DNA from: a virus
Lineage: Duplodnaviria > Caudoviricetes
Length of the DNA stretch: 64,000 nt
IMG/VR virus record: IMGVR_UViG_3300013936_000023
Coordinates: 10,757 to 74,756 of that record
Reading direction: 5' to 3' (one strand)
Every line of letters starts with the position of its first letter. Within the stretch, counting starts at the first letter, position 1. Shown here piece after piece: positions 1 to 64,000 of this stretch. The position numbers were made by a program, and so were the translations under genes. The notes beneath the pieces are model-generated. The model was not told the origin of the DNA and made no database searches. It saw nothing but the letters and a program-made list of their open reading frames with translations.

Positions 1-383
1 TACTTCTTCACCACAGCATCAAGTTGTTCCTGATATTTTGGAAGAGCCTTGACAATCTGAGCCAGAGCACGTTTAGTAGACTCCGTATATTCAATAGCTT
101 CATAGACGCTAAACAGGTTCTTGATTTCGCCCATAACCTCGTTGATTAAACCGCTCTGCAACAGCGCATCATGGCCAATCTCCTCCAGCTTTTCGGTCGG
201 AATGTCCGTAGCAAACGCCAGCACGCACATATCAATATTCTGCTCTCGTTCAGCCCAGCCATCCAGTTCCTTGACGCCGTTGACAATCGCCTGAATCTGC
301 GCATACGTCAGATATGGATTGACGCGCACATCATACGCCTCAAGGTACTTAGGCTCAATAGCCTTGATTTCTTTCATATCCAT
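1..383 (-). CDS. partial tail-region hypothetical protein (runs off window edge)
   Basis: Open frame M(D)MKEIKAIEPKYLEAYDVRVNPYLTYAQIQ... after SD GAAAGGAAC; no stop before position 1. Confidence 0.6.
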   Translation of the reverse strand, partial: MDMKEIKAIEPKYLEAYDVRVNPYLTYAQIQAIVNGVKELDGWAEREQNIDMCVLAFATDIPTEKLEEIGHDALLQSGLINEVMGEIKNLFSVYEAIEYTESTKRALAQIVKALPKYQEQLDAVVKK

Positions 384-399
384 TTGTTCCTTTCATTCA

Positions 400-801
400 T
401 TAAAATTTCACATATTGTGACGCCCACATCATACCCAAACCAGCCATCACGCAGAGCCACGGCCAATTCTTCTTGACCCATTCACGGATGTCAAATTTGC
501 CTGCATCCTCAATCTTTGAAACTTTAGTCTCAACTGCCGTCAGCTTTGTATTCACAGCGGCATTGGCCGTCTCTGATGCTTGTTTCATCTCTTTGATCTC
601 TTCGGCTTGGGTATCCATTTTATCGTTGAGCTTGACCATAGACATCTGTACGTCCTTCATGGTCTCGGCAAGCACCTCATTGCTCTTTACGCTTCGAGCG
701 ATAAGGTCTTGCAGGAATGGGCGAGTAGATTCGAGCGCGGTGATGCGGTGGTCATGGTCATCCAGACGACCATAAATCTTGCCGATATCGCCATCTGCCA
801 T
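400..801 (-). CDS. coiled-coil protein with C-terminal membrane anchor (XhlA/holin-like)
   Basis: Heptad-rich 133 aa with hydrophobic C-terminus WPWLCVMAGLGMMW. Confidence 0.55.
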   Translation of the reverse strand: MADGDIGKIYGRLDDHDHRITALESTRPFLQDLIARSVKSNEVLAETMKDVQMSMVKLNDKMDTQAEEIKEMKQASETANAAVNTKLTAVETKVSKIEDAGKFDIREWVKKNWPWLCVMAGLGMMWASQYVKF

Positions 802-811
802 TTTCTTTCCC

Positions 812-1108
812 TCACTCTCTGAGTTTATATTCGCCGGATTTTAATTTCCTCACGCGGACACAAAGAGGTGTATGGTCAAATGGGTTCTTGACGCGGATTG
901 TTTGCTCGCCAAGGTCTACATACAACCAACCCTTGCGCTCTTCACGAACGCGGCAATATCCTGCTGGGATGTCCACGTCGCGCTTAACCTTGCAATCGGT
1001 CGGCATATAGTTGTTAGCTCGCCATGTTCCCGTTTGAGGACATAAGTACATCCACGGGCAAGCCTCCTTGGTGATGCGGCAAACATTCTGGTCTACATAT
1101 TCGCACAT
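812..1108 (-). CDS. Cys-rich hypothetical protein
   Basis: ORF restarted at ATG 1108 after SD GAGGTG; MCEYVDQNVCRITKEACPWMYLCP. Confidence 0.6.
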   Translation of the reverse strand: MCEYVDQNVCRITKEACPWMYLCPQTGTWRANNYMPTDCKVKRDVDIPAGYCRVREERKGWLYVDLGEQTIRVKNPFDHTPLCVRVRKLKSGEYKLRE

Positions 1109-1138
1109 CCTATTCACCTCAAATTTTTTCTTAAAAAA

Positions 1139-1172
1139 ATAGGGTAAGCAATGCAAAGATTACTTACCCTAT
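1139..1172 (-). terminator. rho-independent terminator after major tail gene
   Basis: ATAGGGTAAG/CTTACCCTAT stem followed by T-run on - strand. Confidence 0.75.
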
Positions 1173-1178
1173 AATTTA

Positions 1179-2243
1179 TCAGGTCACGCTCACGTAAGCA
1201 AACGCCTGAGGAACATTGGCATAACCAGTAAGGGTGATACCAATGACAGTTTTGCCAGCAGAGCCAGCGGCGGTCACAACACCAGAAGTGCTGACGGTAG
1301 AATCACCCTCGAGCACCGTAAAGGTGAAGTTGAAGTTGTCTTTACGCTGGGACGCAACAGAGCCACCATAGACAACGCGCATGACGAGCGTTTCAGTCTC
1401 ACCAGTGCCGAGTTCAATGTCGCCATTTTCGGGCGCAATGAACTGCACCGAGTCCTGCCACTTAGCACCATAAACCTGCTCGGTCATCGTGCCGTAAGAA
1501 GCGTCAGCAGTGCAACCCTCGGACGCAACATAGCGCAGAGCCGTACCAGTGAGCTGAGTGGGCGCAGAGCTGGTTGCATTGAGCGTGAGGTCTTGAGACG
1601 GGTCAAGGCCAAGACGCGGAATATCGGTGATGAGACGGCCAACCTTGGACGCAGAAGCATCGGCGTTGATATCGGCGTTGTACAGATCGTTCAGCAGAAC
1701 GATATGCAGCTCCTCGGGCGCAAAGTCCGCAGGAATCGCCATCATGCGAGCATTCTCATCCATGTATGGGTACTTGATGCAGTACACATCGCCAGCGTTT
1801 GCGCCAGCAACAGCAAGGTAATACCTGCCACCAGTCTCGGTGATAGCACCAATAGACCAACCAGCATCAGCGGGCTTCTTATACCAGCCAATCATCGTAC
1901 CGTTGAACGCGGCGGGCTTATTCTTGAGTTCAATCTGACCAGTGGCGACAACAGTCTCGCCAGCGCCAGTGGATTCATAGAAGCTCGTGCCGCCCTGCTC
2001 AATGGTCGCGCCAAGCGACCACGCCAGATACTCCAACTTGAAGGTCGCGTTGGTGATAGTCACGTTCAGAGTGCTATCAGAGAACCAACGGCCAAGCAGG
2101 GGGTTGGACGTACCGCCACGAACCTCGTTGGGAGAGGCACTGAAAGAGAACGTGTTCTCGGTCAGGGTGTTACCCACACCGACAAACTCGTTGCCTCTGA
2201 AAATCAGGGCAGTGCCAACATTAGCAAGAAATTTTTCTGCCAT
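1179..2243 (-). CDS. major tail protein with C-terminal Ig-like extension
   Basis: 354 aa, beta-rich, downstream of neck genes, followed by a terminator. Confidence 0.7.
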   Translation of the reverse strand: MAEKFLANVGTALIFRGNEFVGVGNTLTENTFSFSASPNEVRGGTSNPLLGRWFSDSTLNVTITNATFKLEYLAWSLGATIEQGGTSFYESTGAGETVVATGQIELKNKPAAFNGTMIGWYKKPADAGWSIGAITETGGRYYLAVAGANAGDVYCIKYPYMDENARMMAIPADFAPEELHIVLLNDLYNADINADASASKVGRLITDIPRLGLDPSQDLTLNATSSAPTQLTGTALRYVASEGCTADASYGTMTEQVYGAKWQDSVQFIAPENGDIELGTGETETLVMRVVYGGSVASQRKDNFNFTFTVLEGDSTVSTSGVVTAAGSAGKTVIGITLTGYANVPQAFAYVSVT

Positions 2244-2261
2244 GAAATATTTTCCTCCTTG

Positions 2262-3080
2262 TTACAAATTATTTTGTTGCAAGAGCTGTTCGGCGTGGCT
2301 TGAACCATCGCCAATCGCAACATCGGCAACGCTACCATCGCCGCCAAACGACGCTTTGTATTTGCCCATGCTCGTCATATATCCATCATACTTACCCCTC
2401 TTGCGCGGATAAATCCAATGGTCAACCTCCTTGCCAGCATACATAGTGATGGCGCGAGTTGTTTCAAAATCAACCTCGCCAGAACATTCCTCAAACACCC
2501 CTTGATGTTCTCTAAACGTCATCTTCATCTGTTCTTGCTTTGACAGCCCAGTATGCGCCGTGATAATATACATCTTGCGCTCAAGCGTCGGGAACTCTCG
2601 ATTGAAATTTTTGACAGAATCCGTAAGCTCCATAGTCTTCTTGAACTCTGGATTGACATAAGAATCATCATAGTGTAAAATGTTCTGGTATAAAATAATC
2701 TTGGTAAGCTCGTCAAATTGCTTGGCCGATAATGTCAGGTCATGCGTCCTGTCAACAAGCACCAGCTTGCCGCGCTCATTCGCCGTTACAGCCCAATCGT
2801 TAATACCGCAGTAGGACAAGATGTTTGTCAACTTGTCCTCAAGGTATTCATCATCCGGCTTTATGACTTTGACGAGATATTCCAGATATGACATCTGAAT
2901 AATCTCGACAGATGGTGACGAATTCTTGTCATGTTGCAAAATGTCTATGCTCGCCAAGAAAGTTTCGGCCTCCTCAAGCATGATTGGGCGAATCGTGATG
3001 ACCTTATCCTGAACCACATATGGAACAGGCTTGTCAAACGCGAAGTACGCCCTGCGCAGGAAGTCAATATTAACCGCCAT
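2262..3080 (-). CDS. hypothetical virion morphogenesis protein
   Basis: Long ORF between tail completion gene and major tail gene; start uncertain (3080 or 3107). Confidence 0.55.
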   Translation of the reverse strand: MAVNIDFLRRAYFAFDKPVPYVVQDKVITIRPIMLEEAETFLASIDILQHDKNSSPSVEIIQMSYLEYLVKVIKPDDEYLEDKLTNILSYCGINDWAVTANERGKLVLVDRTHDLTLSAKQFDELTKIILYQNILHYDDSYVNPEFKKTMELTDSVKNFNREFPTLERKMYIITAHTGLSKQEQMKMTFREHQGVFEECSGEVDFETTRAITMYAGKEVDHWIYPRKRGKYDGYMTSMGKYKASFGGDGSVADVAIGDGSSHAEQLLQQNNL

Positions 3081-3645
3081 TGCAATCAGCTCGCTTGCCA
3101 GTATCACCCGCCATCACGCCCATAAGCAGTTGAACGCCCGTAAAGGTGCGCTCATTGCCAATGACGGATTTTGCGGCGCAATATCTCGACATATCATCCA
3201 GCCACGTCAGCTTGCCAACACCGCCAACATAAGCGCCATTAAGGACGGTCAGCATGATGTTGATAAACAAATCGCCGCGACTGACAGGGATTCCATTGTA
3301 TTCCACAAGGCTCATCTGACCCCCATAAAGAAAATCAAAGGCGTACACAATGTTCGCCTGATACATCTCCTTTGGCGCGTCATAATAGTTGTAAACCTTG
3401 AGGATACACTTGCTCATAGGGATGGCGTCTTCAATGAGGTTGGTAAAGAACACGCCATATTTCTCCTGCTGGCCAGTTTTCCATAACAGCCCAAGTTTTT
3501 CTTTGAGCGTCAGGTTTGGCTTGGACAGCGCATCATAGCCGTTGTACTTGAGGAGCTTCCACAAGTTCTCGGCGTCGGAAGATGTCGCCAGATATGTCAG
3601 GATATTGTAAGGAATAGAGGGTAACGCCGATAAACTATTGTACAT
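3070..3645 (-). CDS. putative tail completion/terminator protein
   Basis: 191 aa; synteny in head-tail joining block. Confidence 0.5.
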   Translation of the reverse strand: MYNSLSALPSIPYNILTYLATSSDAENLWKLLKYNGYDALSKPNLTLKEKLGLLWKTGQQEKYGVFFTNLIEDAIPMSKCILKVYNYYDAPKEMYQANIVYAFDFLYGGQMSLVEYNGIPVSRGDLFINIMLTVLNGAYVGGVGKLTWLDDMSRYCAAKSVIGNERTFTGVQLLMGVMAGDTGKRADCNGG

Positions 3646-4445
3646 CAGTCGCCACCTCCCAATTTGCCAACATTGTCCAGAATCTTGTCGACGTCATCAT
3701 CGCCAGAGTAATCTGCCGACGAATTATCCGCAAGCTGGCTGGCAATATCATCCCCATCGTGAATCTCGTCGAGATACAAGTCGAGATACAGCAGGGTATC
3801 GTAGTCTGTACTCAAGTCTGGATTCAAAGCATTCTGATATGCCCACAGCTTGAATGGGCGACCGCCAAGGATATACCGAGTGTTAAGCTTGAACAGCCTC
3901 AGCGTATCAGCATTGCCTTGCACCATCACCGTAGCGTGGTTGTTGGGTGTCAGCAGATACGTGGTCACACGGGCATTCGGCGCTTGCATATCGTAATCAA
4001 CAACGCATGGCGCACTAAACACCTCACCCGTAGTGGGGTCGATGATGCGCAGAGCGTTATTGCAACGGCGAATCGCCACGTCCTGCGACAGACCCGTGAA
4101 CTGGTTGTAAGCATGGACAATCCACCAGCTATTGTCAAACTTGTAATACAAGCCGCGAACGCTGGTCTTGTCAATGCTCCTGAAGACGAGCTTCATGAAA
4201 TCCTTGGTATCTTTAAGGCCAGTGCTCGTATCAGCCACGGTTGGCTTGACCCAAGCCTCAATAGCCTGATATTCAGCAGAGCCGATTCCCTGCTGTTCAA
4301 GGATTTCGCCGCCATTCTCAGGCGTCTTAGCCGAGGTATTTGTCCATTCCTCATCAATGAACGACTGTTGGTTTGCGCGATACAGGTCGTTCGGCGTGGC
4401 GTTCATAATGGTGTCGGATGCAAATTCAAAAAAATCAAACGGCAT
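3645..4445 (-). CDS. putative head closure/neck protein
   Basis: ~266 aa with YYKFDNSWWIV...RRCN pattern; synteny. Confidence 0.55.
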   Translation of the reverse strand: MPFDFFEFASDTIMNATPNDLYRANQQSFIDEEWTNTSAKTPENGGEILEQQGIGSAEYQAIEAWVKPTVADTSTGLKDTKDFMKLVFRSIDKTSVRGLYYKFDNSWWIVHAYNQFTGLSQDVAIRRCNNALRIIDPTTGEVFSAPCVVDYDMQAPNARVTTYLLTPNNHATVMVQGNADTLRLFKLNTRYILGGRPFKLWAYQNALNPDLSTDYDTLLYLDLYLDEIHDGDDIASQLADNSSADYSGDDDVDKILDNVGKLGGGD

Positions 4446-4704
4446 CGCTTTCACCATCCTTATCCAGCACATGAATCATGTGGAACACCGCGCGACGAAC
4501 TTGGTCGTGGTCAGCATCCTGCCCGAGCGCTTCTAAGCCGCGAACCATTGAAGTCATGCCATCATCAATGCCCGCAACCATGACGCTCAGGCGGCTCAGG
4601 TACGCAAGATACGCCCTATAAACCATCTCGGATTGCGTCTCCACGACCTCTTCATACATCGGCAAGATTTTGTAGACGGCGGCAATAGCCTTATCCTTGT
4701 TCAT
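4435..4704 (-). CDS. hypothetical protein
   Basis: 89 aa ORF with SD GGTGGTGAG, tightly packed in operon. Confidence 0.55.
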   Translation of the reverse strand: MNKDKAIAAVYKILPMYEEVVETQSEMVYRAYLAYLSRLSVMVAGIDDGMTSMVRGLEALGQDADHDQVRRAVFHMIHVLDKDGESDAV

Positions 4705-4716
4705 CTCACCACCACC

Positions 4717-5148
4717 TTAAAATTCATAGGCGGCAATGTCGAGCAAGAGATAATCCTGCGTCGCTCTATCCACTTCCTCGCGCAACTTGTCGATGATATT
4801 TTGCTTTTCCTTAAAGTTCTGCGCCTCAGAGTTGAACGTAAACGCCGAACTAACCTTGAGCTTTAAGGCAATCTGAGCGGCGTTGTTCGTCTCACGTTCC
4901 CACCATGCAATAACCCAGTAGCGCGAGAGGATGTAAACCTCAAGCACCGTCAGGTCGGCATTGAAAGAACGCGCAACATCGTCATAGGCAAGGTCTTGAC
5001 GGCATTCCGTGAACTGAGCCACGGCGTTCATCAAAAGACCGTCGCAGAACTTTTTGAATTTTTCCTCGCTCTGGTCAAACAGCTTGCCGAGCTTATAGTC
5101 CGATACAACCGTAAGAGCGAGGTCTTCGATTTTGTCAAAGGGAGTTAT
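4717..5148 (-). CDS. putative head-tail adaptor protein (probable ATA start)
   Basis: Frame of ORF 4717..5034 stays open to ATA at 5148 (MTPFDKIEDLALTVVSDYKL...), 9 nt after AAGGAG. Confidence 0.55.
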   Translation of the reverse strand: MTPFDKIEDLALTVVSDYKLGKLFDQSEEKFKKFCDGLLMNAVAQFTECRQDLAYDDVARSFNADLTVLEVYILSRYWVIAWWERETNNAAQIALKLKVSSAFTFNSEAQNFKEKQNIIDKLREEVDRATQDYLLLDIAAYEF

Positions 5149-5154
5149 ATCTCA

Positions 5155-5784
5155 TCACTCCTTCGCGGTTTCGTCTTCGTCAGGCTCGATAAGCATCAAG
5201 TCTTTGCCGCAAAGTTTACCAATCTCGATGGCCGCATTCGCATCAACAAACTGGCCGCGTTCCTTGCGAGAACAAATCATGTCAACGATGATTTGCTTCT
5301 GTGCCGCGTTGACCATCTTATACGTCTCAATGATAGTCTTGCCATCCTTGTCCAGCAGTTCTCTTAGCGCCTTTTCGTCAAGCAGATTGGCGTAAACATC
5401 CGTGAGATTATGCTCCTCAGCAAAGTCCTTGTCGGCGATATACACCGCGCCAGAATTGATAAGGTTCGTCATATTCTCAACGATGATGCTCGCCTCTTTC
5501 TCGGCGAAGTCACGATGATTGAACTGGCCGTCAATACGCCACATCACAGTGCCGCGCAGAACAATCGAGCCATTGGTCAGGTTGACAAAGCGAATGCGCT
5601 TGTCTTTCTTTGCGCTACGATTTTCTGTTTCAGGCTTTGCAGACATCATCTGGGCCATAAGCGCCATCTGAGCCTTCAGCTCTTCAAGTTGGGCTTTCAG
5701 GTCATCATTTTCTTTCTTGATGTCCTCAGCGGGCGTCTCAACTACTTCGGCAACCTTTGCGGTTTCACTCTTGGTTCTTGCCAT
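5155..5784 (-). CDS. hypothetical virion-associated protein
   Basis: 209 aa with strong SD AAAGGAG, directly downstream of capsid gene. Confidence 0.6.
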   Translation of the reverse strand: MARTKSETAKVAEVVETPAEDIKKENDDLKAQLEELKAQMALMAQMMSAKPETENRSAKKDKRIRFVNLTNGSIVLRGTVMWRIDGQFNHRDFAEKEASIIVENMTNLINSGAVYIADKDFAEEHNLTDVYANLLDEKALRELLDKDGKTIIETYKMVNAAQKQIIVDMICSRKERGQFVDANAAIEIGKLCGKDLMLIEPDEDETAKE

Positions 5785-5825
5785 TTTTATAATCTCCTTT
5801 TATTCCATTCATTCAGATTTTGAAA

Positions 5826-5852
5826 TAAGAGGGGCGCGAAGCCCCTCTATAT
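5826..5852 (-). terminator. terminator-like hairpin after major capsid gene
   Basis: AGAGGGGC-TTCGC-GCCCCTCT followed by TATTT. Confidence 0.65.
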
Positions 5853-5858
5853 TTCAAA

Positions 5859-6899
5859 TTAGTCGCTGATAGTATACACGCCAGCTTTCGCAGCGGAGGC
5901 GAAAACGAAATCCCAACCCTTACGATAGGTGAAGTTGGAAGTCAGGTCAGCATTGTCAAAGTGCTGGTTGGTGTTGGTCATGGCGGTGGTCATGACGCCC
6001 TTAACGAGCTTATCAACAGACGGGCTGATGACGTAAACCTTGTTGGCGGGCAGAACGAGCTTGCCGTCCGCACCAACAGCATTGGTCAGGCGCATGACGG
6101 GGAAGTCGAGCACGTTGTTAAGGATTTCGATAGAGCCACCCTCGCCGTTGATGTTCATACGGTAGCCAGTAGCGCTGTCAGGGAGAACCTTGAGCAGAGC
6201 AGCGGCAGAACCGATGATGTAGGGGCGAACGCCGCCATTGAGGGCCTGAACGGTCTCAGCCATCTCGACCAGAGAGGTGATATCCATAGCACCAGTCTTG
6301 TTGAGGTCGCCAGCAGGAATCGCGGCGATACCAGTGTTAAGGGCACTGACGGCATCCTTATACATGGCAGACTCAACAGAGGTCAGGAGCAGGCCCATGA
6401 AATCAGCGATGCTCTCCTTGCCAGCGAGGACACGGTAAAGGTCGCTGTAGATGGTGACGATATGCTCGACAGGAGCCACGACGATATCGGACTCAGACTT
6501 CTTCTGACGGAAAGTGGTACGCTGGCCATTAGCGGTCAGGGACACAGTGTAGAAGCTGCGAGGCATAATCTTGAACTTCACAACATCGCCGATACCAGCG
6601 GTGCGGAAATCAGCAAAGACGCTGAACTGGGGCAGGATGACCTGCGGCAGAATAGCGTTGATGGTCGCGTCGATGATGGCGAACGCAGCCCACTGGGTGG
6701 ACGGATGGGCAATCCAAGCGTCAACAGCATTGTCCTTGCGGGACACGCCAGACTTGCGCTCAACCTCGGCGAACCAAGCATCCTGCATCAGAGCCTTGTT
6801 CTCAGCAGTCTGCTTCTTGTCGCAGAAATAGGACATAGCCGCTTCATAGAAGTCGGTGTTCTCGCCAGCAAAGGCGATAAGGTCTTTATTCATAAGCAT
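5859..6899 (-). CDS. major capsid protein
   Basis: ~346 aa (start MLMNKDL after GAAAGGAG); strong codon bias; position after protease and decoration gene. Confidence 0.8.
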   Translation of the reverse strand: MLMNKDLIAFAGENTDFYEAAMSYFCDKKQTAENKALMQDAWFAEVERKSGVSRKDNAVDAWIAHPSTQWAAFAIIDATINAILPQVILPQFSVFADFRTAGIGDVVKFKIMPRSFYTVSLTANGQRTTFRQKKSESDIVVAPVEHIVTIYSDLYRVLAGKESIADFMGLLLTSVESAMYKDAVSALNTGIAAIPAGDLNKTGAMDITSLVEMAETVQALNGGVRPYIIGSAAALLKVLPDSATGYRMNINGEGGSIEILNNVLDFPVMRLTNAVGADGKLVLPANKVYVISPSVDKLVKGVMTTAMTNTNQHFDNADLTSNFTYRKGWDFVFASAAKAGVYTISD

Positions 6900-6928
6900 A
6901 GTATATTTTCTCCTTTCTACAAATTTCT

Positions 6929-7468
6929 TTACGCGTTCTTCATGCAACGCAGGACAGCGGTCTTGACAACGTCAGCGCCGCACTCAATCTCGTGCAGACC
7001 CTCAACGCGGAAGGTAGCACCAGAGGCAACAGACGCAGCAGGGGTAGCGAACTTGCCGTTGGCAGCAACGCCACAGAGCTGGCCAACCTGAGCCTGAGTG
7101 GGAAGGACGCCAGTCTGGAACGCCATAGCGTCAACCTCGATGCAGTCAAAGCCAGCAACGATGCCCTTGATGTCCATGGGCTTACCGGCGACGTTATAGA
7201 ACTCGCGGATGTCGTCGTGAATCTGCATCTCAAGGGTCTTGCCAACCTCAGGGGTGGCGACGAGCCAAACATTCACGGAGTTGGCCGCAGCGGGGGCAAC
7301 CTCATACTGATAGCCAGTGATATCACCGGCGTCGGTCTTTGCGATCTTGGTAAGGGTAACAAGAGTGCCGTTGTCGATGTCAGCAGTAGCATAAACGCCA
7401 GTCATGTTCAGGGCGTCAATATTTTCGCAAGCCATGAACGTAGTATTGCAAATGCCGTGTTTTGCCAT
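6929..7468 (-). CDS. capsid decoration/cement protein
   Basis: 179 aa, beta-rich, between protease and capsid; SPbeta-like synteny. Confidence 0.55.
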   Translation of the reverse strand: MAKHGICNTTFMACENIDALNMTGVYATADIDNGTLVTLTKIAKTDAGDITGYQYEVAPAAANSVNVWLVATPEVGKTLEMQIHDDIREFYNVAGKPMDIKGIVAGFDCIEVDAMAFQTGVLPTQAQVGQLCGVAANGKFATPAASVASGATFRVEGLHEIECGADVVKTAVLRCMKNA

Positions 7469-7498
7469 AATTTTTCAATCTCCTTCTTAAAATATTTT

Positions 7499-8677
7499 TT
7501 AGTGTTGATTTCTCAGGCGAGTCCAAATATCCTCGGACTGCTTGTTCATCTTAGGTTCTTTCGGCATGGCGAACGTAAGCACGCCAGCCTCATCCTTCTT
7601 GACGACCTTCTTGACCTCGCTAAAGCAAGCGGCTTTCACCTTATTGCTCCATGCGTCAAGATTGCCATCGGTGCAAGCCAGACCTTCATCACGGAAGGCG
7701 GCAAACTGATCGTCCGAAACAAACGGACGAACCTCAGCCATCACAGCCTCAACAGCACAAGCCATCTCCTTGGCCATGGCGACCTGCTTGAACTTGCGAA
7801 GTTCCTCAAGCTCGGCGTCTTTCTCCATGATGATATGGTCGCGGTCTTCAACATCCTTAGAGAGTTGGTTAATCTTGGCCATCATCTCATCCTCAGACAT
7901 CTTCTCCTCGCCCTTGTCATCAGGCTCTTCGGATTCCTCGCCATCGGGCTTTTCCTCTTCGAGCTTTTCGTCGCAAGCCATTTCCCCGTCCTGCTTCTCG
8001 GGCTCGGCCATTTCGACGGTAGGCTCTTCGACGACCTCGGTCTGCTCAACCTCGGCCATCTCGATGTTCTTCTCTTCCATCTTTTCCTCCTTTCCGTCAA
8101 ACTTGGAATCAAGCTGACCATGAATTTTCTTGTAGTATCCCTCAGCGTCGCTTTCACTGAATCTCACCAGCTCAATATCGCTATCAGGGCAACTTGGGCG
8201 AACATTCTTGCCAAGAACCGTAATACCCTTAATATCAAACGCCGACGCATCTTCATCATTTTCATCAGCGAACTCAAAGCGAGCCTCAATACTTACAGCA
8301 CGCTCATTGTCCTGCTCAGAGAAGATGTCGTAAAATTCAGCGGCGTAACGCTTGCTGATAATACCGTCCACATATGCCCGCAGATAACCATCGACGTCCT
8401 CTTCAAAGACAACCTCTTGGTCTTGCGGCACAATGCCAACAATATATTCGCCATCCGTATGCGTTGTGGCATCACCAAACTGCACATCGGCAACAATCCA
8501 TTTGCCAAGCGCAGACGGCGAAGACGCCCTCAGAACATCCTCACCAATACCAATGCCATGGCTGTTGGGCTTCGTAGAAATGAACCCAAGCCGCGCAATC
8601 GCGTACTCTTGCTCATCATAATCAGAAAATTCAATCTGCTTGATTTCTTCGACTGCAAACTTAATTTCTTTCTGCAA
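7499..8677 (-). CDS. prohead protease/scaffold protein
   Basis: N-terminal protease-like domain (AVSIEA, FDIKGITVLG...PS) plus acidic coiled-coil C-terminus; TTG start after AAGGAGG. Confidence 0.7.
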   Translation of the reverse strand: MQKEIKFAVEEIKQIEFSDYDEQEYAIARLGFISTKPNSHGIGIGEDVLRASSPSALGKWIVADVQFGDATTHTDGEYIVGIVPQDQEVVFEEDVDGYLRAYVDGIISKRYAAEFYDIFSEQDNERAVSIEARFEFADENDEDASAFDIKGITVLGKNVRPSCPDSDIELVRFSESDAEGYYKKIHGQLDSKFDGKEEKMEEKNIEMAEVEQTEVVEEPTVEMAEPEKQDGEMACDEKLEEEKPDGEESEEPDDKGEEKMSEDEMMAKINQLSKDVEDRDHIIMEKDAELEELRKFKQVAMAKEMACAVEAVMAEVRPFVSDDQFAAFRDEGLACTDGNLDAWSNKVKAACFSEVKKVVKKDEAGVLTFAMPKEPKMNKQSEDIWTRLRNQH

Positions 8678-8712
8678 TCTTTCTCCTCCTTTCCTTAGAA
8701 ATTTGGATTATA

Positions 8713-8880
8713 TTAAAGTTCACCAAGGAACTTCAATAACTTTTGTGTGCGTCTGAAATACAGACAGCCATCATCATCTTTATACAGAGGGATAAATCCA
8801 TGCCGCGTAAGATTGGTGGCTTCATCGCCATCGGCGCAATAGTACGCCGACACATCATCAGGATAGCCTAAAATAATCAT
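8713..8880 (-). CDS. small hypothetical protein (55 aa)
   Basis: MIILGYPDDVSAYYCADG...KFLGEL after SD GAGGT; below the ORF-track cutoff. Confidence 0.55.
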   Translation of the reverse strand: MIILGYPDDVSAYYCADGDEATNLTRHGFIPLYKDDDGCLYFRRTQKLLKFLGEL

Positions 8881-8889
8881 CTCGCTACC

Positions 8890-10452
8890 TCACTGGTCGT
8901 CATTCTGCTGGGCAGATTCCGACTTGTCAACAGAGTCAAGCACTGGACGACCACCGGTACTGCCGCCATCCTTGCTCGTGTTGGCGTTCATCAGCAATTG
9001 CAGATTCTTTGTCCAGCCCGTGTTCTTGCTCGCCATAAGGCTGCGCTCAAACAGCACAGGGTTCATTCCCATAGCAGACGCCCACGCCGAGCTATCAAGG
9101 ACGATACCCTTGTCGGCATACTTGAACATCGTGTCAATGCGTTGCTGACGCTCATAGCGATACGTCGCGCCATCAAACACAAACTGCCACTTAAACTTCT
9201 TGGTCAACTGATTGCCAAAGAACGTCATAAACTTACCGAACTGGTCATAGAGCGGACGCATCGTCTGATACGTTTCATTCTGACCAGCCTCGATCTCGGC
9301 ATTGCTCATACGGTCAGAGCTATAAATGACGCGACTGACATTGCTACCAATCGCCGCCGTAGAGCTGGATTGGTTGCTATACATATCGGGATTCTTGTCC
9401 TCATACTGGAAGAACTTGTTATCAGCAGTAGGCATAGCCACAGCCTTGATAGTCGAAGTTAAACCAGCCTTAACCTTGCCCATGAACGTGCCAAGCGTCT
9501 TCGGGTCTATAGAAAATTGGTTTTTCGTCGTGCCGCTCTTGGCATTATCAAAGAGCTGGATAGCACCAGCCAAGATGCCATATGCCGACACCATATCCTT
9601 GTTCAGTTGAAGTTGCTGAACCTCATCATCCGTGATTGCATTTTTGAGAAGTGGCGCGAGATACGGCGTAGTGTTGAAGTTACTCAGGTCAAATTTGAAC
9701 GCCCAAGCACCATCATCCGGACTCGTCTGCGTCCACATTGCATAAGTACCAATACGGTCGTTGAATGGGTTAGTTGGCCGATAGCTCTCAATGGATTTTG
9801 CCTCAGCCCCAAACACGCGCTGATAGTAGCGCTTAAACGCAGGGTCATAAGCGTCAATGTCAACAGATGGTTGGAGAAAATATGACATATCGAAATCAAA
9901 CAACGGGCCAACATCGCTCATGCCCGTAAGCAAGCATCTGTCCTGCGGCAACATCTGAAGCGCGAACTTCATATTGCCACGATTTCCCCACTTGGTCTTT
10001 CTAAACCACGTATAGTAAACCTCATGGGTCAACAGTTGTTCAACAACTTTGCGGAACTCACCGCGATAGTCAAACTTGAGCAGGAAGTCATCAATGCGGC
10101 GTTTATCCGCAAGATAAGCCTCCGAGCCATAGTCAGAATCCTTGGCATTTACGCAAACAAGCTGGAGGTCAAATGCCAGCGCATTCGCATAGCTCTTGAG
10201 AGTCTTTGCGAAAAGTTGGTCAAATACCTTCATATACTCCATGTAGCCCTGAATCGTATCAGCGCTCTCACGGTAAGTCGCCAGAGCCTTTCGCACGCTT
10301 TCAGAAGTTGCCACTCGTGCATCATTGTTCAAATTCTGCAATAAGCTATTGCTCATAAACGGCGACCATACGCCATATTGTTCACCATAAGCAAGACCCG
10401 CCGCAAAATCCACAATATCTTGCACCTGAGATTTAGTTAAACTCTCTTCCAT
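8890..10452 (-). CDS. portal protein
   Basis: 520 aa between terminase and protease. Confidence 0.75.
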   Translation of the reverse strand: MEESLTKSQVQDIVDFAAGLAYGEQYGVWSPFMSNSLLQNLNNDARVATSESVRKALATYRESADTIQGYMEYMKVFDQLFAKTLKSYANALAFDLQLVCVNAKDSDYGSEAYLADKRRIDDFLLKFDYRGEFRKVVEQLLTHEVYYTWFRKTKWGNRGNMKFALQMLPQDRCLLTGMSDVGPLFDFDMSYFLQPSVDIDAYDPAFKRYYQRVFGAEAKSIESYRPTNPFNDRIGTYAMWTQTSPDDGAWAFKFDLSNFNTTPYLAPLLKNAITDDEVQQLQLNKDMVSAYGILAGAIQLFDNAKSGTTKNQFSIDPKTLGTFMGKVKAGLTSTIKAVAMPTADNKFFQYEDKNPDMYSNQSSSTAAIGSNVSRVIYSSDRMSNAEIEAGQNETYQTMRPLYDQFGKFMTFFGNQLTKKFKWQFVFDGATYRYERQQRIDTMFKYADKGIVLDSSAWASAMGMNPVLFERSLMASKNTGWTKNLQLLMNANTSKDGGSTGGRPVLDSVDKSESAQQNDDQ

Positions 10453-10475
10453 CCTTCTCCTCCTTTCATAAAAGT

Positions 10476-12321
10476 TTACCAGACAAGCTCGATATCATCG
10501 AGGTCGTCGTCGTCAGTTTGTTGTTGTCTGAGCCATTCCTGCTCAATCAACGACGCAATATAATTGCCATAAGACAAGATAACGGCTCTATCCTTAGTCC
10601 CGCTTCTTGGCTCGACCAGCTTGATTTTATCGTTGCGATATTCCGGTTTTAGCTCGATACACTCTTGAATGAGCATATCAACCTCACCATACGGCGCAAC
10701 ATCATTCGCAATCTCCTCAGCGCTCATCGTGAAATACGAGCCATCGTCTTCAATTTTATTCTGCCGGTCTTGCATTGACACGAGGAATTTGATATTATTA
10801 AGGTCGAGTTGCTTACGCAATGTAATCCACATCTGGCTGTTGAGGTCTTGCGTGCCAATCATCGGGATGATAATACGTTGCGGGTCATTGTCAACCACGC
10901 GGCTTCTCAAGTCGTCAAGCTTTGTTGTCGGCACAACTTGATATATCAGCATCTCGGAAATGCCGAGACCATGCGGATTCCAATTTGCCCCACGCTCAGG
11001 ATTTTCCTTGGGCTGGGACATATAGTTGTACAAGGTCTCGCCGCCGTTGCGAAGGTCAAGTATATAGTAATCCGCGCCATAGTCATAGACCAGCGCTCTA
11101 ATGCGGTCGGCAGCTCCAAGACTATCGCTCGCCTCGAATTGCTCCATATAATCAACATGACGCTCAAACCGCGTCTTTCGCCAATGCAACGACATACACA
11201 TGATTTGCGTATTATCGTTCTTTTGGCTCGTCGTAGTGTTGGCAAATGCAAAGTCCGAGATAATCAATCGAACCTCATTGTCCTCACGTGGGACATTGTG
11301 CATTTCAGCCCCAAGATATAGTTGCTCAACCGTCGGCGGTCTAAAGCATTGCTCAAGGATTTGGTTTTCCTTAAACGTCTTGAGCTTAAAGAACGCGTCT
11401 TCGGCTTCGCCCACCATCTCATTCAGGTCTTCCATGCGAAAGTCCATCTCTGAATCTTGCTTGCCTTTACGATAGTCAGCCCAAGTCTTCAGACGGTTCT
11501 CAATCGCCATGAAAATATCGCCCGCGAATACATTGCTCACGGTGCGCTTATCGACAAAATGGTTGGTCACAGTCTGCTTGAACGCGCCCCAAAACCATTC
11601 AAACTTATATCGCGCAGACGTGATATAGATGCGCTGGCACTGCTCAACCCAGCGCGGATTTTCCGCATAGAGCGGATTATCAAGATATTTGGCTTGACGC
11701 GGATGCGGCATCTTCTCGAAGACGGCATCCAATATGCCCTTTTTAAGTAAGCGTACCTCTTCGTAAATCAAAAGCGTCGCACGTTCACCACGACTTGATT
11801 CCACACACGGCAAGACAACAATCGTCGAGCCATTTAGCTTGTTCTCAATCCTTGTGCCATCATCTGGCTTAGTGATGACAATGTATTCATGCTCATACAT
11901 ATAGAGCAGATACGGCGAGAGCTTCTTGATAATTTCATCACGTATCTTTTTGTCGGCGAGCTTATTCGCCTGAGACACAGTTGACGAGGTGATAACAATT
12001 TCGCTATATGGATATAGGTTCATCTTGCAAATCGCACCAAGACCAGCCATGAACGACTTAGATAGACCACGAGAGCATATCGCAAAGAATACATTGGATA
12101 TGCCCATGAGGTAAATCATAATCATCTGGAACGGGCGCAACTTGATACCAAGTACCATGTCAACGTAGATGTGCCAGTTGCGGCGATACCTAATAAAGGG
12201 TCAGCCACTCAATGGCATTTTCTTCACGCTCTATGTCTTTTCTGCGTGCAGACCCTTGCTCGGTGGTAATAAGATGGTTTGCCATAAATTTTCTACGCAA
12301 GCCACCCATCTGACTCTTCAT
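10476..12321 (-). CDS. terL: terminase large subunit, interrupted by a 7-nt insertion at 12186-12192
   Basis: LRPFQ Q-motif, Walker A CSRGLSKS, Walker B LIYEE, ITSA motif, C-terminal KDR nuclease motif; N-terminal 43 codons (12321-12193) lie in a different frame. Confidence 0.8.
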
Positions 12322-12335
12322 TCAACATCACCACC

Positions 12336-13199
12336 TTATTGTTCCTCACGCGGAATATCAGGATAATTTCTCGAACCGCCAACAAGATTCTGCAAGCACC
12401 TCATCAAACCATCCCAAGTTTTACCAAATCCGCTAAAATCCTTATATTTCTCAAGGTCTTCACATTCAGCGGGCTTAGTATTCTCAATAGTAAACGCCAT
12501 CCGCTCAATGAATTTCTCTGTCTCGCTTTGCTTATTATCTTTGAAGTCATCAAGTTTCAGCATAGACATAAGCGTTTTGATTTGGTTGAACGTGTCCTTA
12601 TCACCCTCGCCTTTGAACTGCTTCAGCTCTGCGCGACAAAGGTCACGATAACGCAACGTCATAGCCGTATCCATCTCAAGAATGTCCTTAGTGTAATCCT
12701 CAAAATATTCATCAAGCCTCTGACAATCCTCATCGTCATAATCTTTGCCCCAAACCTTATCCCATTGCTTACGTTGAGCATCCATATCTTTCTGCATCGG
12801 CTCTTCGGGCGATTGCTCAATGCCAAGGTCGACAAACTCTGAAAGCTGCATATCGCTATCAAAGATGCCACGATATTGAACGCCGCCATCCTTAAGCAAC
12901 GCAAGGTAAAGCCCAAACGGCTCAGGTCTGCGCCCCTTGCCATCAAGCCCATCATATTGGGCCTTGAGCAAATTGAACTTCTCCCGCAAGAACGGCACGC
13001 CCATCTCCATACAGAGACACCACAACGCGCCCCATCTTGAATCAAGAGCCTTAGACGCGGCATAATATTTCTTGCTTACGCATTCGCGGCAATATGGCAA
13101 AAATTCGCCAGAAGCAATGGGGCTTGGATAAAATTTCACCTTATCCTTTACCGTAGAACAGCAAGGACAATAGCGCTGTTTTGCTCTATTTAATTCCAT
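12336..13199 (-). CDS. zinc-finger protein, putative terminase small subunit
   Basis: N-terminal CPCC...CREC; directly upstream of terL. Confidence 0.5.
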   Translation of the reverse strand: MELNRAKQRYCPCCSTVKDKVKFYPSPIASGEFLPYCRECVSKKYYAASKALDSRWGALWCLCMEMGVPFLREKFNLLKAQYDGLDGKGRRPEPFGLYLALLKDGGVQYRGIFDSDMQLSEFVDLGIEQSPEEPMQKDMDAQRKQWDKVWGKDYDDEDCQRLDEYFEDYTKDILEMDTAMTLRYRDLCRAELKQFKGEGDKDTFNQIKTLMSMLKLDDFKDNKQSETEKFIERMAFTIENTKPAECEDLEKYKDFSGFGKTWDGLMRCLQNLVGGSRNYPDIPREEQ

Positions 13200-13214
13200 A
13201 TCCCCTCAATCCTT

Positions 13215-13775
13215 TTATTCAATATGCAAAGATAGCGAGCCAGTGCGCAACCAGCCCGCTATTTCGCCACAATATTCAGTTGTAGACCGCAGTATCACCG
13301 TTGCTACGGGACTTACGGTAGATTTAGAATCACCTCCTTCAAACTTTGGCCTGAATCTTCCAGACAGTTGGTTGCAAGTGAGATGACCTCCTCTCTTTCG
13401 AGAAATTTCTTCCAGCCGCCATTGATTAGTAGCGGCGAGCGTTTATCCTTTGCTCAAAGCATCTTTTTCAGTTCTCGTATCTAAGAGCTGTCGAGTCGCT
13501 AATTTGTATGCCGCCACACGACAGGTCGGCAATCATTGTTGGGTTTTGCATGAACCGCTTACACGATTCAAGGAACTCTTTGTGCTCATGGCACATGAGA
13601 TAGTTAAGTGTCTCGCCCTGCGCAAGGCCGACAATTTCAGCTTGCTCCTACGGTCTTAGCTTTTCGGCTCAAGTAGGAGACACATCCATTAGGACAATCT
13701 ATCCAAACTTCCTTGGGCGGGCCTGATGCCTCACAAGCGTTTCAGACACAATCACTATATGGTCGCCCAAGAAAG
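13215..13775 (-). ncRNA. large highly structured intergenic RNA (unassigned; ROOL/GOLLD-like size class)
   Basis: No credible ORF in ~560 nt; many stems whose G-U pairs only work on the - strand. Confidence 0.6.
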
Positions 13776-13781
13776 ATTGAA

Positions 13782-14990
13782 TCAAAGGTAATAATTGCGA
13801 CTCCAAGTCTTGCCTTGGTCGTCTGTGTACATTGCCATATAGGCGCTGGGTCTTGCCGAGACGCGAATTTTTTTCGCGAATGCGTCCACGCCAACAATCG
13901 AGCCAACCCGTGTCAGCAGTCTATCGCCAACGTCGGCGTAGCCAATCGCTTTGGATTCGGGGCGATGCAGATGGCCAGCCAAAATTTCATCACAATCGAC
14001 ATTGTAGAGATTGCCGAAATAATCTAACGTGGTCTTGAGGTCTTTATCTTCGCCATGCTGGAACATGATGTTCGTACCACGAATTGTTTTGATGGCAACA
14101 TCTTGATAATCATCAACCTTGATATCGTCAAATCCTGCGAGCCTGAGCTTTAAGAACTCAACCACAATCTTAGTCAGGTTCTCACCCTCAAACTGCGGGC
14201 GAGAGGTCAGGGCGCGAATCACGTCGTGATTTCCGCCAATTGTGACAACATTGATTGGGCAATCCAGATGTTCAGACACAGCCACCAGCCATTCAGCCAT
14301 AAACTCACCGAAACGAATCACGGTATCAACAACTGGCTCACGCAGCTTGGTCAAACTCGAATCCCTGAGAATATTCTCGAAGCAGTCGCCAAGAATCGCC
14401 ACGGTCAAGTCGTCAAACGCAAGGTCATCATCTGCAATCTTGTCGAGCAAGCTCCACATTCTCGCGCACATGATATCCCAACTGTAAGCGTTGACAATCT
14501 CGCCATACATCCCCTTAATTTCAAAGGTCGAGCCAGCGTGAAAATCTGAGATGGCCAACAACGCCGTGGTCTTTGTGGCGTAGTCAATCGGGTGATATTT
14601 AATGCTCTGCCGCTTGATTGGCTCAAGGCGATTCACAGCGGCAATCAGTTGCTCGTGGAACATATCATTTCGAGCTTCTGCACGTTGAGCAGCATTATAT
14701 TCAAGATTCGCCGTCTGGACTTTCAGCTTCTCAGCTTTGATATCGTCGAGCAACTTTCTCAACCCAGCTTCATCATCGCCAGATTCAATTTGTTCATCAT
14801 CGAGATTTTTGACAAAGATGGCGAACACCTTTGCAGCACGACGAATATACTCGTCGCTAAAGACGTCGCGATAATCCTCTCCAAGTACCTCGACCACCCA
14901 TTGCTGATAGTCAATCAACTTGGCATCAAGATTCTCCGTCGCCAATTTCGTTTTCTGTAGGTACGTCATCCTGTTCTCCATTCTTTCCAT
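13782..14990 (-). CDS. calcineurin-like metallophosphoesterase
   Basis: Motifs SDFH, GD, GNHD, HGE, GHLH. Confidence 0.8.
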   Translation of the reverse strand: MERMENRMTYLQKTKLATENLDAKLIDYQQWVVEVLGEDYRDVFSDEYIRRAAKVFAIFVKNLDDEQIESGDDEAGLRKLLDDIKAEKLKVQTANLEYNAAQRAEARNDMFHEQLIAAVNRLEPIKRQSIKYHPIDYATKTTALLAISDFHAGSTFEIKGMYGEIVNAYSWDIMCARMWSLLDKIADDDLAFDDLTVAILGDCFENILRDSSLTKLREPVVDTVIRFGEFMAEWLVAVSEHLDCPINVVTIGGNHDVIRALTSRPQFEGENLTKIVVEFLKLRLAGFDDIKVDDYQDVAIKTIRGTNIMFQHGEDKDLKTTLDYFGNLYNVDCDEILAGHLHRPESKAIGYADVGDRLLTRVGSIVGVDAFAKKIRVSARPSAYMAMYTDDQGKTWSRNYYL

Positions 14991-15480
14991 TTAACTTCTT
15001 GGCAAGCAACGCTGAGAAGCCGCCTCTTGCTCGTTGAGCTTTGTGTTCATTCTCAACGGCTATAATTTCCTTTAACACGTTATTCTCTTCTTCAAGCTTC
15101 TGCATGCGCATCATACGCTCATAGTCACGCTGACTCATCACGTGATTCTTTGCGCGTTTACGAGCCGCTTGTGTCACAGCTCGACCATTGATGTCGTTGA
15201 TAAAGTCATCGGCGTTGTGCCACACAGGCACATAGCGCTCTGGTTGAAGATAGTGAACCTTGCCGCCAGTCTTAGGGTCTGTCTGCTCCTGAATGTATTC
15301 GTCAACATGGCGGCAATCAAACCAACCCAGCTCAGGCAGATAGCAATACTGCCCGTAGTACAGATTTCGCTTGATGACCTCTGTGAACACCTTCCACCAT
15401 TTCTTGGCCACGCCGACATCTTTACTGTCATTCAGACGCAAAGCCTCATAGTAAAAATCTCGCTCAGTTGGTCTTGCCAT
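14926..15480 (-). CDS. HU/IHF-like DNA-binding protein with C-terminal extension
   Basis: Helix pair then LPELGWFDCRH...PKTG arm pattern. Confidence 0.5.
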   Translation of the reverse strand: MARPTERDFYYEALRLNDSKDVGVAKKWWKVFTEVIKRNLYYGQYCYLPELGWFDCRHVDEYIQEQTDPKTGGKVHYLQPERYVPVWHNADDFINDINGRAVTQAARKRAKNHVMSQRDYERMMRMQKLEEENNVLKEIIAVENEHKAQRARGGFSALLAKKLNGKNGEQDDVPTENEIGDGES

Positions 15481-15811
15481 TTTCATCACCCGACTTTACA
15501 GTTGTCGCCTCACGAATCTTTTGCGCGAGACCCTGAGAGAACCGTATCTTGACAAGACGATAAGCATCAAGATGAGGAATTACACTTTTCTCTTGTTTGA
15601 CAATGTTGAAATGCTCAACATTATCTCTGGCTGGCATATCTTTGTATGTGATGGTTGCCAAATACGGGACAGGAAGTCCAACACCAGCCATGATGGATTC
15701 CTCGGCGACATCTCTCAGTGCCTTAAACGCCGCATCAAGGTCTTCATATCTCAGATGTGCGCGAAATGCAACCTCTGAGATGACCTCCTTGTTTGTTAGT
15801 CTTGGATTCAT
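15464..15811 (-). CDS. HU/IHF-like DNA-binding protein
   Basis: LTNKEVISEVA...DAAFKALRDVAEESI...VKIRFSQGLAQKI; YonN-like position. Confidence 0.6.
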   Translation of the reverse strand: MNPRLTNKEVISEVAFRAHLRYEDLDAAFKALRDVAEESIMAGVGLPVPYLATITYKDMPARDNVEHFNIVKQEKSVIPHLDAYRLVKIRFSQGLAQKIREATTVKSGDENGKTN

Positions 15812-15871
15812 ATTTTGTTCCTTTCTCCCTATTGGGGCACAATTTGTAGTATTGCCATTTTGCACAAACCA

Positions 15872-18481
15872 TTATATTGCAATGGCTTCAACGATTTCGC
15901 CGTGCGAAGTTTTTGGCTTTGGAGATTCCCACCTATCCTTTGCTCTTTGTCTCTCAGCAACATCATAACACGCTGCGCCGCAATACTTTTGCAGTTCATC
16001 TCGCGGCTTAAATCGCTTGCCGCAGATTGGGCAAATCTTCCCAGCGCCCACAAGATTCCTCTCGAGGTTGCGCACGATATCCCAACCAAAGCAAGCCCAC
16101 AACATTTTCTTATTGCTGGACTTCTTGACCGTGTAAGCATAAGCCACAAGGCTATTCACAACATACGCCAAATCTTCGCCGCTCGCCGCCAAGATTTCTT
16201 CACGGACTCGCCGCGAGATATAATCATCGCCATCCTTGATGTTGTCCAGCTCTTCGTTGAATTTTGCTCGATTCCGCAACCAGTAGTTATAAGCCTTTAT
16301 GACTTCAGAATCTTCGCGGATTGTATAGTCGACATCTTTGTTGATAAGCATCCGCCAATCAAATTTACCGATGTTTTTGTTGTATTTTACTCTGGCGTCT
16401 GGTATGCTGTTAGATATGCGGTCCATCGTCGAGCCATTGGGTTGCTCAACTTGCCAAGATTCTTTATCTTTAGCATAAATAAAGAACTGCGGGACGCTCG
16501 ACTTAGTATATCGCTTGATGATCTTGTCAATGCTCTTAGGGCGCTCAGGTAGCCATAAAGTCTTGGCGTAGTCAATCACGGCGTTGTTCTCAAAACAGAG
16601 CCATTTGACCACATCAAGTTGCTCTTGGCCAATCTTACCGCTATTCCAAATCTTCGTGATGTTATTGGATATCGGCCCGATATTGCCGCCAGTGTAAGCA
16701 TGAATCATTCCTTGATACATCGACTCCGGCGTAAGCACAGCGGGCTGGGCCTTCTTGAGGTCGTAGGCCAGCGGTCGAATGTCTGTCATGTTGCGTTTGG
16801 CAATCTTGGTGAGCGTGCGGTCTTTGACTACGAGGCTCTTGTCTCCATCACAATCAAACATGAGGTAACGGCTGATAAGGTCGTGAGTAGACGTGTAGAT
16901 GCACTTGGTCTCGCCAAACCACTTGTCAAGCTCAGTTGTGCGCGTGTTGGTCTTGACCGCCCATTCCCTATACAAGTGCGGCGAGCGGAGACACGCCAAC
17001 TCATCACCGTCGCGGTATTGGTTGGTATACACCTCCCCATCCGCAAGCAGACCCCGTGGATTTTGTTCACCCTTGAATAGCCACTCGCAAAAGGCATAAA
17101 GGTCAGGAGACAGAAACAAGTACTTGCCATTCACGCGCAACCGACCGCCACGCGCTTGTTTGACAAGGCTCTGCTTAGCTTGCTTCAGAATCTCGCGGCT
17201 GTAAACATCCTTAAACAGCTCAGGGTAAATCTCAAGTGCCGCTTGCACAGCCGACTTATAGCGGTTGTACGGCGTAGCTCCAAGTAGCCGCATAGTAGTT
17301 TGGTAATCCGCGCCGATAGTCTCAATCTCGTCAACCGTGCGCTTGGTCAACCGCTCAATCTCGCCATCCGTCATATCGCTGAGAGTCTGAAGCATCTGGT
17401 AGTTGATACGGCTCTTAGGGATATACGCCTCCTCGATATTGCAGAAGCTCGCCTCGCAACCATATGCCTTGAATCGCGCTTTATAGCATTCCCAACTCGC
17501 GTAGTATTTCCAGAGCTTGAATTGGCTCTTGGTGAAGATATAGCGAATATCCTCAAGCACAACATTGTGCCGCTGACCGTAGATATCTGTGACCCACCAT
17601 TGGTCAGGCGTACATTTTTCGCGCAGGAATTTGTCGAACGGAAAGTAGACCATCAAACCCTTGACCCACGGCAAACGAACCATGCGCGTCGGCTTGTCAA
17701 GCATGATACCGCAGCCATCCATGTGGGGGATAGGCGTATCTGTCAACTCGCGCTTGATTTCATACGTCATGCCGTCAATGTGGTCAACCTCACCAGCCAC
17801 CAGTGTCTCAAAATCGTCAACCACAATGCTCTTGTCGATATCGAAATCTTCCCAAACGTCCGTAGCAGAGTTCATCAGCGCCAGATATGCCAAGAACTTG
17901 TTGCAATTCATGCCGCCTTGCCGATTGATATCCTCGATGGTCAATCCACACATCAGGCGTTGCTCTACGCGGAGAAATGCGGACTCGCGGATGAACACGG
18001 CCCTCTTGGTGCGGATTTGGCCAGCAGAAGCAGTGAGGAAAATGTAGTGCTCGCCATCCCAATCAAATCCTTGCTTAACAAGATTCTCAAAGACCTGAAA
18101 GAAAAATACGTTGACGATAATCAAATCCTTGGTAAGCTGGAACGTCTTGAGGTTCAAAGCTCGCGTCAAGCTCGACTCAAACAGGTTGATGACGTTGCGG
18201 TCTTTGAGCGCCTCGGCATTGAGCTGTCGCGTGACACCTTCAGCCGCCCGCTTGTCAAGAATCGCGCTCAGGCGTTCTTTATGCTTAGCAAGACAGCGGT
18301 TGTACGCCGATACGCGCCATTGACCATCCCAAGCATTGGTTTTACCATCCTTGAGCCGCGTCTTTAATTTTGCTCGCGCCGAGTACATCTTGGCCATACG
18401 CCGATGAATCGCTTGCTCATCTGGCTGGTAGAATGTACTGGTATCGCACGAATAGAGATATACTTGATTCGTCAAACTCAT
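15872..18481 (-). CDS. yonO: YonO-like single-subunit double-psi-barrel RNA polymerase
   Basis: 869 aa with catalytic FDCDGD (DxDGD) and LRSPH motifs; upstream of the head operon as in SPbeta. Confidence 0.8.
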   Translation of the reverse strand: MSLTNQVYLYSCDTSTFYQPDEQAIHRRMAKMYSARAKLKTRLKDGKTNAWDGQWRVSAYNRCLAKHKERLSAILDKRAAEGVTRQLNAEALKDRNVINLFESSLTRALNLKTFQLTKDLIIVNVFFFQVFENLVKQGFDWDGEHYIFLTASAGQIRTKRAVFIRESAFLRVEQRLMCGLTIEDINRQGGMNCNKFLAYLALMNSATDVWEDFDIDKSIVVDDFETLVAGEVDHIDGMTYEIKRELTDTPIPHMDGCGIMLDKPTRMVRLPWVKGLMVYFPFDKFLREKCTPDQWWVTDIYGQRHNVVLEDIRYIFTKSQFKLWKYYASWECYKARFKAYGCEASFCNIEEAYIPKSRINYQMLQTLSDMTDGEIERLTKRTVDEIETIGADYQTTMRLLGATPYNRYKSAVQAALEIYPELFKDVYSREILKQAKQSLVKQARGGRLRVNGKYLFLSPDLYAFCEWLFKGEQNPRGLLADGEVYTNQYRDGDELACLRSPHLYREWAVKTNTRTTELDKWFGETKCIYTSTHDLISRYLMFDCDGDKSLVVKDRTLTKIAKRNMTDIRPLAYDLKKAQPAVLTPESMYQGMIHAYTGGNIGPISNNITKIWNSGKIGQEQLDVVKWLCFENNAVIDYAKTLWLPERPKSIDKIIKRYTKSSVPQFFIYAKDKESWQVEQPNGSTMDRISNSIPDARVKYNKNIGKFDWRMLINKDVDYTIREDSEVIKAYNYWLRNRAKFNEELDNIKDGDDYISRRVREEILAASGEDLAYVVNSLVAYAYTVKKSSNKKMLWACFGWDIVRNLERNLVGAGKICPICGKRFKPRDELQKYCGAACYDVAERQRAKDRWESPKPKTSHGEIVEAIAI

Positions 18482-18602
18482 CTGCTACTACATCCTTCTC
18501 GAATTGCCAATCGGGATAATCGTCAAGCTCTTCCTGCTCGACCTCTAATCGCTGTCGCATGGTCAACTTTGGCTGGTTGTACGACATCTCTCGCCATTTC
18601 AA
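18417..18602 (-). CDS. small hypothetical protein
   Basis: TTG start after GAGGAGGTG; overlaps the RNAP start. Confidence 0.35.
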   Translation of the reverse strand: MKWREMSYNQPKLTMRQRLEVEQEELDDYPDWQFEKDVVADEFDESSISLFVRYQYILPAR

Positions 18603-18642
18603 GTTTTCACCTCCTCGCCTTTCTCTCTAACTCTTTTATTGT

Positions 18643-18671
18643 ATTATAACACATGATATGTTAGCTATCAA
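18643..18671 (-). promoter_or_regulatory. sigmaA promoter for the RNAP operon
   Basis: TTGATA-N17-TATAAT on - strand. Confidence 0.65.
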
Positions 18672-18715
18672 TAGATATATTAGAAATTATCATAAAATAT
18701 TTTATCAAGTTATAC

Positions 18716-18744
18716 TTGACAAATCTATTATTATATGCTATAAT
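18716..18744 (+). promoter_or_regulatory. sigmaA promoter
   Basis: TTGACA-N17-TATAAT. Confidence 0.75.
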
Positions 18745-18840
18745 ATTTTATATAGCTTATATAATAATAAATATATTAGTTAGTAAAAGGATAGAAAAGG
18801 GGTTGTAGGGGAAAGGAAAGGGAATGGTAAAAATTTCCTC

Positions 18841-18869
18841 TTGACAATCTCGACTCGTCATGATATACT
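18841..18869 (+). promoter_or_regulatory. sigmaA promoter
   Basis: TTGACA-N17-TATACT. Confidence 0.65.
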
Positions 18870-18977
18870 CGCAAGCGAGGTAAACGAAAATGTTGCAAAT
18901 GCAACAATGTAAATGTTAATAGTTTATTTACAGAATATTCATGATGCTGTCATAGAATCTTGATATAATTACCATAA

Positions 18978-19056
18978 TGGCAGGACAGGGAGTCATGACC
19001 TTGTTGATACCCTCAATATCAACTAACTGCCAAAATTTTTAATACTTGAGGGGTAT
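18978..19056 (+). promoter_or_regulatory. HEG leader RNA copy A (3-way junction plus anti-SD pseudoknot)
   Basis: P1 TGGCAG/CTGCCA, P2 ACAGGG/CCTTGT, P3 TTGATA/TATCAA; loop CCCTCAA pairs with TTGAGGG. Confidence 0.65.
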
Positions 19057-19061
19057 GCAAA

Positions 19062-19832
19062 ATGAATGAAAATGAACGCATTTGGAAACTGTATCGGTAC
19101 ACATGCAAGCATAATGGCCTTATCTATATCGGCATAACCAGCAAAACACTTGATGAGCGCTGGATGAATGGACATGGATATAAGAGCAATCCGAGGCTTA
19201 ACAATGCTATTCAGAAATATGGAGTAGATGGATTTATTCGGGAGATATTACTTGACAACTTGACTCAGCAAGAAGCGTTCGAAAAAGAAATTGAATATAT
19301 TGCAGAATTTAATGCCACAGACAAAAATGTGGGATACAACATATCGATGGGCGGAACAGCGCCAATGGCAGGGAGACATCATTCAGAAGAAACCAAAAGG
19401 ATGTTCTCTCAAACAAGACTTGGAGAAAACAATAGTTTTTTCGGAAAACATCATTCCGACAGAACCAAAGAAATTTTAAGCGAAGCCAACAAAGGCAAGA
19501 AGCATACGGAGGAATGGAAGAAAGAGCAATCTAAGCATTCTAAAATTTGGCACCAGACACATGACAACCCAATGCTTGGAAACCATAGATTTGCCGGTGA
19601 GAACAATCCTATGTATGGCAAGCGTGGCGGGGATTCTCCTTTTGCCGTTAAAGTTGCAAAGTTCTCTCTGGACGGTAAGTTGCTTGAAGTGTTTAATTCG
19701 ACAACAGAGGCGGCGCAGTCTATTGGAGTTTACAATGGAGCTCATATTACAGAGTGCTGTAAGGGAAGACGTAAAAAGTGTGGTGGTTATATATGGAGAT
19801 ATTTTGTGAACGAACAGGAGGAAGAAGAATGA
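19062..19832 (+). CDS. GIY-YIG homing endonuclease with NUMOD3/NUMOD1 modules
   Basis: LYRY...YIGIT...R...E motif; HSEETK/HSDRTK repeats; VAKFSLDG...FNSTTEAA. Confidence 0.85.
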   Translation: MNENERIWKLYRYTCKHNGLIYIGITSKTLDERWMNGHGYKSNPRLNNAIQKYGVDGFIREILLDNLTQQEAFEKEIEYIAEFNATDKNVGYNISMGGTAPMAGRHHSEETKRMFSQTRLGENNSFFGKHHSDRTKEILSEANKGKKHTEEWKKEQSKHSKIWHQTHDNPMLGNHRFAGENNPMYGKRGGDSPFAVKVAKFSLDGKLLEVFNSTTEAAQSIGVYNGAHITECCKGRRKKCGGYIWRYFVNEQEEEE

Positions 19833-20128
19833 GTGTATGGGTATATGAGGGGCATCTCAGCGGATTGTACACATCGGATTATCCGGAAGACCCAGAAGAT
19901 TTGTATTGCGAGCAATGCGGCGGTAGCGATTGGGAAATTGGGTGCTTTGAGACGTTTGCAGATTTTCTTAAATACTATGCTGACAATATTCACGTCGATG
20001 ATGGTGACGGCGGGTTTGACCTCGACTTTGTTATCTCGTCCGTCATGTATTCGTTTGATGACGAGCTAACACGAGAAGAAGCGGCGAATATTGTCAGAGC
20101 GGCAAGAAAAGAAATGGAGGAAAAATAA
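19829..20128 (+). CDS. hypothetical protein (CxxC)
   Basis: ATG overlaps upstream stop; SD GGAGG. Confidence 0.6.
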   Translation: MSVWVYEGHLSGLYTSDYPEDPEDLYCEQCGGSDWEIGCFETFADFLKYYADNIHVDDGDGGFDLDFVISSVMYSFDDELTREEAANIVRAARKEMEEK

Positions 20129-20577
20129 TGGCAACAAGAGAAGAAATGGTGAGAACGCTTGATGAGTTTTGCGACGGGCAAGAAAAATGCAGTGTCTGTT
20201 TGCTTAATAAATTTTCTTGCTCAAACGGCGATTCCTGGGACTTTGACGAATGGTCTGATGACAAGTTGGCAATCGCGTATGACCACGTACGCAAGAACGG
20301 CGAAACTCGTCTGGATAGTAGTCATCTGAAAGAACAGAGCGACAAGCCTGATGAGGCATACGATGTGGTCTCTCGTCCGAAGCATTACAATCAAGGCGGC
20401 ATCGAGTGCATCGAGTGCATCAAAGCGGCTGTTACCAATAAGGTTGGAATTGAAGCCGTTTGTGTTGCCAATGTAATTAAATACCTTTTTCGCTATGAAG
20501 AAAAGAACGGCGTAGAGGATGTGCACAAAGCTAAGTGGTATATTGACAGATTGTTGAAGGAGATGGAGGAAAAATGA
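20128..20577 (+). CDS. DUF3310-type phage protein
   Basis: VSRPKHYNQGGIECIECI...NVIKYLFRYEEKNGVEDVHKAKWY signature. Confidence 0.75.
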   Translation: MATREEMVRTLDEFCDGQEKCSVCLLNKFSCSNGDSWDFDEWSDDKLAIAYDHVRKNGETRLDSSHLKEQSDKPDEAYDVVSRPKHYNQGGIECIECIKAAVTNKVGIEAVCVANVIKYLFRYEEKNGVEDVHKAKWYIDRLLKEMEEK

Positions 20578-21047
20578 TGTGGCCGTGGATTCTGGTTGGT
20601 GCTCTGGCTTGGCAGCTCGTCACGACGATTGTTGCCATTGTGGATGAGGATGAGGTTTGCCCGAGCTTGGTTGTTGGCGGCGGTATTCCTGCTTGCATCG
20701 TCATGGGGTTCTGTTGGTGTTGCCGTAAGGTTATCAAAGCCATCAATGGACGAAGATACGTCTCCATGTTGGTCAAGGACGACGAGGCTTGGTATTGCAC
20801 ATCAAATGATGATATGTGCGGCAAGTTAATGTATATGTTTGGTTATCAATGGAACGACACGTTTCGGAGCAAGTATAAACCAGAGGATGGTTGGCGTAAG
20901 CAAGATTGCAATTTTGGCGTAATAAACGTCCGCTATACGCCAATCAAGATTGCTAAGGCTGAAGGCGCAAAACCTGTACCGAAGGAAATTATCGCAGAGG
21001 TACAGAGAAGACACGACGAGGAAGAGTTTTTCGTCAACCCCGTCTAA
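20574..21047 (+). CDS. hypothetical membrane protein
   Basis: Two hydrophobic N-terminal segments. Confidence 0.55.
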   Translation: MMWPWILVGALAWQLVTTIVAIVDEDEVCPSLVVGGGIPACIVMGFCWCCRKVIKAINGRRYVSMLVKDDEAWYCTSNDDMCGKLMYMFGYQWNDTFRSKYKPEDGWRKQDCNFGVINVRYTPIKIAKAEGAKPVPKEIIAEVQRRHDEEEFFVNPV

Positions 21048-22005
21048 ACCATCTCGGCGGATTTTTGATCATATTGTATTGAATAAATTCTTGGCGCTGG
21101 TTATTGGTGCAAACCGCATCAAGCTGGGTAGTGCCAAGAATTTTTCTTTTTGCCTCGGCGTTGATAAGCTCGATTTGCCCAATGCGCTCCTTGACGATTC
21201 TTAGCATAGCGTCGACATCCTCGGCTTTCATCGGATAAAGGATTAACACAGAGCGAATATGATGATAGCCCTCTGTCGCAAATTCTTGCTGGGTCAACTC
21301 GGCGAGTTTATCTTCAAATTGATTCCACTTGGCTTCTGGCATCCATTTGATATCAGCGTCCATAGCATAGTCAACGTGGTGAACTTCCTTAAGCGCGTTA
21401 ACCCAAACCCTCTGGCAACGTTGTTCCATCTTGCTTCCAGTTTCCACGTTGCGATACATGGTATATTCTACGCCGTCAATCTCTTGGAGATAGTAAAGAC
21501 GAAATCCGCGCTTCTTGAGAATGAGGCGTCTGACATCCATAGAGTCAATTTTGCGTGCCGTCCACTTATGCAGGATGCGATAGACGACTTTTCCCATGTC
21601 TGCCATGTAAACAAAGTTCCGGTTGATGGCGGCAAGTTGGCGCGGATTGAATGTATAAGAGAAGTTGTCGTTGACCTCTTGGAACAGCTTCAGCATCTCG
21701 GTGTTGGAAAGATAGAGCGGCTTATACTCGTTGTCTTTGAACGCCTCATACAGCGCGGCATCAAAGAGCAACTGTTGCTCTGGCGAGTCTAAGCTCTTCA
21801 TCAGCTCGACAAGCTCGTCGGCATAAACTTCTTTGACAAGATAGCGATGCGTGCCTTGGACGCGCTCAAGGTCGCAATATTTTTCAAACTCTTTCATCTG
21901 GGCCACCTTTGATTTGCCGTTCTTAATTGGTTCGCCAAGAGTTTGACAAAGCTCTTTGTAGCTGACTTCGCGGCCTTCCAGCTGCTTTAATTTATTATTC
22001 GGCAT
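21034..22005 (-). CDS. hypothetical protein, possibly DNA-binding/replication-related
   Basis: Start at ATG 22005 after AAGGAGGGG; lone - strand gene next to a large non-coding region. Confidence 0.6.
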   Translation of the reverse strand: MPNNKLKQLEGREVSYKELCQTLGEPIKNGKSKVAQMKEFEKYCDLERVQGTHRYLVKEVYADELVELMKSLDSPEQQLLFDAALYEAFKDNEYKPLYLSNTEMLKLFQEVNDNFSYTFNPRQLAAINRNFVYMADMGKVVYRILHKWTARKIDSMDVRRLILKKRGFRLYYLQEIDGVEYTMYRNVETGSKMEQRCQRVWVNALKEVHHVDYAMDADIKWMPEAKWNQFEDKLAELTQQEFATEGYHHIRSVLILYPMKAEDVDAMLRIVKERIGQIELINAEAKRKILGTTQLDAVCTNNQRQEFIQYNMIKNPPRWFRRG

Positions 22006-22113
22006 CTTTCGCCCCTCCTTAAAATTTGGCTCTTTTTCAAAATTTGGCTCTCCAATGGGCATTGATTATAGTACTACTATATCCCACAAAAGAGCCAAAT
22101 TTTTTTCACCATG

Positions 22114-22142
22114 ATTATATCAGATTTGAGCTGAGATGTCAA
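22114..22142 (-). promoter_or_regulatory. sigmaA promoter
   Basis: TTGACA-N17-TATAAT on - strand. Confidence 0.75.
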
Positions 22143-22149
22143 TAGGGTA

Positions 22150-22870
22150 TGTAATAATATTTTTAGATTTTGACGTGTTTGATATTTTTACTGATTGGCT
22201 TGAAATCATTGGTATGATTACAAGTGTGGGCTTTGTTAGTGCTACAAGCGATAATGCAACCGATAGGTGCTTTCTGCTCCGATTCCCAGCCCCATGTTAA
22301 ACACCTCTAATATACAGAATAATACTTATTATAAGGTGAATACTGTTGCTTTTGCAACATTCTGGATAAATAGTCCAAAGTCGGACTGTCAACCGGCTTG
22401 ACTATATCGGCAACCGATATACATAGACGCTCTATACATTACGCGTTGTGCTCATGTTGGTATTACAAATAGCAATCGCCCATCAATACAACCTGTAATC
22501 CCTTTACCATTACTATCTGTAATATATCTCTATTACTCTATGTAATACAATACTATCCATGCCATACCATCATAGCATCATCACTACTATGCAATAATGT
22601 AATACTATTATATATCTTCATGGCTATAACAATAGTAAACATCTATTTACTATCAATCAATCTACTAACTAAATAGGTTGTTATGCGGGCGAGCATAGCG
22701 AGCACGCCGACGCCGATAGGCGGCGAAGCGTCGCAGACGTAGTACTATAGCAGCCGTCCAACATACAAGCGCGGCATAGCATCTCAACGCCTTTATTATA
22801 TTATATATATGTATACTCTATGCGTTAGTCATCATGCACAACTAAACTATAAATCTTTTGTGCAATATTC
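22150..22870. other. AT-rich non-coding region, candidate origin/terminus region
   Basis: No ORFs; G-poor + strand with imperfect TACTAT/ATTAC repeats and a GC-rich hairpin at 22684-22738. Confidence 0.4.
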
Positions 22871-22960
22871 CGTCTTGCAAAATACTATTGATGATGCTAT
22901 ACTCAAATCATCGAAAGGCAAAACAACAAAATCAAATCAAAAAGAATTTTGAAAAACCTC

Positions 22961-22989
22961 TTGACAAAACCAAAAACCTGTGATATTGT
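22961..22989 (+). promoter_or_regulatory. sigmaA early promoter
   Basis: TTGACA-N17-TATTGT; a second candidate TTGCAA-N17-TATACT lies near 22875-22903. Confidence 0.6.
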
Positions 22990-23022
22990 AAATACAACGA
23001 AAGACGAAAGGAAAACAAAAAC

Positions 23023-23121
23023 ATGAAAAACTGGAAACGCGACAACTTCTGTGCAACGGTCGAACTAATCCTTATTGTATTAAGTTTTTTCGTCGTAGCC
23101 TATCTTGAAACGAACTGGTAA
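23023..23121 (+). CDS. small hydrophobic peptide (32 aa)
   Basis: MKNWKRDNFCATVELILIVLSFFVVAYLETNW after GAAAGGAAA. Confidence 0.45.
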   Translation: MKNWKRDNFCATVELILIVLSFFVVAYLETNW

Positions 23122-23200
23122 AGCCTAAAGAGTTCTAAAGGGCAGCTCTATAAAAGCCCTATTCCATTCAATTTTTTTTATTAAAAGGAGAACAAAAAAC

Positions 23201-23455
23201 ATGAAAATCTATTCTGAAAAGTCTCTGAACGATCTTGAGTTTTGGAACGGTGCGCGTGATACTGTCAAGTATCTGACTTCTGACGAAATTAACCAGATCG
23301 AACAGAATCTTGAAGATCTTTATCCGGACGGCATGGACGAAACGGAAGTTAATGATTTCTTTTGGTTTGAAAACAATACTATCGCGGAATGGCTCGGCTA
23401 TAATTCTTTTGAAGACATTATGAACCGCGAAGAGGCCGAAAATAACGAAGAGTAA
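23201..23455 (+). CDS. small acidic early protein
   Basis: 84 aa, SD AAGGAG. Confidence 0.7.
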   Translation: MKIYSEKSLNDLEFWNGARDTVKYLTSDEINQIEQNLEDLYPDGMDETEVNDFFWFENNTIAEWLGYNSFEDIMNREEAENNEE

Positions 23456-23536
23456 ACCGCGCGGGCTCTCTAAGCCGTTCGAGCCTTTAATCGAGCGGCA
23501 TTCCATTCAAAATTTTTAATAAAGGAGATTAAAAGT

Positions 23537-23725
23537 ATGAAAATAGATAAAAAAAATATGTATGTTGCATATCCGACATTTTGCAAAAATCCGCGCGAAA
23601 CATTGATTATTTTTGCTGATGATTGTTGCGAAGCGCGCATAAAAGCAAATAAATTTTACGGCCATAGCTTTGTAAATGTCAGACCGCTTGAGAAAACAAA
23701 AGACAAGTATGTTTATAAATTTTAA
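23537..23725 (+). CDS. small early protein
   Basis: 62 aa, SD AAGGAG. Confidence 0.6.
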   Translation: MKIDKKNMYVAYPTFCKNPRETLIIFADDCCEARIKANKFYGHSFVNVRPLEKTKDKYVYKF

Positions 23726-23741
23726 TAAAGGAGATTAAAAA

Positions 23742-23969
23742 ATGCTGACAATGGACAAAATCTGCGCTACACTGAAGGCGCACGGAATTATTTTTGAAAA
23801 GCGCAACGGTGAACAGGTGAAGGAATTTTGTTGTTATTGCTATGCTTATTCTGACGCTTGCGACGTTATCCGCTGGACTTCTGACGCGGGCGCGTGGTAC
23901 CTGATAGACCCCGCCGGGAATAGTGAGAAGCTGACGGTTAACGGCCTGAAGGCGTGGTTAGGATATTAA
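23742..23969 (+). CDS. small early protein
   Basis: 75 aa, SD AAGGAG. Confidence 0.65.
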   Translation: MLTMDKICATLKAHGIIFEKRNGEQVKEFCCYCYAYSDACDVIRWTSDAGAWYLIDPAGNSEKLTVNGLKAWLGY

Positions 23970-23985
23970 AGAGGAGGTAAAACAG

Positions 23986-24294
23986 ATGTTTTATTATTGC
24001 GAGTATGCCAACGGTACGCGCTATGTTCGCGCCCATGACGAAAAGAAGCACGGAGCACCGCGCGTCGTGTCGCCCGACCTTACATTTCTTTTCCATGGTG
24101 CTGTCAGTACGTGCCGCGTCTATAGCACGGAAATGGAAGCACTCGAGGCATGGGGCAAGTATAGCAATAAGCCTGTCATTATGCCCGACGGTAACACGGT
24201 CACGCCTGCGCGTTATTTTGGTGTAAAGCGCATCGAAGATATATTTATTCCATGGTCCGACGTAAAGGGCGAACGTTGGCCAGGTGAATATTAA
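23986..24294 (+). CDS. small early protein
   Basis: 102 aa, SD GAGGAGGT. Confidence 0.65.
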   Translation: MFYYCEYANGTRYVRAHDEKKHGAPRVVSPDLTFLFHGAVSTCRVYSTEMEALEAWGKYSNKPVIMPDGNTVTPARYFGVKRIEDIFIPWSDVKGERWPGEY

Positions 24295-24304
24295 ATAACC
24301 CTAT

Positions 24305-24343
24305 GAAGCCCGTAGAATGACCGCTGCGGGCTTTTTCTTTTTG
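24305..24343 (+). terminator. rho-independent terminator
   Basis: AAGCCCG...CGGGCTT followed by TTTCTTTTT. Confidence 0.75.
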
Positions 24344-24879
24344 CCCGTGTACTTTATACCCCTTGCGCCTTGCGTGTGCGTGTGCGGCCTCTCAGAGCCA
24401 TTTACAGCGGTTCACGCTATGCCTTGCCAGTTGCTATGTATGCAGCGGGCTTTTCATTGTGCTCTGCGCTTTACTATGGTAGCATGACAACATACACAAG
24501 CGGAGTGAATATCCAAACCGACATTCACTTTACCACAGTAACACAGCGGCATGACAACGTGATAAAACCTACCTGTTAGATGGGTTGATTCTGCCAGCGA
24601 TATAGTCTTGTGCGCACGTCAATTACGGATTGCGTCATTTTCGCCAGATATACCTATTGCGTTAGTGTGTTTATGCAGCAGCTCGGTCTGTCCAGCTCTC
24701 CTTGCGTTACTCGTGCAAACGGATTTGCCGCAGCGTCTCTCACGTTACCTCTCATGCGCGTTTCGCCCGCGATATGGATATAGTATATGCTGGCGGCTAA
24801 CATGGCTCAGAGCGGCCTTTAATTGTCTTGGCGGCATGGTTTATGTCCACACAAGGCTTGGCCTCAATAAAATTCATAC

Positions 24880-24908
24880 TTGACAAGTTCGTTTGGTTGT
24901 GCTATGCT
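24880..24908 (+). promoter_or_regulatory. sigmaA promoter
   Basis: TTGACA-N17-TATGCT. Confidence 0.55.
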
Positions 24909-25292
24909 CGCATTAAGTAAATAGAAGAGACAGGTATCTATTGACTCATCGTTTAATAGATTAATAGATGTACACGCAGCTCAATGCCAAATGCGTGTAG
25001 AATCTAAATAAACAATCAGCAAATCAAAGCCGATTTGCAACGCCATGGCTCAATTGGTATATGGATGCACCCAAAGCAATTCTTTACTAAATTGATTCGA
25101 TTTTACCATTGTTTATGTTGTGTTTTGCTTTCTAATAATATTGCGATTGACATTACGATTGCATGGATGCAATGAATCAAAAAATGAAAATTGACGTGTG
25201 AGCTGTGAAACGAGATTTGATTTTTCTCTTTTGGAAAATTGAAATTAAAACGGCGATTCAAAAATTTGAATTTAAGAAATGGGGAATGGAAT

Positions 25293-25979
25293 TTGAATGT
25301 AAAGATTCTAATGCCGGAGGTAAATCCAAAATCGTTTATTGACGATTACCTCTACAAAATGGGAATTGAATATCCGCAATCCTATATGAATGTATGGCGA
25401 AGTCATCTGGAAGAACCGAATCGATATTTGAATATTGATGAGGCAACCAGTCGGCTAAACCAAGCAATCAGGAATGCCGAATGCGTGGGCGTTATCCAAG
25501 ATTGTGATGTTGATGGGCTATGCTCAGCGGTCATTGCCTATCAATTTCTAAAATCGAATGGCGTAGAGCCAATTGTATTTTTCCATTCAGGCAAGCAGCA
25601 TGGTATCAACGACCTGATGCCGCAAATCAAAGATGCAAATTTGGATTTGCTTATTGTTCCGGACGCAAGCGGGAAAGCTGAAGAATGTAAGACGCTGAAA
25701 GATAATGGTTGTGATGTAATCATAGCGGACCACCACGAATACGATTTCGATTCAAATCCATTTGCAATTATTGTGAATTGTAAGCAACAAGAAACGACAA
25801 ATCAAAAAGCCAGCGGCGCATTAGTGATGCAAAAAATCGTGGACAGATTTTACGAAAGATATGACGGCAAGAAAGAAAATGACTGTGGAGATTTGGTTGG
25901 GTTGTCAATCCTCAGTGATTCTATGAGTGTTCTTGAAATTGAAAATCGAGCATATCTAAACATAATGATGAGAGGCTGA
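25293..25979 (+). CDS. recJ: RecJ-like ssDNA exonuclease, N-terminal (DHH) fragment
   Basis: DCDVDG, HGIN, IVPDA, ADHH, SGA and SDSM motifs of the DHH family. Confidence 0.8.
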   Translation: MNVKILMPEVNPKSFIDDYLYKMGIEYPQSYMNVWRSHLEEPNRYLNIDEATSRLNQAIRNAECVGVIQDCDVDGLCSAVIAYQFLKSNGVEPIVFFHSGKQHGINDLMPQIKDANLDLLIVPDASGKAEECKTLKDNGCDVIIADHHEYDFDSNPFAIIVNCKQQETTNQKASGALVMQKIVDRFYERYDGKKENDCGDLVGLSILSDSMSVLEIENRAYLNIMMRG

Positions 25980-25984
25980 TTCTA

Positions 25985-26500
25985 ATGGCACACTTTAATA
26001 AACGATATAATCGCTATGATTTAAGCGGAGATTATGGCGTTGGTTACACCAGTAAAGGTGAAGAGTTTTATTTTGATTTAGAAGACTACGATAAAATTAA
26101 AGATTATTGTTGGGTAATTTCAAAAACCACGGATACCGTTTGTGCCAGAATGTGCGGAACGAATAAGTTAATCGTAATGCACCGTCTCGTTATGGACGTT
26201 GTAAATGCTGGTCGCAATGTTCAGGTTGACCACATTCATCACAATCGCCACGACAACAGAAAATCGGAATTGAGAATCTGTAATAATTCTCAAAATTCTA
26301 TGAATAAAGGTTTACAATCAAACAATACGTCGGGAGTTGCTGGCGTAAGCTGGGATGAGAAAGATAAACTTTGGCACGCATATATCCAGAAAAATCACGA
26401 AAGAACATCGAGATGGTTTAAGAATTATGACGATGCCGTTGCATGGAGATTGGAAATGCAAAAGAAAATTTTTGGAGAATATGAATATGTTGAGCATTGA
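25985..26500 (+). CDS. HNH-AP2 homing endonuclease inserted in recJ
   Basis: MHRLVM...VDHIHHNRHDNRKSELR...SGVAGVSW...AVAWR. Confidence 0.85.
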   Translation: MAHFNKRYNRYDLSGDYGVGYTSKGEEFYFDLEDYDKIKDYCWVISKTTDTVCARMCGTNKLIVMHRLVMDVVNAGRNVQVDHIHHNRHDNRKSELRICNNSQNSMNKGLQSNNTSGVAGVSWDEKDKLWHAYIQKNHERTSRWFKNYDDAVAWRLEMQKKIFGEYEYVEH

Positions 26501-26545
26501 GAATCGAGCATATTTGAATTTGGGATTTGGAGGAGGTTGGCCAAA

Positions 26546-27493
26546 ATGACGAATGGGTTTTTGAACCTCTGCGTTGAAAAGAAACTCGGCAAGAAGCCGC
26601 TCGTTCCCCACAACCTAAGCTTCAGCCTCATTCCCTATCTCAACGCCGTCTGCCGCTCTAATAATCAAGATGCAAAACGGGCGCTGTTTATGGCGTTTGC
26701 TAAAGGCGAGAATGAAGCTGAAGCCCTCAAGCAGATGAATGCGGCATATCGTGTCCAGCGCGAGACGATGACGCGCATGGTTGAGGAGTTGAGCCGACAA
26801 GCAGATGGTCAAGTTGAGCGCGGCGACAAGATTTTGTTCGTGCGCATGGCGAATGATGACAAAGAATATGGTGGGCTTGCGGCAAACAAATTAAAATCCA
26901 AATATGGGCTTCCCGTGGTTTGTCTGCGGGAGGCCGACCCAAACAACTGGTCTGGCTCTGTGCGTTCGGATTGCGACACACTGGATGCCATGAACGTAAC
27001 GGGGCTGGCCAAATGCCAAGGTCATAAGAGCGCACATGGCATCATGGTACGCAAAGCCGTGTTTGATGAATTTCGCGCATGGGCAAATGAGCAAGATTGG
27101 AATCCGCAAGAGCTGACGGCAACTGCCGAGCTGACCGTAGATGATATTACACTTGAGCTTTGCGAGCTGCTGGATAGCTCGGCATGGCTTTGGGCTAACG
27201 ATTTGCCAGCGCCGACATTCTATTGCAAATTTGAAATTCCGCGTGGCGCAAGCGTGCTATGTGGAGCTGCTGGCAACTGCTTCAGATATACGCCGTTCAT
27301 CAAATTTGGATGCAATGAGCGCGAGGTTGAGCGGCTGACGGCAGACCATGCTCGTACTATCGAGGCGATTGTTGAGCTGACGGTCAACGAGTACATGGGC
27401 GTTCGTTATCCTCAAGCGCGTATTGTAGATTGGGAAATTCATGTTGAACAGCCGCAGGAAGAAAATTTTGATTTTGGTGCAATTTTTTCTTGA
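26546..27493 (+). CDS. recJ: RecJ-like exonuclease, C-terminal (DHHA1/OB) fragment
   Basis: LIPYLNAVCR, GLAANKL, WSGSVRS, GHKSAHG; new SD GGAGGAGG 9 nt before ATG 26546. Confidence 0.8.
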   Translation: MTNGFLNLCVEKKLGKKPLVPHNLSFSLIPYLNAVCRSNNQDAKRALFMAFAKGENEAEALKQMNAAYRVQRETMTRMVEELSRQADGQVERGDKILFVRMANDDKEYGGLAANKLKSKYGLPVVCLREADPNNWSGSVRSDCDTLDAMNVTGLAKCQGHKSAHGIMVRKAVFDEFRAWANEQDWNPQELTATAELTVDDITLELCELLDSSAWLWANDLPAPTFYCKFEIPRGASVLCGAAGNCFRYTPFIKFGCNEREVERLTADHARTIEAIVELTVNEYMGVRYPQARIVDWEIHVEQPQEENFDFGAIFS

Positions 27494-27518
27494 CAAGCGC
27501 GATGGTGTGTGTTATATT
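27490..27518 (+). promoter_or_regulatory. sigmaA promoter
   Basis: TTGACA-N17-TATATT. Confidence 0.6.
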
Positions 27519-27550
27519 TTAATCATCAACTAAAGCAAAGGAGATTTAAG

Positions 27551-28453
27551 ATGGACATTAAGGAAATTCTTAAAAAGCATAAGATGTGGCTTAACAACGA
27601 GATTGGTGGAAAGCGAGCAAACCTGCGTGATGCAGACCTGTGGGGTGCAGACTTGTGTGGCGTAAACCTGCGTGATGCAGACCTGCGTGGTGCAAACCTG
27701 CGTGGTGCAGACCTGAGTGGTGCAAACCTGTGGGATGCAGACCTGAGTGGTGCAGACCTGTGTTGTGCAGACCTGCGTGGTGCAAACCTGCGTGGTGCAA
27801 ACCTGCGTGGTGCAAACCTGTGGGATGCAAGCCTGCGTGATGCAGACCTGCGTGGTGCAAGCCTGCGTGATGCAGACCTGCGTGGTGCAAGCCTGCGTGA
27901 TGCAGACCTGTGTGGTGCAGACCTGCGTGGCGTAAACCTGCGTGATGCAGACCTGTGGGGTGCAGACTTGTGTTGTGCAGACCTGTGGGGTGCAGACCTG
28001 TGTTGTGCAGACCTGCGTGGTGCAGACCTGCGTGATGCAGACCTGCGTGGTGCAAGCCTGCGTGGTGCAAACCTGCGTGGTGCAAAAAACCTCGATAACG
28101 TTACATGGTCGATTTATACGGCATTTTATCCGCTTCAGTGTCCAGAAGAAGGAGAGTATATCGCATGGAAAAAGGCTCATGGCAAGATTGTCAAACTTAA
28201 AATTACGGAATCAGCAAAGCGTTCTTCTGCAGTATCTCGAAAATGTAGGGCAAGCGAAGCATTGGTTCTTGACATCCAATCTATTGACGGAATGGAACAT
28301 CTTGAATCGGTTGCAAGTGATAGAGATTCTAATTTCATCTATCGTGTTGGCGAAATTGTTCGAGTAAATGATTTCGACGAAGATAGATGGAATGAGTGCT
28401 CGACTGGAATTCATCATTTTATCACTCGTGAAGAAGCTGTGAAATACAACTAA
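27551..28453 (+). CDS. pentapeptide-repeat protein with DUF5758-like C-terminal domain
   Basis: A(D/N/S)L(R/W/C/S)(G/D/C) repeats; C-terminal KCRAS...FDEDRWNECSTGIHHF. Confidence 0.85.
   Translation: MDIKEILKKHKMWLNNEIGGKRANLRDADLWGADLCGVNLRDADLRGANLRGADLSGANLWDADLSGADLCCADLRGANLRGANLRGANLWDASLRDADLRGASLRDADLRGASLRDADLCGADLRGVNLRDADLWGADLCCADLWGADLCCADLRGADLRDADLRGASLRGANLRGAKNLDNVTWSIYTAFYPLQCPEEGEYIAWKKAHGKIVKLKITESAKRSSAVSRKCRASEALVLDIQSIDGMEHLESVASDRDSNFIYRVGEIVRVNDFDEDRWNECSTGIHHFITREEAVKYN
27617..28085 (+). repeat. 15-bp tandem coding repeat
   Basis: About 30 units of GTGCAGACCTGCGTG-like sequence. Confidence 0.9.
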
Positions 28454-28465
28454 GGAGAATCCATA

Positions 28466-28660
28466 ATGAACAAGAACCCCTGTTTCAAATGCGCAGACCG
28501 TTGTGTGGGTTGCCATGGCTCATGCGAGCGATATAGCGAATGGCGTAAAGCATATGAATCCAATGCCAACATCGTTCGCGAATCCAAGGCAAGAGCTACA
28601 GATTATCTTGCGGCTCGCCGTCAGCTTCAATTTACCAATACGGCAAAGTGGGGTGTGTGA
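28466..28660 (+). CDS. small Cys-rich hypothetical protein
   Basis: PCFKCADRCVGCHGSCERY; SD AAGGAG. Confidence 0.65.
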   Translation: MNKNPCFKCADRCVGCHGSCERYSEWRKAYESNANIVRESKARATDYLAARRQLQFTNTAKWGV

Positions 28661-29244
28661 TGGTGAGAGGCGAAAGAATCATGGTTGGAGCGATTGGCGT
28701 CTTGACTGTTGCAAGTATCGGCATTGGTTGCCGTGCGTATATGCTCAAGCCTGAGTTGCACGACGTATCGGCTGACCGCGTAACGTCCATGCCGGAGCCG
28801 ATCTGGAAGCCAGAGTATGACATCCCGACAATTGAGTATGCGTACATCACGGATGAGCAACTGGAGGCAATCGAGGCTCAGGAGGCTCAGAGCATCGAGG
28901 ATGCGCTGTTGGCTCAGGCGACCAAGATTGACAATGTGACCGTGACGCATTACTGCACGTGTAAGAAATGTTGTGGTAAGTCGCCTGACCATCCGGCATA
29001 TGGCATCACGGCGTCGGGTCGCAAAGCCACGCCATACGTCACGGTTGCTGTTGACCCATCTGTGATTCCGCTTGGCTTCGATGTGCTGGTGGATTATGGC
29101 GATGGTGTGATTGAATACTATCGCGCGGACGATACTGGTTCAGGTGTTGGCGGCAGACATATCGACCTTTGCGTTTCGAGCCATGATGAGGCAATCAATC
29201 TTGGTGTAAGAACGGCAACGGTTTATGTTGTGCCGCAGGAATAA
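28660..29244 (+). CDS. membrane-anchored 3D-domain (peptidoglycan-acting) protein
   Basis: N-terminal TM; VTHY...GITASG...VAVDPSVIPLG...ADDTGSGVGGRHIDL. Confidence 0.8.
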   Translation: MVRGERIMVGAIGVLTVASIGIGCRAYMLKPELHDVSADRVTSMPEPIWKPEYDIPTIEYAYITDEQLEAIEAQEAQSIEDALLAQATKIDNVTVTHYCTCKKCCGKSPDHPAYGITASGRKATPYVTVAVDPSVIPLGFDVLVDYGDGVIEYYRADDTGSGVGGRHIDLCVSSHDEAINLGVRTATVYVVPQE

Positions 29245-29255
29245 GGAGGAGCAAG

Positions 29256-29522
29256 ATGCAAGAAACTTGTGTCGAATTTATCAAGGGCGAATCAACGCTG
29301 TCATGGTATAGCTCTGATAGCAAATGGATTACGCGTATGGTGCAGCTTGCCAATGAGCGGCCTGATGAGGTCAAGATTATTTGTAAGGATGAAGACGGGC
29401 TGATGGTACATTGTCCAGCATCGTGGTTCAAGCCGCCTAAGCCGCCTATTAAGCGCGAACTTACACCTGAACAGCGAGCAGAAGCAGCGGCACGACTCAA
29501 AGCCGCTCGTGAATCCAGATAA
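29256..29522 (+). CDS. hypothetical protein
   Basis: 88 aa, SD AAGGAGGAG. Confidence 0.7.
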   Translation: MQETCVEFIKGESTLSWYSSDSKWITRMVQLANERPDEVKIICKDEDGLMVHCPASWFKPPKPPIKRELTPEQRAEAAARLKAARESR

Positions 29523-29662
29523 ATAATCAGGATTTCGATTGCAATTTGCAACGCTATGTTGTATTGGGTGTAATTTGATGGCTAAAATTTTCTTGCGAAT
29601 TTGAGCTGAATTTTCTGATAAGTTGTGTGTGAAAAATATCTTAGAAAATTTTGAAAAAGGTA

Positions 29663-29691
29663 TTGACATAGAATCAAGGCTATGATACAAT
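29663..29691 (+). promoter_or_regulatory. sigmaA promoter for the tRNA/ncRNA cluster
   Basis: TTGACA-N17-TACAAT with extended TG. Confidence 0.7.
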
Positions 29692-29802
29692 ACACGATGT
29701 CAGGAGGCAAGAGTCCTGACGTTGGGTGTGGTAAGGACAAAGCGAGAGGTAATGTTCTTCAACTCGAATGGCTGGTGAGAGGATAAATAATCCAGCCAAA
29801 AT

Positions 29803-29877
29803 CGGGGAGTAAGCCAATGATAGACGGCAGCATTTGGGATGCTGAGGTTGCAGGTTTGAGTCCTGCCTCTCCGACCA
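29803..29877 (+). tRNA. tRNA-Pro(UGG)
   Basis: Acceptor CGGGGAG/CTCTCCG, anticodon arm CAGCA-TTTGGGA-TGCTG, T-arm GCAGG/CCTGC, encoded CCA. Confidence 0.85.
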
Positions 29878-29967
29878 AGCCGTAAAATACGGCAAGTGTT
29901 CATGTTGTGGCTCTCCTTTCAAATTTGCATGGTGCTGGGCATCACTTGAAACTGCCCGTTGGGATAT

Positions 29968-30068
29968 GCAAGATGCGGTTGGCGCAGTTTGGTTCGATTC
30001 CGATTAACTGGTAGCGCAAGGCTACACCTGACGAGGAGGCAGCGGTGGTTCGACTCCACCATCTTGCG
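29968..30068 (+). ncRNA. tRNA-like RNA with two T-loops (unassigned)
   Basis: GCAAGAT/ATCTTGC stem on T-arm GGTGG-TTCGACT-CCACC; second GG-TTCGATT-CC; no normal anticodon arm. Confidence 0.5.
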
Positions 30069-30179
30069 GACAGTAAAGTCTTAAAAATCTTCATAACATG
30101 TTATTCCAGCGGAAAGTTAAAGAGGCTGGCGTTTAGACCTGCGTGCCTATCAATGGTGGTACGAAAAGCCATCAAATAT

Positions 30180-30253
30180 AGCCGATTAGGATAAAAGAAG
30201 TCCGGATGGCTTTGAACCATTAAGAGGCGGGGCGGTACCGTCATCGGCCGCCA
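30180..30253 (+). tRNA. divergent tRNA-Gln(UUG)
   Basis: GCCGAT/ATCGGC acceptor with 1-72 mismatch, anticodon loop CTTTGAA, non-canonical T-loop GGCGGTA, CCA. Confidence 0.55.
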
Positions 30254-30254
30254 G

Positions 30255-30344
30255 ATAAACATAGGGAACAATCAAGTCGCTCTTGGTTGAGATAACAGCG
30301 CTCCTTCGTTGGGCTATGTTTATAAAATAAATATATCTAAGGAG
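30255..30344 (+). promoter_or_regulatory. HEG leader RNA copy B
   Basis: P1 ATAAACATAG/CTATGTTTAT, P2 AATCAAG/CTTGGTT, P3 CAGCG/CGTTG; loop CTCCTT pairs with SD AAGGAG. Confidence 0.65.
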
Positions 30345-30354
30345 AGGTATTATA

Positions 30355-31035
30355 ATGAGTAAGCGTTGTGATAATGCTATCGGTAAAAGGGTTGGCATAT
30401 ATGATGTTTTATATAAATGCGACCATAGGGACAAAGACGGTCATGAGTTATGTCATGTAAAATGCTCTGTGTGCGGGTGGGAGTCTAATATGAGGCTTTC
30501 TCAAATATCGAAAGCTAAGACTTGTACACACATATGTCTTGGAGGTAAGTTTGTACCAAAGTATTCTTGGAAGTCTCAAAGGCTTAGAAGAATATTTTCT
30601 AACATTAAAAGTAGATGCTATGACCCAAGCAACAAATCTTACCGTTGGTATGGCGGCAAAGGAATTGTCGTATGTGATGAATGGCTGTCAAATCCAGCTT
30701 CGTTTGAGGACTGGGCGTTACAAAATGGATATAGTGATGATTTAACAATAGACAGGATTGATGAATCTCTTGGCTATTGTCCAGATAATTGTAGATGGAT
30801 AACAGTCAAAGCTAATTCCAAATATAAATCTACGACAAGAGTTATCTACGTAAACGGCGTTGGTCATACGGGAAGAGATTGGGCAAAGATTTTATGTCTT
30901 GGCACAAACGTCATCAACAAAATGATGAGAGAATACGACGAGGATATTGTCGCAAGATTTATAAGAGCGAGAATGTACAATCCATCCTTAAAAACAAGAA
31001 ATAAATCTTGGTTAAAGGTTTATGGTTTAATCTAA
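30355..31035 (+). CDS. HNH-like (IDRID/NCRW) homing endonuclease
   Basis: IKSRC...YGGKGIVVCDEW...TIDRID...GYCPDNCRW. Confidence 0.8.
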   Translation: MSKRCDNAIGKRVGIYDVLYKCDHRDKDGHELCHVKCSVCGWESNMRLSQISKAKTCTHICLGGKFVPKYSWKSQRLRRIFSNIKSRCYDPSNKSYRWYGGKGIVVCDEWLSNPASFEDWALQNGYSDDLTIDRIDESLGYCPDNCRWITVKANSKYKSTTRVIYVNGVGHTGRDWAKILCLGTNVINKMMREYDEDIVARFIRARMYNPSLKTRNKSWLKVYGLI

Positions 31036-31212
31036 ACAACGTTCTAAAAGCCAGTTTTGTTTTAGTGGATTTCTAAAAAGATTCTCAAATAACAAGAAAG
31101 ATGCCGCAGCCACTGCGAAGTGTGGCAAGCAATCAAAGCTCGCCTCTCCATATACCGAGCTTGTATTAACGGTGTAGGTAGTTCACCGTTATAGTTCTGA
31201 GGGAGGCAATTT

Positions 31213-31289
31213 GCTATCATAGCTCAACTGGATAGAGCAGCGTTCTTATAAAGCGCAGGCCGGTTGTTCGAGTCAACCTGATAGCACCA
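31213..31289 (+). tRNA. tRNA-Ile(UAU)
   Basis: Acceptor GCTATCA/TGATAGC, D-arm GCTC/GAGC, anticodon arm GCGTT-CTTATAA-AGCGC, TTCGAGT loop, CCA. Confidence 0.85.
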
Positions 31290-31334
31290 CAGGCCAGTAA
31301 GCGGGCCTTCATAGTAAACCTCCTATAAAGTCGA

Positions 31335-31392
31335 TGCGGTTAAGCAGCTCTGTGGTTCGGGGAAAACCATGGAGCTGTTGCCGCATTTTCCT
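31335..31392 (+). terminator. long hairpin terminator after tRNA-Ile
   Basis: ATGCGG..GCAGCTC/GAGCTGT..CCGCAT followed by TTT. Confidence 0.55.
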
Positions 31393-31404
31393 TGAAATTT
31401 ATGC

Positions 31405-31433
31405 TTGACAAATAGCTCGACATATGCTATCAT
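31405..31433 (+). promoter_or_regulatory. sigmaA promoter
   Basis: TTGACA-N17-TATCAT. Confidence 0.65.
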
Positions 31434-31463
31434 AGCATCAGAAAACAAAAGGAGGAATAAACA

Positions 31464-32294
31464 ATGAATAAGGCTTATGTTGATTATCTGGTTGGCGAGC
31501 AGAAGAGTAGCAACACCATCAAGGCGTATGTCAAGGATGTTGAGCAGATGCTTGACTATATTGGCAAGCTGGAGGAGAACATCAGCTATGCCGACCTCCT
31601 AAACTGGAAGGCGAGCATCAGCAGTATGGCGTCTGCAAGCGTCAATCGCAAAATCGTGGCGGTCAGCGGGTACTTCAAGTTCCTGCATGATGTAGATGCC
31701 ATCAGCACCAATCCTGCGGCGAACCTAAAGAGCGTCAAGGTCCACAACAAGGAAAAGCTGGCTATGAGCCGCGAGGACATTTGCAAGATGCTCAACGCTT
31801 GCAAGAGCAACCGGCAGAAGGCCATGCTGTATACGCTTGGCGCGACTGGTATGCGTGTGAGCGAGCTGACGGGGCTTGGCTATAAGCAGTACCGTGATCG
31901 TGTTGATAACCAGCTCGTTATCACAGGTAAGGGTGACAAGCAGCGCGTGGTTTATTTGAATCATCAGGCGGTCGAGGCTATCAACCTCTACATCCGTACT
32001 GAACGCAAGGCTGGCAGCGAGTTTCTGTTTGCCAGCTCTCAAGGCGGCAAAGTCGATGCTAACAATTTCGACAAAACGCTCAAGGCTTTGGCTCGTAAGG
32101 CTGGCGTCAAGAACGCGGATGCTGTTAGCGCTCATACGTTCCGCCATAGCTTTGCCACGATTCTTTTGAATGAGGGTCAGCCGATTGATGTTGTGTCGAA
32201 ATTGCTTGGGCACAATAACATTCAGACCACGCTCATTTATGCAAAGCGCAATGCGCAGACGTTAAGAGCTGCGGGTGTGTCTGTATCGTTTTAG
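31464..32294 (+). CDS. tyrosine recombinase (XerC/D-like)
   Basis: TGMRVSEL, GKGDKQR, HTFRHSFAT, LGHNNIQTTLIY. Confidence 0.9.
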   Translation: MNKAYVDYLVGEQKSSNTIKAYVKDVEQMLDYIGKLEENISYADLLNWKASISSMASASVNRKIVAVSGYFKFLHDVDAISTNPAANLKSVKVHNKEKLAMSREDICKMLNACKSNRQKAMLYTLGATGMRVSELTGLGYKQYRDRVDNQLVITGKGDKQRVVYLNHQAVEAINLYIRTERKAGSEFLFASSQGGKVDANNFDKTLKALARKAGVKNADAVSAHTFRHSFATILLNEGQPIDVVSKLLGHNNIQTTLIYAKRNAQTLRAAGVSVSF

Positions 32295-32303
32295 GAGGAC
32301 ATA

Positions 32304-33221
32304 ATGAATTATAATTTTACCGATATGACCGGATGGAAAATGAACGAGCACGGCGTTCCTGATAGTAGATGGACAGTTAAACGTTTCGTTGGCCTTAATA
32401 AGAGTGGCAAGGCTATGTGGGAATGCGAATGTTCTTGTGATAAGCACACTATCAAAACAGTTGAAGGAACGCTTTTGAGAGGTGGTCAAAGCAAGAGTTG
32501 TGGATGCTACCGTTTGGTTAGACGGCGTAAGAACCATGGATTCGTCGATATGACGGGTTGGGTTATGAAAGAACATGGTGTGCCAGAGAGTCGCCTTACC
32601 GCGTTGAGCTTGGCTGAACCATACATTGGCAATGACGGCCACAAGAGACAACAGTGGTTATGCCATTGTGAATGCGGCAACGAAATTATTGCGCTTGGAT
32701 TTCATATTAGAAAGGGCGTTACGAAATCGTGTGGATGCTACCACTCTGATGTTAGTGCTGAGCTTGGCCGTAGGACGGGCAAACTTAGAGTGACGCATGG
32801 CGAAAGTAATACGCGTTTGTATAAAGAGTGGCGCGGCATGAAGGTGCGGTGCAACAATCCAACAGACCAACATTGGCCAGATTACGGTGGCAGGGGCATT
32901 AGGCTATGCGATGAATGGAATGAATCGTATGAAGCGTTTGCCGAGTGGGCAAAAGCAAATGGATATGATGATAGTTTGACGATTGACCGCATTGATGTGA
33001 ACGGTAACTATGAACCGTCGAACTGTCGATGGGTGACGCAGAAAGAGCAAAGTAATAATAAGAGAACCAACGTGTATTTGACGTATAAAGGTGAGACAAA
33101 AACGGCGGCGCAGTGGGCCGAAGAAATTGGCATGAATCCCATAACGTTGCGTAGGAGAATCCAAAAAGGCTGGAGCGTTGAGGACGCTATCGAGAAGCCA
33201 TTGAGAAGAAAATCGTTTTGA
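32304..33221 (+). CDS. HNH-like (IDRID/NCRW) homing endonuclease with duplicated CxC...SCGC modules
   Basis: WECECSC..SKSCGC twice; YGGRGIRLCDEW; TIDRIDVNGNYEPSNCRW. Confidence 0.8.
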   Translation: MNYNFTDMTGWKMNEHGVPDSRWTVKRFVGLNKSGKAMWECECSCDKHTIKTVEGTLLRGGQSKSCGCYRLVRRRKNHGFVDMTGWVMKEHGVPESRLTALSLAEPYIGNDGHKRQQWLCHCECGNEIIALGFHIRKGVTKSCGCYHSDVSAELGRRTGKLRVTHGESNTRLYKEWRGMKVRCNNPTDQHWPDYGGRGIRLCDEWNESYEAFAEWAKANGYDDSLTIDRIDVNGNYEPSNCRWVTQKEQSNNKRTNVYLTYKGETKTAAQWAEEIGMNPITLRRRIQKGWSVEDAIEKPLRRKSF

Positions 33222-33270
33222 ATGGCTCAATGCCGTTTGAATAAAATCAAAAATTGTAAAGGAGGTCTAT

Positions 33271-33537
33271 ATGCAAGATTATCCAGAGAGCATCATCAAT
33301 GAGGTCGAACGCGAATGTTGTTATCAAGAGGATGATGTCGCTGAATCGCTTGAAGCAATCCTTAATGAGACCCGCGAGCTGACGGATGCTTGCAGAGAAT
33401 GGCTTGTTGCGCACGACCGATGTATTTATTGCGGCTCGAAATTGTACACTATGCGCGGCAGAGAATATCATTCAGAGGTTGACGCATACGAGCCATATTG
33501 TGAGAAATATTGCCCAATTTGTGATTTAGGAGGCTAA
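33271..33537 (+). CDS. zinc-ribbon hypothetical protein
   Basis: CIYCG...CPIC; SD AAGGAGGT. Confidence 0.65.
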   Translation: MQDYPESIINEVERECCYQEDDVAESLEAILNETRELTDACREWLVAHDRCIYCGSKLYTMRGREYHSEVDAYEPYCEKYCPICDLGG

Positions 33538-33538
33538 A

Positions 33539-33775
33539 ATGGACGAAAAAGATAAGAAATTTGAAGAATCCATTCGAGAGAAAATCGGGACGATTTGCAA
33601 GCAGCAGTTCATGCTTGGGCTTATGGCAGGTCATCAGGCGGCATGGGAGATTGCCGTTGAGCAGACCAAAGACATGACCAGCGCCAAGAAAATCAAGAAA
33701 TTCCTCAAGGATAAGCTGGACATTGCGACGAGAGTAAAAGAACGCCGCCCAGAGGAGGTCAAGCATGAAGTATAA
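33539..33775 (+). CDS. hypothetical protein
   Basis: 78 aa; SD GGAGG. Confidence 0.65.
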   Translation: MDEKDKKFEESIREKIGTICKQQFMLGLMAGHQAAWEIAVEQTKDMTSAKKIKKFLKDKLDIATRVKERRPEEVKHEV

Positions 33776-34043
33776 AGATTCGCTTATCCCAGTATATTTA
33801 TTTGCTGGTGGCGTCCTGTTCTATACCATCGCCATGCCGTGTTTGGACAGCATTAGTTGTGTATTGCAGTCGGCTTGCAATCGTCTGGTGGCAAAATGGC
33901 AGATGGATTTGAATGAAGCTCAAGCCGAAAGCAATGCGGCTGTTGAGGTTATCCAGCCAGCCAGCCAGCAGAATACTCAAGCCATCGGTTTTGACCTTGG
34001 CTATACGGAGGGCAACGACGATGACTGGTGTGACAAGCGGTAA
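33765..34043 (+). CDS. hypothetical membrane protein
   Basis: Hydrophobic N-terminus; SD GAGGAGG. Confidence 0.6.
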   Translation: MKYKDSLIPVYLFAGGVLFYTIAMPCLDSISCVLQSACNRLVAKWQMDLNEAQAESNAAVEVIQPASQQNTQAIGFDLGYTEGNDDDWCDKR

Positions 34044-34242
34044 GCAGCTCTGGAATATTGTATGCACACGATGCCAGTACCAGCGGCAATGCGACGAGCG
34101 ATGCTGTGGGCAAGGCGGCCACCAGCATATCAAGGATGCCGTGACGCGATACTATACGAGCCGTAGAGATTGCCCGTTGTGGATTGCATTTGAATCAGAT
34201 AGGAGAAGCAAGAATGGCAAGCAAGAAGAAGATTGTGAATGA
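34021..34242 (+). CDS. small Cys-rich hypothetical protein
   Basis: MTGVTSGKQLWNIVCTRCQY...; SD GGAGGG. Confidence 0.45.
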   Translation: MTGVTSGKQLWNIVCTRCQYQRQCDERCCGQGGHQHIKDAVTRYYTSRRDCPLWIAFESDRRSKNGKQEEDCE

Positions 34243-34906
34243 CGTAAACGAGTTTGGTGCACCGCCCGAGGATATGTTCTTTGGGCTGACGCTCAATGAG
34301 GGCCAGAAGATTTTCCGTGATGCTATCATGTCGGAAGATAAACAGGTGGTCATTGCCAATGCTGTTGCTGGTAGCGGCAAGACATTGATTGCTACGGCGT
34401 GTGCGAGGATGCTTCAGGCGTATCATGGCTATGACGGCGTGGTTTACGTGTTCAGCGCGAACCAAGAACAGGCATTAGGGTATAGGCCGGGAACAACTGA
34501 AGAAAAAATTTTAGATTACAGAGAACCTTTGGACGATGCTCTTATCAAGCTCAACGAGGACCCCGTTCGTGCCATCAGCTCTGTGGATACAATCAAGATG
34601 GGCACGGCATGGATTGATGCTCGCCCGTCGACGTTTCTTCGTGGCGTAAACTTTAATCATAAAGTCGTCATCATTGATGAGTGCCAGAACTTCACTGTAC
34701 CTGAAATCAAAAAGGTCATCAGCCGATGCGATGATGCTTGTAAGGTTATCCTTATTGGATGTTCGGCGCAGATTGATATCCCTGCTGACCGGTCATGTTT
34801 TGAGCGTCTGATTCAGTATCTTGGCGCATATGACTTTGTCAAGGTTTGTCATTTACCTGAGAGCTACAGAGGAAAATTATGTACAATCATTGACCGCTTC
34901 TTATAA
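34214..34906 (+). CDS. phoH: PhoH-family ATPase
   Basis: AVAGSGKT, FLRGVNF, IIDECQN, LIGCSAQID. Confidence 0.85.
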   Translation: MASKKKIVNDVNEFGAPPEDMFFGLTLNEGQKIFRDAIMSEDKQVVIANAVAGSGKTLIATACARMLQAYHGYDGVVYVFSANQEQALGYRPGTTEEKILDYREPLDDALIKLNEDPVRAISSVDTIKMGTAWIDARPSTFLRGVNFNHKVVIIDECQNFTVPEIKKVISRCDDACKVILIGCSAQIDIPADRSCFERLIQYLGAYDFVKVCHLPESYRGKLCTIIDRFL

Positions 34907-34914
34907 AATAATGC

Positions 34915-34970
34915 TTGACAATCCTCCTGTTTTATGGTACAATCCAAGTATCAACCAGATAGGGGGATTG
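34915..34970 (+). promoter_or_regulatory. sigmaA promoter with embedded anti-SD arm
   Basis: TTGACA-N17-TACAAT; CAATCCTCCT (34919-28) pairs with AGGGGGATTG (34961-70). Confidence 0.65.
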
Positions 34971-34976
34971 ATTTTA

Positions 34977-35200
34977 TGAACGACCTTGAGAAAGCGCTAA
35001 ATTGCTATCAATGTGTTCTGGACGATGTTTGCTTTGGGTTGACGTGTACGGATTGCAATTTATACCAGCAGCAATATCTAAATGCGCAAGATGTTATGGA
35101 AGCAGCTATCCGGCGCATCCATCAGCTTGAAAAATCAAATCGCAATTGGCGGCGTAAAGTCCAGAGATTGCGTAAAGAATTGAAGGAGGTAAAGTTATGA
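34977..35200 (+). CDS. hypothetical protein
   Basis: Start at ATG 34977; CxxC..CxxC and coiled coil. Confidence 0.6.
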
Positions 35201-35373
35201 AGAGTAAATGGAAATGGGTAATCTGGATGTCGATTCTGGCTGTGCTCAACGCTGGATGTGGCGTGTATAGCCTTAGCTGGCGACCTGATTGGCGAACGGC
35301 TGTGAGCTGGTTCGTTTCCGGATGCTGTGCGATGAGCGCGTTCTGGAGTTGGTTGCATGACGAGGAGGATTAA
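35197..35373 (+). CDS. small Trp-rich membrane protein (58 aa)
   Basis: MKSKWKWVIWMSILAVLNAG...; SD AAGGAGGT. Confidence 0.55.
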   Translation: MKSKWKWVIWMSILAVLNAGCGVYSLSWRPDWRTAVSWFVSGCCAMSAFWSWLHDEED

Positions 35374-35376
35374 GCC

Positions 35377-36402
35377 ATGACATTCTTAGATTGGGCAAGC
35401 ACAAGCCCTGAGATTCGATTCACAGTAAGCAAGTATGATGGCCTACATTGCAATCCCAATGCGGCATATGCTTATAAAGAGCGCGGGTTACTAATGGGTT
35501 GCGAAGAGCGCATCAAGGCGGCTATCGGTGTTAATAGTGGCCACGTGTTGTATTTTAGATGCGCAACGGAGGCGATTGAATGGTTGGTCAATACGGTAGG
35601 CGGCAGCAGATTGGCATGGTCGCATAGCCCATATGAACACGATGCTTGTCTGATAGGAGCAACGGCCAAACCAAATGAAATTATCGGCGCGGATTTTTAC
35701 ATTCATCAATGGGTCAATCATATTACGGGAGAAATTTTCGACCTGAAGAAAATTCGGGCAGAGTTAGACGAAGATTGCCGTCTGGTTGTAGATGCTACGG
35801 CAGGATTTGGTAAAGCCAAGCTGCCACGAGACATTGACAATATTGCCGATGCGCTGTTCATGTCGGGACACAAGATTGGATGTCCCGACCTTTCGTTCAT
35901 GTGGATCAACGACGAGCTTTGTGAATGGCTTGGAGCGGCTAAGGATATCCGTAACCAATGGGGTTTACATCATGGCAGCTTAAGCGTGGCGAGCGTGCTG
36001 GCATTGGCCGATGCTGTTGAGTGGGCGTGTGAAAATGGCGACCGAGTAGATGGGCATGGTATTGACCTGTATGTGCAGATGAACAATCTTCTTGACGAGG
36101 CTTGTATTGAGCACCACGATGTGATTGGGTGTCAAATGTTTGCGGGGTCTATCAACGCCATTCGCCTCAATGGCATCAATGCCGATGCTCTACAGCAGTT
36201 CCTTGCTTCGCGCAACGTCTACATTGGCGTAGGTGGCTCGGCTTGCTCTGCGGCGCATGACCATCGCGTGTTGCGGGCATATGGCCTGACAGATGATGAA
36301 GCGGCTGAGATTATCAGGGTGTCGTTTGGGCCAGAGACGACAGCAGATGATATTAAAGCGCTGGTTGACGGCATCAAGGAATATCGTAAGCGGTTTTGCT
36401 AA
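35377..36402 (+). CDS. IscS/NifS-like cysteine desulfurase (class V PLP enzyme)
   Basis: FLDWASTSP, ATEA, VDAT, SGHKIG (PLP Lys), GSAC (catalytic Cys), IRVSFG. Confidence 0.8.
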   Translation: MTFLDWASTSPEIRFTVSKYDGLHCNPNAAYAYKERGLLMGCEERIKAAIGVNSGHVLYFRCATEAIEWLVNTVGGSRLAWSHSPYEHDACLIGATAKPNEIIGADFYIHQWVNHITGEIFDLKKIRAELDEDCRLVVDATAGFGKAKLPRDIDNIADALFMSGHKIGCPDLSFMWINDELCEWLGAAKDIRNQWGLHHGSLSVASVLALADAVEWACENGDRVDGHGIDLYVQMNNLLDEACIEHHDVIGCQMFAGSINAIRLNGINADALQQFLASRNVYIGVGGSACSAAHDHRVLRAYGLTDDEAAEIIRVSFGPETTADDIKALVDGIKEYRKRFC

Positions 36403-36412
36403 AATTTAATAC

Positions 36413-36469
36413 TTGACAAATCTCCTCTTGTGTGGTATCATGTAGATATGATGTAAGAGGAGGTTTGTC
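36413..36469 (+). promoter_or_regulatory. sigmaA promoter with embedded 15-bp anti-SD arm
   Basis: TTGACA-N17-TATCAT; GACAAATCTCCTCTT pairs with AAGAGGAGGTTTGTC. Confidence 0.75.
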
Positions 36470-36474
36470 TTGTT

Positions 36475-37131
36475 ATGGAAGAAATTTGGAAAGATGTAAT
36501 CGGGTATGAAGGTTTGTATGAAGTTAGCAATTTCGGATTGGTGCGCAGCGTTGATAGAGTTGTAACAAGGAAAACTGATGGTGCTTTATGTTATCTAAGG
36601 GGTAAAAAGTTGACTCAGCAAATTGATTCCAGTGGTAGATATTGGATGGTTGCTTTAAGTAAAAATGGTATTGAGAAAAGCTATAAAGTTCATTCATTGG
36701 TCGCAAAAGCATTCTTACCAAATGACGGCTCCTCCTTGGTTGTTGTGCACAAGGATGAAAAGAATCTGAAATATGATGGCGTATGCAACAACAGAGTTGA
36801 CAATCTTGAATGGGGAACGCTGGCAGAGAATAGTTCCAGTCCTGTTGCGAGAGAGCGCAATGCGGCATCTAAGAATATGGTTGGCGAAAACAATCCAATG
36901 TACGGTAAAACTCAATCTGAAGAGACGAGAAGGAAAATTTCTATTAAACTCAAAGGTAAGGGTGGGAGAATATCTCGTTCAAAGAAGGTCATGTGTGACG
37001 GAGTTTTATATGACTGTGTAACGGACTGTGCGGCAGCGTATAACGTAAAGGCTTGTACTATGATGTCTTGGTTGCGCGGTGATAGACCCATGAGAAAAGA
37101 TTTTAGAGAGAGAGGGCTTACCTATGTCTAA
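36475..37131 (+). CDS. NUMOD4-HNH-NUMOD3 homing endonuclease
   Basis: EEIWKDVIGYEGLYEVSNFG; VHSLVAKAF; VVHKDE...NNRVDNLEW. Confidence 0.85.
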   Translation: MEEIWKDVIGYEGLYEVSNFGLVRSVDRVVTRKTDGALCYLRGKKLTQQIDSSGRYWMVALSKNGIEKSYKVHSLVAKAFLPNDGSSLVVVHKDEKNLKYDGVCNNRVDNLEWGTLAENSSSPVARERNAASKNMVGENNPMYGKTQSEETRRKISIKLKGKGGRISRSKKVMCDGVLYDCVTDCAAAYNVKACTMMSWLRGDRPMRKDFRERGLTYV

Positions 37132-40100
37132 TTATACCATTTTACATTGTCACACCATGTTATCAAACGCCGTGACTAACATCGACTCTGTAACGACATA
37201 TCAGCAATATGTTGACAGGGCTAAAGAGTTGGGCATGACAGCTATGGCGATATCCGAGCATGGCTCAGTTATGGGCTGGGTCAAAAAGAAATTGGCAATG
37301 GAAGCCGCTGGTATAAGGTTCATTGCAGCCGAAGAATTTTACTTGACCAACACGCTCGACGAAAAGATTCGAGACAACTACCATTGCTTGCTCATCGCCA
37401 AGAATTATGACGGCGTACTTGAGCTGAACAAGTTGTCGAGCAAATCTTTCAATCGAGACGACAATTCGTTCTACTATGTGCCGCGCATCACTATTGAGGA
37501 TGTCAAGAACACCAGTGACAACATCATCGTATCAACGGCGTGTTTGGGCGGCGTGCTTAACAAAGCACCTGAGCCTATTCGCCAAGATTTTTTTGATTGG
37601 CTATGCCAGCATCCCGACCGTTGCTTTCTTGAAGTTCAGCCGCATATCAGCGCAGAGCAGAAACGATATAATCAAGCGCTTTGGGCGTTGAGCAAACGTA
37701 GTGGATTGCGGCTGCTGATGTGTACAGATACCCATGCGCTCAACGCCGAGCATGTGGAAGGTCGCAAGATTTTACAAAAGGCCAAGAGCATCCACTTTGA
37801 CGGCGAGGATGAATTTCATCTTGAGATGTTGAGCTATGATGAGCTTGTACGGCTATGTCAGCTCCAGAACGCCTTGCCCATGCAAGTTTATCTCGACGCC
37901 ATTGAGATGACGAATACGGTGGCGGATATGGTTGAGCCGTTTGAGCTGGACTATTCCTACAAGTACCCGCACCTTTGGGGTGATGATAGCGAACAGGTGC
38001 TTAGAGCCAAGATTGCAGATGGCATTAAATGGCGCGGCGTTGATAAGCTGCCCAACTACCAGCAGTATCTTGACCGCATTGAGTATGAAATGAAGGCATA
38101 TATCCATAATGGCGCTATTGATTTCATGTTGTTGATGGAGGATATTGTGGCATGGTGTCGCACACAGGATATTCTAATCGGTTATGGGCGAGGGTCGTGC
38201 ACGGGCAGTCTGATTGCCTATCTGCTCGGCATCACAGAGATGGACAGCATCAAGCACGGCCTTAATTTCGACCGCTTCATGAATGTGGAGCGTGTGTCAC
38301 TGAGCGACATTGATAGCGACATCGCTCCAAACAGAATTGACGAGGTTAAGGATTATGTGTTCAATAAGCACGGTCTGTACTGCGCCGATATTGTCACATT
38401 TAACACCATTGCCCTGAAGGGTGCCGTGCGAGATGTTGGCCGTGCATTAGGTATGTCGCTTGATGAAGTCGGCGCAATATGCAACGTGGTCGAACAGGAT
38501 GAGGCTGGATGCCGCGCTAAATATCCGGAGTTGTTCGAATATGTCGATATAGTAAACGGCTGCGTGGTGTCTGTGGGCAACCATCCTTCGGGCATGATAG
38601 TAGCACCGCACAGCATTGATGACCGCATGGGGCTATTCACCACATCTACGGATACGGTGCCTATTAGCCAAATCAATATGAAAGAGGTTGACCTTCAGAA
38701 CTACGTTAAGCTCGATTTGCTGAAATTGATAACCATACAGATTATCAATGAGACTTGCAAAATGATTGGCATAGACAGATTGACGCCGGATAATATAGAC
38801 GTAAATGATGTGGCTGTGTGGCAGTCTATTAGAGATGATACAACGGCCATATTCCAGTGGGAGTCGAGTTCGGCACAGCGGTATATCAAGCAGCTGCTGT
38901 CAGATAATACTATTGCCAAGTTGCGCAAGGTGCAGCCCGATATTGACTATATCACATTGCTGTCTATGGGTAATGGTGCCATTCGCCCCGCTGGCGCATC
39001 ATATCGTGATGAATTGGCAAACGGCGATATTAGAACCTATGACAATGAAGCAATCAACAATTTCATGTCTGATACATTCGGCTTCTTGATTTTCCAGTGT
39101 CAGATTATCGGCTTTTTGCACCAATACTGTGGCTATACTATGGGCGAGGCCGATGTTGTGCGTCGTCATTTTGCCAAAAAAACAGGCACAGATAAGGATA
39201 TCCCGCAAATCAAGGCTGGCTTTGCCAAGACTATGAGGGAACAGTATGGAATGAGCCAAGAGGAGTCCGACAAGACCATTGCCGATTTTATCCAGGTCAT
39301 TGAAGATGCCAGCAACTATCTATTCAGCCTAAATCATAGTCAGCCGTATAGCTATGAGGGATATGCCGAAGGATGGCTTAGATATTATTATCCGGTACAA
39401 TTCCTGACCGTATGCCTCAACGTTGAACAGGGCGATGACGGCAAGACGGCGGCATTGACAGCATACGCCCATAAGCTGGGCATCAAAATTAAATCGCCGC
39501 AGTTCCGTCATTCCAAGTCTGATTATTTCTGCGACGTTGACACCAAGTCCATATACAAAGGTCTTGGCTCAATCAAGTATATGAGCGCCGCAGTAGCCGA
39601 AGAATTGTACACCATGCGCGACCAGCAATTTGGCAATTTTATTGATTTTCTGTTCGCCATGCAGTCTATGACCAATAAGCCTGATAGCCGCCAGCTTGAC
39701 ATCCTTATCAAGATTGGGTACTTTGAGGAATTTGGCCCAGCCAAGGCGCTGTTGCTTGGCGTAGAGATTTTTAATAAATTTTTCAAGTGCAAGAATTTAA
39801 GGCTTGACAAATGGGCTGAGATGGGTTATGATATAGCCGTCCTAAAGGCCAACGCTGCCAAGCTCACAGATAAGACGGCGAGCGGCATTGACAATCATGG
39901 GCTTATCTTGGGTATTCTGCGGTCGTTGAAAATGCCGCGCACGACCATTGTTGACAAGCTCAGATGGCAATTCGAGATGCTTGGATATGTTGATGGTTCT
40001 GACTCACGCCGAGACGTCAATGAATATCTCGTGCTTGCCATCGAGACAACAAGTTATGGTGCGATATGGCTTAGGCTATATAACCTTGCCTACGGTGCTG

Positions 40101-40276
40101 AACGACGTTACAAGGTTGACAAGCGATGGGCAGCAAGCCATAGCTGCAAGACTGGCGATGTGCTCAAGGTTGTGCTGGATGAGAAGCCAAAATTCAAGAA
40201 ACTTGATGATGGCAAATTCGTCAAGACTGGCGAGGTCGAGACGGTTGTGAAAATGTTTAAGGTTTTGGAGGTTTGA
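37124..40276 (+). CDS. dnaE: DNA polymerase III alpha subunit
   Basis: PHP domain (HCHT, SEHG, CTDTH), GRGSCTGSL, SDIDSD, GNHPSG, KLDLL, FSLNHS. Confidence 0.9.
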   Translation: MSNYTILHCHTMLSNAVTNIDSVTTYQQYVDRAKELGMTAMAISEHGSVMGWVKKKLAMEAAGIRFIAAEEFYLTNTLDEKIRDNYHCLLIAKNYDGVLELNKLSSKSFNRDDNSFYYVPRITIEDVKNTSDNIIVSTACLGGVLNKAPEPIRQDFFDWLCQHPDRCFLEVQPHISAEQKRYNQALWALSKRSGLRLLMCTDTHALNAEHVEGRKILQKAKSIHFDGEDEFHLEMLSYDELVRLCQLQNALPMQVYLDAIEMTNTVADMVEPFELDYSYKYPHLWGDDSEQVLRAKIADGIKWRGVDKLPNYQQYLDRIEYEMKAYIHNGAIDFMLLMEDIVAWCRTQDILIGYGRGSCTGSLIAYLLGITEMDSIKHGLNFDRFMNVERVSLSDIDSDIAPNRIDEVKDYVFNKHGLYCADIVTFNTIALKGAVRDVGRALGMSLDEVGAICNVVEQDEAGCRAKYPELFEYVDIVNGCVVSVGNHPSGMIVAPHSIDDRMGLFTTSTDTVPISQINMKEVDLQNYVKLDLLKLITIQIINETCKMIGIDRLTPDNIDVNDVAVWQSIRDDTTAIFQWESSSAQRYIKQLLSDNTIAKLRKVQPDIDYITLLSMGNGAIRPAGASYRDELANGDIRTYDNEAINNFMSDTFGFLIFQCQIIGFLHQYCGYTMGEADVVRRHFAKKTGTDKDIPQIKAGFAKTMREQYGMSQEESDKTIADFIQVIEDASNYLFSLNHSQPYSYEGYAEGWLRYYYPVQFLTVCLNVEQGDDGKTAALTAYAHKLGIKIKSPQFRHSKSDYFCDVDTKSIYKGLGSIKYMSAAVAEELYTMRDQQFGNFIDFLFAMQSMTNKPDSRQLDILIKIGYFEEFGPAKALLLGVEIFNKFFKCKNLRLDKWAEMGYDIAVLKANAAKLTDKTASGIDNHGLILGILRSLKMPRTTIVDKLRWQFEMLGYVDGSDSRRDVNEYLVLAIETTSYGAIWLRLYNLAYGAERRYKVDKRWAASHSCKTGDVLKVVLDEKPKFKKLDDGKFVKTGEVETVVKMFKVLEV

Positions 40277-40395
40277 TGCTATGGGAAGAAAAATCGATGT
40301 GGATGCTTTAATTGATTGGCTTGAAGACGGCTATGATGAAGACCATGCTTTTGCTGAAGGATTGCTTAGGGCTACGAGTGAGGAGGATGGTGGCA

Positions 40396-40695
40396 ATGAC
40401 TGAATACATTGAGCGTGAAGCGGCGCTCAGAGAAATTGAACGGCGCGAGAAGTTTATGGTTGGCGACAAGACTATTACGACGGATGCCATGAAATCGTTT
40501 ATCAAGAATCGCCCTGCCGCTGACGTTGCGCCGGTGGTACATGCCAAGTGGGGCACGGGCCGGTTCAATCTGGAAACAGGAAACTATGAGGAACAGTGCA
40601 CCCGATGCCGGAAATTCTCTAAAGAGTATTGCGTGCCGTACTGCCCCAACTGCGGCGCGAAGATGGACGGAGGTGAGAGAGATGCCAGCGTGTAA
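40396..40695 (+). CDS. zinc-ribbon phage protein
   Basis: MTEYIEREAAL...PAADVAPVVHAKW...YCPNCGAKMDG. Confidence 0.7.
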   Translation: MTEYIEREAALREIERREKFMVGDKTITTDAMKSFIKNRPAADVAPVVHAKWGTGRFNLETGNYEEQCTRCRKFSKEYCVPYCPNCGAKMDGGERDASV

Positions 40696-40945
40696 AGCGT
40701 GCGGCGAATGGTTCGCCAAATCCAGAGATGACATGGTGCTTTGCAGCAAGTGTGAAATGGCATTAGGACGATTGGCTGGTTACGCCGTGGTCGTGACGCG
40801 GTGCAAAGACTGTCGAGGCTCTCGCAAGCTGAACCGAAACGACAGGCTGGAAGATGTCTATACAGAAGGGGTTTTGTGGTGCATGAATCAGTCTAATGGC
40901 GTATGGCCGGATGATTTTTGCAGCTATGGCGAGCCGAAGTTTTGA
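40682..40945 (+). CDS. Cys-rich hypothetical protein
   Basis: VVVTRCKDC...PDDFCSYGE. Confidence 0.6.
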   Translation: MPACKACGEWFAKSRDDMVLCSKCEMALGRLAGYAVVVTRCKDCRGSRKLNRNDRLEDVYTEGVLWCMNQSNGVWPDDFCSYGEPKF

Positions 40946-40970
40946 CAAATGCAAAATTCTATGATATAAT
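40942..40970 (+). promoter_or_regulatory. sigmaA promoter (probable original promoter of the AAA ATPase)
   Basis: TTGACA-N17-TATAAT, followed by SD and orphan start MGIAV. Confidence 0.7.
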
Positions 40971-41037
40971 ATCAAATGCTGAATAAAGGCAGAAAGTGAG
41001 GATATAAGAATATGGGGATTGCAGTCAAGAATTTTCA

Positions 41038-41186
41038 AAAAAAAGTTCTTGACAACGGCATCTGGATGCGATATAATCTATAATAGAGGTTGAGATAAGG
41101 TTGCAAACTTTCTCATTTAGGACAACGTGCTTACTCCGCGTTGTCCACTCTAATAAAAATTTCTTGAGTAAGGAGAATGTAAGATG
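41038..41186 (+). repeat. ~150-bp direct repeat copy 1: promoter plus HEG leader RNA copy C
   Basis: TTGACA(41049)-N17-TATAAT; near-identical to 42380-42527. Confidence 0.85.
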
Positions 41187-41747
41187 GAAGAAATCTGGAA
41201 AGATGTTGTTGGATATGAGGGTTTATACGAGGTAAGTAATCTTGGTAATGTGCGTAGCTTGTTTCGGTACAAGAAACAACTCAAGTGGAACGTCTTGAGT
41301 TCTGGCTATGCGACTGTTCAACTTTTCAAAGAAAAAGTTGGTACAAGATTGCTTGTACATCGACTTGTCGCCAAGGCATTCTTACCCGATCCAGATGGAT
41401 TACCGGTCGTCAACCACAAAGACGAAAACAAATTAAATAATAGCGCGGACAATCTTGAGTGGTGTACTCAACAGTATAACTTAGCTTATAACGACGGGCA
41501 TAGAAAAAGAGCCGACAACACGCGCTGGTTCTATGATGAAATGCGTGTAAGGTTCAAAGAAAATAATCCCGCTATAAAATTGCCAGTCGTTCAGATGAGT
41601 TTGTCTGGCGAATTTATAAAAGAATGGCCAAGCGCCAAAGATGCAGTTGTTGCGCTTGGCTATAAATCAGACCATATCTGTGAATGTTGCAAAGGGAAAC
41701 GAGAGACATCTAATGGATTTAGATGGAAATATAGGGAGGTAATTTAA
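41184..41747 (+). CDS. NUMOD4-HNH-NUMOD1 homing endonuclease
   Basis: EEIWKDVVGYEGLYEVSN; VHRLVA; VNHKDENKLNNSADNLEWC. Confidence 0.85.
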   Translation: MEEIWKDVVGYEGLYEVSNLGNVRSLFRYKKQLKWNVLSSGYATVQLFKEKVGTRLLVHRLVAKAFLPDPDGLPVVNHKDENKLNNSADNLEWCTQQYNLAYNDGHRKRADNTRWFYDEMRVRFKENNPAIKLPVVQMSLSGEFIKEWPSAKDAVVALGYKSDHICECCKGKRETSNGFRWKYREVI

Positions 41748-42394
41748 TTGGGGTAGCTGTTTTGATTCTTGGTGAATCCGGCTCTGGTAAGTCGGCGTCC
41801 ATGCGAAACTTTGCGGAGAATGATGTTCGCATTCTGAATGTGGCATCTAAGCCGCTGCCGTTCAGAAATGTTAACAAGCTCAAGAAGGCCGATAAGGCAA
41901 CCTATGGCATGATTCGTGGCGCTGTTACGAGTGGCCAGACGTTGAGCTATGTAGTGGATGACGCGCAGTATCTCATGGCGTTCGAGAGCTTTGACAAGGT
42001 GAACGAGACAGGATATGGCAAGTTTACCACCATGGCTAAGAACTATGAAGAAATGCTGAGATGCATTCAGGAGGACACGTCGCCCGACACCATCGTCTAT
42101 GTTATGCAGCACGTTGACGTCGATGAAAATGGCAAGGTAAAGGCAAAGACGCTCGGCAAGATGCTTGACCAGCAGCTCACGGTTGAGGGGTTATTCACGA
42201 TTGTTCTGCTTGCCAAGGCAGATGAACGCCGCCATTATTTTATCACCCAGTCTGATGGCATGAATCCGTGTAAGTCGCCGATGGGGATGTTCGACGAAGT
42301 TGAGATTGACAACGACCTCAAGATGGTCGATGACACCATCAGAGAATATTATGGACTGAAGAAGAATACTGCGCCGAGTAAAAAAAGTCCTTGA
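41747..42394 (+). CDS. AAA-family ATPase (Sak4/NTP-binding recombination protein), probable ATT start
   Basis: (I)GVAVLILGESGSGKS Walker A, VVDD Walker B, KSPMGMF; SD GGAGGT 6 nt before ATT 41747. Confidence 0.75.
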   Translation: MGVAVLILGESGSGKSASMRNFAENDVRILNVASKPLPFRNVNKLKKADKATYGMIRGAVTSGQTLSYVVDDAQYLMAFESFDKVNETGYGKFTTMAKNYEEMLRCIQEDTSPDTIVYVMQHVDVDENGKVKAKTLGKMLDQQLTVEGLFTIVLLAKADERRHYFITQSDGMNPCKSPMGMFDEVEIDNDLKMVDDTIREYYGLKKNTAPSKKSP

Positions 42395-42527
42395 CAAAAG
42401 CATCCGGATGTGATATAATCCATAATAGAGGTTGAGATAAGGTTGCAAACTTTCTCATTTAGGGCAACGTGCTTACTCCGCGTTGCCCACTCTAATAAAA
42501 TTTCTTGAGTAGGGAGAATGTAAAATG
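42380..42527 (+). repeat. ~150-bp direct repeat copy 2: promoter plus HEG leader RNA copy D
   Basis: TTGACA(42391)-N17-TATAAT; compensatory GGGCAACG/CGTTGCCC. Confidence 0.85.
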
Positions 42528-43181
42528 AGTGCTCTGAAAGATTTAACTGAGAAACGCTTTGGAAAGTTGATCGTATTACGTAGGAGTGGCAATGATAAAC
42601 ATAAGAATGCGACGTGGTTGTGTCAGTGCGATTGTGGAAACAGATGTAATGTCGTAGGTGCAAATCTTTGGCGAGGCGATACAAAGTCTTGCGGATGTTA
42701 TAAGAAAACCAATAAATACGAAGAAGATGGGGCCGTAACAAGAATCCATCTCACGAATGGCTCTGTTGTGTTAGTTGACACCGAAGATGTTCCTAAGATA
42801 TCAATGTACCAATGGAGTATCGCACGTGGATATGCCGTAGCAACGATTAACAATAAAACAACATCTATGCATCGACCAATAATGGACGCCAAAGACGGAT
42901 TTGTTGTTGACCATATCAATCATAACGAGCTTGATAACAGGAAGAGTAACTTGCGCGTGTGCACTCAAAGCAATAACGCCATGAATCGTAAAAAGGCAAG
43001 CAATAACACGTCTGGATATATAGGTGTCGTGTTTAAGAAAGATTGTGGTAAATGGGAGGCATTTATTCGAGTTGACAAGAAGCGAAAATATTTAGGGTTA
43101 TTTGAAACGCCAGAGCTTGCTCACGAAGCTCGCAAAGAAGCCGAAGAAAAATATTTTGGTGAGTTCGCCTATCAAGGCTAA
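42525..43181 (+). CDS. HNH-AP2 homing endonuclease
   Basis: CQCDCG..SCGC; VVDHINHNELDNRKSNLR; SGYIGV..WEAFI..LGLFETPELA. Confidence 0.85.
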   Translation: MSALKDLTEKRFGKLIVLRRSGNDKHKNATWLCQCDCGNRCNVVGANLWRGDTKSCGCYKKTNKYEEDGAVTRIHLTNGSVVLVDTEDVPKISMYQWSIARGYAVATINNKTTSMHRPIMDAKDGFVVDHINHNELDNRKSNLRVCTQSNNAMNRKKASNNTSGYIGVVFKKDCGKWEAFIRVDKKRKYLGLFETPELAHEARKEAEEKYFGEFAYQG

Positions 43182-43221
43182 CGATAGATTTCAATAAATT
43201 TCAGAAAGGATTCAAAAAAGT

Positions 43222-43872
43222 ATGAGAAAGGTAGATTTAAGCAAGGTTCAGGAAGCTGGTAGCGGTAACTACAAGAAGTTGCCCGTAGGAGGTTATGTTA
43301 TCCGCATCTTAAAGTGCGAAGACGTTCCCGACAAAAATCGTCTCGATTTTTACTTTGACATTGACGAAGGCGAGTACAAAGGATTCTATGGCGAGAAGTA
43401 CAAGAACGATACTCGCGAGACGAAGAAGTGGGGTGGCCGTTTCTCTAAGTCTTACGACTCAAGTAACGAAAAGGCGCTGCCGTTCTTCAAGCAGTTTGTA
43501 ACGGCTGTTCAGAACAGCAATAAGGGCTTTGTGTGGGATGAAGAGCACGAGCAGCAGTTTGTTAAGAAGGTTGTTGGAGCGACCTTTAGGGAGGAAGAGT
43601 ATCAAGGCAATAACGGAAAGATTCAGACGAGTTGCAAGCCTGATATGTTCCATAGCGCCGATAAGATTCGCAAGGGAGATTTTGAGGTTAGAGAGCTGAA
43701 GAAGCTCGACGCAACCAAGGTATCCAGTCAGACTAAGCAGGATGATTTTACTGACCCGTTTGCAAATCAGGACAACACGAAGGCCGCAAGTGACCCGTTT
43801 GCCAGTGCGCCCGCTAATGATGCCCTTGGTGATGCTACCGCACCTTGGGATACGGAGAACCCTTTCGCCTGA
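43222..43872 (+). CDS. putative single-stranded DNA-binding protein
   Basis: LPVGGYVIRI...; acidic C-terminus ending NPFA; follows the AAA ATPase. Confidence 0.6.
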   Translation: MRKVDLSKVQEAGSGNYKKLPVGGYVIRILKCEDVPDKNRLDFYFDIDEGEYKGFYGEKYKNDTRETKKWGGRFSKSYDSSNEKALPFFKQFVTAVQNSNKGFVWDEEHEQQFVKKVVGATFREEEYQGNNGKIQTSCKPDMFHSADKIRKGDFEVRELKKLDATKVSSQTKQDDFTDPFANQDNTKAASDPFASAPANDALGDATAPWDTENPFA

Positions 43873-43885
43873 GATAAAAAATATT

Positions 43886-43946
43886 GAGAGGCGGGCTTGA
43901 CAAAGGCTCGCCTCTTTGCTATAATATCCAACAAGAGGTGATGAGC
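43886..43946 (+). promoter_or_regulatory. terminator/promoter/anti-SD switch
   Basis: GAGAGGCGGGC/GCTCGCCTCT hairpin contains TTGACA(43897)-N17-TATAAT; its 3' arm can alternatively pair with SD AAGAGGTG. Confidence 0.6.
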
Positions 43947-43948
43947 TG

Positions 43949-44581
43949 ATGGTCAATAGATTCTTATCGGTAGGCACTTTGAGCGAGTGCGCCATTCAAT
44001 TCTATCGCACCCATATCAAAGTTCGCCTATCGCTTGAGGTCAACCGTCAGGTCATCACCATGCAACAGACCATCAGCCGAAAGTGGAACGCCGAGCAATA
44101 TCAGGCAATATGCAAGGCTATCCCTTATTTGCATCCGCAGATTGAGGGAATTGTAACTAAGGGCGAGCATGACCACATATACGCCATACCGCCAGCAGAC
44201 CAGCCAACACGGTTGATGGTAAGCGGCAACATCAACGAATGGCATGGGCGCATCTACTTCAACGCCCGGTACATCCGCATAGAGCCACGAGCGCCTGATA
44301 ACATGACCATAGAGCTTGATGGTCAATGGGTGGACGGTCATAAGCTGGTCAACGTGGTTGGCGATTGGCCAAGAGCATTTAGCTTGGATGCCCCAGTGGG
44401 CTATGAGCGACGAGTATATCGCTTGCGGCTTGGCTATTCAGCGGGATATATCGAGCAGGATGGCATGGTGGTTAATGTGCCATATGGATTGCAGATGTTG
44501 AGTTGCCAGCCACTTGATGAATATATCGACGATGAGCAGATGAAGAAAATTTTGCTTGAGCTTGAAATTATGGAGGGTTGA
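43949..44581 (+). CDS. hypothetical protein
   Basis: 210 aa ORF with its own promoter and SD. Confidence 0.55.
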   Translation: MVNRFLSVGTLSECAIQFYRTHIKVRLSLEVNRQVITMQQTISRKWNAEQYQAICKAIPYLHPQIEGIVTKGEHDHIYAIPPADQPTRLMVSGNINEWHGRIYFNARYIRIEPRAPDNMTIELDGQWVDGHKLVNVVGDWPRAFSLDAPVGYERRVYRLRLGYSAGYIEQDGMVVNVPYGLQMLSCQPLDEYIDDEQMKKILLELEIMEG

Positions 44582-44582
44582 C

Positions 44583-45278
44583 ATGGACAGAAAATTTCGA
44601 TTACTGGTCTGTTGTGAAGAAAGTCAGCGTGTATGTACGGCGTTTAGAGAGCGCGGCTGGGAGGCGTACAGTTGCGATATCGAGCCATGTTCTGGCAGTC
44701 ATCCTGAATGGCATATCCAACAGGATGTGCTACCGTTGATTGATGGAGACTGTACGTTTACAACCATGAATGGCGTCGAGCATCATATTGATGGTCGGTG
44801 GGATTTGCTGATTGCTCACCCGCCTTGCACTTATATGTCCAAAGCGGGTGCGAGATGGATGTATCCAACTGCTGGAGTTATCGACCAAGACCGGTTTGCA
44901 TTAGCCATGGAAGCCAAGGATTTTTTCATGCGATTCTATAATGCAAAATGCGACCATATCGCCATTGAGAATCCACGCCCGCTCAAGGTTGTTGGATTGC
45001 CTAAGCCATCTCAAATTGTTCAGCCATATGAATATGGCGACCCATACTCCAAGGAAACGCTGCTATGGACGACCGACGTTCCCGATTTAATCCCCACCAA
45101 CATCTTGACAACCTACACTCCATATGTGCCGTCTAATACTGGCGTATTCAGTCGAGGTGGAGGCGGCAATAGTGGCGTAGCACAAGGCTCTACAAAGCGG
45201 TCTAAAACATTTGAAGGCATTGCCAAGGCTATAGCTGACCAGTGGGGCGCATACATCGAGGGCAAATCCAATGGCTAA
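44583..45278 (+). CDS. C5-cytosine DNA methyltransferase-like protein (short phage form)
   Basis: LVCCEES, SCDI, LIAHPPCT (motif IV), IENP, RSKTF. Confidence 0.7.
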   Translation: MDRKFRLLVCCEESQRVCTAFRERGWEAYSCDIEPCSGSHPEWHIQQDVLPLIDGDCTFTTMNGVEHHIDGRWDLLIAHPPCTYMSKAGARWMYPTAGVIDQDRFALAMEAKDFFMRFYNAKCDHIAIENPRPLKVVGLPKPSQIVQPYEYGDPYSKETLLWTTDVPDLIPTNILTTYTPYVPSNTGVFSRGGGGNSGVAQGSTKRSKTFEGIAKAIADQWGAYIEGKSNG

Positions 45279-45615
45279 AAAATCGACAAGTCCAGATGCG
45301 GTTGAACGCAAAGCCTTGCTTGATTACATCAAATCCATTGACCCCAACGCCAACTTCATTGTGATTGGCTCGCAGCTCAAGCGGATGACGGCTGAAGGTA
45401 TGACCTATGTCGGTATACGATATGCGCTATGGTATAGCATCAACGTCAAACAGATGCAGTATCGTGGCATTGGTATCGTGCCATATATCTATGATGAAGC
45501 AAAGGCATATTGGCAATGGCAGCAGCGTATGAAGCAACAGGTAGCCAGTTGGCAACCACAAGATAATGACGCCGTAGTTGTTAAGCGGCAGAGAGAGGCC
45601 GAGGTGTTTGTATGA
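45271..45615 (+). CDS. hypothetical replication-associated protein
   Basis: IGIVPYIYDEAKAYW; directly upstream of the helicase. Confidence 0.55.
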   Translation: MAKKSTSPDAVERKALLDYIKSIDPNANFIVIGSQLKRMTAEGMTYVGIRYALWYSINVKQMQYRGIGIVPYIYDEAKAYWQWQQRMKQQVASWQPQDNDAVVVKRQREAEVFV

Positions 45616-47096
45616 GCGTATATGATTCACAGGTGGCTCGCCTTTGCTTAGGCGCTATGCTCATCAAGCCAAGTCTTGCTCTGAGCGATAAATTCCCATT
45701 AGCCAAGCAGGATTTTGAGCCGCAGATTTTTCATCTTAGGCTATATCAGGCTATCACGGCGTTAGCCAAGCGTGGCGCTCAGAGCATTAGCGCGATGGAT
45801 TGTTATACACTATGCGCGAATAACGCTGAAGTCAAGCGGGTGTTTGATGATAACAGCCTGACAGATTTCATCGACACCATCAAGCAGTTGGCCAGCGCGG
45901 ACAACTTTGAGCTATATTGGTCGAGCGTTCGTAAGGCAACATTGCTTAGAGAATATGCTAAGGCTGGCTTTGACATTGGCCGCTTTGAAGGAGATATGGC
46001 TAAGTGGAGTATCCAAGATATTCTCGACTACTATGACGGTTTAGCTATCAGCATCCGCAAGCAATTCTATCAGGATAAGAGCACAAAAGAAATGAAGGCG
46101 GGAGATGGCTTTGAAGTGGTCAAGGAACGATTCAAGGATGAGCCAGCATTTGGCGCAACTACCTTCAGCCGATACCTTAACACGGCGGCAAGAGGTTGGC
46201 AACGTGGCCAGTTGACAATGCACGGCGCGGTTAGTGGTTCTGGCAAGACAGGCGTGGCGCTATACAATGCGGCGTTGGTTGCTTGCCCTGAGCTATGGGG
46301 TGATGAGGCTGGATGCTATCAGCCTAACCCATGCTACCAGCATAAAGGTTGTCTCGTAATCCAGTACGAGCTAAACGACCAAGAGGAGCTTACACCTAAG
46401 CTCATCGGCTCTATTAGCGGGGTTCAGACCTATCATATCCTCAATGGTCGATACGAGGATGGCGAGGAAGAGCGCGTAGACAAGGCTATTGAAATCTTGC
46501 ACGATTCTAACATCTACCTTGTAACCATGCCAAGCTTTACGAACGACAAGCTCAAGGCGTGCATCAAGGAATATGCCACGTTGCATGATGTTGGCTATGT
46601 GGTCTTTGACTATGTGAGCCAGCAGTCCGCGGTATCGAGCGATATCGCTAAGAAGAACGGCGTGGCAACTCGCTCAGACCAAGTGCTGTCAGACATTGTT
46701 TCCAACCTCAAGGATATTGCGGTTGAAAATAACGTGGCCATTCTGACGTTCTGTCAGACCAACGCCAACGTCAACAACCAAGAGGTTCTTGATGCCGGAT
46801 GCTTGGCTGGTAGTCGCGCTATGCAAGATAAGCTGGACGTGGGCGGCATCATCATGCCGTTACGTCGCCAAGAGAAAGAAATCGTGGCTATGATGGTTGA
46901 GGCCGGTAAAGCGCCCATTGAGCCAAACCGCATCATTCATTTGTTCAAGGTTCGCTTTGGCAATCAGATTCGGCACCTCAAAGTTTGGGGTAGGTTGGAT
47001 TTGAACACAGGCAGATGGACGGATTGCTGGTGCACTGATAGCGATAACAAGCCATACGAGATGACAAGGACAAAGCTGGTATATGCCAATGATTGA
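45612..47096 (+). CDS. dnaB: DnaB-like replicative helicase
   Basis: GAVSGSGKT, VVFDYV, TFCQTN, KVRFG. Confidence 0.8.
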   Translation: MSVYDSQVARLCLGAMLIKPSLALSDKFPLAKQDFEPQIFHLRLYQAITALAKRGAQSISAMDCYTLCANNAEVKRVFDDNSLTDFIDTIKQLASADNFELYWSSVRKATLLREYAKAGFDIGRFEGDMAKWSIQDILDYYDGLAISIRKQFYQDKSTKEMKAGDGFEVVKERFKDEPAFGATTFSRYLNTAARGWQRGQLTMHGAVSGSGKTGVALYNAALVACPELWGDEAGCYQPNPCYQHKGCLVIQYELNDQEELTPKLIGSISGVQTYHILNGRYEDGEEERVDKAIEILHDSNIYLVTMPSFTNDKLKACIKEYATLHDVGYVVFDYVSQQSAVSSDIAKKNGVATRSDQVLSDIVSNLKDIAVENNVAILTFCQTNANVNNQEVLDAGCLAGSRAMQDKLDVGGIIMPLRRQEKEIVAMMVEAGKAPIEPNRIIHLFKVRFGNQIRHLKVWGRLDLNTGRWTDCWCTDSDNKPYEMTRTKLVYAND

Positions 47097-48144
47097 TATC
47101 CAATCCATCAAACAACAAATCAACGCCGACAACATCATTGACCTCATGGATTCGCTTGGAGCGGATTACAATTTTGCCTCAGCTCATCAAATCCACTTCA
47201 AGTCCATATGCCATGGCTCTGATAGCTATAAGCTATGGTGGTATGATGACGATGCTGGAGGCCATTTGCGTTGTCATAGAGATGGTGAGAGCTGGGACGT
47301 GATTGGTTTTGTTCAATTTATCAAACATCTGGACTTCCTACCAGCAGTTGAATATATTTGCCAGACGCTTGATATCCACGCCGCTGAGGTAGACACAAGA
47401 GATGATGTTGACCCGTGGCAAAAAGAATTGCGCCGTTGGTTGCCAAATGCCGAAGCCGAACCTGAGCCACTGACAACCTATGACCCAAGCGTGCTACGGC
47501 TGTTCAAGCCCATCCCCCATAAATCATGGCTTGATGACGGAATTAGCAAGGCGGCCATGCGCAAGTTCAGCATAGGCTGGTATGGGCGTAATGCCCAAAT
47601 CGCCATCCCTGTGCATGACCCTGATGGCAATCTTGTGGGCATCCATGCTCGTAATACACGCCGAGCCATTGTTGATGCTGGACGCAAATACGAGCCGCTG
47701 AGAACCTTGACGCAAGATTATCGTTTCCCAACTGGCCGCGTATGTTATGGGCTATATGAGAACCAAGCCGCCATCAAGGCAACCCATGAGGTCACGATAT
47801 TTGAAGCCCCTAAGTCAACGCTACAGATGGTGTCCATGCTTGGCGATGGCGCGGCTTGCGTTTCTTTATTTGGTTGGAATTGCAACAAGCTGCGTCGCGA
47901 TATGCTCCTCGACCTTGGCATCCAGCGGATCAACATAGCGCTTGACCGGCAGTACCATGAGACAAGAGGTGGTGAGTTCGGCGTATATGTTCGACAAGTC
48001 AAGAAGATTGCCAATCTCTTCAAGCCATATTGTCAAGTGGCGATAATCTGGGATAAGCAAGACCGCCTTGGATACAAGGACTCGCCCAGCGACAAAGGGT
48101 TTGAGGTTTGGAATAAATTATATCAAGAGAGGACGATTCTATGA
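47089..48144 (+). CDS. dnaG: DNA primase
   Basis: CH...CH zinc-binding N-terminus; IAIPVHD; TOPRIM IFEAPKS...IALD...KD. Confidence 0.75.
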   Translation: MIDIQSIKQQINADNIIDLMDSLGADYNFASAHQIHFKSICHGSDSYKLWWYDDDAGGHLRCHRDGESWDVIGFVQFIKHLDFLPAVEYICQTLDIHAAEVDTRDDVDPWQKELRRWLPNAEAEPEPLTTYDPSVLRLFKPIPHKSWLDDGISKAAMRKFSIGWYGRNAQIAIPVHDPDGNLVGIHARNTRRAIVDAGRKYEPLRTLTQDYRFPTGRVCYGLYENQAAIKATHEVTIFEAPKSTLQMVSMLGDGAACVSLFGWNCNKLRRDMLLDLGIQRINIALDRQYHETRGGEFGVYVRQVKKIANLFKPYCQVAIIWDKQDRLGYKDSPSDKGFEVWNKLYQERTIL

Positions 48145-48317
48145 GTTGCGAATATGAGCATCGGTTTGAGCGAATCACTGGTTGGCGTGACGCCAATACG
48201 CCCATCACGTCCAAGGCGTGTTTATGTTGGGCTGAGAAAGAACCGCCTGATTGCCCCTACTTTTTGGATGATAACCAGAAAGATTGCCCAAGATACAAAG
48301 AAAAAATTTCAGAATAG
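48141..48317 (+). CDS. small Cys-containing hypothetical protein (58 aa)
   Basis: ATG overlaps the primase stop; MSCEYEHRFERITGW... Confidence 0.4.
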   Translation: MSCEYEHRFERITGWRDANTPITSKACLCWAEKEPPDCPYFLDDNQKDCPRYKEKISE

Positions 48318-48321
48318 CCCC

Positions 48322-48373
48322 TTGACATCCTCCTTATGGTTTGGTATGATTGTGATATCAAATCATAAGGAGG
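48322..48373 (+). promoter_or_regulatory. sigmaA promoter with embedded 15-bp anti-SD arm
   Basis: TTGACA-N17-TATGAT; CCTCCTTATGGTTTG pairs with CAAATCATAAGGAGG, followed by a T-rich tract. Confidence 0.75.
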
Positions 48374-48381
48374 TTTTGTTT

Positions 48382-48645
48382 ATGAGCTACAACGAGTGGC
48401 TGACTGAGGTTTGTAAGCACACCGAAGACTTGATGGATTGCACTACGCAAATTTATGGATATGGCGTTCGTCTTAAATTCAAGCCGTTTGGCACAATACT
48501 TTGGTCGATGATGTTCGAGGAAGGCTGGCTTGGCGAGGAATATAATCTCTACACCAATCCCAAAGCTACGGCATACAACATGGCCATCCTCGTTCGCCGT
48601 GAATGGTGGAAGGTCATCTCCAGAAAGGACGAACACAATGATTGA
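48382..48645 (+). CDS. hypothetical protein
   Basis: Start at ATG 48382 after AAGGAGG. Confidence 0.65.
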   Translation: MSYNEWLTEVCKHTEDLMDCTTQIYGYGVRLKFKPFGTILWSMMFEEGWLGEEYNLYTNPKATAYNMAILVRREWWKVISRKDEHND

Positions 48646-50260
48646 CCACCGTTCTTTTGGCATCACCTATAAAGCAAATCAGACCAAGCTTCACAAGCTC
48701 TACAAAGAGGATGTTAAGTGGTTCAAAGAAGCCATTCACGCCAACCCGTATCGTGTTCTCATTGATCAAGCTGGCATGAGTTGGGCTAAGGCTGATGAGC
48801 TTGCTACAAGCCGCTATTGCAAGCTGGACGATTATAACCGATGCACATACGCCGTCTATGAGGCGCTGAAAGCCAATGAACAGCATGGCAATACGCGCAT
48901 GGTCGATTCAGAACTTGCCCGTGATGTTCATAAACTTGCGCCAGAGGTTATCCCCAGCATTGTCAAAGTTGTTAGCGATGACCTGCGCATCTGGTACGAC
49001 CCGTCTCGTCATCTGGTGGCTCTGAGTGGTACGCATAGAGCCGAGCAAAACATCGCAGAGCATATCAAGCGGCGGCTCAAAGCAAAGCGTGACGATGTTG
49101 TTAATCGAGCCAACCATGAGGGGCTTACAGACGAGCAGTTCAGCGCTGTAGAGCTTGCCATCAACCGTGACGTGTCGATGCTCAATGGCTATGCTGGCTC
49201 AGGTAAGAGCTTCACGACCAAGGCCATTATCGCCGAGCTTGAAGACCGCGGGCTTAACTACCAGCTCCTCGCCCCTACTGGTATCGCCGCCAAGGTGCTG
49301 CGTGGCTATACTGGCCGTCAAGCCATGACTATCCATATGTTCTTGACTGACCCATGGAAGCCCGACTATATTATCATCGACGAGGCAAGCATGGTATCGG
49401 TTCATCTGCTGTCGGCATTGCTTGATGCTGTTGGCAATAAGCCGCGCCTTGTATTCGTTGCCGATAATGCCCAACTTGCATCTATCCAATGTGGCTCGGT
49501 GGTTCAGGATATCATCGACGGCGGCGTTGTTCCGCGTACACAACTTACCAAGATTTTCCGTTATAATTCGAGCGGCATTGTCACCATAGCAACTGATATG
49601 CGGCAAGGCAGTTGCGAGCATTTGACGGATGATTTTCCTGATTATTTATTTGAGCAGGAGAACAATTCTGAACCTATCCAACAGGTAGTTCGGCATTATG
49701 AGGCGTTGCTTGCTCAAGGCTATACGCCTGACGACATCATGGTGTTATGCCCGTTCAATCGGCACGTTGGAGCAGACGCTATCAATGTAGCCATCAGCGA
49801 TATGGTTAATCCCAACGAGCCAGTACGCAAGAACAGCACTATCAAGATTGGCGACAAGGTTATCAACATCAAGAACGATTACTCGGCTGGCGTCGACAAC
49901 TTCATTGCCAATGGCGATATTGGCTATCTGCGCAAATATCAACCCGTGCGCGGAGACGAGGATATCGTGCTGGTGGATTTTGACAATGGTGAACACAATG
50001 TTGGTAGCCTCATGCGGCTCAAGCAAGCATATGCTCTCAGCGTGCATAAGAGTCAAGGCAGTTCGGCCAAGGTGGTCATCGCACTGATTGACCCAAGCCA
50101 CGGGTTCTTCCTTAGCCGTAATCTTATGTACGTGGCGGTTACTCGTGCGCGTGAGAAGCTAATCGTGATTGGCGATGAGGGGACCATCGCCGATGGCATC
50201 AAGACGGTTGAGCAGTTGAAACGAAATACGGGATTAAAAGAAATGTTGGCGGCCACTTGA
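48638..50260 (+). CDS. RecD2/Dda-like SF1 helicase
   Basis: GYAGSGKS, IIDEASM, DNAQLASI, YALSVHKSQGS, MYVAVTRA. Confidence 0.85.
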   Translation: MIDHRSFGITYKANQTKLHKLYKEDVKWFKEAIHANPYRVLIDQAGMSWAKADELATSRYCKLDDYNRCTYAVYEALKANEQHGNTRMVDSELARDVHKLAPEVIPSIVKVVSDDLRIWYDPSRHLVALSGTHRAEQNIAEHIKRRLKAKRDDVVNRANHEGLTDEQFSAVELAINRDVSMLNGYAGSGKSFTTKAIIAELEDRGLNYQLLAPTGIAAKVLRGYTGRQAMTIHMFLTDPWKPDYIIIDEASMVSVHLLSALLDAVGNKPRLVFVADNAQLASIQCGSVVQDIIDGGVVPRTQLTKIFRYNSSGIVTIATDMRQGSCEHLTDDFPDYLFEQENNSEPIQQVVRHYEALLAQGYTPDDIMVLCPFNRHVGADAINVAISDMVNPNEPVRKNSTIKIGDKVINIKNDYSAGVDNFIANGDIGYLRKYQPVRGDEDIVLVDFDNGEHNVGSLMRLKQAYALSVHKSQGSSAKVVIALIDPSHGFFLSRNLMYVAVTRAREKLIVIGDEGTIADGIKTVEQLKRNTGLKEMLAAT

Positions 50261-50285
50261 CAACGACACATCTATTTGATATAAT
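50257..50285 (+). promoter_or_regulatory. sigmaA promoter
   Basis: TTGACA-N17-TATAAT. Confidence 0.7.
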
Positions 50286-50319
50286 CTAATGTGTCAAAGG
50301 GCAGAAAGGAGGAAACACC

Positions 50320-50526
50320 ATGACAGTAGCCGAGCTTATCTGGAAGCTCTTGTACTATCCATATGATATGGAAGTTAAGGTCTGCGTAAGGCCAAGAGTT
50401 GAACCAGCGGCAAGTGTAGGCCCAAGCGTCGATATTGACACCAACAAAACATCAATAGTTATCTACGGCGATAAGCCATATGATATGTTCAAGGAGGTAT
50501 CAGCAGTTGCAAGTTACAAAGCGTGA
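50320..50526 (+). CDS. hypothetical protein
   Basis: MTVAELIWKLLYYPYDMEV; SD AAGGAGG. Confidence 0.6.
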   Translation: MTVAELIWKLLYYPYDMEVKVCVRPRVEPAASVGPSVDIDTNKTSIVIYGDKPYDMFKEVSAVASYKA

Positions 50527-53500
50527 TGGCCGAAAGGTCGAATTTGATTCAGACAAGATTGTCAAGGCAATCACCAAGGCGTTCGTCGAGGTTTATCCTG
50601 ACGGCGTGACTGGTGAGATGCAGGAATGCGCGCATCGCATTGCCAATGAAATTGCCGCTAAGGACGGCATGACGGTTGAGGAGATTCAGGACGCCGTTGT
50701 TCGCAAGCTCATGGCAAGCAAATGGAAAGACGTAGCCAAGACCTACGTTGAGTACCGCTATCTACATCAGATGGCGCGTAGCCAGTATGCCCAGCTCATG
50801 GACGCCATTGCCGAAAAGCTGGAGGCGCGAGATGTCAAGAACCAAAATGCAAATGTTGATGAGCACAGCTTTTGCGGGCGCGTGGGTGAGGCCAGCAGTG
50901 TTGTTAACAAAAAGTATGCGCTGGAATATCTGGTCTCGCCGATGGCTAAAGCGAACCATATCAACAATGAAATTTACATCCATGACCTTGACAGCTATGC
51001 AGTTGGTATGCACAATTGCTTCCAGCGTGATACAAAGTTCCTCACAACTGAAGGCATTAAGAAATTTTCAGATTTCAGGGATGGCGATAAAGTTAAAGTT
51101 CTCACGAAGGATGGCAACTGGAATGAAGCAACCGTCCATTGTTATGGTCGACAGTCTATGTATCGTGTAACTCTGCGTAGAGGCAATCTCGTTAAGAGTT
51201 TTAATTGTACAAGAAATCATCGCTGGGTTTTGTGCGATGGTTCGGTTACGGATAATCTTCAGGTTGGAGATAGGCTGGTACCACTTGATATTGGCTCGGC
51301 GCTCAACTATGTTGAAGAACGTGAGGCAGACGAGTTTCTTGGCATGACAAAAAGAGAAGCTGATATGTTCTGCTTTGGCTTTGTTATCGGCGATGGTTGC
51401 GATCATGGCAACAACATTCAGGCAAGAATCTGTGGAGACAAGGCAAAGTACCTTAAGCCGTTTGAGATTGCTCAGTATCGTAAGTCCTACATCAAAGATT
51501 CCAGCGATATTCTGTGCTTTAAGCAAGCGGAGTTTCATAAGCAAGAATTCCTTGACCATGAGATGTGGCGTCTTTTGTCTTTCGCCGACAAGGTGGAAGT
51601 ATTTGCTGGTTACATGGCGGCAGACGGTAGCAAGACCACCTCAACCAAACTTGTGTGGACTTCTGATGTTCGTGTGCTCAACATGATTAAAGACCTGTCG
51701 GCTTTGTGTGGATATCACATTCACCACATTCGCGAAATCAAGAACAGCACAAACTATGCCGCAGACAGAATCTTGTATGAGGTTACGTTTACAACGTCTT
51801 ATAGCGCAAACAGCACTTGGACGGTTACGAATATCGTTAAACAGTCAAACTCCGACTATGAGGCATGGTGTGTGGAAGAACCCAGTACCCATACGTTCAC
51901 GCTTGATGGAGGAATTGTGACCGGCAACTGTTTGAGTATTCCGTTTGATGACCTGTTAGCCAACGGCTTCAATACTCGTCAGACGGATGTGCGCCCTGCT
52001 CAGAGCATCAACACGGCATTCCAGCTTGTGGCGGTCATTTTCCAGCTCCAGAGCCTCCAGCAATTTGGTGGTGTTAGCGCAACACATCTTGACTGGACGA
52101 TGGTTCCTTATGTGCGCAAGTCGTTCGCCAAACATTGGAACGATGGATGTAAGTATGTCGAGAATAGTATGGTAAAAGGCATCCCGCCTATCAACGGGAG
52201 CATCGACGACAAGTTCTTCACAAGTATGCCGAGAGCATATCAATACGCCATGGATATGACGGAGCGTGAATGTTATCGGGCCGTCGAAGGTATGTATCAT
52301 AACCTCAATACTCTCCAGAGCCGTTCTGGCAATCAGCTGCCGTTCAGTTCCATCAACTATGGTACGTGCACATTGCCCGAAGGCCGCATGGTCATTAAAG
52401 CTTTACTGGACGTTTCTATTAAGGGCATGGGGAAACTCCACAAGACCAGCATCTTCCCCTGCGGTATTTTCCAGTGTATGGATGGCGTGAATCGCCATGA
52501 AGGCGAACCTAACTACGACCTGTTCAGGCTGGCACTCAAGTCTACAAGTCTGCGGCTGTACCCAAACTACGCCAACGTAGATTGGTCTGGTAATGCTGGC
52601 TACGACCGCAATGACCCTCGGACGTATTTTAGCACGATGGGTTGCCGTACTGCTAATGGCTGGGACATCAACGGCTTTGGGCAGCTTAAGGATGGGCGCG
52701 GCAACATCTGCCCTGTGACCATCATCATGCCGACTCTGGCCATGGAGGCCGAGGAGAGGGTTGACACCTTTACTGAGGACAACCAGCCAGATGTGGTTGA
52801 GATATTCATGCAACTGCTCGACCAGAAAATCCATGAAGCTAAAGATATGCTCATTGAGCGCTTCAATTGGATTTGCTCACAGAGTCCAGACAGCGCCAAG
52901 TTCATGTATGAAAACCACACCATGGCTGGCTATATTCCTGAAGAGGGCATCCGCTCGGCGCTCAAGCATGGTACGCTTGCCATTGGTCAGCTTGGCCTTG
53001 CTGAGACATTGCAAATCTTGATTGGCTGCGACCATACCACGTCTAAAGGCATGGAGCTAGCCAAGCGTATCGAGCAGTTGTTCAAAGACCGCTGTGCTGA
53101 GTTCAAGGATCAGGAGCATCTAAATTTTGGCGTATACTATACGCCCGCAGAAAACCTTTGTTACACGGCCATGCAGAAGTTCAAGGCGCGTTACGGCGAA
53201 ATTTCTAATGTCTCTGACAAGGATTTCTTCACCAATAGCATCCACATCCCTGTTTGGCGCAAGGTCAACCCCATTGAGAAAATCGACATTGAAAGCCAGC
53301 TCACAGGCTATAGCTCTGCTGGTTGCATCACGTATGTTGAGCTTGAATCGAGCGTCAAGCATAATATTGACGGCCTTGAGGCTCTGGTCAACTACGCTAT
53401 GGACAAGGACATCCCGTATTTTGCCATCAACGTGCCGAATGACCTCTGTATGGATTGTGGCTATACTGAGGAGATTGGCGATGTTTGCCCCATGTGCGGA

Positions 53501-54373
53501 AGTAAGCATATCCAGCGGCTCAGAAGAGTCACGGGGTTAACGAACCAGTTGTAAGCCCCTAAATTGTCGTAAATTTGCAACTTCGCGTTGCAAGGTTCCT
53601 TTAATTGGACTCTAACAGGGTCAGAAATCAAATAATTATTAAAGGGGTATCAAGAGATGAATAATTCAAACCTTGAGTTTAGAAAAATTAAATCATTGAA
53701 ATTCTTATACGAAGTCAACGAGAATGGGACAATCTTCCGCAATGTCAAGTCAAAGAAGCAGCTCAAAATCAAGCTGGATTACCATCACTCTGAAGCTGGC
53801 CACTACGTCACATTTGTTCATCTTGGTGGCAGAAGCAAAGACAGCAAAATTGTCAGGTGTATGATTCATCGCATCGTGGCGGAATGTTGGCTTGGAGATT
53901 GCCCCGAGGGCATGCAAGTCGACCACATTGACCGCAATTCACACAATAACGACTGGCGCAATTTGAGATATGTAACCATCAGCGAGCAAATGAAAAACCG
54001 AGACCATTCAAATATCTCGGCGACTGGTTCAGAGAATCTTGCTAAAGCAAGAGCCGAAAGAGCTGTTGGCGTCGTGGCAATCGGGAACAATGAGCGTCAT
54101 GAGTTCAAGTCTAAAGCAGATTGCGCAAGATGGCTTGGCGAGCTATATGGTATTGACCCCGAAAAGATTCGCTGGAGACTTAAACTGTATCGTAAACACG
54201 TATATGATTTTGATTTAATTTATCTGAATGCAGAGACTGGACACGGCAGCTCTACGGAGCAAGGAACAGTCCGCGAAAGCGATTTAACTGGCAACTACAC
54301 AACAGCGTTCAACAAGGGCAAACAGCAGGAGGTTGAGATGCGCATCAAACATGACGAGGTGATGACCGAATGA
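50507..54373 (+). CDS. nrdD: anaerobic ribonucleoside-triphosphate reductase (join 50507-53537, 54282-54373; contains an intein)
   Basis: ATP-cone (VTKRDG), IHDLD, MGCRT, TPAEN, zinc site CxxC..CxxC; spliced RRVTG|YLTG glycyl-radical motif. Confidence 0.9.
51017..51928 (+). mobile_element. intein with LAGLIDADG endonuclease (304 aa) in NrdD
   Basis: N|CFQRDTKF...TRNHRW...GFVIGDG...GYMAADG...HTFTLDGGIVTGN|C. Confidence 0.9.
53538..54281 (+). mobile_element. group I intron in nrdD
   Basis: P1 GGGGU/GCCCC with U-G at the 5' splice site; R GCAGAGACTGGA (54230-41), S AAGGAACAGTCC (54261-72); terminal G; splicing restores G-Y-L-T-G. Confidence 0.9.
53657..54373 (+). CDS. intron-encoded HNH endonuclease, in frame with nrdD exon 2
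   Basis: YEVNENG, IHRIVAECW, VDHIDRNSHNNDWRNLRY; ends with the NrdD tail LTGNYTTAFNKGKQQEV. Confidence 0.85.
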   Translation: MNNSNLEFRKIKSLKFLYEVNENGTIFRNVKSKKQLKIKLDYHHSEAGHYVTFVHLGGRSKDSKIVRCMIHRIVAECWLGDCPEGMQVDHIDRNSHNNDWRNLRYVTISEQMKNRDHSNISATGSENLAKARAERAVGVVAIGNNERHEFKSKADCARWLGELYGIDPEKIRWRLKLYRKHVYDFDLIYLNAETGHGSSTEQGTVRESDLTGNYTTAFNKGKQQEVEMRIKHDEVMTE

Positions 54374-54909
54374 ACTATGCGGGAATCATCAAAGTAGACC
54401 TTGCTAATGGCATCGGTATCCGCACGTCGCTATTTGTCTCTGGTTGCAAATTCCATTGCCTTGAGTGTTTCAATAAGCCACAGCAGAATTATAATACTGG
54501 CAAGGTCTATATAGAAGCCACGTTTAGAACAATCATCTCTGAGATTGCTAAGCCATATAATAGCGGCTTGAGCATTCTCGGCGGAGACCCCATGTGGCAG
54601 AATATAAATGGTATGGCAAACCTTGAAAGCCTTTGCAATGCTGTTCACAGACTCGGCAAAACTGTATGGCTCTGGACAGGATTCACATGGGAAGAGTTGA
54701 CCCAGCTTGGCCCAAGAGCAGACGCCACGCGGCTCGTGCGCTATGACCTGTTGACCCATGTTGACGTGCTGGTGGATGGCCGCTATGAGGCTAAGCTCAA
54801 AGACCCCACACTGTCATGGCGTGGCTCAAGCAACCAGCGCGTGATTGATGTTAAGGCGTCGTTGCATAACGATAAAATTATCTTATACAAGGAGGCAAGC
54901 AATGTATAG
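54370..54909 (+). CDS. nrdG: anaerobic RNR activating enzyme (radical SAM)
   Basis: SLFVSGCKFHCLECFN, LGGDP, VDGRY, RGSSNQR. Confidence 0.9.
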   Translation: MNYAGIIKVDLANGIGIRTSLFVSGCKFHCLECFNKPQQNYNTGKVYIEATFRTIISEIAKPYNSGLSILGGDPMWQNINGMANLESLCNAVHRLGKTVWLWTGFTWEELTQLGPRADATRLVRYDLLTHVDVLVDGRYEAKLKDPTLSWRGSSNQRVIDVKASLHNDKIILYKEASNV

Positions 54910-55123
54910 ATTCTTTAGTGGGCGGATTGAGAATGGCAAGCTCATTGCGCAAGTCAAGGCAACTGACCCTGAGTTCCCCTATACTGAGCCACAGATTGGC
55001 GACTGTGTCGATTTACCGTTTGATGTGGATTTTATGGAGCGCGAGCTTTGGGTCATCAAGAACCGCGTAATTTACAATGACACGATTGAATTCATGTGTG
55101 AACGATATATCTGGGAGGATTGA
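54902..55123 (+). CDS. hypothetical protein
   Basis: Start at ATG 54902 after AAGGAGG. Confidence 0.6.
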   Translation: MYRFFSGRIENGKLIAQVKATDPEFPYTEPQIGDCVDLPFDVDFMERELWVIKNRVIYNDTIEFMCERYIWED

Positions 55124-55126
55124 GCT

Positions 55127-55747
55127 ATGCCGAGCATTACCAATGTAGAAGTCTACGGCGTTGAACGCGCCATCAGAACGGCAAAATATCCCAAGGCGGT
55201 TGAGCTTGACAGTTTGACCGCCGACCTTACCAAAGGTATTCAGGCGTGCTTATCTTGTGATACGGGAGAGGGCCATGACAATGCGCTCAAAGGATCAATC
55301 GTCCAGTTTGACCTTACCATGAGCCAGAATGCATGGATGCAAGCCGGGCGTTACCATTGGTTCGATATTGTATCAAGCCAAAGCAAAATGCACAAGGTGG
55401 CGGCGTTTGACCTCAAGCAGCAATGCAATCGCTATGTTGATAGCCGCATCATTGACGTATGCAATGAGAAGATTGCCGAGTATAAGCGGCTTGTTGAGCT
55501 TAACAAGAAATCATTTGACCCAAGGCGCAACAAGCTCATTGACGAGGCATATCTTGCCGTGCTTTACAATATCCCTTGCGGCTTTGAGCTTACGGCTGGC
55601 ATGACTACGAACTATCAGCAGCTCAAGACCATCTATCAGCAACGCCGCCATCATCGTCTACCTGAGTGGAAGATGATTTGCGATTGGATTGAAACGCTCC
55701 CAAGATTCATGGAGCTTACACAGAGAGGAGAACCCAATGGAAATTAA
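55127..55747 (+). CDS. ThyX-like (flavin-dependent thymidylate synthase-related) protein
   Basis: GHDNALKG, VQFDL, RYHWFDIVSSQSKMH, TNYQQLKTIYQQRRHHRLPEW; located between nrdG and dut. Confidence 0.55.
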   Translation: MPSITNVEVYGVERAIRTAKYPKAVELDSLTADLTKGIQACLSCDTGEGHDNALKGSIVQFDLTMSQNAWMQAGRYHWFDIVSSQSKMHKVAAFDLKQQCNRYVDSRIIDVCNEKIAEYKRLVELNKKSFDPRRNKLIDEAYLAVLYNIPCGFELTAGMTTNYQQLKTIYQQRRHHRLPEWKMICDWIETLPRFMELTQRGEPNGN

Positions 55748-56219
55748 AATCAAGCGCCTGACACCTACAGCGCAAATGCCTACCAAAGCCCACAGCTCGG
55801 ATGCCTGTTTCGACCTTTACCTTGACGCGCCTGACGCCATCTACCATGAATGGAATGGCGGCGTCGAAGTCAAGACAGCAAGAGGCATCAAGATTCGCCC
55901 TAATGAAACGGTGATGCTCCATACGGGTATTGCCATGGAAACGCCGATTGGCTACTATTCCGCCATTTATGCCCGTAGTGGCCTTGCTTGTAAGCAGGGG
56001 CTTAGACCGGCTAATTGCGTTGGCATTGTGGACGCTCCGTTTAGGGGCGAGGTCGTTGTTGCCCTTCACAACGATAGCGCTGAAACCCGCATCGTGCATC
56101 ATGGAGACAGAATCGCGCAGATGGCAATCTTGCCCGTGCTTGACGTGAAGCTCGTTGAATCAGATAATTTGTCTGAAACTGAGCGTGGTTCTGGCGGTTT
56201 TGGCTCGAGTGGAAATTGA
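55737..56219 (+). CDS. dut: trimeric dUTPase
   Basis: ARSGLA, VGIVDAPFRGEV, GDRIAQ, ERGSGGFGSSG. Confidence 0.9.
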   Translation: MEIKIKRLTPTAQMPTKAHSSDACFDLYLDAPDAIYHEWNGGVEVKTARGIKIRPNETVMLHTGIAMETPIGYYSAIYARSGLACKQGLRPANCVGIVDAPFRGEVVVALHNDSAETRIVHHGDRIAQMAILPVLDVKLVESDNLSETERGSGGFGSSGN

Positions 56220-56274
56220 TACGCCCATCAACTTTGCGTTGATTCTGGCTATCAAAACATAGATAAATAATCAA

Positions 56275-56330
56275 GAAAAAAATAGGGAACAGGCCGATGC
56301 TTAATACATCTAACCTGTTCCCTAAAATTT
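56275..56330. terminator. bidirectional terminator between convergent operons
   Basis: TAGGGAACAGG/CCTGTTCCCTA stem with an A-run on the left and AAAATTTT on the right. Confidence 0.7.
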
Positions 56331-56860
56331 TACGTCTGAGGCGTTTCCTCAAGCTCAACAGTGAGCGTCTGGTCTTTATCGTTCGTGATAGTAAGGTGCT
56401 TGCCAGTATAGCCCCCATATTCCACATTGACGCCATACTGGTCGCCAATGCCAGACAGCAGGAACGACTTGCCGCCTTCCTCAATGGGCGCGACCTCTTC
56501 ACTGTCAGCATCCACAACCTTGACACCGGCAGCTTCAGGGTCAGTAATGACCGTCAGGATAAAGCCATCCTGCAAATTAACAATGCCATCCTTAACCTTG
56601 AAGAAACGACCATCAAGGCCAACGCCGCAATTGCCACGCGCATAGACAGGCTCACCAACCTCTTCTCCTTCAGAGTTGTGAAGCGTGATGACCTTGCTGT
56701 TGCCGACCTTAGCAACCTTGAACAGCGCACCATCCCAAAGCTGGCCGCAAGTCGATACCGCGTTTGCCACATCCACAGACGTAGCTCCAGCGTCGCAGAT
56801 GATATTCTTGATAAGTTTGAGGCCATCACCGAGATTCAGACCTCCACAATATCTTGCCAT
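56330..56860 (-). CDS. tail-associated hypothetical protein
   Basis: 176 aa, beta-rich, end of the tail operon. Confidence 0.55.
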   Translation of the reverse strand: MARYCGGLNLGDGLKLIKNIICDAGATSVDVANAVSTCGQLWDGALFKVAKVGNSKVITLHNSEGEEVGEPVYARGNCGVGLDGRFFKVKDGIVNLQDGFILTVITDPEAAGVKVVDADSEEVAPIEEGGKSFLLSGIGDQYGVNVEYGGYTGKHLTITNDKDQTLTVELEETPQT

Positions 56861-56889
56861 ATATAATCAATCCTTTCCGTAAATTTTCA

Positions 56890-57312
56890 TTAAGCCTTAT
56901 CAACCCATGCCAGAGCGCCATCAACAACGCCCAGCACCTTGCCATTGGCCGATGCCGTAATAGTGGGCAAGAGGCCATAGACCTTACTGTCGACATAGAC
57001 CTTGGTTGCCGCATCTTGGCTCGCCGTAGGATTAGCAAGTCCAGTGATGCGATGATTGTTCATGTCAGCTTCAGATTCAATCGCCACAGCCGTATCCGTT
57101 TCGCCACTGATGCTATGAACGCCAAAGATGGCATGACCGCCAAGCTGTAGGTCGCCAGTCATAGGCACAGAGCCATCAGCCTTGAAATCGCCAGAGCCGC
57201 CATCCAGCACATTAAGCACTGGACGGCCAAGCTCATCGGTCGTATAGCTAAACTGCGCGGCATTCAGCAGATAGCCGCCATCTGCCGCGCGAATCGTTTT
57301 GGAATTTGCCAT
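56890..57312 (-). CDS. tail-fibre-like protein
   Basis: DGSVPMTGDLQLGG, RITGLANPTASQDAATKVYVD, NGKVLGVVDGALAW fibre motifs. Confidence 0.65.
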   Translation of the reverse strand: MANSKTIRAADGGYLLNAAQFSYTTDELGRPVLNVLDGGSGDFKADGSVPMTGDLQLGGHAIFGVHSISGETDTAVAIESEADMNNHRITGLANPTASQDAATKVYVDSKVYGLLPTITASANGKVLGVVDGALAWVDKA

Positions 57313-57353
57313 AGAGCATCATCCTTTCGTGAAATAAAATTTTGAAACAATGG

Positions 57354-58266
57354 TTATGCGCCAAGATATTTGAGATAGACAGCACCGTAACGGCCAGTTG
57401 TAGCGTAAGGATTTTGACTGCTCTGCCCTACACCATAATTGGCAGATAATACGCCGCCTCCGACTGTAACAACTGTATGGCCACTATAAGAATACGCTCC
57501 GTTCTTGCCTTTATTGCCACTTCCGGTACCATAGTAAGGAGATTCTGTGGATGCGTTTCCGGCATTTGTTACGGTGTAAGAGTCAAAAGATGTGGTTGTT
57601 CCTTCGTTTATCGCGATGGTGACATTGATTACCTGCCCTTTAGTTAATACGACAGAATCATACGATTGACACGATGCACCACCAGAGGCGTAGGGAACAC
57701 CAGATGATTTTCCCGCTCCGCCATATCCATACAACTCAATATAATATCTGCCCGTTCTTGGTACAGTCCAAGTGCCAGACGATGTAATCGTCCACTCAGT
57801 CTGCCCCCCCCATATCATAGCCACCAATGGCGGCAAAATAGTAGATAGAACCGGAATCATTGAGTTGCCTTTCCGCATTACTCGAAGAATAAATAAAGAT
57901 AGATTTTCTGTCAGAAGACATCGAGACATTGCAGCTACTTGAAATTCCATAATTTGGACGCATCTCTATCCAATTCGTAGAAAACATATTGCATAATTGC
58001 CAATAAGGCTGAAGTGAAAGAGAATAAATTGGAGTAAACCAAATAATCGGCTCAAACGGAAACTGTAGCACCGTAGGCTTGTTTGCGCCATACGTCCCAG
58101 TACCCGTATAAAACCCCGTATACAGCAACAACCCATTATCCTGAACCCATTGCTTAACTTCCGCCAAACTCTGGCCTTCCAACTGCTTTGCGTTATACGC
58201 CAATGGCAACACGTTATCAAAACTTGAGCCATTCCATTGTTTCATGTTTACATTGTAATCTGCCAT
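57354..58266 (-). CDS. tail-fibre/receptor-binding cassette 2, frameshifted at a G8 tract (57804-57811)
   Basis: N-part paralogous to 58361..58873; removing one G fuses it to a Gly-rich domain (TITSSGTWTVP..YGYGGAG). Confidence 0.7.
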
Positions 58267-58360
58267 AAAATTTTCGCTTCATCATGGCAATTCAAGAGAA
58301 TCACGTTAGGGATTCTCAAGTGATGAAGGGCTGGGGATAAATTTGAAAGTTATGAAGGGG

Positions 58361-58873
58361 TTAGCCGATGGCGACGTAATAATAGCGCCCCTCAGAAGAC
58401 GCTGGAACTTGTTGATTTAGCTGATACACCGCTGACGCTTTGGCCCCGCTCACATAAAAACTTATCCCGTCTTTTTCAAATGACACAACCATAGTTGCCC
58501 CGCTGGTTATAATCATAGTGTCAGGATTTGCAGAATTAAACAAGAAAGCGTTTGTATCATTATGGTCTGAGTCCACAAAATCAAACCCTATGAGCCGATA
58601 ATACATTACACTACTGTAATTTCCTACCGCCAGATAATACACATACACGTATTTCGGTCTGAACCCGCACGTAATCACCGTAGGATTATTCTGGCCATAC
58701 GTTCCCGTGCCCACATAACTTCCTGTTGCAATCTGAGATAACCCAGCCCTTGCTTGGGCTATAATCTCAGTTGCCCCCCCCCCCGCAAGGGTCAACGCTT
58801 GAGAAGCGTAGGGGAGGATATTATCGAAGCTCGTACCATTGTACTGCTTCATCTGAACATTGTAGTCAGCCAT
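58361..58873 (-). CDS. tail-fibre/receptor-binding cassette 1 with an in-frame G11 tract
   Basis: MADYNVQMKQYNG...TGSYVGTGTYG...YYYVAIG; C11 at 58774-58784. Confidence 0.7.
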   Translation of the reverse strand: MADYNVQMKQYNGTSFDNILPYASQALTLAGGGATEIIAQARAGLSQIATGSYVGTGTYGQNNPTVITCGFRPKYVYVYYLAVGNYSSVMYYRLIGFDFVDSDHNDTNAFLFNSANPDTMIITSGATMVVSFEKDGISFYVSGAKASAVYQLNQQVPASSEGRYYYVAIG

Positions 58874-58914
58874 GATTTTAGCTTGACCTCCTTTTCTTTA
58901 TTCCTTAAATTCCT

Positions 58915-59214
58915 TTAGTTCCATTCAACCCAACCATCCATGTAGACGTAAATCTTGCCGTCCTTGAGATAGTAGGCGTTGTTAATGGGCGTCATGCCAT
59001 CGACCCAGACAATCGGATTGTCCGCGCTCGTACCCTTGGGGTCGGCCTGTTCGACATAATCCTTGCGAACGTCAATATCATTGACCGTGTAGATGACCCA
59101 ATCAAAGCCAATCTTGTCGCTCTGCTCAGTGCGGATGGAAATGCCGCCAGCCTTGCGAACCATCTCGCCGTCAACGACCTTGCCACGGATTTCAATAGCT
59201 TCACTCTTCGTCAT
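58915..59214 (-). CDS. tail-associated small protein
   Basis: GTSADNPIVWVDGM...NAYYLKDG. Confidence 0.55.
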   Translation of the reverse strand: MTKSEAIEIRGKVVDGEMVRKAGGISIRTEQSDKIGFDWVIYTVNDIDVRKDYVEQADPKGTSADNPIVWVDGMTPINNAYYLKDGKIYVYMDGWVEWN

Positions 59215-59551
59215 TTTCAGTACCTCCAGAAATAATCTTTAATGCTTCGGCGTCAGTAATCTCGCCCTTGATAATTGCCACGGCCTCTTCGTCGGAAATT
59301 TGCTCCTCTCCCGGCTCAGGCTCAGGATGCTCGGCGTCCCACTTATCAAGCGCCTCTTGGTTGACCGTCATGGCCGTGACAGTATCGCCATCGACCTCAA
59401 GATTCACGAATCCCTTAGCTTGACAATAGGTATCGACGTATTGCTCGTCACACCAGTAGTAGCCATCAGGCAAAGTCGCGCCATTCCATGTTTGCATATT
59501 GCTTCTACCGCCATCTTCATTGACAGCGCTGGGGATAATCCACATTGCCAT
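59201..59551 (-). CDS. tail-fibre assembly-like protein
   Basis: KGFVNLEVDGDTVTAMTVNQEALDKW; Pro/Glu linker. Confidence 0.55.
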   Translation of the reverse strand: MAMWIIPSAVNEDGGRSNMQTWNGATLPDGYYWCDEQYVDTYCQAKGFVNLEVDGDTVTAMTVNQEALDKWDAEHPEPEPGEEQISDEEAVAIIKGEITDAEALKIISGGTENDEE

Positions 59552-59570
59552 TATCCTCTACCTCCATTCA

Positions 59571-59813
59571 TCAGGTTACGATTTGATACCACCATGTGCC
59601 CTTGATAGGATTAGTCGGCTGGGTGCTCGATACGCGCACCGTCAGGCTGTCCAGCAGCTTGTCAAGGTCGTCAGTAGTGGTCACGCCAAGATTCGCCAGC
59701 TTGGCCACAATAGCCTCGCTCAGATGAATTTGGCTCGATACGCTCGACGGCTCAAGCACGTCATAGTCCGTACCGTTATATTGCTTAATGGTAAAATCTT
59801 TGGTAGTCGCCAT
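59571..59813 (-). CDS. small tail protein
   Basis: IKQYNGTDYDVL N-terminus shared with the cassettes; VSSTQPTNP..GTWWY. Confidence 0.6.
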   Translation of the reverse strand: MATTKDFTIKQYNGTDYDVLEPSSVSSQIHLSEAIVAKLANLGVTTTDDLDKLLDSLTVRVSSTQPTNPIKGTWWYQIVT

Positions 59814-59837
59814 AGATTCTCACCTCATCTTCCTTGG

Positions 59838-60236
59838 TTATAAATCTTCAACGTTCTTAGGCTCGTTGAGAATTTCCGTAAATTTCGTCGCCGCTTCCTT
59901 GATGTACTTGCAACTCGCCAATAGGCACACACCAATCACGGCGATATTGCTCAACACATCCGTGTACTCAGCAGGAATCTCCCAGCCAACCAGCGTCGCA
60001 AAGTTGGGCAGAGCAGTTGCCGCCACAACAAGGAACGTCAGGCCAAGCACCACGCTCAGCACCTTCCAGCCGGAGCTGATAAGGCGTTCGCGCTCAAACG
60101 GCTGGCCAAGTTGCTTGACGTTATGGTATAGGCCAAACGCCATGTTGCTCAGGTAGGCACAAAGGAAAATACCCATAGCATACGCCATATTGAGCAGGTT
60201 GGCTAACATATTGTTAAGAAATTCGTTCATCTTCAT
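59838..60236 (-). CDS. holin-like membrane protein
   Basis: Three hydrophobic segments; adjacent to the endolysin. Confidence 0.6.
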   Translation of the reverse strand: MKMNEFLNNMLANLLNMAYAMGIFLCAYLSNMAFGLYHNVKQLGQPFERERLISSGWKVLSVVLGLTFLVVAATALPNFATLVGWEIPAEYTDVLSNIAVIGVCLLASCKYIKEAATKFTEILNEPKNVEDL

Positions 60237-60850
60237 CAGCCCTTCTTCATCATTCTATCCAGCATGACCAGCACTTCCTCGCGCGTAGTAAACGCCTTGG
60301 GGCGAGAGCCATCGGTCACGCCATCCTTCTTCATCTCGGCAATGCTTGCCGTTGCCCAGCTCGATGCGGATTTCTTGCCAAGCTCGGCAAGATATACATC
60401 CATCATCTTGTTGAAATCTTCTTGAGTCATTTCATCATACTCCTTCATCATGGGCGGCAGATTGAGCTTGCGCACCATGGCGTTTGTCCACTTGCCCCCA
60501 TCATCCCATTGGAAATGCGGCTTATCAGGGAACGACTTCCAATCGCCGCCCCAAGTGAAGCCCATCTCCTTGCCAATCTTGCTAACGCCGCGCCAGAAAT
60601 TAGCATCATCGTACTCATGACCTTTGACGTTCTTACAAATATCAAACGCCAGCCCGACCTTATCCCAATGAAAGCTCGGCACAGCAGTCTTGGCATATCC
60701 ATTCTTGCAAAGTTGCGCCTGATACTCGGCATCCCGCACTGTCTGCGTGACAAGCACGGGATAGCCAGCCGCCCTACACCTCTCAATGAAGATGCGGCAA
60801 TTCACGGCAACGTCCTTGCGCAACTTATCAATATCTCTACTGTTCAGCAT
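60236..60850 (-). CDS. endolysin, M15-family peptidase
   Basis: TVRDAEYQ, SFH..GLAFD, WGGDWKSFPDKPHFQ; partial SLH-like tail TREEV. Confidence 0.85.
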   Translation of the reverse strand: MLNSRDIDKLRKDVAVNCRIFIERCRAAGYPVLVTQTVRDAEYQAQLCKNGYAKTAVPSFHWDKVGLAFDICKNVKGHEYDDANFWRGVSKIGKEMGFTWGGDWKSFPDKPHFQWDDGGKWTNAMVRKLNLPPMMKEYDEMTQEDFNKMMDVYLAELGKKSASSWATASIAEMKKDGVTDGSRPKAFTTREEVLVMLDRMMKKG

Positions 60851-60855
60851 ATCCG

Positions 60856-61155
60856 TTACCCCTCAATAATGGATTGAGCCAACGACGCTACGTTCTCAAT
60901 CCCATACTCGCTCGCCATCTCCTTGACAAAGGCAACGGCGATTTTCTTCTTATTCTCAGCTCGTTCCTTAAATGCATATGCCGCAGTGTACACGCCCGTA
61001 TCAGCCCATGCAAAGCCACATAGCGTGGCAAGGTCGGCCATGTTCCTATCTGTGAAGAAGACGCCGTATACAAGAGCCGCGCTCAATGCAATAGTCACGA
61101 CCCACGACACGACGCCCCACTTCTTCATGGTCGACATTTTCTTGAGAATCCTCAT
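60856..61155 (-). CDS. holin-like membrane protein
   Basis: Two TM segments; KERAEN motif. Confidence 0.6.
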   Translation of the reverse strand: MRILKKMSTMKKWGVVSWVVTIALSAALVYGVFFTDRNMADLATLCGFAWADTGVYTAAYAFKERAENKKKIAVAFVKEMASEYGIENVASLAQSIIEG

Positions 61156-61427
61156 GTCTCAAAATACACCTCGCCCTGCTTAATGCCAGTTGGCGGCGTA
61201 GGGCTTACCTTGATAATATCTTGCTTGAACGTCGAGTCGTCATTCTCTTCAAGCGAGACAATCTGGCTCGTGATAGCATTGAGAGCTGCTGCATTGACAA
61301 TCTTGCCACTAAGGCTTGTATCAGCCAGCAGATTCAACGCCGAATCAATCGAGCCAGCTTGCCACAGCTCAACAAACTGCCGCCATTTGGCTTTATCGGC
61401 GAGATGGATATCTTCATATGTCATCAT
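61152..61427 (-). CDS. small tail protein
   Basis: Paralogous to 61424..61744; VSPTPPTGIKQGEVYF. Confidence 0.55.
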   Translation of the reverse strand: MMTYEDIHLADKAKWRQFVELWQAGSIDSALNLLADTSLSGKIVNAAALNAITSQIVSLEENDDSTFKQDIIKVSPTPPTGIKQGEVYFET

Positions 61428-61744
61428 GCGTTACCACCTGTATCAAACCAGAAGTCTCCGGCAGCTTGGTCGACAGGCTGGGTGTCGCTGACGATATATG
61501 CAGGACTCCAACGCTGGAGGTAATACGTCTCAAGGGCATCCATAGCATCCTTTATGTTGTTCAGATATTCAGCCGTGATGACCTTGTCCGCACCATCCGT
61601 CATCTGGGCAAGTATTTGCTTTGCCTTTGCAATTTCGCCGCTCTGCATAGCCGTCTGGTACTGAGCCAGCAGGATAGCATCAGCCGCCGTTACGTCTTGC
61701 ATGGTCGGGAAGTTGTCCTTGGCATTTGGAAAATTTGTTGCCAT
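61424..61744 (-). CDS. small tail protein
   Basis: VSDTQPVDQAAGDFWF. Confidence 0.55.
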   Translation of the reverse strand: MATNFPNAKDNFPTMQDVTAADAILLAQYQTAMQSGEIAKAKQILAQMTDGADKVITAEYLNNIKDAMDALETYYLQRWSPAYIVSDTQPVDQAAGDFWFDTGGNA

Positions 61745-61761
61745 CTGTAATCATCTCCTTA

Positions 61762-63243
61762 TCAGTATAGAGGATAGTAGGAATATAACGTCATGGCGCT
61801 TACATCCATGCCATTGATATCCCCATAGTCCGCGCTAAAGGATTTAATCATGTAGCGCCCAGTGGTCGTGCCACCTTTGACCGCGTGTTCTATGACCGTG
61901 TTGACGTCAAGCCAAGGGATGGGCAACATACCCATAGACAACGCATCGTTCAGTCGGCACTTCCAATAAATTTCGAGCTTGGCTCTCTCAAGCGCCAGCT
62001 CATCGCTCGTAATGTTGTCGTAATCACCGCCATACAGTACCTCACGGATGATGCCCACAGAGCCGCCAGTATAGAACGGGCTGTCAGGGTTGTCATCCTG
62101 CCATACGGCTTGGGCTTGCTGATGGCCCATGAATAGCCATGTCTTTGTGGTCACGGCGTCATCGCCCTCACCAGTTGTTTCCTCTTGAAGGTTCGCCACC
62201 CAGTAGACATCCTTGGCAAGATTCTTGATTGGCTCGCCAGCAGAATCAACAAGCGGCAATGCATCGTGCGTAACCTCAGAACCATCAACGGCGTTGCTGA
62301 CAACCTTGATGGTGATAGCCGTGTCCGTGATATCTGCATCAGGCGTAAAGCCAATCATGGTATTAGCTGGCAGTTCAGGAAGGTCGGCAATCTTGACCGT
62401 AATAGCGCCGCCGTCAATCGTAATCTCACTTGGGTAGTTCACGATATCATGGCTTCTGCCCCATACCTCGATGTAGTTCTTGACGGATTCAAAGCTCGTG
62501 TTGATAGATTCGCTCTGGACAATCTTGGGCAGGACATTATCATCCAGCAACACAGGCGCATCCTCGCCAGTCGGGATATACTCGTAATGGAATACGCCGT
62601 CAACGTCAAAATACATCTGGTATTGCGGCAGGATATCCCTCAGAGCAGAGAGGATGTCGTATACAGTGCCACCTTGCTCAATCTTGATTTCATATGGAAC
62701 TTCCTGTACAGTACCATCACGCAGCTTGCAATCGTCAACCACATACTTGTCAAAGCCCGCCAAGCCGAGGCAAGTAATGATGGCGTCGCGCACACTCGAG
62801 CCTTGAGGGATAACATAGGGGATACCCGTCAGAGTACCATTACGCAAACCTGTCAGCTTGGCCATCAGGTCAACAGCGCTGAAGCTCAGGGTGTTGGTCG
62901 CGGTATCATATTGCCAGCTTGGGTCGTTGATAAGGTATATACCTTGGTTGTACCATTGAATCTCGCCAGTACGAATATTCTCAATGCCGATATACGGCTG
63001 AATCATCTTGTCAAGCCAAATCTTGCTGCCAGCCTTAATGTCGAACGAGCTGTCGGTCACAACGATTTCAACATTGCACGTCCTGCGAATATCGCTGTCA
63101 GCATCAACGCTTACATCAAAGCTCATGACATTACCGCTCAGCTCATCCACAACCGTATAGTCGAAGTCGAGCAGATTCACCTTGAGGTAACGATTGATGA
63201 TACGCTGTTGAATGATATCGTAATCCTGTTGCTGGATAATCAT
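61762..63243 (-). CDS. baseplate hub/tail-tip protein
   Basis: 493 aa; DSDIRRTC, GIYLI, YFDVDGVF, PWLDVN pattern. Confidence 0.6.
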   Translation of the reverse strand: MIIQQQDYDIIQQRIINRYLKVNLLDFDYTVVDELSGNVMSFDVSVDADSDIRRTCNVEIVVTDSSFDIKAGSKIWLDKMIQPYIGIENIRTGEIQWYNQGIYLINDPSWQYDTATNTLSFSAVDLMAKLTGLRNGTLTGIPYVIPQGSSVRDAIITCLGLAGFDKYVVDDCKLRDGTVQEVPYEIKIEQGGTVYDILSALRDILPQYQMYFDVDGVFHYEYIPTGEDAPVLLDDNVLPKIVQSESINTSFESVKNYIEVWGRSHDIVNYPSEITIDGGAITVKIADLPELPANTMIGFTPDADITDTAITIKVVSNAVDGSEVTHDALPLVDSAGEPIKNLAKDVYWVANLQEETTGEGDDAVTTKTWLFMGHQQAQAVWQDDNPDSPFYTGGSVGIIREVLYGGDYDNITSDELALERAKLEIYWKCRLNDALSMGMLPIPWLDVNTVIEHAVKGGTTTGRYMIKSFSADYGDINGMDVSAMTLYSYYPLY

Positions 63244-63250
63244 GCCGCCA

Positions 63251-64000
63251 TCACACTCCCTCTGGAATCATGCCCGCTTCATACATATCTTGCTTGTTGT
63301 TGGGGTCGCCAATTTCCGTCCAGTCAGCCGCCATAGTATTCCAGCCCATACCGCTACGGTCATCAAACGTGATGCTTGGATTACCAGTGATGTATACCAG
63401 CCATTCCGCACCATTCCAATCCTTGATAACCTTTGGCTTTTTGTTGTTCAAGAATTTCAGCAAAGCCTCACGCTGTTGGACAATAGCCTTGCGGTCAAAC
63501 TTGCCATCACGCAGATAGTTGGGCGGCAGGATATCACCGCTGATGTTGCCCTGCTTATAGTCCACCAAGCCATTGCTGATGATGATGGGGTATTGCCTAC
63601 CAAGCGCCGTATATGTGCCAACCTGATGCACGGCATCCATCGTGCCATATGTCACGTTGGCATAGAACTTGAATACCGTGTTGACATCGCAGATGAACAC
63701 GCCGTCAAATTGACTCAGGATTTCTTGAATATTGTACTCGCCCTCAACAATCGTGCCTTCGGTATTGGCCATGAGTGGCACATAGGCATATTCATACTCG
63801 ACGCCGCTCGCCGTGGTCGTATCGTTGAACGTAAAGATAAAATCTTCTGGCGTATTGATTTCCACAGTCTTGATGGTCATCCAATCAAACGTGCCCTTAA
63901 CACGCCGCTTGACCTTGACCGCCGTGATATCAGCCGTGATTTGCTCCCAGTTGCCCGCGTTGACATTGCCATCAAAGTTGCAATCCATGATGGTATCAAA
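63251..64000 (-). CDS. distal tail/baseplate protein (5' end outside window)
   Basis: Open to the window edge; SGVEYEYAYVP, GRQYPII, KPKVIKDWNG. Confidence 0.55.
   Translation of the reverse strand, partial: FDTIMDCNFDGNVNAGNWEQITADITAVKVKRRVKGTFDWMTIKTVEINTPEDFIFTFNDTTTASGVEYEYAYVPLMANTEGTIVEGEYNIQEILSQFDGVFICDVNTVFKFYANVTYGTMDAVHQVGTYTALGRQYPIIISNGLVDYKQGNISGDILPPNYLRDGKFDRKAIVQQREALLKFLNNKKPKVIKDWNGAEWLVYITGNPSITFDDRSGMGWNTMAADWTEIGDPNNKQDMYEAGMIPEGV

What the first reader, a model, noticed from the sequence alone, without database searches (positions are those of the whole stretch)
13200..13780. ~560-nt ornate structured RNA at the head of the terminase-portal-capsid operon
On the - strand this ORF-free gap has nested stems: TTGGGCG/CGCCCAA, GTCTGA/TCAGGC, GTGTCTC/GAGACAC, TCCTAC/GTAGGA, GCCTTG/CAGGGC, CTCATG/CATGAG, TGCCG/CGGCA, GCCGCT/GGCGGC, TCTC-GAAA-GAGA (GNRA) and ATAGCGGGC/GCTCGCTAT. 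It also shows long-range CAAGGAA/TTCCTTG pairing, a possible pseudoknot CTGTCG/CGACAG and a possible 5'-3' closing helix. The G-U pairs fix the strand as minus. The size class matches large phage-associated RNAs such as ROOL/GOLLD, but its position before terS also fits a late-operon antiterminator or a packaging-related RNA.
Basis: partly seen in the sequence, partly recalled or inferred. Interest (0 to 1): 0.75.

Follow-up and report, generated by a model that had tools for sequence, protein, structure and literature searches.

The report
New modular phage leader RNA family
The gene-free gap holds a real structured RNA that matches no Rfam family; related gut-phage contigs keep its folds, always just ahead of the DNA-packaging genes, and its core holds a tiny reading frame between two ribosome-binding sequences.

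Summary
Confirmed. Window 13200-13781 (minus strand) has no credible ORF. It lies between a YonJ-like exonuclease gene and a YonG-like gene, which is followed by terminase and portal genes.

The same element sits in this slot in 55 of 75 distinct related loci, all SPbeta-like phages with a YonO-type RNA polymerase. It spans about 200 to 720 nt. Every true copy found was in this slot, on the gene strand.

Three domains show strong covariation: 95%, 98% and 95% of cells paired, against 31-59% when partners are slid. G.U pairs outnumber A.C 263 to 24, which fixes the strand. No Rfam 15 family matches, so it is not ROOL, GOLLD, OLE, pRNA or an intron.

The layout is modular. Optional 5' domains precede a universal core of about 135 nt and a terminal hairpin, which is a textbook terminator in several lineages. 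The core holds GGAGG, a UUG or GUG start, 10-15 poorly conserved codons, and a stop abutting a second, STAB-SD-like GGAGG.

Best reading (0.42): a cis-acting leader of the packaging/late operon that loads ribosomes. The main rival is a trans-acting ncRNA. No expression data could be obtained.

The scan had noted this same stretch of the same genome once more (e1-5868519), not on other DNA.

The parts
13708..13775 (-). p1: long irregular 5' hairpin (outer helix 13775-13764 with 13719-13708; inner helix 13747-13742 with 13726-13721). Its apical loop is conserved. It starts 7 nt after the exonuclease stop codon.
   Evidence: Alignment A5 of 23 sequences: 98% of cells paired against 33-44% when slid; 6 of 11 pairs change on both sides; 0 of 500 shuffles reach the score.
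13698..13707 (-). Motif B, degenerate in this phage. Most homologues have UUUGAAUAUA here, always directly after a hairpin.
   Evidence: Domain map and site list. Its role is unknown.
13645..13679 (-). p1b: optional second hairpin with conserved internal-loop words.
   Evidence: nhmmer alignment of module p1. The closing stem differs in sequence between lineages but stays paired.
13601..13634 (-). Hairpin E: conserved flanks around a variable stem-loop, present in most homologues.
13569..13599 (-). p2: small hairpin followed by a purine-rich word. Found only in close kin, and twice in the SPbeta yonN-yonK non-coding gap.
   Evidence: nhmmer against the SPbeta gap: E 1.8e-5 and 3.8e-4. The stem varies in a compensatory way between the window, L002 and SPbeta.
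13412..13547 (-). p3 domain, present in a subset of homologues. It holds helix Pa (13530-13527 with 13513-13510), two small hairpins, hairpin P0 (13436-13415) with an invariant 9-nt loop word, and a possible pseudoknot (13524-13519 with 13493-13488).
   Evidence: Alignment A6: 94.7% of cells paired against 31-59% when slid; 10 of 17 pairs change on both sides. The pseudoknot is only suggestive.
13272..13408 (-). Universal core (model R1). P1 is 13404-13391. P2 is 13388-13383 with 13333-13328. P3 is 13365-13349. P4/P5 is 13319-13286.
   Evidence: A covariance model of 149 positions and 26 pairs finds 52 copies, including lineages not in the seed. 95.4% of cells are paired against about 40% when slid; 21 of 26 pairs change on both sides; 0 of 500 shuffles reach the score.
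13339..13377 (-). Mini-ORF: UUG start, 12 codons and a UGA stop. SD1 (GGAGG) lies at 13391-13387, 9 nt upstream of the start. The stop abuts SD2 (13339-13333), which is extended by the 3' strand of P2.
   Evidence: The frame is kept in 34 of 35 seed sequences and in all later-found lineages at 10-15 codons. Indels keep the frame, but the peptide is not conserved.
13272..13283 (-). Motif K: a nearly invariant single-stranded word ending the core. It shares UGAAUAU with motif B.
   Evidence: It is duplicated in tandem in L047 and L054.
13226..13267 (-). Terminal hairpin (about 14-18 bp) with a weak U-rich tail, ending 26 nt before the start codon.
   Evidence: RNAfold of 40 homologues: every lineage has a strong hairpin here with unrelated sequence. 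It is a stem plus U5-6 terminator in L050, L051, L067, L069 and the L004 type. The simple terminator scan did not call it in the window.
13197..13207 (-). Shine-Dalgarno sequence and ATG of the YonG-like gene (ORF 12336-13199).
   Evidence: Distant homology to SPbeta YonG: E 8e-5, with the same N-terminal four-Cys pattern.

Best explanation
Shown: the gap encodes a structured RNA, read in the same direction as the genes, that belongs to a family matching nothing in Rfam 15. The family is old within one clade of SPbeta-like phages of gut Clostridia that carry a YonO-type RNA polymerase. It is modular: optional 5' domains (p1, p1b, E, p2, p3), a universal core of about 135 nt, and a terminator-type hairpin 25-45 nt before the first packaging gene.

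Inferred: it works in cis as the leader of the packaging/late operon, and its core is a ribosome-loading device. SD1 and a UUG (or GUG) start open a 10-15-codon frame in which only the act of translation matters. That frame runs through helices P2a and P3. It stops exactly at SD2, a GAAGGAGG word (GAAAGGAGG in most relatives) that, with the following bases, is complementary to about 11-13 nt of the 16S rRNA 3' tail, like the STAB-SD stabiliser of Bacillus cry3A mRNA. In the folded RNA, helix P2 pairs the bases just after SD1 with the bases just after SD2, so folding and ribosome binding exclude each other.

I propose that a ribosome engaged or parked here protects the long downstream mRNA from 5'-to-3' decay of the RNase J1 type. 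It may also help expression past the terminal hairpin. That hairpin otherwise insulates the late genes from upstream transcription. The peripheral domains would act as 5' protective or protein-binding modules.
For: Real RNA on the gene strand:
- Covariation in three domains.
- G.U 263 against A.C 24.
- 52 covariance-model hits plus 7 more.

Linkage in cis:
- Every true copy lies directly upstream of the YonG-like gene on its strand. A 17-mer scan of IMG/VR gave 17 of 20 hits in that context, and the other three fail the model.
- There is no second copy in the window or elsewhere in the contigs searched.
- On the YonG tree, RNA presence needs only 4 changes against a mean of 17.7 for shuffled labels, so it is inherited with the gene.

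Ribosome features:
- The SD1-start-ORF-stop-SD2 layout is kept at 10-15 codons in about ten length variants, with frame-preserving indels such as a 2-nt plus a 1-nt deletion, and with no peptide conservation.
- P2 covaries, CAY with RUG.

Other support:
- STAB-SD precedent: an SD-like word in a 5' UTR binds 30S and blocks RNase J1 (PMC4113751).
- Terminator-type hairpin before the gene in all lineages.
- No sigma-70-type promoter on the minus strand of the gap.
- Analogy: in SPbeta the YonO-dependent late operon starts upstream of 'an unannotated non-coding RNA' (PMC5467207). That gap shares the p2 hairpin and the P0 loop word with this RNA.
Against: - Ends, processing and translation of the mini-ORF are all inferred.
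- The RNA is dispensable. L010, L097, L012 and L019 encode YonO-like polymerases and the same gene order, but have no copy of the core anywhere.
- A simple stabiliser would not need invariant loop words and three covarying domains.
- SD2 is partly sequestered by P2.
- The mini-ORF ends 100-250 nt before the terminal hairpin, so classical leader-peptide attenuation is excluded.
- One sequence (L033) has lost the frame.
- A 3' terminator and a tRNA-like skipping-rope RNA in the slot of p1 (L074) are what stand-alone ncRNA genes look like.
Confidence: 0.42

Rival explanations
1. It is a stand-alone, trans-acting non-coding RNA, or a small island of several. It sits in a permissive slot between the early/middle genes and the late genes, ends at its own terminator, and may be processed at the UGAAUAU linkers. 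Possible roles are host takeover or counter-defence, as suspected for the tRNA-like and DUF3800-associated RNAs found at the matching place in SPbeta.
For: - Canonical intrinsic terminators end the element in several lineages.
- The modules are optional and exchangeable. In L074 an Rfam skipping-rope RNA (47.6 bits, gathering score 36.7) occupies the p1 slot.
- The SPbeta gap holds DUF3800-VIII (47.5 bits, gathering score 40.2) and a sub-threshold skipping-rope match.
- Invariant loop words suggest specific partners.
- The RNA is dispensable in relatives.
Against: - Position and orientation next to one gene were the same in all 55 distinct loci that carry the RNA.
- No promoter was detected.
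- The tail of the terminal hairpin is weak in the window lineage.
- RNA-negative relatives also carry a hairpin at this spot, so the hairpin belongs to the gene junction rather than to the RNA.
Confidence: 0.3
2. It is a processive antitermination or read-through element. The folded core modifies the transcribing polymerase (host or YonO-like) so that it passes the terminal hairpin and later terminators of the long late operon, as HK022 put RNA or the Bacillus EAR element do.
For: - A structured RNA sits directly upstream of a terminator at the head of a long operon.
- The terminator sequence changes completely between lineages while the core stays constant. That fits factor-like action rather than a competing antiterminator helix.
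Against: - Relatives without the RNA keep a terminator-like hairpin before the same gene and still must express it.
- Nothing links the core to a polymerase.
- This reading does not explain the conserved mini-ORF.
- There is no similarity to put or EAR in Rfam.
Confidence: 0.13
3. It is a packaging RNA that acts with the portal or terminase, as phi29 pRNA does, or an RNA or DNA signal for the YonG-like protein, such as a pac site.
For: The only support is its position next to the YonG-like, terminase and portal genes.
Against: - No match to the pRNA model.
- These phages have a YonF-type large terminase.
- In SPbeta-like phages the packaging start maps between yonR and yonP, not at yonG.
- Relatives with the same packaging genes lack the RNA.
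- The strand-specific G.U pattern argues against a double-stranded DNA site.
Confidence: 0.05
4. It is not a functional RNA: the gap is decaying coding sequence, a DNA-level promoter or origin, or chance stems.
For: The single-sequence fold is only 2.4-2.5 sd better than shuffles, and this holds on both strands.
Against: - DNA identity in the gap exceeds what 42-51% protein identity of the flanking gene would predict.
- Dozens of pairs change on both sides.
- Indels are not in multiples of three outside the mini-ORF.
- The wobble pattern is strand-specific.
Confidence: 0.02

Closest known systems
The non-coding leader of the SPbeta late operon (yonN-yonK gap; 'unannotated non-coding RNA' of Forrest et al. 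2017, PMC5467207)
   Same: Both lie in a YonO-polymerase phage, between the polymerase/HU/exonuclease genes and the structural genes, on the gene strand, in a long gap without ORFs. They share the p2 hairpin with its following purine-rich word (two copies in SPbeta, E 1.8e-5 and 3.8e-4) and the P0 loop word.
   Different: The SPbeta gap is 1.7 kb and lies before yonK, not before yonG. It has no match to the core model (whole record). It holds Rfam DUF3800-VIII and a skipping-rope-like motif instead. Homology is limited to peripheral modules.
STAB-SD, the 5' mRNA stabiliser of Bacillus thuringiensis cry3A (Agaisse and Lereclus 1996, as reviewed in PMC4113751)
   Same: Both are Shine-Dalgarno-like words complementary to the 16S 3' end, placed in a long 5' untranslated region of a Firmicute-type host and not used to start a gene.
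   Different: Here the word is embedded in a covarying helix. It is directly preceded by a translated-looking mini-ORF and surrounded by a large conserved fold. Stabilisation has not been tested.
[quoted passage not shown] 2017, PMC5737381)
   Same: All are phage- or prophage-associated structured RNAs of Firmicutes that end in a terminator. A skipping-rope RNA sits in the same intergenic slot in L074 and probably in SPbeta.
   Different: The window has no model match. It is much larger and modular, and it has a fixed cis position.
ROOL and GOLLD large phage-associated RNAs
   Same: The size class (about 580 nt here), the link to phages and the multi-domain fold are alike.
   Different: No match to either covariance model. 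Those RNAs are often near tRNA genes and have no fixed position before one gene. No embedded mini-ORF is known for them (this last point from my own knowledge).
Leader-peptide attenuators (erm and cat leaders) and the RNA antiterminators HK022 put and Bacillus EAR
   Same: The first group shares a short leader ORF with its own SD in a structured leader. The second shares a structured RNA ahead of terminators in a long operon.
   Different: The mini-ORF peptide is not conserved, and the ORF ends more than 100 nt before the terminator. No alternative antiterminator helix is conserved. There is no sequence or model similarity.

Membership tests
ROOL (Rfam), GOLLD (Rfam), OLE, group I and II introns | A match to the family covariance model (sequence plus structure). 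| tested here: not met
   cmscan of the whole window at gathering scores finds only two tRNAs. With permissive filters on 13000-14000, nothing scores better than E 0.98, and those hits are chance hits to unrelated families.
phi29-type prohead RNA (pRNA) | A match to the Rfam pRNA model, and a phi29-like packaging motor that needs an RNA ring. | tested here: not met
   No model match. The phage has a YonF-type large terminase.
skipping-rope / DUF3800-VIII RNAs | A match to the Rfam model at or above the gathering score. | tested here: not met
   No match in the window. Matches do exist in the same slot in L074 and in the SPbeta gap.
Riboswitch or T-box type attenuator | A conserved aptamer whose 3' part competes with the 5' strand of the terminator (a mutually exclusive antiterminator). 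| tested here: not met
   The sequence between motif K and the terminal hairpin, and the hairpin itself, differ completely between lineages, with no conserved alternative pairing. No Rfam riboswitch or T-box match.
STAB-SD type 5' stabiliser | A Shine-Dalgarno-like word complementary to the 16S 3' end, in a 5' UTR, with no start codon at working distance. | tested here: met
   SD2 is conserved in all copies. The RUG after it pairs in P2, and no ORF is conserved behind it. The 16S tail sequence is taken from general knowledge.
STAB-SD type 5' stabiliser | It binds 30S subunits and lengthens the half-life of the downstream mRNA. | not testable with these tools
   This needs toeprinting and decay assays.
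Leader-peptide (ribosome-mediated) attenuation | A short ORF with its own SD in the leader. | tested here: met
   SD1, a 7-10 nt spacer, a UUG or GUG start and 10-15 codons are conserved.
Leader-peptide (ribosome-mediated) attenuation | The ribosome's position on the ORF directly decides whether the terminator or the antiterminator forms. | tested here: not met
   The stop codon lies 100-250 nt upstream of the terminal hairpin, with the folded helices P4/P5 in between.
Leader of a YonO-dependent late operon | Transcribed by the YonO-type polymerase from a start site upstream of the element. | not testable with these tools
   The YonO promoter is undefined. My attempt to place the SPbeta start site at the UGAAUAU word failed.

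The most novel reading that the evidence does not exclude
The core is a new kind of RNA device: a structured RNA that uses one round of translation of a content-free mini-cistron to unfold itself. This delivers the ribosome's small subunit onto an adjacent extended anti-16S word. The result is a parked ribosome that gates the stability or expression of a phage late operon of about 20 kb or more, with accessory domains (one of them exchangeable for a tRNA-like RNA) that tune it. If so, it would be a large natural ribosome-dependent riboregulator specific to phages that carry a YonO-type polymerase.
Probability: 0.2. Interest if true: 0.85.

Novelty: new variant of a known kind. Interest (0 to 1): 0.77.

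Why it matters
Large conserved bacterial and phage RNAs of unknown function are rare, and they have repeatedly led to new biochemistry (ROOL, GOLLD, OLE, raiA).

This one comes with an unusually clean data set:
- about 55 distinct loci that carry the RNA;
- three covarying domains;
- a fixed genomic position;
- natural deletion variants from 200 to 720 nt that mark out a minimal core;
- natural relatives that lack the RNA.

It has a feature I know of in no other large RNA: a conserved reading frame whose peptide does not matter, held between two ribosome-binding words that pair with each other's flanks.

It also gives a comparative handle on the 'unannotated non-coding RNA' at the head of the YonO-transcribed late operon of the model phage SPbeta. 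Hypotheses could be tested there by genetics.

Tried and rejected
1. UGAAUAU as the YonO start site. The 'PYonO primer extension Fwd' oligo of Forrest et al. begins at this word in the SPbeta gap. The methods state that Fwd primers only made PCR fragments for sequencing ladders. The start site therefore lies somewhere in the 245 nt downstream, and the link is dropped. The role of motifs B and K stays open.
2. blastn of the gap against 50,697 phage records: no match.
3. Core model against SPbeta, Clostridium phage D-1873 and four RNA-negative relatives: nothing significant.
4. Core model against 151 genomes of the order of the one MAG that holds a copy: only that MAG matched.
6. Identity of the YonG-like protein. 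Pfam and NCBIfam gave no hit. PHROGs gave phrog_3314, of unknown function. A PDB sequence profile found nothing. The AlphaFold model has pLDDT 72, and Foldseek against PDB gave no match at E <= 0.001. Calling it 'terS' therefore rests on position only.
7. Pseudoknot test by longest loop-to-downstream helix against shuffled loops: not significant.
8. A second ORF behind SD2, or an AUC start at the invariant AUCU: read by eye in several lineages, neither frame nor length is conserved.
9. K-turn, T-loop and tRNA-like readings of the core: checked by eye against the published criteria, no fit.
10. Mobile element with a target-site duplication (motifs B and K as the duplicated word). The YonG tree shows vertical inheritance with 3-4 changes, so this is unlikely.
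11. One literature search (yonK/yonN/non-coding RNA) returned only unrelated papers.
The coordinates of the parts were instead read from the ruler.

Full report
THE OBSERVATION

On the minus strand, an exonuclease-like ORF (13782-14990; PHROG 284, Metallophos_2) is followed by 582 nt without a credible ORF. Next comes a 287-aa ORF (12336-13199), then a 560-aa ORF and a portal gene. A YonO-type RNA polymerase gene (15872-18481; Pfam RdRP; PHROG 8308, E 5.6e-254) and an HU-like gene lie just upstream.

The 560-aa protein is a YonF-type terminase (28% identity, E 3e-58). The 287-aa protein is a distant YonG homologue (E 8e-5) with the same N-terminal four-cysteine pattern. The phage is therefore a relative of SPbeta; its YonO-like protein is 43-46% identical to those of SPbeta-like and Clostridium phages.

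Folding the gap alone gives only modest support: z = -2.47 on the minus strand and -2.38 on the plus strand. No Rfam 15 family matches, even with permissive filters. No phage record matches by blastn.

COMPARATIVE EVIDENCE

I searched IMG/VR, metagenome and genome contigs with the YonG-like protein and then with a profile of it. This gave about 130 loci.

The DNA upstream of the gene is more conserved than the gene would predict. For example, it is 71% identical over 320 nt where the protein is 51% identical, and 73-76% identical over the core where the protein is 42% identical.

Iterated nhmmer, and then a covariance model built on a 35-sequence seed (R1: 149 positions, 26 pairs), found the element in 52 loci, 50 of them distinct. 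Several lineages were not in the seed. Every hit is on the gene strand and directly upstream of the YonG-like gene.

An independent 17-mer scan of IMG/VR gave 20 hits. Seventeen lie in the exonuclease-RNA-YonG context; seven loci of new contigs or regions among them were checked with the model and all match. The other three have neither flanking gene nor a model match.

Counting by distinct YonG-like proteins, 55 carry the RNA and 20 do not; 3 more could not be scored because their loci hold too little upstream DNA.

STRUCTURE

- Core: 95.4% of cells form standard pairs, against 38-51% when partners are slid. 21 of 26 pairs change on both sides. 0 of 500 shuffles reach the observed score.
- 5' hairpin p1: 98% paired against 33-44% slid.
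- p3 domain with hairpin P0: 94.7% paired against 31-59% slid.
- Strand: over the three alignments, G.U cells number 263 and A.C cells 24.

The details are under the observation check.

ARCHITECTURE

The order of modules is the same everywhere:

p1 hairpin - motif B - [p1b] - hairpin E - [p2] - [p3 with P0] - core - [insertion hairpins] - motif K - terminal hairpin - SD and start codon of the gene.

Brackets mark optional parts. The intergenic region ranges from about 200 nt (L067, L069: essentially core plus hairpin) to about 720 nt (L055, L089). Nature has thus already defined a minimal core.

The terminal hairpin has unrelated sequences in different lineages. In several it is a textbook stem-plus-U-run terminator. 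In the window its tail is weak.

THE MINI-ORF

Inside the core, a GGAGG is followed after 7-10 nt by UUG (GUG in one lineage). An open frame of 10-15 codons follows, and its stop codon directly abuts a second purine-rich word.

This layout holds in 34 of 35 seed sequences and in all later-found lineages (L065/L066, L070, L074, L076, L077 and the L143 group). The length differences are always in frame. In one group a 2-nt and a 1-nt deletion compensate each other, and L077 has a 9-nt insertion relative to its kin.

The same conserved nucleotides are read in different frames in different groups, and the peptides are unrelated. The frame is therefore selected, but the peptide is not.

Helix P2 pairs the six bases after the first GGAGG with the six bases after the second, with CAY/RUG covariation. 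The start codon's UU pairs with the AA of the second word. Folding and ribosome access therefore exclude each other.

The second word plus the 3' strand of P2 is complementary to some 11-13 nt of the 16S rRNA 3' tail (tail sequence from general knowledge). In most relatives it contains the GAAAGGAGG word that I recall, from the primary paper and not from the review read here, as the cry3A STAB-SD. That element binds 30S subunits and blocks RNase J1 (PMC4113751).

CONTEXT IN SPBETA-LIKE PHAGES

Forrest et al. showed that YonO transcribes the SPbeta late genes as one operon. [quoted passage not shown]

That 1.7-kb gap has no match to the core (whole record). It does contain:
- two copies of the p2 hairpin, with compensatory stem changes (E 1.8e-5 and 3.8e-4);
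- the P0 loop word;
- Rfam DUF3800-VIII, above its gathering score;
- a sub-threshold skipping-rope match.

In L074 a bona fide skipping-rope RNA occupies the p1 slot. A 2026 preprint reports that skipping-rope is a tRNA-like fold. The head of the late or packaging genes in these phages is thus a site where structured RNA modules accumulate.

DISPENSABILITY AND HISTORY

Four relatives (two of them 93-95% complete) and SPbeta lack the core anywhere in their records. All of them encode YonO-like polymerases, as do RNA-positive genomes. In RNA-negative relatives the YonG-like gene follows the upstream gene within about 50-90 nt, often with a terminator-like hairpin.

On a quick maximum-likelihood tree of 75 YonG-like proteins, presence of the RNA needs only 4 changes, at least 3 of them forced. 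Shuffled labels need 17.7 on average, and 0 of 500 shuffles are as low. RNA-positive lineages lie on both sides of the midpoint root. The RNA is therefore old and vertically inherited with the gene, probably lost a few times; the tree, rooted at its midpoint for drawing only, cannot tell loss from gain. It is not a hopping element.

Among 151 sampled genomes of the order of the one MAG that holds a copy, only that MAG matched. Hosts are inferred to be gut Clostridia, from the MAG titles and the sample sources.

INTERPRETATION

Shown: this is a real, modular, strand-specific structured RNA family with no Rfam match. It has a fixed cis position, a terminator-type 3' hairpin and a conserved mini-cistron between two ribosome-binding words.

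Inferred (0.42): it is the leader of the packaging/late operon, and its core loads or parks a ribosome to protect or activate the long mRNA. The terminal hairpin insulates the late genes.

Rivals:
- A trans-acting RNA or RNA island ending at its own terminator (0.30).
- A processive read-through element (0.13).
- A packaging RNA or pac-type signal (0.05). This is disfavoured because the SPbeta packaging start maps between yonR and yonP, and RNA-negative relatives keep the same packaging genes.
- Not a functional RNA (0.02).

No expression data could be obtained. Transcript ends and translation remain the decisive unknowns.

Noticed in passing
L022 (SPbeta NC_001884) 9153-10835, minus strand: The 1.7-kb ORF-free gap between yonN and yonK holds Rfam DUF3800-VIII (9410-9475, 47.5 bits) and a sub-threshold skipping-rope match right after the yonN stop (10720-10829, 29.6 bits, E 2.5e-4). 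It also holds two p2-like hairpins. None of these is annotated in the record.
   Followed up: partly
L074 860-928 (+): A skipping-rope (tRNA-like) RNA above the gathering score lies directly 5' of a divergent copy of the core. It sits in the slot that hairpin p1 holds in other phages.
   Followed up: partly
G001:C1:3062-6750 and G002:C1:78209-81700 (contigs of L010 and L097): The YonO-like polymerase gene matches in two pieces separated by about 1 kb. Several SPbeta-like Bacillus phages show the same split. This suggests an inserted element (intron, intein or nuclease gene) at a recurrent site.
   Followed up: no
window 10476-12321 (-): The terminase ORF of 560 aa aligns to SPbeta YonF only from YonF residue 59 onward. 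A separate 43-aa ORF (12190-12321) lies just upstream. This agrees with the earlier notes that the terminase N-terminus is interrupted.
   Followed up: no
L047 2380-2400 and L054 2380-2400 (approx.): Motif K is duplicated in tandem, as two copies of the 12-nt word 15 nt apart. L056 and L089 carry a second, partial p1-like hairpin directly after the first.
   Followed up: no
L043 and L097 about 2415-2470; L012 about 2905-2945: Relatives without the RNA still have a GAAUAU-type word and/or a terminator-like hairpin between the upstream gene and the YonG-like gene. That hairpin may be an ancestral junction feature.
   Followed up: partly
window 29803-29874 and 31213-31286 (+): Two tRNA genes were found by the Rfam tRNA model.
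   Followed up: no
window 13641-13631, 13472-13460, 13282-13269 (-): The word CUGAA(A/U) recurs in three single-stranded linkers between domains of the RNA. It could be a processing or protein-binding signal. Its significance was not tested formally.
   Followed up: no

Follow-up and report, generated by a model that had tools for sequence, protein, structure and literature searches.

A predicted kissing-loop leader RNA at the start of a GIY-YIG homing endonuclease mRNA in a phage genome

Homing endonucleases are selfish nucleases whose expression is needed, but only a little of it, and to our knowledge the controls of this expression have been worked out only in the T-even phages of E. coli. 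A 64-kb stretch of DNA (hereafter the window), which is part of a 74.8-kb IMG/VR virus record and carries promoters of the Bacillota type, encodes one such enzyme of the GIY-YIG type. The question raised by this locus is whether the ~85-base 5′ start of the GIY-YIG mRNA (hereafter leader A), which can fold as a three-armed structure, restrains translation of the gene. The product of the gene matches the Pfam GIY-YIG domain (PF01541) at 31.9 bits (cut-off 22.6), NUMOD3 (PF07460) at 50.6 bits and the I-HmuI NUMOD-like module (PF22083) at 28.9 bits, the latter two also above their cut-offs; a catalytic domain is thus combined with NUMOD-type DNA-binding modules, as in GIY-YIG homing endonucleases.

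The gene and the DNA that moves with it are laid out as follows.

18895..19800, + strand: swapped cassette, consisting of a spacer, its own promoter, leader A and nearly all of the GIY-YIG gene (from comparison with L330)
18961-18969, + strand: extended −10 promoter, TG-n-TATAAT (from the sequence)
19062..19832, + strand: GIY-YIG homing endonuclease gene, 256 aa (from Pfam domains)

The limits of the cassette were set by comparison with a relative, L330, which is 89% identical to the window through 18894 and in which similarity resumes at 19801. Between these two flanks, L330 has a gene with a T5orf172 domain, the leader of which is short and unstructured. Because a different gene stands in L330 in place of 18895-19800, the promoter, leader and nuclease form one swapped unit; this cassette is mobile, and leader A is, on this comparison, one of its parts. 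In the adjoining DNA (18841-18920, + strand), the consensus promoter, Shine-Dalgarno sequence (SD) and ATG of the L330 T5orf172-domain gene (L330:1900-3035) survive. The promoter (18841-18869, + strand) drives a start codon two bases before the break in similarity at 18894, and in the window this ATG opens a frame of 9 codons only, because the DNA beyond the start codon has been replaced by the GIY-YIG cassette. One site has two different nuclease-type genes as occupants, one in the window and the other in L330.

The sequence-only reading of this DNA had placed an extended −10 element, TGaTATAAT, before the leader, and this element is present as TG-n-TATAAT. No good −35 sequence for it was found, and since it has no usable −35 it is missing from the consensus promoter scan. 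That scan detected no promoter-like site between 18970 and 19062, and the sole close promoter stands 5′ of P1, the first helix of the leader; transcription probably starts at A18976 or A18977, one or two bases before P1. The consensus scan also found strong promoters upstream, at 18716 and 18841, both of which can read into the cassette, and to regulate the nuclease through its translation is therefore sensible here. Transcribed divergently from the region of leader A is a gene for an 869-aa protein (15872-18481, − strand) that matches the Pfam RdRP family (PF05183), the family of the YonO-type single-subunit phage RNA polymerases.

The leader itself is made up of the following parts, with the basis of each in brackets.

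18978..19032, + strand: three-way junction P1-P2-P3 (sequence, fold and descriptor)
18991-18998, + strand: P2 loop, AGTCATGA, which contains the palindrome TCATGA (sequence)
19010..19016, + strand: P3 loop, CCCTCAA, the 5′ kiss partner (sequence and descriptor)
19023-19026, + strand: J3/1 (sequence)
19033..19041, + strand: single-stranded linker of A and U only, from P1 to P4 (sequence)
19042..19056, + strand: P4, a hairpin of 4 bp, ATAC (19042-19045) with GTAT (19053-19056) (sequence and descriptor)
19046-19052, + strand: P4 loop, TTGAGGG, 7 nt, the 3′ kiss partner (sequence)
19048-19053, + strand: SD, GAGGGG, 8 nt before the ATG at 19062

The three helices that had been proposed from the letters alone were all recovered: P1, TGGCAG/CTGCCA, pairs 18978-18983 with 19027-19032 (its 3′ strand begins at 19027); P2, ACAGGG/CCTTGT, pairs 18985-18990 with 18999-19004 and includes one G-U pair; and P3, TTGATA/TATCAA, pairs 19004-19009 with 19017-19022. 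As U19004 is common to P2 and P3, the two helices cannot both be 6 bp long at once. The proposed complementarity between the P3 loop CCCTCAA and the TTGAGGG at the SD holds at seven of seven positions. P4 is an addition to that proposal: TTGAGGG proves to be exactly the whole P4 loop, and because the SD-side partner lies within a hairpin loop, the interaction is a kissing complex and not a plain pseudoknot, joining the 7-nt P3 loop to the 7-nt P4 loop through seven Watson-Crick pairs. The fold of leader A itself was read from a single sequence. A 21-codon reading frame (18977-19042, + strand), possibly leaderless, has its AUG at the presumed transcript start and spans P1-P3, and its stop codon reaches the first base of P4.

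Several other identities were considered for this stretch and rejected. It matches no Rfam 15 family at gathering score, and the region 18850-19150 matched no Rfam model at E values up to 10. The G+C-rich stem directly followed by a U run that would mark an intrinsic terminator or attenuator is not present in leader A. A palindromic DNA operator was set aside, as G-U pairs are present and the loop palindrome lies one base off the axis of the hairpin; in several members of the group described below, P2 and P3 include G-U pairs, which points to an RNA rather than a DNA structure.

Two further leaders in the window were compared with leader A.

41084-41176 of the window: leader C, before an HNH_3 gene (descriptor)
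42426-42517 of the window: leader D, before an HNH_3 gene (descriptor)

The descriptor called for a P1 of 5 bp or longer, a P2 in which one interruption was permitted, a P3 of 5 bp or longer whose loop has 7-11 nt, a P4 of 4 bp or longer whose loop has 7-9 nt, a kiss of 7 bp in which no more than one pair is G-U, and a start codon 2-12 nt past P4; its ranges had been widened to take in leader A, and the significance for A is therefore somewhat inflated. On both strands of the window (128 kb) it matched three sites, namely A, C and D only, each flanked directly by a promoter on one side and by a homing endonuclease start codon on the other. That one descriptor accepts all three, along with the IMG/VR relatives of C and D, bears out the earlier view that the topology of A is that of C and D. 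The same view held that A differs from them in sequence and in the superfamily of its nuclease, and on both counts it stands, since BLAST found no similarity between A and C/D, and the genes behind C and D are of the HNH_3 type, whereas that behind A combines GIY-YIG with NUMOD3.

The likeness of A to the C/D-type leaders extends to the order and spacing of promoter, P1, P2, P3, A/U linker, P4 and start codon. In A as in the C/D type, the junction would begin at the transcript start, the A/U linker leads to the SD hairpin P4, at least seven pairs can form between the P3 loop and the SD-bearing P4 loop, and a free-standing endonuclease gene follows. A possible further likeness lies in the 8-nt P2 loop, which differs in sequence, AGUCAUGA in A and GUUGCAAA in the C/D-type leader, and contains a 6-nt palindrome, UCAUGA in A and UUGCAA in C/D; for A, chance would yield such a palindrome ~5% of the time. 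A/U-rich linkers occupy the same position in C, D, the L082 type and a contig described below (L013). The P3 and P4 loops are of 11 and 9 nt in the C/D type and of exactly 7 nt in A, P1 of A consists of 6 bp of other sequence, and the nuclease is HNH in the one and GIY-YIG in the other.

A covariance model of the C/D family (R2), which is not in Rfam, was built in two rounds from 11 sequences with three kiss codes, CUUACUC/GAGUAAG, CCUAUAU/AUAUAGG and CUUGUCU/AGACAAG, both sides of which change together. Within this family, 14 pairs have changed on both sides and 95.5% of the cells are paired, a result equalled by 0 of 500 shuffles; the kiss code differs per cassette type, C and D having one in common. 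When R2 was run on the window with filters off, it aligned to leader A at full length and in register, with 13.7 bits and an E value of ~1.6, which is not significant. As the R2 score is low and BLAST is blank, A has the design of C/D and not a detectable sequence ancestry in common with them; the shared layout may represent conservation at the level of structure, for which convergence and very old homology would look alike.

A further leader, “copy B,” had been counted in the sequence-only reading; neither the descriptor nor either covariance model (R2, or the A-only model R3 described below) identified it. A repeated ribosome-binding module, UUUAAU-AAAGGAG-AUUAAA, in which the SD is the 7-nt loop of a 6-bp hairpin, occurs in the window before two small non-nuclease genes (23456-23536 and 23702-23744, + strand). 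Its first copy has 14 identical bases in common with the linker of A and stands 3′ of an 8-bp hairpin, the loop of which contains CCUUUA, complementary to UAAAGG. This element scores 15 bits with R2, which is not significant, and may be what had been called copy B.

Relatives of leader A itself were sought at the levels of sequence, structure and encoded protein. BLAST searches with A yielded no relative in the window or in any of the fetched loci, and the covariance model built from A only (R3) gave nothing below an E value of 1.4 in 352 kb, its best matches falling in coding DNA (e.g., L246:1157-1233). Pattern scans of IMG/VR returned 0 matches for P1-P2 of A, and 12 for the 5′ strand of P1 together with J3/1 and the 3′ strand of P1, all of them chance matches in coding DNA. 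Protein-guided scans for its nuclease in IMG/VR, JGI metagenomes and GTDB genomes found none above 41% identity, and among GenBank phages tblastn found none above ~32% and blastn none. A search of 5.8 billion proteins yielded homologues of the nuclease with 53-84% identity (P0001-P0024), which occur only in ENA and Logan assemblies.

Kissing-loop leaders recur before other endonuclease genes, with other 7-nt codes. The 7.8-kb viral contig L013 carries a GIY-YIG gene with 31% identity to that of A, preceded by a leader with the layout of A and 7-nt loops, in which a fourth code, CCUUAUU/AAUAAGG, joins one 7-nt loop to another. This leader scores 8.2 bits with R2; a MAFFT alignment of A with L013 was structurally inconsistent, and a joint covariance model was therefore not built. 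Additional leaders were located as follows.

L326:240-348, + strand: C/D-type leader in a related phage
L329:974-1078, − strand: C/D-type leader in a related phage
L089:~545-603, L121:~540-600 and L317:~1435-1491: two-hairpin leaders, before HNH and GIY-YIG genes

The leader at L326:240 has the code CUUGUCU/AGACAAG and an 8-nt palindromic P2 loop, GUGCGCAC. The three two-hairpin leaders are clearly related to one another, and their kiss joins the loop of the first hairpin to that of the SD hairpin, with one code per contig (CCUCCAA/UUGGAGG, CCCGAAU/AUUCGGG and CCGUAAU/AUUACGG); a loose two-hairpin descriptor was too permissive, with many matches inside coding DNA, and its matches were not counted as evidence. 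In a set of 227 distinct regions upstream of endonuclease genes, 16 loop-to-SD complements of at least 7 nt occur, against 2.8 expected. That the kiss partners change together in no fewer than seven codes is the chief argument for selection on the kiss; for A itself, it speaks by analogy only, through the codes of the other members. The leader of another GIY-YIG gene (L246:1346-1471, + strand), located 3′ of a consensus promoter, contains interleaved complementary segments, in the order GGTCGAG, CGCAGGTATA, CTCGACC and TATACTCCTGCG; this arrangement suggests an H-type pseudoknot beside the SD.

Two known systems bear on what such a leader might do. In T-even phages, the endonuclease genes I-TevI, I-TevII, I-TevIII, segB and Aeh1 mobE are held down by RNA structures that sequester the ribosome-binding site (RBS) (PMC2988022). 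Leader A would likewise be a cis-acting RNA structure that hides the RBS of a phage homing endonuclease mRNA, and it would hold down the synthesis of a selfish nuclease that may do harm and whose gene read-through transcripts also reach. The SD of the T-even genes is part of the stem in a single stable, local hairpin, whereas that of A lies in the loop and 3′ strand of P4 and would be masked over a longer range, through a loop-loop kiss with one arm of the three-way junction. Within the T-even structure, a late promoter yields a shorter, translatable mRNA, whereas the promoter of A lies 5′ of the whole structure; the type of host also differs, A belonging to a phage with Bacillota-type promoters, unlike the T-even phages.

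In the env8 cobalamin riboswitch, the loop of a junction arm kisses the loop of the RBS hairpin (L5-L13), and making this kiss perfectly paired brings expression near to background with or without ligand (PMC5028336). Leader A and env8HyCbl both have a multi-helix junction closed by P1, a short single-stranded linker and an RBS in a hairpin loop; in A, as in env8HyCbl, the kiss of a junction-domain loop with the RBS loop would block ribosome loading. The junction is three-way in A and four-way in the riboswitch; the kiss of A consists of seven perfect Watson-Crick pairs, whereas that of the riboswitch is interrupted and needs the ligand; and among A-type leaders, unlike the cobalamin riboswitch, the kiss sequence varies freely from member to member. 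No cobalamin-binding core was recognized in A, the region 18850-19150 giving no match to the Rfam Cobalamin or AdoCbl-variant models at E values up to 10.

It is fairly probable that leader A is a cis-acting translational brake, in which the kiss constitutively masks the ribosome-binding site. Transcription from the extended −10 promoter would begin one or two bases 5′ of P1, and the first ~57 nt would fold into the three-way junction, which would pre-position P3. The A/U linker would then permit fast docking of P4 onto P3, so that, as soon as P4 is made, its 7-nt loop, which bears most of the SD, would pair with the P3 loop. With the SD masked, the 30S subunit would rarely find its site and little GIY-YIG nuclease would be produced, regardless of which of the three upstream promoters made the mRNA. 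We infer three things here: that the RNA adopts this fold in vivo, that translation is reduced by the kiss, and that repression is constitutive and not switched. The repression exerted by a perfect kiss in env8 and the RBS-sequestering structures of T-even phages speak for constitutive masking (PMC5028336, PMC2988022), as does the fact that the cassette, leader included, takes the place of another gene relative to L330.

Energy calculations on leader A give a mixed picture. The minimum-energy fold recovers P1-P3; the P1-P4 structure is at −16.1 kcal/mol, with nested folds ranging from −16 to −18 kcal/mol; the P3 loop (19010..19016) is at least 85% unpaired in the nested ensemble; and the kiss duplex CCCTCAA/TTGAGGG adds −9.6 kcal/mol on top of the nested fold. 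The three-way junction alone has a z-score of −2.36, with 3 of 200 shuffles as good. Against constitutive masking stand the z-score of the whole leader (−0.98, not better than its shuffles), the marginal stability of P4 alone (four pairs, −0.2 kcal/mol) and the preference of the nested minimum-energy fold for a competing hairpin with a 3-nt loop; to these are added the insignificant R2 score of A, the failure of the A-only model to find a relative, and a three-way junction that seems more than simple masking requires. On energy alone, the case that A exceeds chance is weak to moderate; on architecture, it is strong.

That same surplus of structure invites a reading of leader A as a switch, in which the kiss is opened, for example by ribosomes on the 21-codon frame at 18977-19042, whose leaderless translation would unfold the junction and expose the SD; temperature, or a factor of the phage or of its host, could be other triggers. 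The existence of the frame favours this, and in L013, too, an AUG stands at the 5′ border of P1; the frame in L013, however, is only 8 codons long, and the leaders of C, D and the L082 type are without one. The frame in A, moreover, has no SD, and its start depends on the presumed transcript start, and the junction nucleotides are not conserved from A to L013 to C/D, as would not be expected of a shared ligand pocket. A switch is regarded as unlikely.

Action beyond the molecule has a precedent in the c4 antisense RNA of P1 and P7, whose leader hairpin loops are complementary to a ribosome-binding region downstream in the same transcript, as is the leader loop of A. The specificity of c4 RNA resides in covarying loop and target bases, and it is a processed, separate small RNA with two loops that serves an immunity circuit. 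Leader A, whole or processed, might similarly act in trans on the SD of other copies of its cassette, or dimerize through the palindrome of the P2 loop. In line with this, each cassette type has a separate kiss code, C and D having one in common, and the P2 loops of A (UCAUGA), of the C/D and L082 types (UUGCAA) and of L326:240 are self-complementary and unable to pair inside their own loop. Such action is nonetheless very unlikely, given that the P2 loop of L013 contains no palindrome, that a random 8-nt loop has a ~5% chance of containing a 6-nt one, that the Rfam C4 model does not match the leader A region (gathering score; E values up to 10), and that a cis partner 30 nt away should outcompete one in trans. 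The broader proposal that A belongs to a large, undescribed class of “bar-coded” kissing-loop riboregulators, which move with endonuclease cassettes of several nuclease superfamilies and also act between molecules, is quite unlikely as well. If it were true, a private 7-nt code, perhaps with the P2 palindrome, could for instance shut off cassettes of its own kind that enter the cell in a co-infection, so that selfish genes would have an immunity based on RNA, comparable to that of P1/P7 c4.

Short complementary runs might also arise without function in an A/T-rich leader, and the z-score of the whole leader, the singleton status of A, its R2 E value and the three probably false matches of the descriptor in 1.9 Mb of real DNA from elsewhere, where it also matched the known family and L013 as one new case, are compatible with chance. 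The architecture is nevertheless non-random. In 69 block-wise dinucleotide shuffles, the descriptor made 4 matches, or 0.058 per window, yet the match at A fills precisely the interval from a promoter to an endonuclease start codon, the position that the leaders of C, D, the IMG/VR family and L013 occupy. In 4 of 96 genes of the window, against 0.45 expected, the loop of an upstream hairpin contains a complement of at least 7 nt to the SD region, and the loop-to-SD match alone has a probability of ~0.005 per gene. Chance is regarded as very unlikely. Very unlikely, too, is the account that P1 and the compact fold mainly protect the mRNA from 5′-end-dependent RNases, with the SD complement secondary: the presumed start lies within two bases of P1 in A and C, but a single 5′ hairpin would be enough for this, and the joint change of loop and SD partners in seven codes would be left unexplained.

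A portable promoter-leader module of the kind predicted here would be a second, structurally different solution to the control of homing endonucleases, one that recurs with differing sequences and kiss codes before GIY-YIG and HNH genes in uncultured gut-type phages. A full-text literature search found no report of kissing-loop or pseudoknot leaders of homing endonuclease genes. Copy A appears to retain the design where sequence similarity is gone, and it offers a compact, natural, ligand-free predicted kissing-loop repressor, the strength of which could follow from its 7-nt code. Elsewhere in the window, ~40 tandem 15-nt units (27557-28159, + strand) lie inside a 314-aa frame (27509-28453) and give rise to a five-residue protein repeat.

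Follow-up and report, generated by a model that had tools for sequence, protein, structure and literature searches.

The recJ locus analyzed here raises the question of whether a homing endonuclease gene (HEG) broke the gene in two or entered a gene that was already in pieces. It lies at 25293-27493 of the window, by which we mean the whole 64,000-nt Caudoviricetes stretch, and all of its features are on the plus strand; L-numbers denote related loci or contigs, and P-numbers denote related proteins or protein clusters. The DHH half, recJ-N (25293-25979), starts at TTG 25293 or ATG 25311 and terminates in frame 0 as ...SDSMSVLEIENRAYLNIMMRG with the TGA at 25977-25979 (also given as ...SVLEIENRAYLNIMMRG plus stop). 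It is followed, after only 5 non-coding nt, by the HNH-AP2 HEG (25985-26500, 171 aa), which is read in frame 2, unlike recJ-N. The second half, recJ-C (26546-27493), encodes the end of the DHH fold, DHHA1 and an OB-like domain, and is read in frame 2 from ATG 26546, located 9 nt after the Shine-Dalgarno (SD) sequence GGAGGAGG (26529-26536).

We confirmed that the two halves together cover RecJ once, as an earlier note on this DNA had stated, since they span PHROG 2484, a RecJ-like ssDNA exonuclease profile of 564 positions, without overlap (15-228 for recJ-N and 239-559 for recJ-C). Pfam DHH matched the N-half at 4e-12, and DHHA1 and RecJ_OB matched the C-half weakly. In keeping with the order expected of RecJ-like proteins, DHH with motifs I-IV and then DHHA1 with GH..A.G (here the weak match), the DxDxD, D, DHH and D residues were invariant in the alignment (D64/D66/D68, D118, D140-H141-H142 and D203). 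Stand-alone C-half homologues of 311-329 aa begin at the same residue as recJ-C of the window. Fused recJ genes of 540-570 aa occur in other phages, and one fused homologue, P0001, matched the RecJ structure 1ir6 at 1e-19. The split falls inside the catalytic DHH domain, and judging from the gene layout a RecJ-like enzyme must work here as two chains, which would assemble into an active exonuclease.

A stretch of recJ-N is present twice. Copy 1 (25929-25979), recognized from the DNA repeat and from its resemblance to the tails of L009-type N-halves, is the substitute tail VLEIENRAYLNIMMRG plus stop that ends recJ-N. The second IENRAYLN stretch, MNMLSIENRAYLNLGFGGGWPK plus stop, spans 26481-26549 in frame 0, out of frame with the C-half; within it, copy 2 (26487-26549, MLSIENRAYLNLGFGGGWPK plus stop) hardly differs from the 3' end that recJ-N naturally has in the HEG-free locus L003, which marks it as the displaced native tail. 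Between 25938-25960 and 26496-26518, spaced by 558 nt, 20 of 23 bases are identical, and all four differences between the copies in the eight IENRAYLN codons are synonymous. The last four codons and the stop of the HEG are read from resident recJ-N DNA, and its SD is probably GAGAGG (25970-25975), located inside copy 1, 9 nt upstream of the ATG. A promoter-like site within copy 1 was no more than expected by chance. The HEG, copy 2 and the C-half start recur identically in seven further contigs from other samples (L100-L102 and L104-L107), which rules out an assembly artefact; in L103 the HEG is also the same, but the contig ends short of copy 2. The recJ-N tail, the HNH-AP2 ORF, the repeat, the frame offset and the C-half ATG were thus all as the earlier note had read them.

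Comparison with HEG-free relatives overturned the claim that the insertion had split recJ at this locus. In L003-L007 (74% C-half identity to the window), L008 and L009, recJ-N adjoins and overlaps recJ-C, and the gene is split at the same point, which is the very observation that the note had named as refuting its proposal. A stop-on-start overlap (ATGA, or 8 nt) was found in every nuclease-free relative whose DNA was read. Stand-alone N-halves form about 90 protein clusters, roughly 80 of which end in ...SDSRSMLSIENRAYLNLGFGG.. plus stop, like copy 2, and this natural tail matches copy 2 almost base for base, GGAGG included. The GGAGG lies at the same position in L003 and in L090, which keeps copy 2 with three synonymous changes and an in-frame codon indel. 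By contrast, the IMMRG ending of the window N-half was confined to its own cluster, P0159 and P0160; the tail type of copy 1, NI(A/M)MR, resembles the L009-type tails (...ENRAYMNIAMRMCYYE plus stop), where the same stretch precedes the C-half start. Because HEG-free split relatives carry the same ones, copy 2, its SD and its frame offset are, on this comparison, ancestral. The GGAGG SD, the overlap of stop and start in ATGA and the frame offset of -1 are native to the two-gene arrangement and were not produced by the insertion; contrary to what had been supposed, the C-half SD is not new. In the N-half frame, copy 2 could form a mini-ORF of 20-22 codons whose TGA overlaps the C-half ATG. An 11-nt SD insertion (26529-26539) shifting the frame between copy 2 and the C-half was rejected, as HEG-free relatives show the same -1 overlap, and programmed -1 frameshifting to a fused RecJ is unlikely, as overlaps vary from clade to clade (AAAATGA, ATGAATAA, GTGAATGA) and share no slippery heptamer.

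The incoming DNA is larger than the HEG. Patterns of identity delimit a cassette of about 830 nt (~25660-26486), made up of the HEG and a foreign 3' third of recJ-N (25660-25979; left boundary ~25660 +/-40 nt) that includes copy 1 and its new stop. At 25660, identity between L090 and L003 drops from 94% to 62%, and identity between the window and L083 climbs from 80% to 96-100%. In blastn, the alignment of the window with HEG-free L003 breaks off at 25787 and picks up again exactly at 26487, and four-way sliding identity showed that the block ~25660-26539 relates differently from both flanks. The recJ-N protein is likewise a mosaic by sliding identity, with residues 1 to ~130 of resident type and the remainder foreign; residues 131-180 display 75-90% identity to L009-type N-halves versus only 55-65% to L003-type. 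The earlier statement that the inserted DNA brings a substitute for the displaced segment therefore holds, as copy 1 is part of the cassette, whereas the notion of synonymous recoding as a device gives way to a simpler reading, namely divergence between a foreign donor and the resident recJ-N. Protection of the target from cleavage by the recoded copy is a plausible, putative effect.

The same cassette occurs in three phage backbones, between which most 80-nt bins show 15-35% DNA divergence. L090 carries it in an L003-like backbone. In L083-L089 and L108 the HEG is largely replaced: the left part of the cassette and the first 29 HEG codons are followed by four unrelated ORFs, the recJ halves lie 1.3 kb apart, and the C-half of L083 is 87-92% identical to that of the window. 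The probable right end of the cassette is ATGAAT (26481-26486), which would be a relic of the donor C-half start (Met-Asn); relatives with a HEG have its stop overlapping the start of the C-half, ATGAATGA (MN.FL...). A donor with an IMMRG-type tail, HEG, own C-half and no duplication was not found in IMG/VR or the metagenome scan, so the first, illegitimate event is a reconstruction. Neither the C-half nor the foreign N-tail segment had related loci in IMG/VR, scanning metagenomes with the latter brought up nothing but an L083-type contig, and blastn of 25200-27500 against GenBank phages gave no match.

The HEG matched PHROG 99 ("HNH endonuclease") at 3.6e-30 and contains the motif VDHIHHN..DNR..LR..N..N; Pfam HNH_3 and AP2 matches were weak and below the curated cut-offs, and a PDB sequence search gave nothing meaningful. 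It has the marks of a free-standing HNH HEG, with its own SD, ATG and stop and a sporadic distribution with mosaic flanks (complete in the window and L090, reduced to a remnant in L083, and absent from L003-L007), the block of high identity being restricted to ~25660-26539; its nuclease activity and cut site are predicted. A paralogue with 38% identity is encoded at 42525-43181. The genes most similar to the HEG (60-66% identity) come from other phages, and every one of them sits precisely at the junction of recJ-N and recJ-C. The HEG relatives P0256, P0257 and P0260, located between the recJ halves, have stops and starts overlapping those of the halves with no duplication, and form a supported clade with the window HEG. 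Among 73 IMG/VR loci with HEG relatives of at most 55% identity, 3 had a recJ-like match within 3 kb and none was at the junction.

Taken together, the explanation that we consider probable is that the cassette invaded an already split recJ and pushed the native recJ-N tail downstream as copy 2. In this gut-phage lineage, the RecJ-like exonuclease is naturally made from two translationally coupled genes, the recJ-N tail (...MLSIENRAYLNLGFGG..K plus stop) bearing the recJ-C SD and its TGA overlapping the recJ-C ATG. Into this gene, about 20 codons ahead of the recJ-N stop, would have come a diverged recJ-N 3' third ending in VLEIENRAYLNIMMRG, together with the HNH-AP2 HEG using an SD in the foreign tail. 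The left join would have been homologous, at the conserved LLIVPDA block, and the right join (26486/26487) non-homologous, so that the resident tail was pushed downstream rather than replaced, leaving the 13-codon repeat. Copy 1 would now be translated as the new N-half end, and copy 2 would be a relic that still gives recJ-C its SD and ATGA overlap and that may provide the homology on the right side for further homing. Divergence of donor and recipient under purifying selection would then account for the synonymous differences.

Several other readings were weighed against invasion of a split gene. That the HEG split an intact recJ in this lineage, making a new C-half SD and start and bringing deliberately recoded codons, would fit the fused genes of other phages, the position of the HEG between the two coding parts and the synonymous differences. 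It is already contradicted at this locus and is very improbable, as the closest HEG-free relatives are split with the same SD, ATGA overlap and copy 2-like tail, the HEG sits 60 nt upstream of the true junction, and the cassette is clearly secondary in three backbones. Splicing is more improbable still: were 25929-26486 an intron, or the HEG an intein, its removal would restore an N-half ending ...SDSMS-MLSIENRAYLNLGFGGGWPK, and the spacing of the copies, a multiple of three, does place them in the same frame and yield a native-like tail. However, neither group I nor group II introns turned up when 24500-28000 was compared by cmscan with the Rfam intron families (E<=1), the gap between the N-half stop and the HEG start is just 5 non-coding nt, copy 1 retains IENRAYLN codons and a stop that an intron would not need, the foreign tract reaches 270 nt upstream of the supposed splice site, and the HEG is no intein, having an SD and an ATG of its own in a different frame. 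The earlier description of a free-standing, non-splicing insertion thus stands. A third possibility, a decaying locus in which the insertion crippled recJ by costing the chimeric N-half its ability to pair with the C-half, draws on the swap of the native nine-residue end LGFGGGWPK for IMMRG and on the separation of the halves in the L083 lineage. We regard it as improbable, because both ORFs are intact with conserved catalytic DHH residues, the arrangement persists in three diverged backbones and further assemblies, and the C-half is retained between the window and L083.

At the level of the family, in which many diverged phages have HEGs of this kind at this junction, HNH-AP2 HEGs may have caused the recJ split originally. 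Such HEGs would have first created the split and would still be spreading it, as homing would bring the stop and start signals on its flanks into fused genes; split genes without a HEG would represent HEG loss, and the window a re-invasion. We consider this a serious possibility, if somewhat short of an even chance. Split and fused forms interleave on the C-half tree, with 6 changes, at least 3 of which are forced by well-supported branches, although the tree is unrooted and many of its branches are weak, so that each change may run in either direction. Context could be read for 11 distinct split loci, a minority of split forms, and 8 of these have a HEG or its remnant at the junction (the count includes the L083 remnant and leaves out L097, where 51 upstream nt only suggest a HEG C-terminus); against this, the L098 and L099 HEGs are not part of the main recJ-junction clade. 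The first 42 aa of split C-halves are nearer to other split forms than to their nearest fused kin, and the split, HEG-bearing L091 matches the fused P0050 at ~97% identity towards either end, with identity falling to 35-40% in a central block that has the HEG in its middle, an exchange equally readable as re-fusion. In the window, the cassette supplies the N-half stop, and the SD and ATG of the C-half are native; at the family level, split forms have an MN.FL start in common, a hint that it came with a cassette.

Joining these strands, we tentatively suggest, with rather less than even confidence, that HNH-AP2 HEGs create and spread a two-chain phage RecJ, that the window is an out-of-register re-invasion, and that the mini-ORF acts as a relay. 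If so, fused recJ would have been repeatedly converted to the split form at the same codon with signals carried by homing, the split would outlive the endonuclease, and the mini-ORF (26481-26549) would couple HEG translation to recJ-C translation. Independent lineages with HEG plus copy 2 number only two (the window and L090), so selection on the mini-ORF is inseparable from repeated homing into different recipients. Public metagenomes hold fused, split, split-with-HEG and HEG-replaced alleles, and these four states offer a natural series for testing whether lasting gene fission is the work of selfish nucleases. The duplicate and the supposedly new ribosome-binding site are leftovers of an older two-gene recJ rather than inventions of the insertion.

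Our literature search for a split phage recJ found no paper, nor did we find described there a large phage RecJ-like family encoded as two overlapping genes, an HNH-AP2 HEG clade living exactly at the recJ junction, or a cassette of ~830 nt that swaps the end of the upstream gene between backbones. Unlike a group I intron with a HEG, the locus yielded no ribozyme core (cmscan E<=1), with only the 5-nt gap on the 5' side. In T4, intronless homing and marker exclusion by SegF/SegG go with co-conversion of flanks (PMC2988022); here too a flanking block moves with the HEG and leaves a mosaic gene, with ~320 nt of recJ-N involved, whereas in T4 both flanks recombine homologously and nothing is duplicated. 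In the case of mobA and the gene 60 bypass element of the T4 topoisomerase gene (PMC2988022; bioRxiv 10.1101/2022.08.31.505936), the HEG likewise travels as a cassette with extra sequence that alters the neighbouring host gene, that sequence being a translational bypass element there and homologous foreign coding sequence with a stop here. In Aeromonas phage Aeh1, mobE splits nrdA, and related phages keep nrdA uninterrupted, showing that the HEG made the split (PMC2988022). The recJ locus shares an HNH-type free-standing HEG in a conserved catalytic region, two polypeptides that have to come together again and no intron or intein, but its nearest HEG-free relatives are already split. By analogy, we place the locus within a known kind, a free-standing HEG in a gene in pieces, with Aeromonas phage 25 as the closest case, where seg43(25) lies between the cistrons of a split DNA polymerase gene 43; this gene is also split without a HEG in a related phage, so that seg43 probably invaded an already split gene, and the two gene 43 chains still form an enzyme (PMC2988022). 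Both systems have a free-standing HEG between two cistrons of an essential-type enzyme and a split that also exists HEG-free. They differ in that seg43 pairs a GIY-YIG seg gene with a polymerase, whereas the window pairs HNH-AP2 with a RecJ-like exonuclease, and in that the HEG here sits 60 nt inside the upstream cistron with a foreign tail, the old tail being left duplicated.

In the 74,756-bp IMG/VR virus record that contains the window, a RecJ-like exonuclease is encoded by two plus-strand ORFs flanking an HNH-AP2 homing endonuclease gene (HEG). The DHH-domain ORF (recJ-N) runs in frame 0 from TTG 25293 or ATG 25311 to TGA 25977-25979, the HEG occupies 171 codons in frame 2 (25985-26500), a short plus-strand stretch reading MNMLSIENRAYLNLGFGGGWPK up to a stop lies again in frame 0 (26481-26549), and the 315-codon C-terminal ORF (recJ-C), with GGAGGAGG upstream at 26529-26536, extends in frame 2 from ATG 26546 to 27493. 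Pfam assigned DHH to recJ-N (4e-12) and DHHA1 and RecJ_OB, both weakly, to recJ-C. The two ORFs cover positions 15-228 and 239-559 of PHROG 2484 ('RecJ-like ssDNA exonuclease'), the HEG matches PHROG 99 ('HNH endonuclease', 3.6e-30), and a fused homologue of 548 aa (P0001) gives a 1e-19 match to Thermus RecJ (1ir6). The reading frame is broken within the catalytic domain, directly after the ENR motif. The end of recJ-N (copy 1, 25929-25979) recurs at the end of the HEG, overlapping its last codons (copy 2, 26487-26549), with 20 of 23 bases identical between 25938-25960 and 26496-26518; as a side effect of synonymous differences, the longest exact match is 12 nt. An Rfam search of the recJ region returned no family, intron or otherwise, that accounts for it, and additional assemblies, built from other samples, show the architecture again base for base. 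The layout described in the earlier note, a two-part recJ around an HNH-AP2 ORF with an out-of-frame repeat, is thereby confirmed. Copy 1 itself forms a promoter-like TTGAAA-16-CATAAT (25939-25966) just upstream of the HEG; promoter-like sites in the recJ region are no more numerous than in shuffled sequence.

The earlier note further held that the insertion had split recJ, and named HEG-free relatives split at the same point as evidence that would refute it; such relatives exist. Searching the C-half against 1.8 billion representative proteins recovered, along with many fused proteins of 540-570 aa, stand-alone C-halves of ~290-330 aa that start at the same residue as that of the window, including P0006 (74% identical), P0007, P0008, P0009, P0012, P0026, P0031 and P0053. 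On HEG-free contigs carrying P0006 (L003-L007), P0007 (L008) or P0008 (L009), the DHH N-half is followed directly by the C-half with no endonuclease between them, already split at the same point, and the recJ-N stop overlaps the recJ-C start as ATGA in L003 and by 8 nt in L009 and L008. The L003 N-half ends in SDSRSMLSIENRAYLNLGFGGCAK, and window 26487-26549 is nearly the same DNA as L003 from ATGTTGAGC through GGAGG to AAAATGA. Among ~90 stand-alone N-half clusters, ~80 have a tail of this type, and a tail ending in SVLEIENRAYLNIMMRG occurs only in the window's own cluster, P0159 and P0160. The L003 end and the ~80 clusters with like tails show copy 2 to be the ancestral end of the resident recJ-N. 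The Shine-Dalgarno sequence (SD) of the C-half had been proposed to be new but is not, since HEG-free L003 has the same GGAGG and overlap; together with the out-of-frame restart, it is how a recJ made of two genes is ordinarily coupled. What was seen in the sequence thus stands, and its interpretation is upheld in part; the view that the insertion created both split and SD does not hold.

By blastn, the match of the window to L003 ends at 25787 and restarts exactly at 26487. In a four-way sliding identity comparison of the window, L003, L083 and L090, the last is 85-97% identical to L003 in most bins on both sides and 52-62% identical in 25660-25899, and the HEG is without counterpart in L003. 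The window is 81-92% identical to L090 within 25660-26539 and mostly 54-86% elsewhere, and 96-100% identical to L083 in 25660-26059. The translated N-half reaches 85-100% identity to L003-type proteins over residues 1-130; over residues 131-180, identity falls to 55-65% against this type and rises to 75-90% against L009-type proteins. Collectively, these patterns delimit a mobile unit of ~25660-26486, in which the last third of a foreign recJ-N, stop codon included, precedes the HEG. The foreign tail, NIMMRG-stop, resembles the L009-type tails NIAMRMCYYE-stop, in which an embedded GAGG is used by the gene that follows; the window has GAGAGG (25970-25975) at a distance of 9 nt from the HEG ATG. 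Resident DNA supplies the final four codons of the HEG and its TGA, and ATGAAT (26481-26486), the six bases ahead of the join, matches the Met-Asn start overlapping the HEG stop in HEG-bearing relatives (ATGAATGA), suggesting a relic of the donor's recJ-C start.

Most likely, a HEG residing between recJ-N and recJ-C in an L009-like phage entered an L003-like phage through a homologous left crossover, in the conserved block ending LLIVPDA, and a non-homologous right join at 26486/26487. Once formed, the cassette would be flanked by homology arms, provided on its left by recJ-N and on its right by copy 2 together with recJ-C, and so could home into other L003-type phages, consistent with the three backbones observed. 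Copy 1 would be translated as the new N-half end, keeping the ENR motif, and copy 2 would maintain recJ-C expression. Purposeful recoding of the displaced segment, as previously suggested, is not needed, because purifying selection acting on two homologues would leave synonymous differences like those between the copies. On either side of the HEG the naive target sequence is interrupted, and the element could thereby be protected from cutting itself.

In diverged phages (L091-L096), the nearest HEG relatives with readable context (P0256, P0257 and P0260; 60-66% identity) each sit precisely where a DHH N-half meets a RecJ C-half, and on a HEG tree they group with the window's HEG in a supported 12-member clade. 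The HEG has stop/start overlaps on both sides in L091 and L093; in L095 it overlaps recJ-C only and is separated from recJ-N by 124 nt. No duplication was found at these HEG-bearing junctions in L091-L096. The window's cassette sits 60 nt upstream of the true junction, so the old tail survives as a duplicate. In L098 and L099, and probably also in L097, a more distant HNH-AP2 gene immediately precedes the C-half. The 124-nt region in L095 (2377-2500) contains TTGACA...TGGTATAAT, a promoter close to consensus, and, ahead of the SD, a GGAGAGATA/TATCTCTCC hairpin, an arrangement that recalls how promoter and hairpin together control the endonuclease genes of T4. Elsewhere in the window, two free-standing endonuclease-like genes flank a 210-aa ORF: one (41184-41747) whose 187-aa product presumably resembles NUMOD4/HNH_3-type proteins at its N-terminus, and an HNH-AP2 gene (42525-43181) that is paralogous to the recJ HEG at 38% identity.

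L090 combines an L003-like backbone with the cassette and copy 2. L083-L089 and L108 retain the foreign N-tail and, of the HEG, the first 29 codons; four small ORFs unrelated to it (81, 74, 74 and 143 aa; L083:3836-4988) then stand in place of the HEG body and copy 2, which is absent, ahead of recJ-C. The site has thus received two hits or more. In L083, which belongs to a sister lineage, the last small ORF ends in a stop that overlaps the recJ-C ATG. On a tree of the C-half region with 57 fused and 15 split rows, 6 changes between the two states are required, at least 3 of them forced by well-supported branches, and the first 42 residues of split C-halves are closer to other split forms than to their nearest fused relatives. 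In HEG-bearing, split L091 versus fused P0050, the head is 27% and the body 74% identical; the pair is ~97% identical over the first ~35 and last ~200 residues and only 35-40% identical in a central block whose midpoint is the HEG. Such a pattern would be expected if a split donor had converted a fused gene along with HEG homing, a tentative family-level reading that we rate somewhat short of probable, as the exchange could equally have been a re-fusion. With a completely different central block of ~1 kb, P0050 and L091 provide a clean natural pair for the fused/split switch.

Upstream of the locus, a strong promoter-like site, TTGACA-17-TATGCT with TG (24880-24908), is separated from recJ-N by ~380 nt (to 25292) with no convincing ORF, which may form a long leader; L003, L083 and L090 align to 24880-25292 at 55-90% identity. 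Next after recJ-C lies a gene for a pentapeptide-repeat protein in highly repetitive DNA (27552-28453), which differs in length among contigs that are nearly identical otherwise; its called product, overlapping the end of the locus, has 300 aa in L100 and 290 aa in L101.

The recJ cassette follows the same logic as the free-standing HEGs in phage genes-in-pieces (PMC2988022). The likeness to mobE-split nrdA of phage Aeh1 drawn in the earlier note fails on its defining feature, since the HEG-free relatives are unsplit in that case (PMC2988022) whereas those of recJ are split. Closest is seg43(25) of Aeromonas phage 25, where gene 43 may have been split before the HEG invaded it (PMC2988022), and the T4 mobA/gene 60 cassette likewise brings additional sequence that changes its host gene (PMC2988022). 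New here are RecJ as a target, an HNH-AP2 clade tied to recJ, and an arrangement out of register, in which the tail has been swapped and a duplicate persists as a relic.

Follow-up and report, generated by a model that had tools for sequence, protein, structure and literature searches.

Large phages carry homing endonucleases as their main mobile genes, and expression of these enzymes needs to be kept in check. To our knowledge, control of endonuclease translation has so far been known only from T4-type phages, as hairpins that are each specific to one gene. Sequestration of the Shine-Dalgarno sequence (SD) or the AUG in RNA structures limits translation of I-TevI, I-TevII, I-TevIII, mobE of Aeromonas phage Aeh1, and segB of T4 (PMC3014915, where Gibb and Edgell 2009, J Bacteriol 191:2409 is cited for endonuclease leaders that sequester the ribosome-binding site). 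Leaders of this type are known in intron-borne and free-standing endonuclease genes alike. The leaders described here resemble them in that a cis-acting RNA structure in a phage endonuclease mRNA is predicted to pair with the SD or start codon, and they share the rationale that a risky nuclease is kept low or late. The T-even-type leaders, however, are single local hairpins and gene-specific. The leader here instead combines several predicted helices (a three-way junction, a hairpin P4, and a loop-loop contact) and forms a conserved family that unrelated endonuclease families have in common; the consensus promoter that travels with it lies upstream of the entire fold. I-TevI, moreover, has a late promoter within the structure from which an unlocked transcript is made, while here there is no sigma-70-type promoter inside the fold. 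As read from the sequence, what is new is a portable, putatively regulatory RNA module that covaries strongly and has a defined, predicted tertiary contact.

The window, i.e. the whole stretch of DNA analyzed, comprises 64,000 nt of IMGVR_UViG_3300013936_000023 (positions 10,757 to 74,756) from an uncultured phage of the Caudoviricetes. As reported in a first-pass annotation of this DNA, a block of ~150 bp with promoter, leader, and SD is present twice, once before a NUMOD4-HNH gene (block C, 41038-41186) and once before an HNH-AP2 gene (block D, 42380-42527), and the two blocks are 91-93% identical on alignment. They form 149-bp direct repeats on either side of the endonuclease gene HE-C and an ATPase gene. 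The sigmaA promoter noted in both is TTGACA-17-TATAAT with 12/12 consensus matches in C and in D, and the -35 hexamer of cassette D shares bases with the ATPase stop codon. Because the promoter of cassette C ends 6 nt before the first helix, P1, the transcript would start at or just before P1. Coordinates are given in Table 1.

Table 1. Leader copies A-D and associated features (window coordinates)
Feature	Position	Strand	Details
Cassette C promoter	41049..41077	+	TTGACA, 17 nt, TATAAT; 12/12 consensus; ends 6 nt upstream of P1
Copy C three-way junction	41084..41152	+	Predicted fold; covariation; model from other phages (E ~1e-14)
Copy C P1	41084-41088 with 41148-41152	+	
Copy C P2	41091-41115	+	8-nt loop 41100-41107; palindrome TTGCAA 41101-41106
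Copy C P3	41120-41146	+	7-nt loop L3 41130-41136
Copy C putative expression platform	41161..41186	+	P4, L4, SD, start codon
Copy C P4	41161-41165 with 41173-41177	+	Anti-SD UUCUU with GAGAA
Copy C L4	41166-41172	+	GAGUAAG; pairs with L3
Copy C SD	41170-41175	+	AAGGAG; start codon 41184-41186
HE-C	41184..41747	+	NUMOD4-HNH_3 homing endonuclease, 187 aa
Cassette D promoter	42391..42419	+	TTGACA, 17 nt, TATAAT; TG before -10 hexamer; 12/12 consensus
Copy D three-way junction	42426..42494	+	Predicted fold; covariation; model from other phages
Copy D P1	42426-42430 with 42490-42494	+	
Copy D P2	42433-42457	+	
Copy D P3	42462-42488	+	Loop L3 42472-42478
Copy D P4 and L4	42502..42527	+	L4 GAGUAGG 42507-42513; start codon 42525-42527
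HE-D	42525..43181	+	HNH_3-AP2 homing endonuclease, 218 aa
Copy A	18964..19064	+	Separate sequence family, same architecture; fold; covariation in six homologues
Copy A extended -10	18961-18969	+	TGaTATAAT
Copy A P1	18978-18983 with 19027-19032	+	
Copy A P2	18986-19003	+	Loop palindrome TCATGA 18993-18998
Copy A P3	19003-19023	+	L3 CCCTCAA 19010-19016
Copy A P4	19042-19045 with 19053-19056	+	Around L4 TTGAGGG 19046-19052, the SD
GIY-YIG-NUMOD3 gene	19062-19832	+	Behind copy A; ATG at 19062
Copy B	30255..30357	+	Third sequence type, same architecture; fold; homologues L613, L615
Copy B P1	30255-30264 with 30314-30323	+	
Copy B P2	30269-30289	+	Loop UCGCU, non-palindromic
Copy B P3	30296-30311	+	L3 CUCCUU 30301-30306
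Copy B P4	30333-30338 with 30345-30350	+	Around L4 AAGGAG 30339-30344, the SD
phrog_3377 HNH gene	30355-31035	+	Behind copy B; ATG at 30355

The three-way junction of P1, P2, and P3 proposed for copies C and D is the minimum-free-energy fold of both leaders (z = -4.7 and -5.1 vs. shuffles); the P2 loop as first given had to be corrected to the 8-nt GUUGCAAA. Differences between the two copies preserve pairing, as had been pointed out: the change from GGAC/GTCC to GGGC/GCCC is compensatory, and that from GAGTAAG to GAGTAGG leaves one U-G pair between the SD-side strand (L4) of copy D and its P3 loop (L3). Covariation in homologues, which the first-pass annotation had named as a check on the fold, was much stronger than anything the two copies alone could reveal. 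In 11 distinct homologues from related phages it backs the P1/P2/P3 junction as well as the pairing of the P3 loop with the SD region. Among nine distinct C/D-type sequences, 94% of the cells are paired and double changes occur at 20 of the 30 pairs, although these sequences are related and pair-change counts overstate the number of independent events. None of 500 shuffles equaled this covariation, and slid controls paired in 38-55%. The model used for aligning did not contain the L3-L4 helix, which pairs at 100% in the same nine sequences and has compensatory changes at five of its seven pairs. Eight sequence variants of this helix occur in the C/D family, and the two strands are complementary in every case (CUUACUC/GAGUAAG, CUUAUAC/GUAUAAG, CUUACAC/GUGUAAG, CCUAUAU/AUAUAGG, CUUGCAU/AUGCAAG, CUUGUCU/AGACAAG, and CCUACU/GGUAGG, with GAGUAGG and GUGUAGG as U-G forms of L4). 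G-U pairs in the family favor the sense strand. Conserved bases of the junction, the segments of which are 1-5 nt each, are GU following P1, UUUR linking P2 to P3, and an A just ahead of the P1 3' strand. A covariance model built solely from four copies in other phages found C and D at E ~1e-14 in the 64-kb window, and its next-best match there had an E of 0.2. On this comparative evidence, we conclude that the leader is a real, conserved, and strand-specific RNA structure.

The P3 loop had been proposed to pair with GAGTAAG, which overlaps the SD, in the manner of a pseudoknot. The pairing stands, as it covaries, but GAGTAAG also makes up the loop of a further small hairpin, P4, predicted to form between an anti-SD stretch and the SD. 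Because the SD-side strand lies in the P4 loop, the L3-L4 contact can form as a kissing loop; in silico, it could equally be a kissing loop or, if P4 is open, an H-type pseudoknot. P4 encloses the SD-side strand in copies A-D, in the homologues L129, L279, L280, and L292, and in the A-type homologues except L604, in which it is weak. P4 alone amounts to -2.4 to -4.6 kcal/mol in the C/D family and is near-invariant there, and the covariation that supports it is therefore found chiefly in the A family and between the different sequence types. In the C/D family, the full 7-bp L3-L4 contact fits the 5-bp register of P4 (UUCUU/GAGAA) and competes only with a 6-bp register, which is preferred by the energy model; the L3-L4 helix itself covers just the first three bases of the SD AAGGAG. 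By prediction and covariation, the SD is held by L3-L4 and P4 in the four copies in the window and in all homologues but one.

A like architecture had also been claimed before a GIY-YIG gene (18978) and an HNH gene (30355), and this holds at the level of architecture (copies A and B). In the A-type family, aligned plainly with MAFFT, 97% of the cells pair, changes are compensatory at 9 of 22 pairs, and 0 of 500 shuffles match. The L3-L4 helix here changes from CCCUCAA/UUGAGGG to CCCUUAA/UUAAGGG, and P4 from AUAC/GUAU to AUCU/AGAU. The two homologues of copy B differ from it solely by replacement of G-U with A-U pairs. Copy B had no promoter directly upstream that could be found. Endonucleases of at least four types have the leader (NUMOD4-HNH, HNH-AP2, GIY-YIG, and the phrog_3377 HNH family); one architecture in at least three sequence types and before four endonuclease families suggests deep conservation or repeated convergence.

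A descriptor of P3, L3-L4, and P4, applied to 160 SD-preceded ORF starts in the 74.7-kb genome, picked the four endonuclease genes and one spurious site, and 1.2% on shuffles. The fold is absent from the endonuclease genes at 36475 and about 26200 of the same genome, and the one at 53657 has only a long-range anti-SD stretch without the fold. The first-pass annotation could match the leader to no named family, and Rfam 15 gave no match either: at gathering thresholds the whole window returned two tRNAs only, leaders C and D at E<=10 returned only noise, and the homologues in L128, L130, and L251 and the A-type leaders returned nothing. Likewise, the leader RNA was not found in Rfam or in the literature searched, and blastn of the leader against GenBank phages gave no match. 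Viral contigs scanned with a bare 14-mer and a widely gapped pattern gave chance matches only, and a pattern scan of genome contigs gave no true leader copy among the 120 matches listed. Model R2 had no match in the related phage records G004 and G005-G009 or in 52 distant relatives of HE-D; the descriptor did find a diverged copy in G009, which scores only E 0.5 with R2. The architecture descriptor stayed at chance level in 169 distant relatives of the GIY-YIG and HNH kinds, taken from other lineages of phages, and the fold is therefore not universal among endonuclease genes. Weak matches at 5782-5860, 23124-23203, L130:5326, and 34976 were judged spurious or unrelated.

The module had been called portable, and the leader does lie inside cassettes that are present or absent between relatives. 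The near-identical relative L121 lacks the whole of cassette D (42380-about 43200), cassette C interrupts the ATPase gene behind its fifth codon, and leader copies are found at differing genome positions in relatives. In addition, near-identical leaders precede differing endonuclease ORFs (L259 vs. D; L251 vs. L268). To judge from this distribution, the promoter-leader block is part of a mobile cassette of free-standing homing endonuclease genes that occurs in a group of uncultured phages.

We consider it probable that the leader is a cis-acting 5' element of ~100 nt whose L3-L4 contact clamps the SD and makes nuclease synthesis low or conditional. Transcription would start at the foot of P1, from the consensus sigma-A/sigma-70 promoter, and the RNA would fold into the three-way junction. 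The anti-SD stretch UCUU would pair with the SD downstream to give the weak hairpin P4, the 6-7-nt loop of which would pair base for base with the P3 loop. This contact would clamp the ribosome-binding site to a stable scaffold and hinder 30S binding, and synthesis of the nuclease would be low or conditional as a result. Being self-contained, the fold would lock the endonuclease gene also in read-through transcripts from upstream promoters, and the strong promoter of the cassette could keep interrupted downstream genes transcribed. We infer the effect on translation, its repressive direction, and any release signal from the identity of the paired bases with the SD and the analogy to I-TevI and mobE; by this analogy, the leader most likely holds nuclease translation down as an SD lock. 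Because L3-L4 covers three SD bases in the C/D family and P4 is weak, such a lock could be leaky.

SD sequestration by a pseudoknot or kissing loop also occurs in the expression platforms of the preQ1-II, SAM-II, and guanidine-II riboswitches. As in these, a hairpin loop here pairs with SD bases, and guanidine-II even has two kissing hairpin loops. Unlike these platforms, the leader has no Rfam match and no apparent conserved pocket, its pairing bases vary freely with compensation, and its nuclease context suggests no metabolite.

Several other roles were considered and rejected. Since a single leader type is found before unrelated nucleases, the cognate nuclease is unlikely to act as an autorepressor. 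A resemblance to a preQ1-I-like aptamer (AGAGGUU...CUCUAAUAAAAA) has no Rfam score in its support. A hammerhead or other self-cleaving ribozyme was discarded, as core motifs and an Rfam match are absent, and P3 as an intrinsic terminator or attenuator was discarded, as the U-tract is not conserved. An internal promoter found no support: a sigma-70 scan of the + strand gave no site inside the leaders, although a phage-specific late promoter with another consensus may be present, and the linker 8-mers do not recur as a motif elsewhere in the genome.

A shared RGUYRY had been described in the P2 loop; the shared feature is instead a 6-nt palindrome of the form U-NNNN-A, which the loop nearly always contains. 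Six variants (UUGCAA, UAGCUA, UGCGCA, UGUACA, UAAUUA, and UCAUGA) occupy the same loop position on differing stems and are spread over two sequence families, and the leaders thus expose a self-complementary apical-loop hexamer, as in DIS-like RNA, except for the members with the non-palindromic loop UCGCU (copy B and two A-type members). With nearest-neighbor energies, the loop self-duplex comes to -4.5 to -5 kcal/mol, and the extended dimer is favored by -8 to -9.5 kcal/mol. The self-complementary loop suggests that two leader RNAs could dimerize, and the predicted dimerization may be a modulating input. The 5' leader of HIV-1 has a dimerization initiation site (DIS) in a fold that also occludes the start region, and phi29 pRNA, an Rfam family, is a three-way-junction RNA with loops that make intermolecular contacts. 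The P2 loop is like the DIS in being a purine-flanked 6-nt palindrome in a hairpin loop within a 5' leader, and the leader is like pRNA in using loops of a three-way junction for contacts (the dimerization here being predicted), but these are analogies only: there is no sequence or family relation, and pRNA was not matched.

These features bear on the alternative that the leader is a regulated switch, in which an input opens or closes L3-L4 and times nuclease synthesis within the infection cycle. The input could be the concentration of the RNA itself, sensed when P2 loops kiss in a dimer, or else an RNA-binding protein of the phage or the host, or a small ligand at the junction. The recurrence of the palindrome, the center of which cannot pair within one hairpin, and its favorable dimer energies speak for the first of these, yet the UCGCU members lack it; the conserved junction bases would suit a switch, but junctions of this length are small for a ligand pocket, and the gene context points to no partner protein or ligand. 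P4 in its 6-bp register and the longer 7-bp pseudoknot are mutually exclusive alternatives, as a switch would have. On balance, we regard a switch as rather unlikely. Its self-dimerizing form, in which concentration-dependent P2 dimers would shift the junction and in this way release or engage the L3-L4 lock at the ribosome-binding site, is proposed only tentatively. If it were true, each endonuclease mRNA species would recognize its own kind via the P2 loop, dimerization would track genome copy number or infection stage, and a selfish nuclease would carry a built-in dosage or timing sensor.

The SD lock is also to be weighed against a role in mRNA stability or insulation, with the SD contact secondary: the paired 5' end in P1 and the compact hairpins would shield the transcript of the cassette, along with the essential genes downstream, against RNases that depend on a 5' end. 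In the C/D type and most A-type copies, P1 follows the -10 at a fixed distance of 6-7 nt, which places the transcript 5' end in P1, but copy B is without a promoter directly upstream and L599 has a 31-nt gap before P1. No + strand terminator was found after the endonuclease genes, and the cassette promoter would therefore also feed downstream genes. We nevertheless hold this reading to be very unlikely, because it leaves unexplained the covariation of L3 with SD bases in at least eight variants and three sequence types and the pairing of the anti-SD with the SD in P4.

T4-type phages have mobile regulatory cassettes known as PeSL (promoter-early stem-loop). These cassettes, reportedly described by Arbiol and co-workers in 2010, are said to be DNA-level recombination substrates, and they resemble the present block in combining a repeated early promoter and stem-loop with variable, shuffled gene cassettes; unlike them, the covariation and SD pairing here point to a function in RNA. 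That the leader is likewise a DNA-level element, providing homology for cassette shuffling or an operator for a dimeric protein with the RNA fold incidental, would suit the direct repeats, the exchange of ORFs behind near-identical leaders, and P2 as a near-perfect DNA palindrome downstream of a promoter, but is highly improbable, because helices stay paired through compensatory and G-U changes even within one genome, which an operator would not tolerate, long-range L3-L4 complementarity is meaningless for duplex DNA, and a role in recombination may coexist with one in RNA but cannot explain the covariation.

The leader is a candidate new RNA family for Rfam and, as a putative SD lock, a compact natural 'SD clamp' that is testable and reusable. 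Its palindromic loop is a possible case of mRNA self-dimerization in phage gene control. For annotation, the leader shows where an endonuclease cassette begins on its 5' side. We note that a simple constitutive lock would need neither the conserved bases of the junction nor a palindrome in the P2 loop.

The source record is complete in IMG/VR at 74,756 bp, of which the window covers bases 10757-74756. Copies C and D of the leader RNA lie in a replication module; there, small genes, an AAA-type ATPase gene, and several homing endonuclease (HE) genes come after the DNA polymerase III alpha gene. As the first-pass annotation had proposed, a block of promoter, leader, and Shine-Dalgarno sequence (SD) occurs twice before different HE genes: the two copies align with 91–93% identity, each opens with a perfect TTGACA-17-TATAAT promoter and closes at the ATG of its HE gene, and no third close copy was found in the genome. 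The three-way junction of helices P1, P2, and P3 that had been drawn for both leaders is identical to their minimum free energy fold (z = -4.7 and -5.1 for C and D, dinucleotide shuffles). Two differences between C and D fall in helices, and both preserve pairing, as had been claimed: a compensatory A-U to G-C change in P3 and a wobble-preserving U-A to U-G change in the contact between the P3 loop (L3) and the SD.

Coordinates of the features discussed, as window positions
Feature	Position	Remark
Leaders of two small non-nuclease genes	23124-23203; 23474-23537	with GC-rich hairpin
Tandem repeats, family D1	27557-28159	15-nt unit
P2 pentaloop UCGCU	30277-30281	copy B
DNA polymerase III alpha gene	37124-40276	replication module
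Remnant ORF of ATPase gene	41013-41084	
Copy C	41038-41186	
HE-C, NUMOD4-HNH_3	41184-41747	behind copy C
Resumption of ATPase frame	41745-41765	at HE-C stop codon
Copy D	42380-42527	
HE-D, HNH_3-AP2	42525-43181	behind copy D
Leader of fifth HNH_3 gene	53560-53660	
Fifth HNH_3 gene	53657-54373	

The first-pass annotation had staked this structure on covariation in homologues, where covariation proved strong. Seven distinct leaders came from pattern scans of viral and metagenome contigs, the patterns being drawn from the conserved 3' part of the leader, and from loci fetched around relatives of the ATPase gene. A covariance model (R1) trained on four copies, all from other phages, and specifying P2 and P3 alone recovered C and D from the 64-kb window with E of about 1e-14, everything else having E of at least 0.2; R1 and a second model, R2, also matched more diverged leaders in related complete phage genomes (L129, L260:11330, L279, and L280), for a family total of 11 distinct sequences. 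In the R1-derived alignment, 94% of cells are paired, both sides change in 20 of 30 pairs, and none of 500 shuffles is as good; with the 3' partners slid as a control, pairing is only 38–55%. Because P1 and the loop–SD helix lie outside the model, neither was fitted; the loop–SD helix is 100% paired with five of seven pairs compensatory, which bears out the suggested pairing of the P3 loop with an SD-overlapping strand. Its variants across all members are CUUACUC/GAGUAAG, CUUAUAC/GUAUAAG, CUUACAC/GUGUAAG, CCUAUAU/AUAUAGG, CUUGCAU/AUGCAAG, CUUGUCU/AGACAAG, and CCUACU/GGUAGG, and the contact also occurs in the U-G forms GAGUAGG and GUGUAGG. Through G-U pairs, the sense strand pairs better than the antisense strand (94.5% versus 90%). 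The C/D leader structure is therefore real and works as RNA.

The pseudoknot as first drawn lacked one element. The SD-side strand of the contact has complementary bases on both flanks: in the C/D family these are UUCUU and GAGAA, an anti-SD stretch and the SD, almost invariant and with one compensatory change, and flanks of other sequence that yet pair are found in copy A (AUAC/GUAU), copy B (AUAUCU/AGGUAU), and the loci L280 and L292 from relatives. In our structural model, these complementary flanks place the SD-side strand at the tip of a small hairpin, P4, as its loop L4, and turn the tertiary contact into an L3–L4 kissing loop; both are added here to the earlier drawing. In a 5-bp register of P4 all 7 nt of the loop are available for kissing, and an alternative 6-bp register competes with the contact for its last two pairs.

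The same architecture had been claimed for the leaders of the GIY-YIG gene (18978; copy A) and the HNH gene at 30355 (copy B), and P1–P4 and L3–L4 are present in both. In copy A, P1 (TGGCAG/CTGCCA) begins 8 nt past an extended -10, the P2 loop is AG-UCAUGA, P3 is GTTGATA/TATCAAC, and L3 CCCUCAA pairs with L4 UUGAGGG, which is the SD, within P4; copy B has a P1 of 8–10 bp, P2, P3 CAGCG/CGTTG, and L3 CUCCUU pairing with L4 AAGGAG, again the SD, within P4. Because the C/D models recover neither (best score E 7.4, for B), A and B are separate sequence types, unrelated to C/D in primary sequence as stated originally. Among fetched contigs encoding GIY-YIG proteins 53–86% identical, six carry an A-type leader; their unfitted MAFFT alignment has 97% of cells paired and 9 of 22 pairs compensatory, matched by 0 of 500 shuffles, with changes in P1, P2, L3–L4 (C-G to U-A), and P4, and with P3 stems of four kinds. 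Copy B has two homologues, with proteins only 66–71% identical and a nearly unaltered leader; the helix changes, all from G-U to A-U pairs, agree with the fold and make for weak covariation.

The apical loop of P2 carries a palindromic hexamer, U-NNNN-A, in six variants (UUGCAA, UAGCUA, UGCGCA, UGUACA, UAAUUA, and UCAUGA) that top stems of differing sequence and are unlike even between two leaders in one genome. The centre of the palindrome is unable to pair inside a single hairpin, and the simplest reading is that it would form a loop–loop homodimer, which nearest-neighbour energies permit. The exception is the pentaloop UCGCU in copy B and the A-type loci L601 and L603; this non-palindromic loop caps P2 in two leader types unrelated in sequence.

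In every copy, it is the ribosome-binding site that pairs with L3 and with the anti-SD stretch. The most economical reading is that the leader would act as a translational lock, in which a weak SD hairpin would be held by the loop–loop contact against a stable three-way junction. RNA structures sequestering the SD or AUG likewise curb translation of I-TevI, I-TevII, I-TevIII, segB, and mobE (PMC3014915). The known release of I-TevI is a late promoter within the structure, for which we found no support in these leaders, although a phage promoter of unfamiliar type could escape the search. Ranked second to the lock is an additional input acting on the leader, as may be suggested by the palindrome in P2 and by conservation of bases in the junction. 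A comparison with Rfam had been recommended, and none of the three leader types matches a family in Rfam 15; full-text literature searches, limited in coverage so that absence is not proof, turned up no account of a leader of this kind. Such control is already known as a kind; not known before are the RNA family, its kissing-loop design with several helices, the palindrome in its loop, and its portability between HE families.

A descriptor was written for P3 and a second hairpin, the latter closed by 4 bp or more, with loop-to-loop pairing of 6 nt or more, no more than 30 nt from the start. Applied to every ORF start preceded by an SD (160 in the 74.7-kb genome), it returned A, B, C, D, and one site overlapping a promoter -10 (1.2% background in shuffled upstream regions). 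Of about seven HE-like genes in the genome, those at about 36475 and 26200 lack the fold and any structured leader; the former, a NUMOD4-HNH paralogue of HE-C, has at 36409-36480 a consensus promoter and a leader of only about 35 nt, and the latter is an HNH-like ORF set within coding sequence. A fifth HNH_3 gene has just a long-range anti-SD stretch, no clear three-way junction being found in its leader; CCTTTAAT lies about 35 nt 5' of ATTAAAGG at the SD (8 bp), accompanied by a TTGCAAC/GTTGCAA hairpin. Among 169 distantly related HE genes of other phage lineages, matches to the descriptor were at chance level, and R2 had no match upstream of 52 distant HE-D relatives. The fold is common, not universal, and some relatives bury the SD with other helices (L288, L605/L607, and L610), which in the GIY-YIG relatives L605 and L607 is a 10-bp long-range helix of AAATCGTCTC with GAGACGATTT. 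L600 retains P4 alone. A GC-rich hairpin precedes two small genes that do not encode nucleases (84 and 62 aa); between it and the SD come ATTCCATTCAA and a linker rich in A/T. In the second, UAAAGG at the SD has its complement in the 8-nt loop, and the linker is identical to that of copy A. These leaders are possibly related to the lock in simplified form.

In the near-identical fragment L121, cassette C is present and the ATPase gene abuts the next gene directly; because the D block is missing there, the comparison marks promoter, leader D, and HE-D as inserted or deleted as a whole block. Leaders in relatives occupy other genome positions and head NUMOD4-HNH, HNH-AP2, phrog_3377-type HNH, and other HNH_3 genes, some of them decayed, so that the portability proposed in the first-pass annotation is upheld. 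Cassette C breaks into the AAA ATPase gene behind its fifth codon, as seen against the uninterrupted gene in L124. The original start, ATG GGG ATT GCA GTC at 41013, now opens a 23-codon remnant (MGIAV...) that reads into the cassette C promoter, and the ATPase frame picks up at the HE-C stop codon via a recoded G-V-A-V, where ATG is absent; its start is possibly ATT or a later TTG, and its SD lies within the HE-C end. Because no terminator was found on the + strand 3' of the HE genes, the cassette promoters probably feed downstream genes too. Behind the leader of the relative L279 (1590-1620), the HNH_3 gene lacks an ATG, GTG, or TTG at the distance expected from the SD, and its frame opens at ATT 10 nt past GGAG. 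In L289, L291, L299, L609, and L612 (related phage records G001 and G002), HNH genes lie in putative group I intron core sequence, with the recurring intron-like motifs GTGAACCT...TAGGGTGTG and GCTAACGGGGAA. Elsewhere in the window, the D1 repeats, about 26 tandem copies, are probably a pentapeptide-repeat coding region.
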